Shown: positions 1 through 25,840 of the stretch, in pieces
Layout: every line of letters starts with the position of its first letter
Position numbering within the stretch: position 1 is the stretch's first letter
Source: Myxococcales bacterium
Lineage (GTDB): Bacteria; Myxococcota; Myxococcia; Myxococcales; Anaeromyxobacteraceae
Assembly: GCA_038320275.1 (NCBI GenBank)
Contig: JBBQEB010000042.1
Span: 1 to 25,840 of the forward strand
DNA length: 25,840 bases
Direction of reading: 5' to 3'
Made by a program: the position numbers and the translations under genes
The notes under the pieces: model-generated
Databases searched by the model: none
What the model was told of the DNA's origin: nothing
Seen by the model: only the letters and a program-made list of their open reading frames with translations

Positions 1-1
1 T

Positions 2-33
2 CTCGTCACGTCACCATGCCTGGGTCGAGGCAC
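2..33. repeat. Copy 1 of a dispersed repeat (30/32 nt identical to 5110-5141); probably truncated by the window edge
   Basis: CTCGTCACGTCACCATGCCTGGGTCGAGGCAC vs CTCGTCACGTCAACAGGCCTGGGTCGAGGCAC, aligned by eye. Confidence 0.8.
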
Positions 34-50
34 GAGCCTCCGGCGCGCAT

Positions 51-74
51 GGGGGCCGCGCAGCGCAAGCCCCC
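51..74 (-). terminator. GC-rich hairpin just downstream of the LytS kinase stop; possible terminator
   Basis: GGGGGC-CGC-GCA-GCG-CAA-GCCCCC; no U-tract. Confidence 0.3.
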
Positions 75-83
75 CAAGTTCGC

Positions 84-1751
84 TCAGGACCCGGCAGTGG
101 GCAGCCTCACGGTCACGCGCGTGCGCTCGGACGGCACGCAGTCGACGGTGAGGCCGTACGAAGGGCCGTGAAGGTTCTTGATGCGCCGGTCGACGATCTT
201 CATGCCGTGCCCGTTGGAGGTGAAGTCGGGCTCCACCCAGGTGCCGGCGTCGTCCTCGATGTCGATGAAAGCGCTGCCGTCCTTGCGGTAGGCGTGCACG
301 CGCGCCACACCGGGATTCGGAGTGGTCGAGAGCCCGTGCTTGATCGCGTTCTCCACCAGTGGCTGGAGCGTGAAGGTGGGCATGCGGAGCCCCAGCAGCT
401 CCGGGTCCACCTCCGTCTCCACGGTGAGGCGGTCCGGGAAGCGCGCCTTCTCGATCTCGAGGTAGGAGTGGACGTGGGCGAGCTCCTCCTCCAGCGTGGA
501 GAGGTCGCTCGAGCGCTTCAGGTTCTTGCGGAAGAAGCTCGCCAGGTGCAGGAGGAGCTCGCGTGCGCGCCCCGGGTCGATGCGGGTGATGGCGACGATG
601 GTGTTGAGCGAGTTGAAGAGGAAGTGCGGGTCGACCTGCGCCTGCAGGAGCTTCAGCTCGGAGACGAGGAGCAGGCTCTTCTGCTCCTGGTAGCGGGCGT
701 GCACCATCTGGCTCGAGAGCAGCGCCCCGATGCCCTCTCCGAGCCGCCGGTTGAGCACCCCCAGGCGCAGCCGCTTTCGCTCGAAGAGCTGCACCGTGCC
801 CACCACCGCGCCATCCACCACCAGCGGCACCACGACGGCCGCGTGAAGCGGGCAGCCGGGGTGGGCGCACTGGTAGCGCTCCCGCACGCCGTCGAGGAGC
901 ACGACGCCATGCGTCGCCAGGGCGCGGCGGGTCCAGGGCGAGCCGATGTCCTGCCCGGAGCGGTGGTGGTCGCTGCCGATCCCGCTGAAGGCGAGGAGCC
1001 GCTCCGAGTCGGTGATGGCGACCGCGCCCACCCGCGTCTCCTCCAGGATCACCGTCGCGAGCTCGGTGGCCACCGCCGGGCCGTAGCCGCGGGCGAGGAG
1101 CTCCGTCGCGCGCTCCGCGATGCGCAGCGCCACGGCCGAGGATGCGGCGGCGATGCGCGCCAGGGTGGCCTGCTGGTCGCGCATGACCACCATGAACAGC
1201 GCCGCGGCGCAGGTGTTGGAGACGATCATCGGGAAGGCGATGACGCGCACGTTCGCCACCGCCTCCGCGAAGGGTCGCGCCAGCGCGAGCTGCAGGAGCT
1301 GGTGCACGACGCTCGACCCGAGGGCGGTGAGGGCGGCCGTGCGCGCGCTGAAGAGCCTGTCCGGGCGGCGGCGCAGCGCGACGTGCACCAGGCCTGCGAT
1401 GAGCCCCTCCACGGTGGTGGCGATGCCACCGGACACCCCGGTGATCCCGCCCACCCAGGCGCGGTGGACGCCGGCGGTGCCGCCCACGAGGCAGCCCAGG
1501 ACCGGCCCCCCGATGAGCCCTGCCAGGACGGCCCCCACACCGCGGGTGTTGGCGATGGAACCGGCCGGAACGATGCGGCCCAGGTAGGTGCCCAGGATGG
1601 TGACGGCGGTGAAGAAGAGGTAAGCGACCACCGCCACCCGCGGCCGGAGCGGCTCGCCGTCGAGGTCCGGGAAGCCGGGGGAGCGGCAGTAGACGTACGA
1701 AAGCACGAGGAAGACCGCCATGGCCTCCGCGAGCGTGATGAGGATTTCCAA
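84..1751 (-). CDS. btsS: LytS/YhcK-family sensor histidine kinase (5TM-5TMR_LYT + GAF + His_kinase + HATPase_c), BtsS/YehU-like
   Basis: Hydrophobic N-terminus with IANTR..G..LAGLIGGP; ELKLLQAQVDPHFLFNSLNTI H-box; YLEIEKARF; FTLQPLVENAIKHG. Start moved from 1925 to TTG at 1751 (GGGAG 6 nt upstream), which removes the overlap with the divergent gene. Confidence 0.9.
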   Translation of the reverse strand: MEILITLAEAMAVFLVLSYVYCRSPGFPDLDGEPLRPRVAVVAYLFFTAVTILGTYLGRIVPAGSIANTRGVGAVLAGLIGGPVLGCLVGGTAGVHRAWVGGITGVSGGIATTVEGLIAGLVHVALRRRPDRLFSARTAALTALGSSVVHQLLQLALARPFAEAVANVRVIAFPMIVSNTCAAALFMVVMRDQQATLARIAAASSAVALRIAERATELLARGYGPAVATELATVILEETRVGAVAITDSERLLAFSGIGSDHHRSGQDIGSPWTRRALATHGVVLLDGVRERYQCAHPGCPLHAAVVVPLVVDGAVVGTVQLFERKRLRLGVLNRRLGEGIGALLSSQMVHARYQEQKSLLLVSELKLLQAQVDPHFLFNSLNTIVAITRIDPGRARELLLHLASFFRKNLKRSSDLSTLEEELAHVHSYLEIEKARFPDRLTVETEVDPELLGLRMPTFTLQPLVENAIKHGLSTTPNPGVARVHAYRKDGSAFIDIEDDAGTWVEPDFTSNGHGMKIVDRRIKNLHGPSYGLTVDCVPSERTRVTVRLPTAGS

Positions 1752-1851
1752 GTCGCGCTCCCGAGCCGGCGGGCGGGCGGGCGCATCTTCCTGCCGCCGG
1801 CCCAGGTTTGGTAGCCTCCGGCCTATCGCGCCGCAGGGGAACAGGTCGTAG

Positions 1852-3312
1852 ATGAGGATCCGGGCCCAGAGCTGGGTGCACCGGCTCTTGCTGCGCCTCG
1901 CCGAGCGGGCGCGCGCGGCCGACAAGGAGCGGCTGATCCTCGAGGAGGCGCTCAGCCACGCCTACGAGGGCATCATCATCGTCGACGCCCAGGGCTACAT
2001 CCTCAAGTCGAACCGCGCCTACGCGACCTTCCTCGGCTGGCGGCTCGAGGACATGATCGGCAAGCACTGCACCGAGGTGGTCGAGAACACCCGCATGCAC
2101 CTCGTGGCCAAGACCGGCGTTCCGGAGATCGCCCAGGTCCAGAAGATCCGCGGCCACGACATGATCTGCAGCCGCATCCCCATCTACGAGGGGGGCAAGG
2201 TGGTCGGGGTGGTGGGCAAGATCATGTTCCAGGACGTGGGCGACCTCTTCGCCATGACCGGCCGGTTCACTGCGATGAAGAAGGAGCTGGAGTTCTACCG
2301 GTCCGAGCTCTCCAAGCGGCTCGGCGCGCGCTACTCCTTCGAGAACATCGTCGGCACGAGCGAGGCGCTGGAGCGGGTGAAGGCGCTCGGCCGGCGCGTC
2401 GCCAAGACCGACACCACGGTCCTCCTGCAGGGCGAGAGCGGCACCGGCAAGGAGCTCTTCGCCCATTCGATCCACGTGGAGAGCGCGCGGGCGCTCGGGC
2501 CGTTCGTCAAGGTGAACTGCGCGGCCATCCCGGACACGCTCTTCGAGTCGGAGCTCTTCGGCTACAAGGCAGGGGCCTTCACCGGCGCCCAGAAGGGCGG
2601 GAAGAAGGGCAAGTTCGCGCTGGCCGAGCGGGGGACGATCTTCCTCGACGAGGTGAGCGAGCTCCCGCTGGGGATGCAGGTGAAGCTCCTGCGCGTGCTG
2701 CAGGAGAGGGAGATCGAGCCAGTGGGCGCGGTGGAGCCGGAGCGCATCGACGTCCGGATCGTCGCGGCCACCAACAAGGATCTGGAGGGGCTCGTCAAGG
2801 CGGGCCTCTTCCGCCAGGACCTCTACTACCGGCTCCACGTGGTGACGCTGGAGGTGCCGCCTCTGCGCAGCCGTCCCGAGGACATCGCGCCCATCGCCGA
2901 GCAGCTCCTGAAGGGGCTGGAAAAGGAGACCGGCATCCCGGTGGACGGGCTCGATCCGGCGGCCGAGGCTGCGCTGCGCGACCACCTCTGGCCGGGCAAC
3001 GTGCGGGAGCTGAAGAACGTCCTCGAGGGGGCGCTCTTCGTCAAATGCGGTCGCACCATCGAGCGGCACGATCTGCCACCGGCGCTGGCCGCGAGGCCTG
3101 CCGTCCCGGGGAGCGACCCGGTTCTCACCTTGCGCGACGTGCTGCGCAGGGCCGAGGAGGAGTGGCTGCGCAAGGCGCTGCTGGACGCCAAGGGCGACAA
3201 GCGGCTCGCCGCGTCGCGCCTCGGCATCAGCAAGAGCTCGATGTACGCGAAGATCGAGGAGTACCACATCGAAGCGGCGGGTCCTGCGGACAGGACCCGC
3301 CGCCTCTCCTGA
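1852..3312 (+). CDS. Sigma54-dependent transcriptional activator (PAS - AAA+ - Fis-type HTH), no receiver domain
   Basis: PAS ([14 protein letters not shown]); Walker [45 protein letters not shown]-terminal [18 protein letters not shown]. Confidence 0.95.
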
Positions 3313-3313
3313 A

Positions 3314-3352
3314 CGTGCGGGCCGGGAAGGCGGGGACCTCCCAGCCCGCGCG
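3314..3352. terminator. Hairpin between convergent activator and MFS genes; probable bidirectional terminator
   Basis: CGTGCGGGC...GCCCGCGCG arms with inner GGGA-AGG/CCT-CCC pairing. Confidence 0.45.
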
Positions 3353-3355
3353 GCC

Positions 3356-4690
3356 CTACGCGTCGATGGTTTGTTTGTTCGTCTCGGCCGCGAAGTACAC
3401 CGACACGACGGTGATCGCGACCAGCACCAACATGTAGTAGGCGACGTAGTGCGGGTCGCCTCCGCCGCGGCGGAGGAGCTCGGTGGCGATGAGCGGGGAG
3501 AGACCTCCCGCGAACACCGAGGCCAGCTGGTAGCCCAGCGACGCGCCGCTGTAGCGGACCCGGGCGGAGAAGAGCTCCGAAAAGAAGCTCGCCTGCGGGC
3601 CGTACATGGCGGCGTGTCCCAGGGCGAGCGGCAACACGATGGCGAGCCAGATGTAACCCTGCTCCTTCGTGCCCAGCAGCCAGAAGAAGGGGAAGGCCAG
3701 CAGGCCGCAGGCGATCGCGCCGTACATGTACACCGGCCGCCGGCCGAGCCGGTCGGAGAGCGCGCCCCAGGCCGGTGCGGCGAACACGCCGCAGAAGGCC
3801 GCCACGAGGAGCCCGTTGAGCGCGACCACCCGGTCGACCTTGAGCTGGGTCGAGACGTAGGTCAGCGCGAAGGTGGTGAAGACGTAGAAGAGGCCGTTCT
3901 CCGCGAAGCGGGCGCCCATGGCGAGGAGGATGTTCTTGGGGTGCTTCGTGAGCACCTCCACGATCGGCATCTTCGACTCGGACTTCTGCTCCTTGACCTT
4001 CTGGAACACCGGCGACTCGGCCACCTTCATCCGGATGTAGAGGCCCACCGCGACGAGCAGGAAGGAGAGAAGGAACGGCACGCGCCAGCCCCAGGCGAGG
4101 AAGGTGGCCTCGGGCATCTTGGAGAAGTAGCGGAAGACCAGCGTCGAGAGGAGCAGGCCGATGTACGCGCCGATCTGCGGCCAGGAGCCGTAGAAGCCCC
4201 GCCGGTGGGCAGGGGCGTGCTCGACCGCCATGAGCACCGCGCCGCCCCACTCGCCGCCGAGGCCGAAGCCCTGGGCGAGGCGCATCGTGACGAGCAGGAT
4301 GGGCGCCCAGACGCCGATCGAGCTGTACGTCGGCAACAGCCCGATGAAGGCCGTGGCGAGCCCCATGATGAGGAGCGTGATGTACAGCATGTTCTTGCGG
4401 CCCAGGCGATCGCCGTAGTGGCCGAAGACGATCCCGCCGATGGGCCGGGCGATGAAGCCCACCGCGAAGGTCGCGAAGGCGGCGATGGTGCCCACCAGCG
4501 GATCGAAGTTGGGAAAGAACAGCTTGTTGAAGACGAGGGCGGCGGCCGTGCCGTAGAGGAAGAAGTCGTACCACTCGACGGACGTGCCGATGAGGCTCGC
4601 CAGGGCGACCTTCACCACGTCGGTGGGCGGATGATCCGGGACGGCGGGGCGAGCGGTCGTGGTGGGATCGCGACCGACGGGGGTAGGCAT
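3356..4690 (-). CDS. MFS transporter, metabolite:H+ symporter (MHS, ShiA-like) family
   Basis: IGTSVEWYDFFLYG, ARPIGGIVFGHYGDRLGRK, GLGGEWGGA motifs; ATG at 4690 with GGAGG RBS (the ORF-track extension to 4990 runs through the promoter region). Confidence 0.95.
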   Translation of the reverse strand: MPTPVGRDPTTTARPAVPDHPPTDVVKVALASLIGTSVEWYDFFLYGTAAALVFNKLFFPNFDPLVGTIAAFATFAVGFIARPIGGIVFGHYGDRLGRKNMLYITLLIMGLATAFIGLLPTYSSIGVWAPILLVTMRLAQGFGLGGEWGGAVLMAVEHAPAHRRGFYGSWPQIGAYIGLLLSTLVFRYFSKMPEATFLAWGWRVPFLLSFLLVAVGLYIRMKVAESPVFQKVKEQKSESKMPIVEVLTKHPKNILLAMGARFAENGLFYVFTTFALTYVSTQLKVDRVVALNGLLVAAFCGVFAAPAWGALSDRLGRRPVYMYGAIACGLLAFPFFWLLGTKEQGYIWLAIVLPLALGHAAMYGPQASFFSELFSARVRYSGASLGYQLASVFAGGLSPLIATELLRRGGGDPHYVAYYMLVLVAITVVSVYFAAETNKQTIDA

Positions 4691-4738
4691 CGAGGCCTCC
4701 TCGAAACAGGTAGAGCGGGTGAGCTGCCTGCCCCCAAG

Positions 4739-4754
4739 AGCAACAGGCGCGCCA
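4739..4754 (-). promoter_or_regulatory. Sigma54 -24/-12 promoter for the MFS transporter
   Basis: Minus strand reads TGGCGCGCCTGTTGCT = TGGC-N7-TTGCT with exact GG-N10-GC spacing, about 50 nt upstream of the ATG. Confidence 0.8.
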
Positions 4755-4849
4755 CGGAGGCAGATCGCCCCGCGCCTCCCGGCCGACGTGAGATCCAGCC
4801 GAAACGCTGGAGGGTAGCCTCGGCAGGCCCCACTCTCGTCGCCACGTTG

Positions 4850-4863
4850 TCCAGGATCCTGGA
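4850..4863. promoter_or_regulatory. Palindromic putative enhancer (UAS) site 1
   Basis: TCCAGGATCCTGGA perfect palindrome. Confidence 0.7.
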
Positions 4864-4917
4864 ACGGTCGCGCCCGATGTTCCTTCTCGCCGAGTGAAAC
4901 CGCGCACCGGGGGCTTC

Positions 4918-4933
4918 TTCCAGGGTTCTGGAA
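4918..4933. promoter_or_regulatory. Palindromic putative enhancer (UAS) site 2
   Basis: TTCCAG-GGTT-CTGGAA. Confidence 0.65.
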
Positions 4934-5034
4934 CGCACCGCAAAGAGGGTGCTCCCCCGCCGCCGATGTGCGACCCCTCGCCCATTTCACTCCAGGGCGG
5001 CGCGGAGAGGGGCGTCTGCGGAGCGGCGCCGCGT

Positions 5035-5048
5035 TCCAGGATCCTGGA
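5035..5048. promoter_or_regulatory. Palindromic putative enhancer (UAS) site 3
   Basis: TCCAGGATCCTGGA; the 18-mer 5032-5049 is the exact reverse complement of 4849-4866. Confidence 0.7.
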
Positions 5049-5096
5049 CGGCGGCGCCCCAGCGCCAGCTTCTGCGCCCCGCTCCACGGCGAGCCT

Positions 5097-5141
5097 GTGC
5101 CGCGACCCGCTCGTCACGTCAACAGGCCTGGGTCGAGGCAC
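5097..5141. repeat. Copy 2 of dispersed repeat: 12-bp inverted arms around a 21-nt spacer
   Basis: GTGCCGCGACCC (5097-5108) pairs 11/12 with GGGTCGAGGCAC (5130-5141); 5110-5141 matches window positions 2-33. Confidence 0.75.
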
Positions 5142-5184
5142 CGGCGGGTCCGATGGACGTGCGGGGGCGAGGCTCCGATGAGGG

Positions 5185-5200
5185 TGGCGTGGGGCTTGCG
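5185..5200 (+). promoter_or_regulatory. Sigma54 -24/-12 promoter for the CoA-transferase operon
   Basis: TGGCGTGGGGCTTGCG = TGGC-N7-TTGC, GG-N10-GC, 45 nt upstream of ATG 5245. Confidence 0.8.
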
Positions 5201-5244
5201 AAGGCCTGCGCCCGTCCCAGCTCCACGCCGCCCGGAGGTCTCGC

Positions 5245-6810
5245 ATGAGGAAGAGCAAGGTCGTGTCCGCCGAGGAGGCCATCGCGCTGGTGGGCGACGA
5301 CCAGGTGCTCGCGACCGACGGCTTCGTCGGGACCGGCTTCGCCGAGGAGCTGGCCCTGGCGCTGGAGAAGCGCTTCCTGGAAACGGGCGGGCCGAAGGGG
5401 CTCACCCTCATCTATTGCGCGGGGCAGGGGGACGGCAAGGAGCGCGGGCTCAACCACCTCGCCCACGCCGGCCTCGTCCGGCGGGTGGTGGGCGGCCACT
5501 GGGGTCTCGCTCCCAAGCTCCAGACCCTCGCCGTCGAGAACCGGATCGAGGCCTACAACCTCCCGCAGGGCGTCCTCGCGCACATGTTCCGCGACGCCGC
5601 CGCGGCCAAGCCCCGCACCGTCACGCGGGTCGGGCTGGGGACCTTCGTCGACCCGCGGCTCGGCGGCGGCAAGATCAACGCGCTCACCACCGAGGAGCTC
5701 GTCGAGCTCGTCCACTTCGACGGCCAGGAGTACCTCGCCTACCGCCCCATCGCTCCCGACGTCGCCTTCCTGCGCGGCACCACCGCCGACCCCGACGGCA
5801 ACGTCACCATGGAACGCGAGGCGCTGGTGCTGGAGGGGCTCGCCATCGCCCAGGCGACGAGGAACAAGGGCGGCAAGGTGATCGTGCAGGTGGAGCGCAT
5901 CGCCGAGCGCGGCTCGCTCCGCGCGCGCGAGGTGCGCCTCCCGGGCATGCTCGTCGACCGGGTGGTGGTGGCCCGGCCCGAGAACCACGGCCAGACCTTC
6001 GGGACCGCCTACGACCCCTCGTACTCGAGCGAGCTGCGCGTCCCCGTGAAGAGCCTGAAGCCCATGGTCATGGACGAGCGCAAGGTCATCGCGCGCCGCG
6101 CTGCCTTCGAGCTCACCCCGGGGAGCGTGGTGAACCTCGGCATCGGGATGCCGGAGGGGGTGGCGAGCGTCGCGAACGAGGAGGGCATCCTCGAGGACCT
6201 CAGCCTCACCACCGAGCCCGGCACCATCGGCGGCGTGCCCGCCGGAGGGCTCGACTTCGGCGCCGCCTCCAACATGGACGCCCTCGTGGATCAGCCAGCG
6301 CAGTTCGACTTCTACGATGGCGGCGGCGTCGACCAGGCGTTCCTCGGCCTCGCCCAGGCCGACCGCCATGGCAACCTCAACGTGAGCAAGTTCGGGCCGA
6401 AGCTCGCCGGGGCGGGGGGCTTCATCAACATCAGTCAGAACGCGAAGAAGGTGGTCTTCGTGGGCACCTTCACGGCGGGTGCGCTCCGGGTGGCGGTGGA
6501 GGATGGCCAGCTCCGCATCCTGCAGGAGGGCTCCATCGCGAAGTTCGTGGAGGCGGTGGAGCACGTCACCTTCAGCGCCCGCACCGCCATCGCGCAGAAG
6601 CAGCCCGTGCTGTACGTCACCGAGCGCTGCGTCTTCCGGCTGGTGCCGGACGGGCTCGAGCTCGTCGAGATCGCGCCCGGGGTGGACCTCGAGCGCGACA
6701 TCCTGGGCCGGATGAGCTTCCGGCCCGTCCTGCGCGCGCCTCCGAGGCTGATGGACGCGCGCATCTTCCGCGAGGCCCCCATGGGCCTCGGGGCCAGCGG
6801 TTCCTACTGA
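5245..6810 (+). CDS. Acyl-CoA:acetate/3-ketoacid CoA-transferase, fused family I (YdiF/Pct-like)
   Basis: [45 protein letters not shown], catalytic Glu in [30 protein letters not shown]. Confidence 0.95.
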
Positions 6811-6830
6811 TGGACAAGGGGAGAACGAGC

Positions 6831-7601
6831 ATGGCGAACGCGAACGGCGGCAAGGTGGTCCTCGTGACGGGCGGCGCGGCCGGCATCGGCAAGGCGACGG
6901 CGGCGCGCTTCGTGGAAGGCGGCGCGCGGGTGGCGGTCTGCGACGTGAACCGCGAGGTGGGCGAGGCGACCGCGAAGGCGCTGGGCGGCGAGACGCGCTT
7001 CGATGTGGTCAACGTGGCCGACCGGGCCGCGGTGGGCGCATGGGTAGACGGCGTGGCGGCGGCCTGGGGCCGGGTGGACGTGCTCGTCAACAACGCCGGC
7101 ATCACCCGGGACGCGCAGCTCTTGAAGATGGCCGACGGGCAGGTGTCGCGGCAGATGAGCGAGGCCGACTTCGACCTCGTGGTGAGCATCAACCTCAAGG
7201 GCGTCTTCAACTGCACGCAGGCGGTCGTGCCGCACCTCGTCCGCGCGGGCGGCGGCGTCATCCTCAACGCCTCGTCGGTGGTGGGGCTCTACGGCAACTT
7301 CGGGCAGACGAACTACGTCGCCACCAAGGCGGGCGTGATCGGCATGACCCGCGTGTGGGCGCGGGAGCTCGGCAAGAGCAAGATCCGCGTGAACGCGGTG
7401 TGCCCGGGCTTCATCGGCACCGAGATGGTCATGAAGATGCCGGAGAAGGTGCGCGAGGGGATGATCTCCCACACGCCCATCGGCCGGATGGGCGAGCCAC
7501 GCGACATCGCCAACGCCTACTTCTTCCTCGCCTCCGACGAGGCGAGCTTCATCAGCGGCGCGGTGCTGAGCGTCGATGGCGGCATCGTCCTGGGGACGTA
7601 G
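6831..7601 (+). CDS. SDR oxidoreductase, FabG/PhaB-like 3-oxoacyl-(CoA/ACP) reductase
   Basis: TGGAAGIG, NNAGITRD, ASSVVG.YGNFGQTNYVATK (YxxxK), VCPGFI.T; GGAG upstream of ATG 6831 (alternative ATG at 6810). The 877-aa ORF-track call is a spurious upstream extension. Confidence 0.92.
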   Translation: MANANGGKVVLVTGGAAGIGKATAARFVEGGARVAVCDVNREVGEATAKALGGETRFDVVNVADRAAVGAWVDGVAAAWGRVDVLVNNAGITRDAQLLKMADGQVSRQMSEADFDLVVSINLKGVFNCTQAVVPHLVRAGGGVILNASSVVGLYGNFGQTNYVATKAGVIGMTRVWARELGKSKIRVNAVCPGFIGTEMVMKMPEKVREGMISHTPIGRMGEPRDIANAYFFLASDEASFISGAVLSVDGGIVLGT

Positions 7602-7602
7602 C

Positions 7603-7636
7603 AAGGAGGGCTCCGCGTCGCTCCGCGGGGCCCCTT
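7603..7636. other. Intra-operon stem-loop between SDR and thiolase genes
   Basis: GGGCTCCGCG (7608-7617) pairs with CGCGGGGCCC (7624-7633), one G-U pair. Confidence 0.45.
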
Positions 7637-7679
7637 CTAGCCTCGTCCCAGACCCCCTACCGAATATCAGGAGTGCGTC

Positions 7680-8867
7680 ATGAATGCTTTGCGCGAGGTC
7701 GTCATCACCGGTGCGGCGCGGACGCCGATCGGATCGTTCCTGGGGGCGCTCTCGGCGCTCCCCGCGGCCAGGCTGGGCGCCATCGCCATCCGCGAGGCGG
7801 TGCTGCGCGCGGGCATCTCGCCCTCGTCGGTGGACGAGGTCGTGATGGGGAACGTGCTGCAGGCCGGGCAGGGACAGGCCCCCGCGCGCCAGGCGGCGCT
7901 CTATGCCGGGCTGCCGGACACCACCCCCTGCTGGACGCTCAACAAGATGTGCGGCTCGGGGCTGCAGGCGGTGATCGCGGCCGCTCGCGCCATCGCCATG
8001 GGAGACGCCGAGGTGGTGGTAGCGGGCGGCATGGAGTCGATGTCGAACGCGCCCTACCTGGCCACCACGATGCGCACCGGCAACCGCATGGGAAACGTGG
8101 CGCTGGTGGACGGCCTGCTCCACGACGGGCTCCTCGACGCCTACGAAGGCGTGCACATGGGCGTCTGCGCGGAGGAGACTGCCGCGCGCTTCGAGATCAC
8201 CCGGCAGGCGCAGGACGCCTACGCGCTCCTCTCCACCCAGCGCGCCGTCGATGCGCAGGCGAAGGGGCTCTTCAAGTCGGAGATCGTGCCGGTGGAGCTC
8301 GAGGGGAAGCGCGGCGAGCGCACCTCTGTCGCCGACGACGAAGGTCCCCGGCTCGCGCGGCCGGAGAAGATCCCGTCGCTGAAGCCGGTGTTCAAGAAGG
8401 ACGGCACCATCACCGCTGCGAACGCCTCCTCCATCAACGACGGTGCGGCGGCCCTCGTGCTCATGAGCGCGGCTCGCGCGGCGAAGGAGAACCGGTCGGT
8501 GCTTGCGCGCCTCACGGGCTGGGGCGCTGCGGCTCGGGCGCCGCGCGAGTTCACCATCGCGCCGGCCGATGCGGTGAAGCGCACGCTGGAGCGGTCCGGC
8601 CTGACCGTGGAAGACGTCGACCTGTGGGAGCTCAACGAGGCCTTCGCGGTGGTGGCCCTCGCCAACAACCGCCTCCTCGGCCTCGACCCGGCGAAGGTGA
8701 ACGTGCGCGGCGGCGCGGTGGTGCTGGGCCACCCCATCGGCGCAAGCGGAGCGCGGGTGCTCGTCACGCTGCTTCACGCCATGAAGGACCTGGGCAAGCG
8801 CCGGGGCGTCGCGAGCCTCTGCATCGGGGGCGGCGAGGCAGTGGCCGCCATCGTCGAGATGGGCTAG
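7680..8867 (+). CDS. atoB: Acetyl-CoA C-acetyltransferase (thiolase)
   Basis: RTPIG, GQAPARQA, NKMCGSG (catalytic Cys), GGMESMS, NEAF, GHPIGASG, LCIGGG; AGGAG RBS. Confidence 0.95.
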   Translation: MNALREVVITGAARTPIGSFLGALSALPAARLGAIAIREAVLRAGISPSSVDEVVMGNVLQAGQGQAPARQAALYAGLPDTTPCWTLNKMCGSGLQAVIAAARAIAMGDAEVVVAGGMESMSNAPYLATTMRTGNRMGNVALVDGLLHDGLLDAYEGVHMGVCAEETAARFEITRQAQDAYALLSTQRAVDAQAKGLFKSEIVPVELEGKRGERTSVADDEGPRLARPEKIPSLKPVFKKDGTITAANASSINDGAAALVLMSAARAAKENRSVLARLTGWGAAARAPREFTIAPADAVKRTLERSGLTVEDVDLWELNEAFAVVALANNRLLGLDPAKVNVRGGAVVLGHPIGASGARVLVTLLHAMKDLGKRRGVASLCIGGGEAVAAIVEMG

Positions 8868-8912
8868 CGGAGGGGCGGGCGGGGCCGCCGAAATGCGCCG
8901 ACGCCGGGGTGC

Positions 8913-8953
8913 CCTCCCGAGCTGTGCTCGCGAGGGGGAGGGCACCGCCCTCT
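8913..8953. repeat. REP-like double-hairpin element, copy 1 of 3
   Basis: CCTCCCGAGC-TGT-GCTCGCGAGG then GAGGGC-ACC-GCCCTC; similar to 13784-13823 and 15632-15670. Confidence 0.65.
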
Positions 8954-8957
8954 CTGG

Positions 8958-9596
8958 TCAGAAGAAGTAGCGGAGGAACAGCACCGCGTTGGTCGAGAAC
9001 GAGGACAGGCCGCGGTTGGGCGCTGCGCTGCCCGCGGAGGTCTTCGTCGTCTGGTCTCCATAGGCGGTGATGGGGAGCTGGAGCTCGGCGCCCAGGGTGA
9101 AGCGCTGCGAGAAGGCGTGCTCTCCGCCCAGGACTGGCGCGAGGGTGAGGTCGTTCTCGGACAGCTCCGTGACCGACCCGGCGTCGCTCACGTCGGTTCG
9201 GCCACTGAACAGGAGCCCGAGGCGTCCACCCGCGTACAGCCCGGTGGGCGCGATGGGCCGGAAGAACCAGAGGGCTCCCACCCCCAGGCTCGTCGCCGAG
9301 GAGCTGGAGGTGGCGCCGTTCGACCGGGTCCGGGACGTGTGGAAGAGGCCCAGCGATGGCTCGATCCGCAGCGCCGGAAGCACCTGGAGCGGGAGGTACA
9401 GCGCCACCGGCGTGACCAGCGCGGCGTTCTGCAGCCCCAGGGTGACGTTTCCGAGCTGCAGCGGCTCGAGCCCCACCCCCACGCCGACGAGGGATGGAGA
9501 GGGTTCCGAGCTCGGGGTGGCCGTGGCAGCGCGGGCGGGCACGGCGGGCAGCAAGGAGAAGGCGAGAAGCAGGGCGAGACGTGGGATGGTGTTCAT
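8958..9596 (-). CDS. Outer-membrane beta-barrel protein (small, OmpA-transmembrane-like)
   Basis: Signal peptide MNTIPRLALLLAFSLLPAVPARA; alternating strands LRIEPSLGL, LGVGALWFF, LYAGGRLGL, FTLGAEL; C-terminal beta-signal-like LFLRYFF. Confidence 0.8.
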   Translation of the reverse strand: MNTIPRLALLLAFSLLPAVPARAATATPSSEPSPSLVGVGVGLEPLQLGNVTLGLQNAALVTPVALYLPLQVLPALRIEPSLGLFHTSRTRSNGATSSSSATSLGVGALWFFRPIAPTGLYAGGRLGLLFSGRTDVSDAGSVTELSENDLTLAPVLGGEHAFSQRFTLGAELQLPITAYGDQTTKTSAGSAAPNRGLSSFSTNAVLFLRYFF

Positions 9597-9753
9597 CGCG
9601 GGATGCTCGCGCGGGGCGTGGCAGCGCGGCAAGAATCGGAGCACCTTGCCTGAAACGCGGTCGAGTCAACGGGGTTCTCGAGACCCGTCACTCTGGGGTG
9701 TCCCGAGGTGCCAGAGCGCCGGACAACTCAACGGAACCGCGCCACCCAGCCCC

Positions 9754-9769
9754 TGGCATCGCGCGTGCT
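9754..9769 (+). promoter_or_regulatory. Candidate sigma54 promoter for the PAS histidine kinase
   Basis: TGGCATCGCGCGTGCT, GG-N10-GC; predicted +1 near 9780, just before in-frame GTG 9783. Confidence 0.5.
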
Positions 9770-9782
9770 TCGTCGATCCCGC

Positions 9783-11276
9783 GTGACACGAGCGCCGGAA
9801 CCGGAGAGCCCGCCGGCCTCGCGCCGGTCGAGCTCGCGCCATTCTTTCTTACCCCTGGCGTCGGCCGTCCTGTTCCTCTCACTCGCGACCACATGGGCGC
9901 TGGCGCGTAGCGCCCACGCCGAGTGGCGCCTGCTCACCTACAGGCCCAGCCTCGCGGCGGCGGGCGGGCTCGCGCTGAGCGCGCTCCTGACGGTCCTCGC
10001 GGTCGCCCTCGCGCGCGGGCGGACGCACGCGCTCGAGTCGGCCAGGCTGATGGCCCAGGAGCTCGCACTGCGGTCCTCGAGCGAAGCGGCGCTGCGCGAG
10101 AGCGAGGCGAGGGCGGCGGCCCGCGCCGCCGAGCTGGAGGCGGTGCTCGACGCCGTCCCGGCCGCGGTCCTCATCACGCACGACAGGAACGCGCGGTGGA
10201 TCGACTGCAACAAGATCGGGTGCGAGCTGATGGGAATGCCCCCGCGCTCGAACGGCTCCAAGGCGCCTGGCCCGGGGGAGGCGGCACCGGCCTACGGCAT
10301 CTTCCTGCACGGCGCGGAGGTCCCGGCCGAGGAGCTGCCGGTGCAGCTCGCGGCGGCGCGCGGCGTGGCACTGCACAACGCGAAGTACGACCTCCACCTC
10401 GAGAACGGCGCGGTGCGCCACATCCTCATGAACTCGGCCCCGCTACGCGACGCGAGCGGAGGGCTGACCGGCGCGGTCGCGGCGTTCGTGGACGTGACGG
10501 AGCTCGAGGACGCGAGCAGCCGCCTCATGCAGGCGGACCGCCTCGCCTCGGTGGGCATGGTGGCGGCCGGGGTGGCGCACGAGATCAACAACCCGCTCGC
10601 GTACGTCATCGCCTCCCTCGGCTTCGTGGAGGAGGAGCTCGCGAGGCTCGGCCCCGACCTCCCCGAGGCGCGCTGGGCCGACCTGCGCGAGGCGGTTGCG
10701 GACGCCCACGAGGGCGCGCAGCGGGTGACGCGCATCGTTCGCGATCTGAACGCCTTCTCCCGCCCCGAGGACGATCGAAAGGAACGGCTGGAGCTCCTGC
10801 CGGCGCTGGAGAGGGCGGTCCACATGGCCGCCGCGCAGGTGAAGGCCCGGGCGCGGCTCGTGACGGACTACGGTCCGACACCCGCGGTGCTGGGCAGTGC
10901 CGGCCGCCTGGGCCAGGTTTTCCTGAACCTCGTCGTGAACGCCGCCCAGGCCATCCCGGACGGGGAGACCGCCCGCCACGAGGTGCGCGTGTCGACGCGC
11001 ACGGACGGGGCTGGCCGGGCGGTGGTGGAGGTCCGCGACACAGGGTGCGGCATGTCCTCCGCCATCCTGGCGCGCATCTTCGAGCCCTTCTTCACGACGA
11101 AACCTTTGGGGGTCGGGACCGGGCTCGGCCTCTCCATCTGCCGGAACATCGTGTCGAAGCTGGGCGGAGAGCTCTTCGTGGAGAGCGAGCCAGGCCGAGG
11201 GACGACCTTCCAGGTGGTGCTGCCCCCCGCGCCGCAGGCGGCAAGCGCAGCCGATCGAAGCTGGCCCGAGCGCTAG
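9783..11276 (+). CDS. Membrane-anchored PAS sensor histidine kinase (HisKA + HATPase_c, NtrB-like); start uncertain (9708 or 9783)
   Basis: Two hydrophobic segments; PAS ending FVDVT; H-box AAGVAHEINNPL; QVFLNLVVNAAQA; DTGCGM; FEPFFTTK; GTGLGL. Confidence 0.92.
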   Translation: MTRAPEPESPPASRRSSSRHSFLPLASAVLFLSLATTWALARSAHAEWRLLTYRPSLAAAGGLALSALLTVLAVALARGRTHALESARLMAQELALRSSSEAALRESEARAAARAAELEAVLDAVPAAVLITHDRNARWIDCNKIGCELMGMPPRSNGSKAPGPGEAAPAYGIFLHGAEVPAEELPVQLAAARGVALHNAKYDLHLENGAVRHILMNSAPLRDASGGLTGAVAAFVDVTELEDASSRLMQADRLASVGMVAAGVAHEINNPLAYVIASLGFVEEELARLGPDLPEARWADLREAVADAHEGAQRVTRIVRDLNAFSRPEDDRKERLELLPALERAVHMAAAQVKARARLVTDYGPTPAVLGSAGRLGQVFLNLVVNAAQAIPDGETARHEVRVSTRTDGAGRAVVEVRDTGCGMSSAILARIFEPFFTTKPLGVGTGLGLSICRNIVSKLGGELFVESEPGRGTTFQVVLPPAPQAASAADRSWPER

Positions 11277-11281
11277 CTTCG

Positions 11282-11863
11282 CTACCGGAGCAGCCCCAGC
11301 GAGCGCAGCGCGACGAGCACCTCCGCGCGCGCCGGGCTCCCCGCCCCGCGAGCGGCTCCCTGGGCAAGGCCGTCCACGATCTCGTTCACCGCGTGCCCGT
11401 CGTGCCCGCGCACCCAGGCGTAACGAACGGAGAGCTCGCGCGAGCGGCCGTCGAGCGCCTCGATGAGGTCGCGGTTCAGCACCGGGCTCCCTCCCGAGGT
11501 CACCCACCCTTTTCGACGCCACCCGTGAATCCACCGGGTGAGCGCGTCCACCACGTACCGGGAATCGGAGAACACCTCGACCGCTGCGCCGGCGGGGAGG
11601 CCCTCCAAGGACTCCAGCGCGGCGCGCAGCTCCATGCGGTTGTTGGTGATGGCATGCGAGCCGTCAGCCTGCCAGCGCGTGCCGCCGAAGCGGAGCGCGT
11701 TGCAGGTGCGGTCCACCACCACGAACCCGGTGCCGCCCGGGCCGCCGGGGTTCACCAGCGCCGAGCCATCGACGAAGGCGACGAAGCGGGCCTCGACCGC
11801 CGTTCCGGGCAGCGCGGGGGCGCCTGCGTCGCGCGCCGCGCCTTCCGCCCGCCCGCGCTTCAC
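11282..11863 (-). CDS. rnhA: Ribonuclease HI
   Basis: [58 protein letters not shown]: all four acidic catalytic residues and the His present. Confidence 0.95.
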
Positions 11864-12051
11864 CGGCCGCGCTGCGAGGCGCGCCGCTGCGGCTGCTGCG
11901 CGAGGAAGGCGTTCTTGGGCTTTCCTCCGCGGCTCTTGTCGTGCTCGACGACCGGCGCGTCGGACGGGGCGGGCTCCTCCGCGCTCGGGATCACCGGCGC
12001 GCGGTGCTGCACCGGCTTGCCGGACTTCTTTCGCTTCTTGCTCACGGGCAT
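11860..12051 (-). CDS. Small basic hypothetical protein (63 aa)
   Basis: GGAGG 6 nt upstream of ATG; its TGA overlaps the rnhA GTG (GTGA); MPVSKKRKK... composition unlike GC shadow ORFs. Confidence 0.7.
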
Positions 12052-12099
12052 GGCATCCCTCCAGAGATCGCTGTCAGATGCGCCGGGGAGCTCGCCTTG

Positions 12100-13065
12100 T
12101 CAACGCCGAAGCTCCTCGCAGAGGAAGGCTGCCGCGCGCTTTTCGGCGAAGAACTCGAAGCGCCAGGGCAGCCCCGCCACGAACCCGACGTGTCCGCCCG
12201 CGGGGTAGGCCTCGAAGCGCACGCGCGGATTGGCGCGCGCCGCCTCGAGCGGCAACGCGGCGCGGGGGACCATCGGGTCGTCCAGGGAGGCGAGCGCGAG
12301 GAGCGGGCGGCGGACGCCGGCGAGGTAGCGCGCCGCGGAGGAGCGGGCCCAGTAGTCCTCCGCGCTCTCGAAGCCGTGCACGGGCGCGGTGAAGTGGGTG
12401 TCGAAGGCGGCGAAGGTCCGGCAGGCGGCGACGGCGCGCGCGTCCACCCGGCCCGGGAAGCGCCGCGCGAACTCCGCCCCGCGGCGCCGCAGCGTGCGCA
12501 GGAAGCGCTCGCGGTAGAGCCAGCCCATGCCGCGCCCCGCGTCGATGGCCGCCGCGCAGCGGGCGAGGTCCCAGGGCACCGAGACCACCGCCGCCGCGCG
12601 CAGCTCCGGCGGCAGGGCGTCGCCGCGCTCGCCCAGCCACTTGGCAGCGATGTTCCCGCCGAGGGAGAAGCCCATGAGGCCGAGCGGCCGTCCCGGGCGC
12701 TCGGCCACCAGCCTCGCCACCACCTGGGCCACGTCGCCCGTCTCGCCGGAATGGTAGCGCCGCGGCAGCCGGTTGGGCTCTCCGGAGAGGCCGCGCAGGT
12801 TCACCGCCACCACCGAGAGCCCGCGCTCGCGCGCCGCGGAGACCATGCGCAGCACGTAGGGCACGCGACTCGAGCTCTCGAGCCCCGGCAGCACCACCAC
12901 CGTCGGGCCGTCCGGGTCGCCGTGCCGGTCGAGGTCGAGGAAGTCTCCGTCGTCGAGCTCCAGCCGCTCCGTGCGGGCCGTGAAGGCGCGCGGCCGATGC
13001 GCGAGCCTCGCGAAGATGGTCATGAGGTGCGGGCCCGGGAGCCAGCGCGCAGGCGCGTAGCTCAT
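12100..13065 (-). CDS. YheT-family alpha/beta hydrolase
   Basis: WLPGPHLMTI, ERLELDDGDFLDLD, RYHSGETGD, nucleophile GFSLGGN, DDP, GGHVGF; ATGA overlap with the upstream DTW gene. Confidence 0.9.
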   Translation of the reverse strand: MSYAPARWLPGPHLMTIFARLAHRPRAFTARTERLELDDGDFLDLDRHGDPDGPTVVVLPGLESSSRVPYVLRMVSAARERGLSVVAVNLRGLSGEPNRLPRRYHSGETGDVAQVVARLVAERPGRPLGLMGFSLGGNIAAKWLGERGDALPPELRAAAVVSVPWDLARCAAAIDAGRGMGWLYRERFLRTLRRRGAEFARRFPGRVDARAVAACRTFAAFDTHFTAPVHGFESAEDYWARSSAARYLAGVRRPLLALASLDDPMVPRAALPLEAARANPRVRFEAYPAGGHVGFVAGLPWRFEFFAEKRAAAFLCEELRR

Positions 13066-13673
13066 CGCGCGCTCGCCCGGGGAAAGAGCGCCTCGCCGCG
13101 CCGGAGCCGCCAGGCGCGCTCGGCCGCGGCCGCATGGAGCTCTTCGAGCGCGCGGGCGGGGCCGGGCTCGCCGAGGACGCGCAAGGCGGCCGCGATGGCC
13201 TCCAGCGTCGAGACGCCGCCCGCCACCGTGGGCCGCCGGATGGGAGCGATGCCGGGCGCGCGGCTCGCCCGCGCCGGTGGCAGCGCCAGGCGGGGCAGGG
13301 CGCGCAGGGCCGGGACGCGCTGGATCATGCGCCGGGCCTGCGTCCAGGTGGCGTCGAGCACCACCACCTGCCGCGGCGGCGGCGCGAGGGGCGCGGGGTG
13401 TGGCGAGGGGAAGAGCACCACCGTCCCCGGCTCCTCCAGCGCGCAGAGATCGGGCGCCGGGCCGGGCATGGCGTAGTCGACGAGCCGCAGCTCGGGCATG
13501 GCGAGCGCGGCCCATCGGCCCGTGTTGGAGGAACGGGTCACCTCGCTGGCGTGGCGCAGGACGAGGAACCGCGTCCGCGAGACGACGCGCGGCACCTCCG
13601 GGCAGAGGCACTCGCAGGGCGGGAAAAGGCACGCCGGGCAGCGGGAATCGAGGTCGGGGCGGGCGTGCGACAT
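13062..13673 (-). CDS. DTW-domain protein, tRNA-uridine aminocarboxypropyltransferase (TapT/YfiP-like)
   Basis: RCPAC.....CLC, H..E....SNTG, VLFP, LDATWTQARRM (DxTW), STLEAIA. Confidence 0.9.
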   Translation of the reverse strand: MSHARPDLDSRCPACLFPPCECLCPEVPRVVSRTRFLVLRHASEVTRSSNTGRWAALAMPELRLVDYAMPGPAPDLCALEEPGTVVLFPSPHPAPLAPPPRQVVVLDATWTQARRMIQRVPALRALPRLALPPARASRAPGIAPIRRPTVAGGVSTLEAIAAALRVLGEPGPARALEELHAAAAERAWRLRRGEALFPRASAR

Positions 13674-13701
13674 GCTCACAACCTACGCGGCAGGGAGGCC
13701 C

Positions 13702-13717
13702 GTCGGAAACATCCGAC
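13702..13717. promoter_or_regulatory. Perfect 6-4-6 palindrome upstream of the DTW gene; candidate operator
   Basis: GTCGGA-AACA-TCCGAC. Confidence 0.4.
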
Positions 13718-13783
13718 TTCCGCGCCGGAGGCAGGGACAGCGCCGCGCAGGTGCGCGTGGGCCCCTGCGAGCAGGAGGGGGCC

Positions 13784-13823
13784 CATGACGAGCTTTGCTC
13801 GGCAGGGGAGGGCGCAGGCCTCT
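13784..13823. repeat. REP-like double-hairpin element, copy 2 of 3
   Basis: CGAGC-TTT-GCTCGGCAGGGGAGGGC-GCA-GGCCTC; 35/39 identical to 15637-15674. Confidence 0.75.
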
Positions 13824-13824
13824 T

Positions 13825-14673
13825 TCAGATGAACTCGAGGAGCGCCCGCGCGACTGCCGCGGGCTGGTGGCGCATCATCATGTGGCCCGCGCCCTCGATG
13901 ACGACGTGCTTCGCGCGGCGGAACGACCCCAGGCGCGCCGGGTAGTCGATGGGCACGCGCTCCGAGTGCTCGCCGTCGACGAGCAGCACCGGGCACTGGA
14001 TGGCCGTCCAGAACGCGCGCGCATTGTCGGTGCGGAAGGAATAGGGGCTGCGGGTCATGTGCAGCGGGTCGTGGAGGAACTCGTACCCGCCGTTCGCGGC
14101 CCGCGTCCCGTGCTCCGCGATGAAGCGGGCCTCCTCCGGGGGGCAGAGCGGATCGTGCTGGGAGATGCGCTGCGCAGCGTCGTCCAGCGTCCGGTACACG
14201 CGCTGCCGGTGCGTGTGGACGCGGCGCACGCCGTGCGTCCACTCCACCACCCGGTGCGGCAGGAGCTCCGGGCTCAGCTCCGGGACGCGGATGCCCTCCA
14301 TCATCACGACCCGGCGCACCCGCTCCGGGAAGGCCCCCGCGAAGTACCCGGTGACGTTGCCTCCCATCGAATGGCCGACGAGAGCCAGCCGCTCGCGCGC
14401 GAGCGCATCTACCAGGTCGGCCACGTCGAGCACGTAGTCCATGAAGTGATAGTAGCCGCCCGCGCCCACCCGCTCGGTGAGCCCGTGTCCGCGCAGATCC
14501 ACCGCCACCACGTGATGGCCCGCCGCCGCGAGGACCGGCGCGACGCGGTGGTAAGCCCAGGCGAGGTCGAGGAAGCCGTGCAGGCAGAGGACGGTGGTCG
14601 CACCGCCTCCATCCCAGGTGAGGACGTGGTGCTGCAGGCCGTTCGCGAGGACGGTCGAGGAGGTCGGCTCCAT
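13825..14673 (-). CDS. Alpha/beta fold hydrolase
   Basis: LCLHGFLD, AVDLRGHG, GHSMGG nucleophile elbow, GAGHMM; ATG at 14673, 8 nt after the fdhE stop. Confidence 0.92.
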   Translation of the reverse strand: MEPTSSTVLANGLQHHVLTWDGGGATTVLCLHGFLDLAWAYHRVAPVLAAAGHHVVAVDLRGHGLTERVGAGGYYHFMDYVLDVADLVDALARERLALVGHSMGGNVTGYFAGAFPERVRRVVMMEGIRVPELSPELLPHRVVEWTHGVRRVHTHRQRVYRTLDDAAQRISQHDPLCPPEEARFIAEHGTRAANGGYEFLHDPLHMTRSPYSFRTDNARAFWTAIQCPVLLVDGEHSERVPIDYPARLGSFRRAKHVVIEGAGHMMMRHQPAAVARALLEFI

Positions 14674-14681
14674 GCCGCCCT

Positions 14682-15578
14682 TCAACCGTCGTCCGGGTCC
14701 GGCTCGTCGGACAGCAGGAAGAGGTTCACGCCGCGGCGGGTCAGGCCGTTCTCGGCCATGAGCGCGTCGAGCTCGAGCGTGGCGAGGTCGTCGGCCAGCG
14801 GCTCCAGGTGCAGATCCTTCTGCGCGTGGAAGAACTTCGTGTACGTCTTGCAGGCGCTGCACGCCTCGGCCCGGGCGCTGGAGCCTCCGCCCGCCTCCGC
14901 GGCGCAGGAGGTGAGGCTCCGCGTCTCGCCGCACGCCACGCACTGCGGCCGCCCGTGGTGCCACTGCGTTGCGCAGAGGCTGCACACGAGGTAGCGCACC
15001 TCGTCCTCGGCGAGCACCACCCCCGCCACCGGCAGGGCGCCGCACACCGGGCAAGAGCGCCCACCGGGAGCCACCGCATCCGGGTCGAGCGAGGCGGCCA
15101 CGGTGGCGAAGTACACCTGGAGCCCCGCCGCGACGAAGGGTCCTGCGGCGAGGTCGGTGCCGTGCACGGCGTTCTCCAGCGCCGCGTCGGCGAGCGCCTC
15201 CAGCTCGGGAGGCGGCATGGCGGCGATCATCTCCAGGGCCGCCTTACCCTCCTCCGGCATGCGCGCCCGGCGCGCGACCTCGAGGAGCACCGTGCCGAGC
15301 GTCCCGCGCCACTCCGGCCGCCGATCGTGCAGCGCCGCGTCGAAGGGGCGCTCCAGCGGCAGGCGGCGCTTGCTCTGCGGCAGCTTCAGCGCAGCGGCCG
15401 CCACCGCCTGGGCGGCGGCGAGGTGGCCCAGGAGCCTCAGGTACTCCCCCATGCCGTGGTTCTTCGAGAGCTTGGCGAAGCGCTCCGCCCGCCGGGTGAA
15501 CAGCAGCCGGGGGTCGGGCAGGCGCAGCTCCGGGATGGGCCCGTCGCCTGCGCCCTCCAGCGACTGCGGGTCGGTCAC
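14682..15578 (-). CDS. fdhE: Formate dehydrogenase accessory protein FdhE
   Basis: LF.RRAERF..L....MGEYL; CPVCG.P, RYL.CSLCATQW, CVACG, EAC..CKTY.K, ADDLATL.LD; GAGGTG RBS. Confidence 0.92.
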   Translation of the reverse strand: MTDPQSLEGAGDGPIPELRLPDPRLLFTRRAERFAKLSKNHGMGEYLRLLGHLAAAQAVAAAALKLPQSKRRLPLERPFDAALHDRRPEWRGTLGTVLLEVARRARMPEEGKAALEMIAAMPPPELEALADAALENAVHGTDLAAGPFVAAGLQVYFATVAASLDPDAVAPGGRSCPVCGALPVAGVVLAEDEVRYLVCSLCATQWHHGRPQCVACGETRSLTSCAAEAGGGSSARAEACSACKTYTKFFHAQKDLHLEPLADDLATLELDALMAENGLTRRGVNLFLLSDEPDPDDG

Positions 15579-15631
15579 GGGTTCACCTCGGGCGTGCGCG
15601 TCATCGTCATCGGGCAGGGTACTTAGAGTTT

Positions 15632-15670
15632 CCTGCCGAGCTTCGCTTGGCAGGGGAGGGCGCAGCCTCT
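15632..15670. repeat. REP-like double-hairpin element, copy 3 of 3
   Basis: CCTGCCGAGC-TTC-GCTTGGCAGG then GAGGGC-GCA-GCCTC. Confidence 0.75.
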
Positions 15671-15685
15671 ATCAACAATCCGGCC

Positions 15686-16453
15686 ATGCCCGAAGGCGAG
15701 CTCATCCTCGAGACCCGCGGCCTCACCAAGGAGTTCGCCGGCTTCTTCGCGGTGAAGGACGTCGCCCTGCGCGTGCGGCGCGGGACGGTCCACGCGCTCA
15801 TCGGCCCGAACGGCGCGGGAAAGACCACCGTCTTCAACCTGCTCACCCGCTTCCTGCCCGCCACCCGAGGCTCCATCCTCTACCGCGGCGAGGACGTGAC
15901 CCGGGCGCGACCGGCGGAGCTGGCGCGCCGCGGCATGGTCCGCTCGTTCCAGATCTCGGCCGTGTTCGCGAACCTGTCGGTGCTGGAGAACGTGCGCGTC
16001 GCCCTGCAGCGGAAGCTCGGGACCTCGTTTCACTTCTGGAAGAGCGAGCGAAGCCTCGAGGCGCTCGACGGCCGGGCGGTGGAGCTTTTGGCCCAGGTGG
16101 ACCTCGCCGCGTTCAAGGACGTGCTCGCAGTGGAGCTGCCCTACGGGCGCAAGCGCGCGCTCGAGCTCGCCACCACGCTGGCGATGGAGCCGGAGCTCAT
16201 GCTGCTCGACGAGCCTACGCAGGGCATGGGGCACGAGGACGTGGGTCGGGTGACGGAGCTCATCGCCAAGGTCGCCGAGGGGCGCACGGTCCTCATGGTG
16301 GAGCACAACCTGTCCGTCGTGGCCGACCTCTCCGACACCATCACCGTGCTGCAGCGAGGGTCCGTGCTGGCCGAGGGCCCCTACGCAGAGATCTCGCGGG
16401 ACCCGCGCGTGCTCGAGGCGTACATCGGCAGCCCCGACGCGGACGCGGCCTGA
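15686..16453 (+). CDS. Branched-chain amino acid-type ABC transporter ATP-binding subunit (LivG-like)
   Basis: LIGPNGAGKTT, RSFQ, LPYGRKR.LE, LLDEP, VEH. Confidence 0.93.
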   Translation: MPEGELILETRGLTKEFAGFFAVKDVALRVRRGTVHALIGPNGAGKTTVFNLLTRFLPATRGSILYRGEDVTRARPAELARRGMVRSFQISAVFANLSVLENVRVALQRKLGTSFHFWKSERSLEALDGRAVELLAQVDLAAFKDVLAVELPYGRKRALELATTLAMEPELMLLDEPTQGMGHEDVGRVTELIAKVAEGRTVLMVEHNLSVVADLSDTITVLQRGSVLAEGPYAEISRDPRVLEAYIGSPDADAA

Positions 16454-16454
16454 C

Positions 16455-17180
16455 GTGGCGGAACCCCTCGACACGCCGCCGGTCGAGCTCCTGCGCATCA
16501 CCGACCTGCACGCGTTCTACGGGGAGTCGCACATCCTGCACGGGGTCGACCTGACCGTCCGCAAGGGGGAGCTCGTCACCCTGCTGGGCCGCAACGGCTC
16601 CGGCCGGACCACCACGCTGAAGGCGATCCTGGGGCTCGTCGGCCGCCGCACCGGCTCGGTGATGATGAACGGGCGGGAGACGATCCGCATGCAGCCGCAT
16701 CAGATCGTGCACCTCGGCATCGGCTACTGCCCGGAGGAGCGAGGCATCTTCGCGAGCCTGTCGGCGGAGGAAAATCTCATGCTGCTCCCGGAGGTGGGGT
16801 CGGGCGGCATGCCGCTGGAGGAGATCTACGGGATGTTCCCGCAGCTGCAGGAGCGGCGGAAGAGCCAGGGCACGCGCCTCTCCGGTGGCGAGCAGCAGAT
16901 GCTCGCGGTGGCTCGCATCCTGCGCATCGGCGCCCGGCTCCTGCTCCTCGACGAGATCACCGAGGGGCTCGCCCCGGTCATCGTCCAGGCGCTGGGGCGG
17001 GTGGCGCGGACCCTCAAGGAGCGCGGGTTCACGGTCGTCCTCGTCGAGCAGAACTTTCGCTTCGCTGCGCCGCTCGCCGACCGGCACTACGTGATGGAGC
17101 ACGGACGAATCGTGGACATGATCCCGAAAGAGGAGCTCGCCTCCAGCATGGAGAGGCTCCACCGCTTCCTCGGCGTCTGA
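16455..17180 (+). CDS. ABC transporter ATP-binding subunit (LivF-like)
   Basis: GRNGSGRTT, YCPEERGIF, LSGGEQQMLA, LLLDE..EGLAP, VEQN. Confidence 0.93.
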   Translation: MAEPLDTPPVELLRITDLHAFYGESHILHGVDLTVRKGELVTLLGRNGSGRTTTLKAILGLVGRRTGSVMMNGRETIRMQPHQIVHLGIGYCPEERGIFASLSAEENLMLLPEVGSGGMPLEEIYGMFPQLQERRKSQGTRLSGGEQQMLAVARILRIGARLLLLDEITEGLAPVIVQALGRVARTLKERGFTVVLVEQNFRFAAPLADRHYVMEHGRIVDMIPKEELASSMERLHRFLGV

Positions 17181-17211
17181 ACGCGCCGCCACCCACACCG
17201 GAGGTCTACAG

Positions 17212-18456
17212 ATGAAGAGCCTCGTGAAGTGCCTCGCCGCGCTCCTCCTGGCGCCGCTCGCCGCGCGCGCGGCGGACGCCAAGATCTCCGACGGCGCCGT
17301 CCGCATCGGCGTGCTCACCGACATGACCGGGTACTACTCCGACCTCTCCGGCCCCGGCTCGGTCCTGGCCGCCAAGATGGCCATCGCCGACTTCGGCGGT
17401 AAGGTCGGGGGCGCGCCGGTGGAGCTCCTCTCGGCCGACCACCAGCTCAAGGCGGACGTGGCCTCGAACACCGCGCGCAAGTGGTTCGACGAGGACAAGG
17501 TGGACGCGGTGGTGGACCTGGTCTCGTCCTCCACGGCGCTCGCGGTGATGCCCGTCGCGAACGAGAAGAAGCGCATCGCGCTCCTCTCCGGGCCCGGCAC
17601 CACGGCCATCACCGGCGAGAAGTGCAACCCGTACACCGTTCACTACACGTACGACAACTGGGCGCTCGCCAACGGCACCGGGCGCGAGGTGGTGAGCGGC
17701 GGCGGCAAGACCTGGTTCTTCATCACCGCCGACTACGCCTTCGGAAAGTCGCTCGAGGAGGACACTGCAGCGGTCGTGAAGGCCGCCGGCGGAAAGGTGC
17801 TGGGCTCGGTGCGCCACCCGTCCCCGGGAACCACTGACTTCTCGTCCTACGTTCTCCAGGCGCAGACCTCTGGCGCGCAGATCGTCGGGCTCGCCAACGC
17901 GGGGCAGGACACGGTGAACGCCATCAAGGCGGCCAACGAGTACGGCCTCACCAAGACGCAGAAGCTGGCCGGGCTGCTCATCTTCATCTCCGACATCCAC
18001 AGCCTCGGGCTGCAGACGGCGAAGGGGCTTTACGCCACCACCGCCTTCTACTGGGACACGAACGACGCGACGCGGTCCTGGGCGAAGAAGTTCCAGTCCC
18101 ACCCGGACAACAAGAAGAAGGCGATGCCGACCATGGTCCAGGCGGGCGTCTACTCGTCGGTGAAGCACTACCTGGAGGCGATCCAGGCGGCCGGTACCGA
18201 CGAGCCCGACGCGGTGATGGCGAAGATGAGGGCGACCCCGGTGAACGACTTCTTCGCGAAGAACGGCCACATCGGGCCGGACGGGCTGCACCGCCACGAC
18301 ATGTACCTCGTGCAGGTGAAATCGCCGGAGGAGTCGAAGGGGCCGTGGGACTACTACAAGGTGCTGAAGACCATCCCGGCGTCGCAGGCCTTCCCAACCG
18401 TGGAACAGCAGAAGTGCCCTTCGGCGGCGGCGGCGGCGGCGCCGGCGAAGAAGTAG
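17212..18456 (+). CDS. ABC transporter substrate-binding protein (LivK-type periplasmic binding fold)
   Basis: Signal peptide; IGVLTDMTG.YSD..G.GS, ADHQ.KAD, WFFITADYAFG, DFSSY.LQAQ.SGA; GGAGG RBS. Confidence 0.93.
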   Translation: MKSLVKCLAALLLAPLAARAADAKISDGAVRIGVLTDMTGYYSDLSGPGSVLAAKMAIADFGGKVGGAPVELLSADHQLKADVASNTARKWFDEDKVDAVVDLVSSSTALAVMPVANEKKRIALLSGPGTTAITGEKCNPYTVHYTYDNWALANGTGREVVSGGGKTWFFITADYAFGKSLEEDTAAVVKAAGGKVLGSVRHPSPGTTDFSSYVLQAQTSGAQIVGLANAGQDTVNAIKAANEYGLTKTQKLAGLLIFISDIHSLGLQTAKGLYATTAFYWDTNDATRSWAKKFQSHPDNKKKAMPTMVQAGVYSSVKHYLEAIQAAGTDEPDAVMAKMRATPVNDFFAKNGHIGPDGLHRHDMYLVQVKSPEESKGPWDYYKVLKTIPASQAFPTVEQQKCPSAAAAAAPAKK

Positions 18457-18478
18457 GCGAAGCCGGCCCGAGTCGACC

Positions 18479-19345
18479 TTGCTTCAGGCCCTCTTCGGCC
18501 AGCTTCTGCTCGGCCTCATCAACGGGTCGTTCTACGCGCTCCTGTCGCTCGGGCTGGCCATCATCTTTGGCCTGCTCGACGTCGTGAACTTTGCCCACGG
18601 CGCCTTCTACATGGCGGGGGCGTTCGCGGCCTGGATCGGGCTATCGGTTCTCGGCATCGGCTACTGGCCGGCGCTCCTCCTCGCTCCGGCGGCGGTGGGG
18701 CTCTTCGGGATCGTGCTGGAGCGCACCATGCTGCGGAGGCTGTACGGGCTCGACAACCTGTACGGCCTCCTCTTGACGTTTGGCCTCACCCTCATCATCG
18801 AGGGGCTGTTCCACCAGCAGTACGGCAACTCCGGTAGCCCCTACCCTGTGCCCGAGGCGCTCCAGGGTGGTGTGCGGCTGCCGTTCATGTACCTGCCGCT
18901 CTACCGGGCATGGGTGGTGGGGGTGTCCGTCGCGGTGTGCCTCGGCTGCTGGCTCGTCATCGAGAAGACCCGTCTCGGCAGCTACCTGCGGGCCGGCACC
19001 GAGAACCCGCGGCTCGTGCAGGCCTTCGGCATCAACGTGCCGCTCATGCGAACGCTCACCTACGGCTTCGGGGTGGCGCTCGCCGCCTTCGCCGGCGTGA
19101 TGGCGGCGCCCATCTACCAAGTCTCCCCGGGCATGGGCTCGAACCTCCTCATCGTCGTCTTCGCGGTGGTGGTCATTGGCGGCATGGGCTCCATCCTCGG
19201 CGCCATCGTCACCGGGCTCGGGCTCGGCATCGTGGAGGGACTCACCAAGTTCTTCTACGCCCCGGCCTCGGGGACGGTGGTGTTCCTCGTCATGGCCATC
19301 GTGCTCCTGCTCAGGCCAGCCGGGCTCTTCGGGAGGGCGAGGTGA
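18479..19345 (+). CDS. ABC transporter permease (LivH-like)
   Basis: GLINGSFYALLSLGLAIIFG..VVNFAHG, TRLG..LRA, VVVIGGMGS. Confidence 0.92.
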   Translation: MLQALFGQLLLGLINGSFYALLSLGLAIIFGLLDVVNFAHGAFYMAGAFAAWIGLSVLGIGYWPALLLAPAAVGLFGIVLERTMLRRLYGLDNLYGLLLTFGLTLIIEGLFHQQYGNSGSPYPVPEALQGGVRLPFMYLPLYRAWVVGVSVAVCLGCWLVIEKTRLGSYLRAGTENPRLVQAFGINVPLMRTLTYGFGVALAAFAGVMAAPIYQVSPGMGSNLLIVVFAVVVIGGMGSILGAIVTGLGLGIVEGLTKFFYAPASGTVVFLVMAIVLLLRPAGLFGRAR

Positions 19346-19379
19346 TGGCGCATCTTCCGCTCGCGCAGGGAGGCCGGAC

Positions 19380-20345
19380 GTGACCGCCGCGCTGCGCGCG
19401 GGCGCCACCGTGGGCTGGACCTCCGGCCGCGTCCGCCTCGTCTTCGCCCTGATGATCGGGCTCGGGCTCCTGCTCCCTTACCTCGTCTACCCCGTCTTCA
19501 TCATGAACGTGCTCTGCCTCGCTCTCTTCGCGAGCGCGTTCAACCTCCTCCTCGGCTACACCGGGCTCCTCTCCTTCGGCCACGCCGCCTTCCTGGGCTC
19601 GGCCGGCTACCTGTGCGGGCACGCGGTCAAGGTCTGGGGGCTGCCTCCCGAGCTCGGCCTCCTCCTCGGCACCGGGCTGGCCGCGGTGCTGGGGCTCGCC
19701 TTCGGCGGCCTCGCCATCCGCCGGAGCGGCATCTACTTCGCCATGATCACGCTCGGGCTGGCGCAGATCGTGTTCTTCCTCTGCGTGCAGTTCCCGCAGA
19801 CGGGCGGGGAGGACGGCCTGCAGGGCGTACCGCGCGGCAGGCTCCTCGGGCTCCTCCCGCTCGATCACCCTCTCGCCATGTACTACTTCGTGTACGCCAT
19901 CTTCCTTCTTGGCTTCGGGCTGGTGTACCGCACCATCCACTCGCCCTTCGGCCACGTGCTGCGCTCGATCCGCGAGAACGAGCCGCGCGCGCTGTCGCTC
20001 GGGTACGACGTCGATCGCTACAAGCTCGTAGCCTTCGTCATCTCCGCAGCGCTCACCGGCCTCGCCGGCGCGACGAAGACGCTCGTCTTCCAGTTCGAGT
20101 CGCTGACCGACGTCCACTGGCACACCTCGGGCTCGGTGGTCCTCATGACGCTCCTCGGCGGCATGGGCACGGTCATGGGCCCCTCCGTCGGCGCGCTCGT
20201 CGTCGTCACGCTGGAGAACTACCTCTCAGGCCTCGGTTCCTGGGTCACGGTCATCACCGGCTGCGTCTTCGTGGTGGGCGTGCTCGCCTTCCGGAAGGGC
20301 TTCGTGGGCGAGGCCATCGCCATGCTGAAGAGGTTTCCGTTCTGA
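19380..20345 (+). CDS. ABC transporter permease (LivM-like)
   Basis: FNLLLGYTGLLSFGHAAF, GIYFAMITL, TGGEDG, SPFG..L..IRENE.RA; GTG 19380 with GGAGG RBS. Confidence 0.92.
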   Translation: MTAALRAGATVGWTSGRVRLVFALMIGLGLLLPYLVYPVFIMNVLCLALFASAFNLLLGYTGLLSFGHAAFLGSAGYLCGHAVKVWGLPPELGLLLGTGLAAVLGLAFGGLAIRRSGIYFAMITLGLAQIVFFLCVQFPQTGGEDGLQGVPRGRLLGLLPLDHPLAMYYFVYAIFLLGFGLVYRTIHSPFGHVLRSIRENEPRALSLGYDVDRYKLVAFVISAALTGLAGATKTLVFQFESLTDVHWHTSGSVVLMTLLGGMGTVMGPSVGALVVVTLENYLSGLGSWVTVITGCVFVVGVLAFRKGFVGEAIAMLKRFPF

Positions 20346-20400
20346 ACGGGCGTCAGCCCGTACCGACGAGGGGCCGCGGGGAGCGCGGTACGCGGCCCTC
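20346..20400. terminator. Two hairpins between convergent ABC operon and antitoxin gene
   Basis: ACGGGC-GTCA-GCCCGT (20346-20361) and GGGCCGCG...CGCGGCCC (20371-20398). Confidence 0.45.
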
Positions 20401-20409
20401 CCTCCTTGG

Positions 20410-20769
20410 TCATGCATCGGAGCGCGCCGCGCTCCGGGTCACCCATTCGATGATCGCCGTGCGCAGGGCCGCATGGAGGGGCAGGCCCTCTCGCTTCGCA
20501 GCTTCCTCGAGCCGCTCCCAGACCTCAGCCGGGAAGCGGACGGAGCGGGGAGTCGTCGGCCCCACCTCCTCGCCCTTCTTCGGGCGGCCGCGTCGGCTCG
20601 AGAGATGGACGCCGCCGGGGAGGGCGAGGCCCTCCTTGGCGATGCGCGCTGCGTAGGGGTTCGGCCGCCAGGTTCCGTCTTTGAGGCTCACCTCCGGCAT
20701 CTCGCGAAGTGAGGCGCGCGAGGGTGGCGCCTCGGTTCGCCGGCCCACCTGCTTACTTGCCTTCTTCAT
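20410..20769 (-). CDS. Putative antitoxin with C-terminal ribbon-helix-helix (BrnA/CopG-like)
   Basis: Overlaps the 3' end of brnT; GAGGAGG RBS; NPYA, RGRP, PRSVRFPAEVWERLEEAAKREG RHH-like pattern. Confidence 0.8.
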   Translation of the reverse strand: MKKASKQVGRRTEAPPSRASLREMPEVSLKDGTWRPNPYAARIAKEGLALPGGVHLSSRRGRPKKGEEVGPTTPRSVRFPAEVWERLEEAAKREGLPLHAALRTAIIEWVTRSAARSDA

Positions 20770-21022
20770 GGTCCCTCCTCTCGCGCTTGGTTGTCCGGCG
20801 AGCGCTGATGATACGGATTTCCTCTTCGGACTCGACGTGAACGCACACAAGCAGGCGTCCACCGCGCGACGTGCCGACGATGATGCTGCGCACTTCCGGG
20901 TGTTCGTCGTCCGGTTGCACCACCGCGAGCTCGTGGTCGAAGACGGTCGCGGCATCCTCGAACGAGACCCCGTGCTTGCGCACGCTCGATGCTGCCTTCC
21001 GAGGGTTCCAGGTGAAGCGCAA
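20753..21022 (-). CDS. brnT: BrnT-family toxin (RelE-like ribonuclease)
   Basis: M.FTW...K.....KHGVSFEDA..VF, E.R...VG, IRIISAR..T.RER. Confidence 0.92.
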   Translation of the reverse strand: MRFTWNPRKAASSVRKHGVSFEDAATVFDHELAVVQPDDEHPEVRSIIVGTSRGGRLLVCVHVESEEEIRIISARRTTKRERRDHEEGK

Positions 21023-21024
21023 GA

Positions 21025-21057
21025 TATAGTATTACTTTAGTCGGAAGCTCGCGGCAA
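21025..21057 (-). promoter_or_regulatory. TA promoter with overlapping palindromic operator
   Basis: Minus strand TTGCCG-17 nt-TAATAC-6 nt-TTG start; palindrome AGTA-T-TACT (21028-21036) in a conspicuous AT-rich patch. Confidence 0.55.
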
Positions 21058-21134
21058 CACGGGGTCGCCTTCGCGTAGCGTGCTGCGCAAGCCGAGCCAG
21101 GCGGGTAAGGGATCTTTCGACCCAAGGAGAAGCC

Positions 21135-21923
21135 ATGCCCCGTCAGGTGGAAGGCCGCGTCGCGTTCGTCACCGGTGCCGCCAGCGGCATCGGGCTCGCC
21201 ATCGCGCAGGCGCTGGCAGAGGAGGGTGCCAAGGTGGCGCTGTCGGACGTTCGCGAGGACGCGGTGCGCGAGGCGGCCCGGGAGGTCGCGAAGGCCAGCG
21301 GCGGGACGGCCATCGCGCTCGCCTGCGACGTGACGAAGGAGTCCGAGCTCACGGCTGCGCTCGATGCCTGTGCCCGAGAGCTCGGCCCGCTCGACATCCT
21401 CGTCAACAACGCTGGCCTGCAGTTCGTCTCGCCGCTGGAGTCGTTCCCCACCGAGAAGTTCGAGCTCTTGGTGAAGGTGATGCTGGTGGCGCCATTCATC
21501 GCCACGAAGCACGTCTTCGCTGGAATGAAGGAGCGCCGCTTCGGCCGGATCATCAACATGGCCTCGGTGAACGGCCTCGTCGGCTTCGCGGGGAAGGCCG
21601 CTTACAACAGCGCGAAGCACGGGCTCATCGGGCTCACCAAGGTGGCCGCTCTGGAGGGCGCCCAGGCCGGCGTGACCGTGAACGCGATCTGCCCCGGTTA
21701 CGTGGACACGCCCCTCGTCCGCAACCAGCTCGGCGACCTCGCCCGCACGCGCGGCGTCCCTCTGGACCGGGTCATGGACGAGGTCATCTTCCCCATGGTG
21801 CCCATGAAGAAGCTGCTCCAGACGAGGGACGTGGCGGACTACGCCCTCTTCCTCGCGAGTGACAAGGCGGGGTGCGTGACGGGACAGGCGGTGGTGGTGG
21901 ACGCCGGGTACACCGCGCAGTAG
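21135..21923 (+). CDS. bdhA: D-3-hydroxybutyrate dehydrogenase (SDR)
   Basis: TGAASGIG, NNAGLQFVSPLESFP.EKF, K.AYNSAKHG, ICPGYVDTPLV.NQ; AAGGAG RBS. Confidence 0.9.
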   Translation: MPRQVEGRVAFVTGAASGIGLAIAQALAEEGAKVALSDVREDAVREAAREVAKASGGTAIALACDVTKESELTAALDACARELGPLDILVNNAGLQFVSPLESFPTEKFELLVKVMLVAPFIATKHVFAGMKERRFGRIINMASVNGLVGFAGKAAYNSAKHGLIGLTKVAALEGAQAGVTVNAICPGYVDTPLVRNQLGDLARTRGVPLDRVMDEVIFPMVPMKKLLQTRDVADYALFLASDKAGCVTGQAVVVDAGYTAQ

Positions 21924-21934
21924 CTCTTCGGCGC

Positions 21935-21948
21935 TTGGCCTAGGTCAA
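21935..21948. promoter_or_regulatory. FNR/CRP-family-like box upstream of the c7-barrel gene
   Basis: TTGGC-CTAG-GTCAA, 9/10 to TTGAC-N4-GTCAA; TAGGGT -10-like hexamer at 21970-21975. Confidence 0.6.
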
Positions 21949-21980
21949 GGCGCACCTCCAGGCGCCATGTAGGGTGAGCC

Positions 21981-23048
21981 ATGCTCCCCGTCGTGCGCCG
22001 CGCCAGTCTCGCACGAGCGCTCGCCGCCCTCCTGGCAGGCACCGCTTCCGCAGGGGAGCCCGCCCCGCTCTACGCAAGCCTCGCCCCTGCTCCGGCCGCG
22101 GCCGCGCGGCTGAGCACCGGAGGGCTGCCGGACGCGGAGTCGCTGGTGGAAGGCGCCCTGCCGCCCCCGCCCGAGAGGGTGGTGCTGGTCACCAAGGGCT
22201 TCGGGACGGTGACGGTGAACCACAAGGCGCACCTCGCGCTGCGCGTGCATTGCGCCGCCTGCCACGGGCCTGGTCCCGTGACGAAGCTGCATCCGATGCA
22301 GGTGCGCGTCGCCCACGAGCGGTGCATCGGCTGCCACCGGGAGACCGAGAAGGCGCCGCAGGGCTGCCGCGGGTGTCACGTGGTCGCGCCTCCAGCGCCG
22401 GCGCCCAGCAAGGTCGCCGCAGCCTCGACGGGCGCCGCGGCAGCGGTGACCCTCGCGGCGGCGTCGCCCGCAGCAGCTGCCGCGAACCCTGCCCGGGCGG
22501 CCTCGAGCAGCGCAGCCGGGCCGGCCGGCGGCGCCCCCGTCGCGCTCGCCGCCCCCGGACTCCTTCTGACGGCGCAGCGGGAGCGGACGGGCACGCGCCG
22601 GGTGGCCGAGCTCGGGTCGGCTGTCCTGATCCCGCGCGGCCGTGGCGGAAGCGCCGGCCCCGCGCTGCGGGTCGCCCTCGAGGACGATGGCTCCTTGTTC
22701 ACGCAGAGCCTCGAGTCCACGCTCTCGCGCGATGGCGCCGCCGGAAGGACGGTCGGGCTCCTCGGCTTCGGAAAGTCGATCCCCCTCGGCTCGCGCGCAA
22801 GCTTGAGCGCGCTCCTCGTGGGCGGCTTCGACGCGGTGGGCGTGCCCAGCCTCACGGTGATGCCCGCGGCGGGGGTGCGGCTCGGGGCGCGGCTCCGCAA
22901 CGGGTGGCCCTTCGCGCACGTCATCTCCCTCGAGGTCACCGGTCTCGCCGACCTCACCCGGCCCCGCGCCGCGGGGGGCGACTCGGCCGGCCGGGAGCTG
23001 CTCGGGTTGGGCGCGAGCGTGGGTGTCCCCCTCGGTGACACGCGCTGA
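21981..23048 (+). CDS. Triheme cytochrome c7 (PpcA-like) domain fused via Ala/Pro linker to a predicted outer-membrane beta-barrel
   Basis: Signal peptide; GTVTVNHKAH, CAACH, AHERCIGCH, P..CRGCH (c7 spacing); about 70-aa Ala/Pro linker; C-terminal region of about 8 amphipathic strand-like segments. Confidence 0.8.
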   Translation: MLPVVRRASLARALAALLAGTASAGEPAPLYASLAPAPAAAARLSTGGLPDAESLVEGALPPPPERVVLVTKGFGTVTVNHKAHLALRVHCAACHGPGPVTKLHPMQVRVAHERCIGCHRETEKAPQGCRGCHVVAPPAPAPSKVAAASTGAAAAVTLAAASPAAAAANPARAASSSAAGPAGGAPVALAAPGLLLTAQRERTGTRRVAELGSAVLIPRGRGGSAGPALRVALEDDGSLFTQSLESTLSRDGAAGRTVGLLGFGKSIPLGSRASLSALLVGGFDAVGVPSLTVMPAAGVRLGARLRNGWPFAHVISLEVTGLADLTRPRAAGGDSAGRELLGLGASVGVPLGDTR

Positions 23049-23059
23049 AGCGGCTCGCG

Positions 23060-23073
23060 TTGTCGCGGGTCAA
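23060..23073. promoter_or_regulatory. FNR/CRP-family-like box upstream of the tetraheme cytochrome gene
   Basis: TTGTC-GCGG-GTCAA, 9/10 to TTGAC-N4-GTCAA; followed by GG as in the first box; TG-n-GAGGGT at 23093-23101. Confidence 0.6.
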
Positions 23074-23135
23074 GGACCGGGGTCGGGGCGTGTGCGAGGG
23101 TCCCGCGTCCCGTTCAGCTCTCCCCAGGAGGAGAC

Positions 23136-23681
23136 ATGAGGCTTCTCGCCCCGATCGTCGCCGTCGCGCTCGCAGCCGTGCTCGTTCCGTTCACCGCCCT
23201 CGCCGCGGGCGGGCACGATTCCATCGGCTGCTCCGGCTGCCATTCCCTGCACGCCGCCAAGGGTGCTGCCTCGTTCGCGGTGGCGCCCAACACCAAGTAC
23301 CTGAATCCCAAGACCAACAAGCCGTACCAGGGCATCACCGCGCTCTGCCTCGCTTGCCACCAGGACTCCGACAAGGGAGGCCAGGGCTACGCGCCCATCT
23401 CCCAGCACGTCAGCCACCCCTTCGACCTCGATCAGGTGAACCCCAAGGTGGCGCGGGTGCCGGCCGAGATGCTCCACAACGGCCGCTTCGAGTGCATGGG
23501 CTGCCACGACCCGCACCCGGCCAACGCCAACTACAAATACCTTCGCGTCGACACCTCGGGGGGAAAGAACATCGACCGCTTCTGCGGCACGTGCCACGCC
23601 TCCAAGGCCGACGCAGGGGCGCTGACCGAGAAGGCCGTGCAGACGGTTCCCGCCGCCAAGGCCCCCGCCAAGAAGAAGTGA
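23136..23681 (+). CDS. Secreted tetraheme c-type cytochrome (paired CxxCH family, OmcE-like motif order)
   Basis: AGGAGG RBS; signal peptide; CSGCHSLH, LCLACH, SHP, ECMGCHDPH, YLR, FCGTCH. Confidence 0.92.
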   Translation: MRLLAPIVAVALAAVLVPFTALAAGGHDSIGCSGCHSLHAAKGAASFAVAPNTKYLNPKTNKPYQGITALCLACHQDSDKGGQGYAPISQHVSHPFDLDQVNPKVARVPAEMLHNGRFECMGCHDPHPANANYKYLRVDTSGGKNIDRFCGTCHASKADAGALTEKAVQTVPAAKAPAKKK

Positions 23682-23689
23682 CGAAGGGA

Positions 23690-23989
23690 CTAGAAGCGGC
23701 TCGGGTCCTTCAGGACCGCGCACACCTGCAGGGCCCGCAGGCCGTTCGGCTTGCACTCCGGAACGGTGCGGCAGACGGCCTGGCAGTCGAAGCCGTTCTT
23801 CACGCGGCAGACGCGCCGGGTGCCGAGGTTCTGGCACTCGGCGTGACAGCCCTGGGCCTCGACGATGATCTGGTCGCCCTGCTCCAGGATAAAGCTGTCG
23901 TCGCCCGGCCCCCGGGCCGCGGCGGTGCCGGCGATGGCGATGGCGGCGACCGCCGCGACCGTGATGAGGTGAACCGCATAGGCGCGCAT
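23690..23989 (-). CDS. Small secreted cysteine-rich hypothetical protein (99 aa)
   Basis: AGGAG RBS; signal peptide ending TAAA; 7 Cys, no CxxCH. Confidence 0.75.
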   Translation of the reverse strand: MRAYAVHLITVAAVAAIAIAGTAAARGPGDDSFILEQGDQIIVEAQGCHAECQNLGTRRVCRVKNGFDCQAVCRTVPECKPNGLRALQVCAVLKDPSRF

Positions 23990-24084
23990 CGAGGCTCCTG
24001 TGGCGTGAAGACGGGTCGCCAGGCCAGATCATTCAGCATGGCGGTGCCGCGCGCGAGCGGAAACTGCCCAGCCAGACCTCATCG

Positions 24085-24444
24085 TCACGCGGGCGGCGTC
24101 GCGGTCCGGCTACCGCCGTCGATTCCCTCGCCCGGGGAAGGCGCGGAGCGCTCGCTCGCCATCGTCACCGCGACCTTCGCAGCCGCCTTGGCGAGCCGGT
24201 AGGCGGCGCGATCCACAACCTCGTGCGCCTCGTCCCGCAACTTCGCCAGCACGTAGCCCGATAGTGACATCTCCACGGGCGGCGGCCGGGGCCGTCTGGA
24301 CTTCGCCACCGCCCGATCCTCGGGGCTGCTCCCCCCCTGCTGCGGGGACTCGTCGTCGCAGAAGCGTCCGCAGGCGGCCTGGGCCGGGAGGGCGGCGCAG
24401 GCGAGCAGGGCGGTGAGCGCGAGGGAGGAGAGGCGGGAGGTCAT
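24085..24444 (-). CDS. Hypothetical secreted protein (119 aa)
   Basis: MTSRLSSLALTALLACAALPAQA signal peptide; start moved from 24789 to ATG 24444 to avoid overlap with pntA. Confidence 0.55.
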   Translation of the reverse strand: MTSRLSSLALTALLACAALPAQAACGRFCDDESPQQGGSSPEDRAVAKSRRPRPPPVEMSLSGYVLAKLRDEAHEVVDRAAYRLAKAAAKVAVTMASERSAPSPGEGIDGGSRTATPPA

Positions 24445-24546
24445 GGTCGGGCACCCTCTGTGAGGATCCGTCCATACCCGAGGCCGGAGGGAGCGACCCG
24501 CACCGATCGGGGCGCCCCCGCGCTCGGGCCATCCTCCCGGGGGCGC

Positions 24547-24562
24547 GGGCACGTGCTCTGCG
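24547..24562 (+). promoter_or_regulatory. Possible sigma54 promoter for the transhydrogenase genes
   Basis: GGGCACGTGCTCTGCG: GGCACG...TGC with GG-N10-GC; two deviations from consensus. Confidence 0.3.
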
Positions 24563-24628
24563 CTAACCACATCGCCCCGGACGAGCGGGCGGTCGCCGCG
24601 GTCGAGAGCCGGGCAGGAGGAACCTCGC

Positions 24629-25738
24629 ATGCGCATCGGAGTGCCGCTCGAGACGGCGGCGCTGGAACGCCGTGTCGCGCTCGTTCCCGACACGGTCGGA
24701 CGACTGGTGAAGGCGGGCCACGAGGTGGGGGTGCAGCGCGGGGCGGGGAGGGCGGCGGGCTTCCCGGACGCGCAGTACGAGGCCGCCAAGGCCGTCCTGT
24801 TCGACGACGCGGCGGGGCTCTACGCCCGCTCCGAGCTCGTCCTCAAGGTGCAGCGCCCGTCCGCCGCGGAGGCGGGGCAGTTCGCGCAGGGGGCCATCCT
24901 GGTGGCGCTCATGGCGCCGGCCAGCGCGGGCGAGATCCTCCCCGCGCTCGCGGAGCGGCGGATCACGACGCTCGCCATGGAGCTCGTCCCCCGCATCACC
25001 CGGGCCCAGTCCATGGACGCGCTCTCGTCGCAGGCGAACCTGGCGGGCTACAAGGCGGTGGTCATCGGCGCCGAGGCGATGAACCGCATCCTGCCCATGA
25101 TGACCACCGCCGCAGGCACGCTCGCGCCGGCCAGGGCCTTCATCCTGGGCGCCGGCGTGGCCGGGCTGCAGGCCATCGCCACCGCCCGCAGGCTGGGCGC
25201 GGTGGTGTCCGCCTTCGACGTCCGGCCCGTGGTGAAGGAGCAGGTTCAGTCGCTCGGCGCCAGCTTCGTCGAGGTGCCGGTTCCGGTGCAGGCGGAGGGG
25301 CAGGGCGGCTACGCCAAGGAGCTCGCCGAGGACCAGCAGCGGCGCGTGCTGGAGGCCATCGCGAAGCACATCGTCTCCCAGGATCTGGTGGTGACCACCG
25401 CCCAGATCCCGGGCCGCCCCGCGCCGCGGCTCATCACCGCCGCCATGGTGCGGAGCATGAAACCGGGCGCCGTGATCGTCGATCTCGCGGCGGAGTCGGG
25501 CGGCAACTGCGAGCTCAGCAAGGCGGGCGAGTCGGTGGACGCGGACGGGGTGCTCGTGCTCGCGCCCGTCAACGTGCCCTCCACGCTCGCCTTCCACGCC
25601 AGCCAGACCTACAGCCGGAACGTGCAGTCGCTGCTGGGGCACCTCCTCGACAAGGAGGGAAAGCCCAAGCTCGACATGGCAGATGAGATCACCGGCGCCA
25701 TGGCCATGACGTTCGGGGGGGAAATCAGGAAGCGGTGA
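24629..25738 (+). CDS. pntAA: NAD(P) transhydrogenase subunit alpha, part 1 (soluble domain I of a split PntA)
   Basis: IGVP.E....ERRVAL.P, ELVPRITRAQSMDALSSQANLAGYKAV, PMMTTAAGT, GAGVAGLQAIATARRLGA, GGYAKE, DLAAESGGNC; no membrane segment; AGGAGG RBS. Confidence 0.95.
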   Translation: MRIGVPLETAALERRVALVPDTVGRLVKAGHEVGVQRGAGRAAGFPDAQYEAAKAVLFDDAAGLYARSELVLKVQRPSAAEAGQFAQGAILVALMAPASAGEILPALAERRITTLAMELVPRITRAQSMDALSSQANLAGYKAVVIGAEAMNRILPMMTTAAGTLAPARAFILGAGVAGLQAIATARRLGAVVSAFDVRPVVKEQVQSLGASFVEVPVPVQAEGQGGYAKELAEDQQRRVLEAIAKHIVSQDLVVTTAQIPGRPAPRLITAAMVRSMKPGAVIVDLAAESGGNCELSKAGESVDADGVLVLAPVNVPSTLAFHASQTYSRNVQSLLGHLLDKEGKPKLDMADEITGAMAMTFGGEIRKR

Positions 25739-25749
25739 GGGGGGACGTA

Positions 25750-25840
25750 GGTCGCGGTCGGGGGTCGGGGGTCGGGGTCGGGGGTCGCGGTCGGGGGTCG
25801 GGGTTCGCAGGTCGGGGTCGGGGTCGGGGTCGAGGTTCGC
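25750..25840 (+). repeat. G-rich imperfect tandem repeat (G4-5TC)n running off the window edge
   Basis: GGGGGTC/GGGGTC units with about nine G-runs of 4 or more. Confidence 0.9.

Follow-up and report, generated by a model that had tools for sequence, protein, structure and literature searches.

The gene at 21981..23048 on the + strand of the window, the 25,840-nucleotide stretch of Myxococcales DNA analysed here, encodes a protein that, judged from its sequence, is composed of a c7-type triheme cytochrome, an Ala/Pro linker, and a predicted eight-stranded β-barrel, in that domain order. We infer that the protein is probably an electron carrier, a periplasmic c7 cytochrome held on a flexible leash by an anchor in the outer membrane. 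Every testable part of the earlier sequence-only reading of this gene is supported by the analyses below. The gene and the encoded protein are divided as follows:

21981..23048, + strand: whole gene of the c7-linker-barrel protein, 355 aa, from the list of open reading frames, with an ATG start and the stop codon included
21981..22052, + strand: signal-peptide-like N-terminus, residues 1–24, read by eye from the translation
22053..22172, + strand: Ala/Pro-rich N-terminal extension that ends with the ALPPPP motif (residues 59–64), from conservation and pLDDT
22173..22382, + strand: triheme c7-type cytochrome domain, residues 65–134, from heme motifs, NCBIfam, Pfam, and PDB alignment
22251–22265, 22323–22337, and 22365–22379, + strand: the three CxxCH motifs of the c7 domain, from the translation
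22383..22595, + strand: flexible Ala/Pro-rich linker, residues 135–205, from composition and pLDDT
22596..23033, + strand: predicted eight-stranded outer-membrane-type β-barrel, residues 206–351, from AlphaFold2, Foldseek, VIA-align, and hydrophobicity alternation
23034..23048, + strand: polar tail GDTR and stop codon, from the translation, with no terminal aromatic residue

The gene is a single uninterrupted frame with coding-type GC3 throughout (0.89 overall). GC3 is 0.93 in the c7 part and also in the C-terminal part, in the same frame, and the gene therefore contains no frameshift. It matches itself at 100% in the window's own genome, where no second copy was found. The N-terminus, as read by eye, leads from an RR pair through a hydrophobic stretch to ASA before G25. 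It lacks cysteine and thus has no lipobox; lipoprotein anchoring was ruled out, as the first Cys is located only at residue 91. The N-terminal extension has a pLDDT below 50 in the AlphaFold2 model. Among 39 sequences, P64 of its ALPPPP motif is invariant, and A59 and L60 are conserved in at least 90%.

The c7 domain contains the motifs CAACH (residues 91–95), CIGCH (115–119), and CRGCH (129–133), together with H81, H84, and H112, the putative distal ligands. All twelve Cys and His residues of the domain, which the sequence-only reading had placed at these positions, are invariant in the 39 aligned full-length relatives. The best match in a phmmer search of the domain against PDB sequences is cytochrome c7 3h4n (E 5.7e-10), aligned over 68 residues without a gap, with query positions 9–76 paired to positions 3–70 of the chain. 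The matches to 3bxu and PpcA 1os6 have E-values of 5.2e-9 and 6.9e-7, and H81, H84, and H112 align with histidines of 3h4n, 3bxu, and the PpcA variant 3sj0. This gap-free, end-to-end alignment to solved c7 structures confirms the PpcA/c7-type His/CxxCH spacing that had been proposed. The search for c7-type profiles was likewise positive, with NCBIfam CytC7_Geobact (NF043011) at E 4.7e-13, though below curated cut-offs: the NCBIfam score is 49.4 bits against an equivalog cut-off of 120, and that of Pfam Cytochrome_C7 (PF14522) is 21.2 against 24.8. By sequence, the domain is c7-type but is not an equivalog of the Geobacter c7.

The ~70-residue domain, with three CxxCH motifs and three histidines at the same positions, is shared with PpcA-E and cytochrome c7 of Geobacter and Desulfuromonas (3h4n, 3bxu, 1os6, and 1hh5). 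Those proteins are free in the periplasm and 68–75 residues long, whereas here the domain is followed by a linker and a barrel within a protein of 355 residues. The window's own genome also encodes a free PpcA-like c7 (G000:C104:8364-8744), and why a tethered one would be needed as well is not apparent; this, and the sub-threshold profile scores, count against the reading of the protein as a tethered carrier.

The linker is long and predicted to be flexible. Residues 134–205 (72 residues) include 29 Ala and 9 Pro, in agreement with the Ala/Pro linker of about 70 residues recognised earlier, and have a pLDDT of 32–40 in the AlphaFold2 model. The linkers of the 39 family sequences are 50–142 residues long, with a median of 71 and never below 50, and are composed of 27% Ala, 19% Pro, and 10% Gly.

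Each of the 39 full-length relatives retains every heme ligand, the long linker, and the barrel. The fusion is real and not an assembly error, because it is conserved in relatives; a fusion produced by an artefact or a frameshift was ruled out by the uniform GC3 and this conservation. No split form, with c7 and barrel encoded by separate genes, was found among the matches to the barrel alone. Of these 58 matches, 35 are proteins of 290–393 residues with the barrel at the C-terminus, and 22 are short and, read by eye, resemble N-terminally truncated gene calls. The protein P0061 (5697 aa, E 6.8e-4, seven short stretches) was excluded from this set as a likely low-complexity match. Full-length relatives occupy 16 single-alignment places in 14 of 91 relatives' genomes, and four further genomes contain c7 and barrel pieces within one open frame. 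The barrel was found with this query in 12 of 39 genomes of the window's own family and in none of 261 elsewhere in the phylum. The database names of the relatives are only "cytochrome c3 family protein" (Anaeromyxobacter) or "hypothetical protein". The family also includes L015, in which the barrel is joined to two c7 domains. In genome G048, the protein P0063 combines a barrel with a heme-free arm, rich in Ala, Pro, and Lys, that starts in a hydrophobic helix.

The c7-barrel gene is followed in the window by a second cytochrome gene:

23136..23681, + strand: tetraheme cytochrome neighbour, 181 aa, secreted, with four CxxCH motifs, from Pfam Paired_CXXCH_1 (E 4.9e-8)

The two genes are co-directional, and an AGGAGG ribosome-binding site precedes the second. 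The tetraheme protein has no significant match among PDB sequences (best E 0.066), and its AlphaFold2 model, built from a 32-sequence alignment, is poor (mean pLDDT 57, pTM 0.35). A scan of 20900–24200 identified no promoter-like site and, on the + strand, no terminator-like site. No RNA run is listed as containing this stretch; the one run that does contain it is of DNA and may be the source of the window. Among 19 loci of relatives, 3 have an orthologue of the tetraheme cytochrome (52–71% identity) adjoining the c7-barrel gene, and the two genes are neighbours in two distinct clades of the family tree. In 7 of the 19 loci, a gene encoding four or more CxxCH motifs is located within ~1.5 kb; the share of the window's own genome that is so close to a gene of this kind is only 2.2%. 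This enrichment of multiheme neighbours in relatives suggests a link to electron transfer chains.

The neighbours would also suit a docking or assembly subunit, whose barrel is part of a larger outer-membrane cytochrome complex, with the c7 domain providing fixed entry hemes and the linker acting as a spacer across the peptidoglycan. The 7 loci with multiheme genes and the two-clade tetraheme adjacency are consistent with such a role, as is the second copy in genome G003, located downstream of 26-heme and 16-heme genes on the same strand. However, the neighbour is inconsistent, with 4, 7, 8, or 10 hemes or none depending on the locus, and in three close relatives (G001, G002, and G007) the c7-barrel gene stands alone among unrelated genes. 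The range of linker lengths is not expected of a fixed subunit, and no large porin gene was found near the gene in the window. We consider a docking subunit unlikely. The same three relatives, and the adjacency in just 3 of 19 loci, also weaken the case for the tetraheme cytochrome as a partner of a tethered carrier.

Instead of a respiratory carrier, the c7 domain could be a redox sensor or local protectant that, for example, passes electrons to a peroxidase or informs the outer membrane of the redox state of the periplasm. The other neighbours in the window, a 3-hydroxybutyrate dehydrogenase, a BrnT/BrnA pair, and an amino-acid ABC transporter, are not respiratory, and a redox complex of PpcA with the peroxidase MacA is reported for Geobacter in the accessible part of PMC10582990. 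Against this role, Pfam and NCBIfam searches detected no sensor output domain in the protein, and the multiheme neighbours of relatives suggest electron transfer chains. A sensor or protectant is distinctly improbable.

The C-terminal domain is predicted to fold as an eight-stranded barrel of the outer-membrane type. In the AlphaFold2 model, built from a 7-sequence alignment, DSSP assigns eight strands of 10–15 residues (206–218, 224–235, 238–247, 256–268, 273–286, 292–306, 314–324, and 339–351), which coincide with the eight strand-like segments picked out from the translation beforehand. The mean pLDDT values of successive 10-residue blocks over residues 201–355 are 75, 89, 89, 93, 89, 81, 95, 95, 83, 91, 87, 90, 71, 54, 93, and 64, and thus exceed 80 in the barrel except at its start, the 329–336 loop, and the tail. 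The strands are joined by putative periplasmic turns of 2, 4, and 7 residues and putative outer loops of 5, 8, 5, and 14.

Structural comparisons place the model among outer-membrane barrels, as the sequence-only reading had anticipated, with best matches at Z 13–18, above those of soluble barrels. Of the ten best VIA-align matches (Z 13.3–17.9, 116–145 residues aligned), nine are natural outer-membrane barrels and one is a designed transmembrane barrel. Members of the OmpA/OmpX/OmpW/NspA/PagL class superpose with Z 14.7–17.5 and rmsd 2.0–3.5 Å over 125–145 residues (OmpW 17.5, NspA 17.0, OmpA 16.8, and PagL 14.7); OprF-N falls within the same Z range. The best Foldseek matches are OmpA, Ail, OmpX, OprF-N, and NspA, and all 11 with E ≤0.001 are barrel structures of the OmpA, Ail, OmpX, or OprF type. 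The nearest ESM Atlas clusters for residues 200–355, which serve as a lead only, are unnamed ~140-residue proteins from Acidobacteriota (0.95–0.96) and one PagL cluster (0.94, 120 shared features). The fold shared with the OmpA class is a predicted one, and the protein differs from that class in lacking both sequence-family membership and a terminal aromatic residue. OmpA likewise pairs its barrel with a periplasmic domain; here the domain order is reversed, with the barrel last, and a cytochrome takes the place of OmpA's periplasmic domain.

The strands have one hydrophobic face (mean Kyte-Doolittle value 1.78 over 39 sequences) and one polar or small-residue face (−0.18). The invariant or nearly invariant residues G212, R256, G262, G264, G282, D284, G298, R300, G302, and D324 are all located on the polar face. 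A conserved polar and a variable hydrophobic face suggest a membrane barrel whose interior is conserved and whose surface towards the lipid varies, although this orientation is read from the sequences.

Several features of the barrel argue against membrane insertion. The canonical insertion signal of outer-membrane barrels is an aromatic residue at the very C-terminus. The protein ends in GVPLGDTR, without such a residue, and in most relatives a short basic tail of 2–6 further residues comes after G-[FLV]-x-[LVF]. The barrel relative in genome G048 does terminate in GLAF. The barrel is poor in aromatic residues (median 6.5%), and the aromatic girdle is therefore weak. No Pfam or NCBIfam model covers residues 200–355, and Pfam searches with the 39 members detected no outer-membrane family at E ≤1 apart from one match to DUF3575 (E 0.16). 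Since a terminal aromatic and a curated outer-membrane family are both lacking, membrane insertion stays a prediction.

The missing aromatic and family match would also suit a soluble periplasmic barrel, similar to YceI, lipocalins, or avidin, that binds a hydrophobic ligand such as an isoprenoid or quinone, coupled to the redox chemistry of the c7 domain. The model does match the YceI-like structure 1wub (Z 10.2, 139 residues aligned) and avidins (Z 9–9.8), and the alternation of residues alone is compatible with either orientation. However, soluble eight-stranded barrels reach Z 11.6 at most and outer-membrane barrels score 3–7 Z units higher, with 143–145 residues aligned versus 101–111 for avidin-like and designed soluble barrels. 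The 10–15-residue strands with minimal turns, and conserved residues that are Gly and charged instead of forming a hydrophobic core, also speak against a soluble barrel, and Pfam detected no YceI or lipocalin family in the protein or the 39 members. We regard a soluble ligand-binding barrel as very improbable. Still less credible is an autotransporter-like protein whose barrel exports the cytochrome to the cell surface as a reductase: the organism is rich in multiheme cytochromes and the domain order is that of classical autotransporters (signal peptide, passenger, linker, C-terminal barrel), but autotransporter barrels have 12 strands, the model has 8 and matches OmpX, OmpA, and NspA, which have no open pore, and the attachment of c-type hemes takes place in the periplasm, so the holo-domain would already be folded and could not be expected to cross such a barrel.

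Returning to the outer-membrane-anchored carrier, the barrel would be inserted in the outer membrane with both of its ends in the periplasm. Both termini of even-stranded outer-membrane barrels are periplasmic as a general rule, according to the available part of Keffer et al. (PMC8406198), and because of this the c7 domain would be located in the periplasm. It would also stay there, since the width of an eight-strand barrel is probably insufficient for a folded holo-cytochrome to pass through or be housed inside. Swinging on its leash, the domain may then carry electrons from periplasmic or inner-membrane donors to outer-membrane multiheme cytochromes, with the neighbouring tetraheme cytochrome as a candidate redox partner.

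A comparable arrangement is known from the inner membrane. In cytochrome cy of Rhodobacter capsulatus, according to the accessible part of PMC7876108, a helix of 30 residues is connected by a linker of 69 to a cytochrome domain of 100, and the function of the protein depends on the length of the linker. Anchor, linker, and cytochrome are common to both proteins, and the linker lengths are close (69 residues in cy, 72 here, family median 71). However, cytochrome cy has an N-terminal inner-membrane helix and a monoheme class I head, while the anchor here is a C-terminal predicted outer-membrane barrel and the head a triheme c7. By analogy, not homology, the protein would be an outer-membrane counterpart of cytochrome cy.

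Fused cytochrome-barrel proteins are already known. In Cyc2 of iron oxidisers, a monoheme cytochrome and a 16-strand porin form one protein (Keffer et al. 2021, PMC8406198, in its accessible part). A signal peptide, an N-terminal c-type cytochrome, and a C-terminal outer-membrane barrel are joined in one polypeptide in both proteins, and the Cyc2 cytochrome is predicted to lie on the periplasmic side. Cyc2 has a single CxxCH and its cytochrome is predicted to plug the mouth of the pore, whereas the protein described here has three CxxCH motifs, eight strands that leave no space for a pore, and a flexible linker of 72 residues. No sequence similarity between the two was detected. The Pcc/MtrAB conduits of metal-respiring bacteria, Anaeromyxobacter included, also combine a cytochrome with an outer-membrane barrel; as described in the available part of Shi et al. 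2014 (PMC4245776), they differ in consisting of separately encoded large porins and periplasmic cytochromes of 8–14 hemes inside the pore, where we found one polypeptide with 3 hemes and 8 strands. The words "fusion" and "fused" do not occur in PMC4245776, and the accessible part of PMC10954620 does not mention a c7-barrel fusion. Literature searches, which covered sources other than subscription journals, returned no report of cytochrome c7 fused to OmpA or of a fused eight-stranded barrel and cytochrome in extracellular electron transfer. In view of Cyc2, the earlier remark that no characterised example of this architecture was known needs the correction that cytochrome-barrel fusions as such do exist.

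The finding defines a barrel family that is invisible to current annotation. How electrons cross the ~20-nm periplasm of metal-respiring bacteria is debated, with free small cytochromes such as PpcA on one side and fixed protein wires on the other. It is quite possible, though we hold this only tentatively, that Anaeromyxobacter-type bacteria partly wire their periplasm with leashed PpcA-like triheme carriers. Each would be fixed to the periplasmic side of the outer membrane by a miniature barrel of its own; swinging on an Ala/Pro arm no shorter than 50 residues, it would collect electrons and pass them to outer-membrane multiheme cytochromes. It would be the first carrier known to be anchored in this way, and L015 and G048 may indicate that the barrel and leash form a reusable module. 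Public databases hold relatives bearing the names of cultured Anaeromyxobacter species, which makes experiments feasible. If the reading is true, tethering of a c7 to the outer membrane would add a third answer to how electrons cross the periplasm, and the question could be tested by a single variable, the length of the leash, as with cytochrome cy.

The c7-barrel gene, 21981..23048 (+), encodes a secreted polypeptide in which a long linker of low complexity connects a c7-type heme domain with a conserved C-terminal domain, which modelling predicts to be an eight-stranded outer-membrane-type barrel. On balance, we infer that the protein probably is an outer-membrane-tethered periplasmic electron carrier. 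The barrel would anchor it in the outer membrane, the leash would hold the c7 domain on the periplasmic side, and the tethered c7 would pass electrons to multiheme cytochromes located at the outer membrane or close to it.

In the ORF list, the gene starts with ATG and occupies one frame of 355 aa. The window has a G+C content of 68-77%, and long spurious frames are frequent in DNA this rich in G+C; therefore, the frame was subjected to a codon-position test. Its GC3 reaches 0.93 both for the cytochrome and for the C-terminal part and 0.85 for the linker between them, compared with 0.64-0.78 in the other frames across the region. The open frame is thus a single continuous gene. Two genes joined by a frameshift are ruled out, since GC3 is uniformly high in one frame over the whole gene. 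The translation contains the heme ligands and the long Ala/Pro linker at the positions proposed in the sequence-only reading:

Residues 91-95, 115-119, and 129-133: CxxCH motifs
H81, H84, and H112: further histidines
Residues 134-205: linker of 72 residues, including 29 Ala and 9 Pro

By alignment, the residues around the CxxCH motifs form a c7-type triheme domain, which is not an equivalog of the Geobacter proteins. The Pfam model Cytochrome_C7 matches residues 77-133 with 21.2 bits, below its cut-off of 24.8, and NCBIfam CytC7_Geobact matches residues 67-133 with an E-value of 4.7e-13 and 49.4 bits, below the equivalog cut-off of 120. The top matches among sequences of solved structures are all c7 proteins: 3h4n is the best (E 5.7e-10, 68 residues gap-free), and further matches are 3bxu (E 5.2e-9), PpcA 1os6 (E 6.9e-7), and Desulfuromonas c7 1ehj (E 5.3e-6). 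All six cysteines and six histidines are aligned to the solved c7 proteins. The head shares motifs and alignment with c7 proteins, including the PpcA-type spacing recognized earlier, yet scores below the curated cut-offs.

A word-indexed search of 5.8 billion proteins identified six relatives with lengths of 319-391 aa; the database name of one is "cytochrome c3 family protein [Anaeromyxobacter sp.]". When 92 genomes of the window's family were searched in six frames, 16 full-length single-alignment places were located in 14 genomes, four further genomes had c7 and barrel pieces within one open frame, and many additional matches were restricted to the c7 part. When only the barrel (residues 200-355) served as phmmer query, 58 matches at E <= 0.001 were obtained among 1.84 billion cluster representatives: 35 of 290-393 aa that have a C-terminal barrel, 22 of 105-226 aa, and one of 5697 aa, set aside as a likely low-complexity match. 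Inspected by eye, the 22 short matches resemble truncated gene calls that start inside the linker, barrel, or c7 domain. Names added by the profile search include "Cytochrome c7-like domain-containing protein" and none outside this generic kind, and no match has precomputed Pfam domains on record. Across 301 genomes sampled from the phylum, the barrel query matched 12 of 39 genomes of the window's own family and 0 of 261 elsewhere, which means not found with this query and is not proof of absence.

The 35 long matches were aligned with four further relatives from the word-indexed search. All 39 full-length relatives retain the three CxxCH motifs, H81, H84, and H112, the linker, and the barrel (134-155 aa), so the fusion is real and not a sequencing-error join. 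The linkers span 50-142 aa, with a median of 71; their composition is 27% Ala, 19% Pro, and 10% Gly. The modularity of the barrel is evident from two variants. A 534-aa open frame of genome G071 (L015:1474-3075 (-)) contains two tandem c7 domains with six CxxCH, followed by the linker and barrel. In genome G048, P0063 (L034:8730-10112 (-)) carries the barrel at the C-terminus of a 460-aa heme-free protein ending in GLAF; it begins with a hydrophobic helix, and an Ala-, Pro-, and Lys-rich stretch of about 300 residues leads up to the barrel. The P0063 gene has 7-, 10-, and 12-heme cytochrome genes as neighbors, and the protein could be a tether spanning both membranes.

The tetraheme neighbor, 23136..23681 (+), lies 88 bases downstream of the c7-barrel gene in the same direction and is preceded by AGGAGG. 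It is a secreted 181-aa protein that contains doubled CxxCH (Pfam E 4.9e-8) and has an Ala/Pro tail rich in Lys; of the nine histidines invariant in its family, bis-His ligation of four hemes would account for eight. Its sequence has no match in the PDB, and its AlphaFold2 model is poor. Among the 19 loci of relatives, three have an ortholog with 52-71% identity adjoining the c7-barrel gene, on the downstream side in L004 and L007 and on the upstream side in L005; this adjacency occurs in two separate clades of the family tree. The tetraheme family is far larger than the fusion family (475 matches at E <= 1e-5), and the pairing is therefore facultative. The tetraheme protein is a candidate partner of the tethered c7.

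The closest working analog of the proposed carrier is the tethered cytochrome cy, in which an anchor helix of 30 residues is connected through a 69-residue linker to a cytochrome domain of 100 residues. According to PMC7876108, the full linker is required for electrons to reach the reaction centre quickly, and about 45 residues are enough for the oxidase. The family median here is 71 and no linker is shorter than 50 residues, which fits a requirement for reach. Proximity to the tetraheme gene might also suit a fixed docking subunit of a larger complex, a role that we consider unlikely beside these linkers and the facultative pairing.

A gene with at least four CxxCH is present inside the 1.5-kb flanks of 7 of 19 relatives' loci; only 2.2% of the window's own genome is equally close to such a gene, a baseline from one genome set against relatives that are not independent. 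The second c7-barrel copy in G003 is preceded by 26-heme and 16-heme genes, and in the close relatives G001, G002, and G007 the gene is placed amid unrelated genes. In the window's genome, four or more CxxCH occur in each of 22 open frames, and c7-like domains were matched 30 times. It also encodes a PpcA-like triheme c7 that is small and free and carries a signal peptide of its own (contig C104, 8364-8744 (-)), so the tethered c7 coexists with a diffusible one. A recurrent three-CxxCH protein ending in ...PLC[LM]ACHA[FM]D is found near both G003 copies (L030:7024-7623 (+) and L031:10273-11358 (+)) and, in the window's genome, on a different contig from the c7-barrel gene (G000:C24:21115-22188 (-)).

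The window is not a respiratory island. Upstream of the c7-barrel gene are genes for 3-hydroxybutyrate dehydrogenase, a BrnT/BrnA pair, a branched-chain amino-acid ABC transporter, FdhE, thiolase, and CoA transferase, and downstream is a transhydrogenase alpha subunit. A non-respiratory redox role might suit such surroundings and is improbable beside the multiheme genes of the relatives' loci.

84-1925: LytS-type histidine kinase, with the ketone-body-type genes
1852-3312: sigma-54 activator, with the ketone-body-type genes
5245-6810: CoA transferase, ketone-body or polyhydroxybutyrate-type
7680-8867: thiolase, of the same type
8958-9644 (-): 228-aa frame unrelated to the c7-barrel gene, sub-threshold PF13505 (outer-membrane barrel; 26.0 bits, cut-off 28.7)
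20410-21022 (-): BrnT toxin (PF04365, E 1e-25), then a ribbon-helix-helix antitoxin-like frame
21135-21923: 3-hydroxybutyrate dehydrogenase, ketone-body or polyhydroxybutyrate-type
23690-23989 (-): 99-aa open frame with a Cys-rich C-terminal half, GC3 0.91

BrnT and the antitoxin-like frame make up a toxin-antitoxin pair of type II, immediately upstream of the gene for 3-hydroxybutyrate dehydrogenase. The 99-aa frame converges on the tetraheme gene and has no family match in Pfam or NCBIfam.

The C-terminal domain of the c7-barrel protein is covered by no Pfam or NCBIfam model. In an AlphaFold2 model based on a 7-sequence alignment, residues 206-351 form eight strands of 10-15 residues with short turns, which coincide with the eight segments previously picked by eye. 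Block-mean pLDDT of the domain is mostly 81-95 (75 at the start, 54 near loop 329-336, and 64 at the tail); in the preceding regions, from the signal peptide through the c7 domain, which was modelled without hemes, to the linker, it is only 32-58. Foldseek against the PDB returned 11 matches at E <= 0.001, all of them OmpA, Ail, OmpX, or OprF-type barrels, with TM up to 0.64 on the target. An independent VIA-align search of 48,161 chains also ranked outer-membrane barrels at the top, in agreement with the barrel proposed from sequence.

VIA-align matches of the barrel model (Z, rmsd, aligned residues)
9nh2_A, Legionella outer-membrane porin: 17.9, 2.6 Å, 145
2f1t_A, OmpW: 17.5, 3.5 Å, 145
1p4t_A, NspA: 17.0, 3.0 Å, 143
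3nb3_A, OmpA: 16.8, 2.0 Å, 128
3dzm_A, Thermus outer-membrane protein: 16.6, 3.4 Å, 141
4rlc_A, OprF N-domain: 15.9, 2.1 Å, 127
6x9z_A, designed transmembrane barrel: 15.3, 1.8 Å, 116
2erv_B, PagL: 14.7, 2.4 Å, 125
4fuv_A, CarO: 13.8, 3.3 Å, 132
2lhf, OprH: 13.3, 2.7 Å, 136

Soluble eight-stranded barrels rank lower (designed, Z 11.6; YceI-like 1wub, Z 10.2; avidins, Z 9-9.8) and, except for 1wub, span only about 100-110 residues. Small membrane barrels have a conserved polar interior and a variable hydrophobic exterior, and soluble barrels the opposite. Across the 39 relatives, the strands have a strict two-residue periodicity, with a mean hydropathy of 1.78 on one face and -0.18 on the other; the conserved G212, R256, G262, G264, G282, D284, G298, R300, G302, and D324 belong to the polar/small face. 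The conserved polar face would point inward and the variable hydrophobic face outward, as in a membrane barrel, an orientation deduced from these patterns and not from coordinates. Three features count against a textbook outer-membrane protein: the C-terminus GVPLGDTR lacks a terminal aromatic residue, relatives mostly end in G-[FLV]-x-[LVF] and a short basic tail, and the aromatic content of the barrel is only about 6.5%. The missing terminal aromatic residue might suit a soluble ligand-binding barrel, which we regard as slightly less probable still than a non-respiratory role. By predicted fold only, and with no sequence family, the domain falls into the class of eight-stranded outer-membrane barrels.

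The attachment of c-type heme is periplasmic, and a protein cannot pass through OmpA/OmpX-like eight-stranded barrels for lack of a sufficiently wide pore. Both ends of even-stranded outer-membrane barrels are periplasmic, as described in PMC8406198. Together, these properties would keep the c7 domain in the periplasm, leashed to the outer membrane, in line with the sequence-only reading, and surface display of an outer-membrane-anchored heme domain is very improbable.

The Pcc and Mtr conduits are built from separate genes and large porins, as the sequence-only reading had stated and PMC4245776 describes, whereas the c7-barrel protein is one polypeptide with a small barrel. The suggestion that its architecture has no characterized example stands in part. 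Cyc2 is a known cytochrome-barrel fusion, with one heme and 16 strands and without a leash (PMC8406198), in contrast to three hemes, eight strands, and a leash here; no description of a fusion between a small barrel and a c7 or other multiheme domain was found in the largely open-access literature searched. The parts of the c7-barrel protein are familiar and their combination is unreported, and current annotation misses the barrel in c7-barrel proteins.
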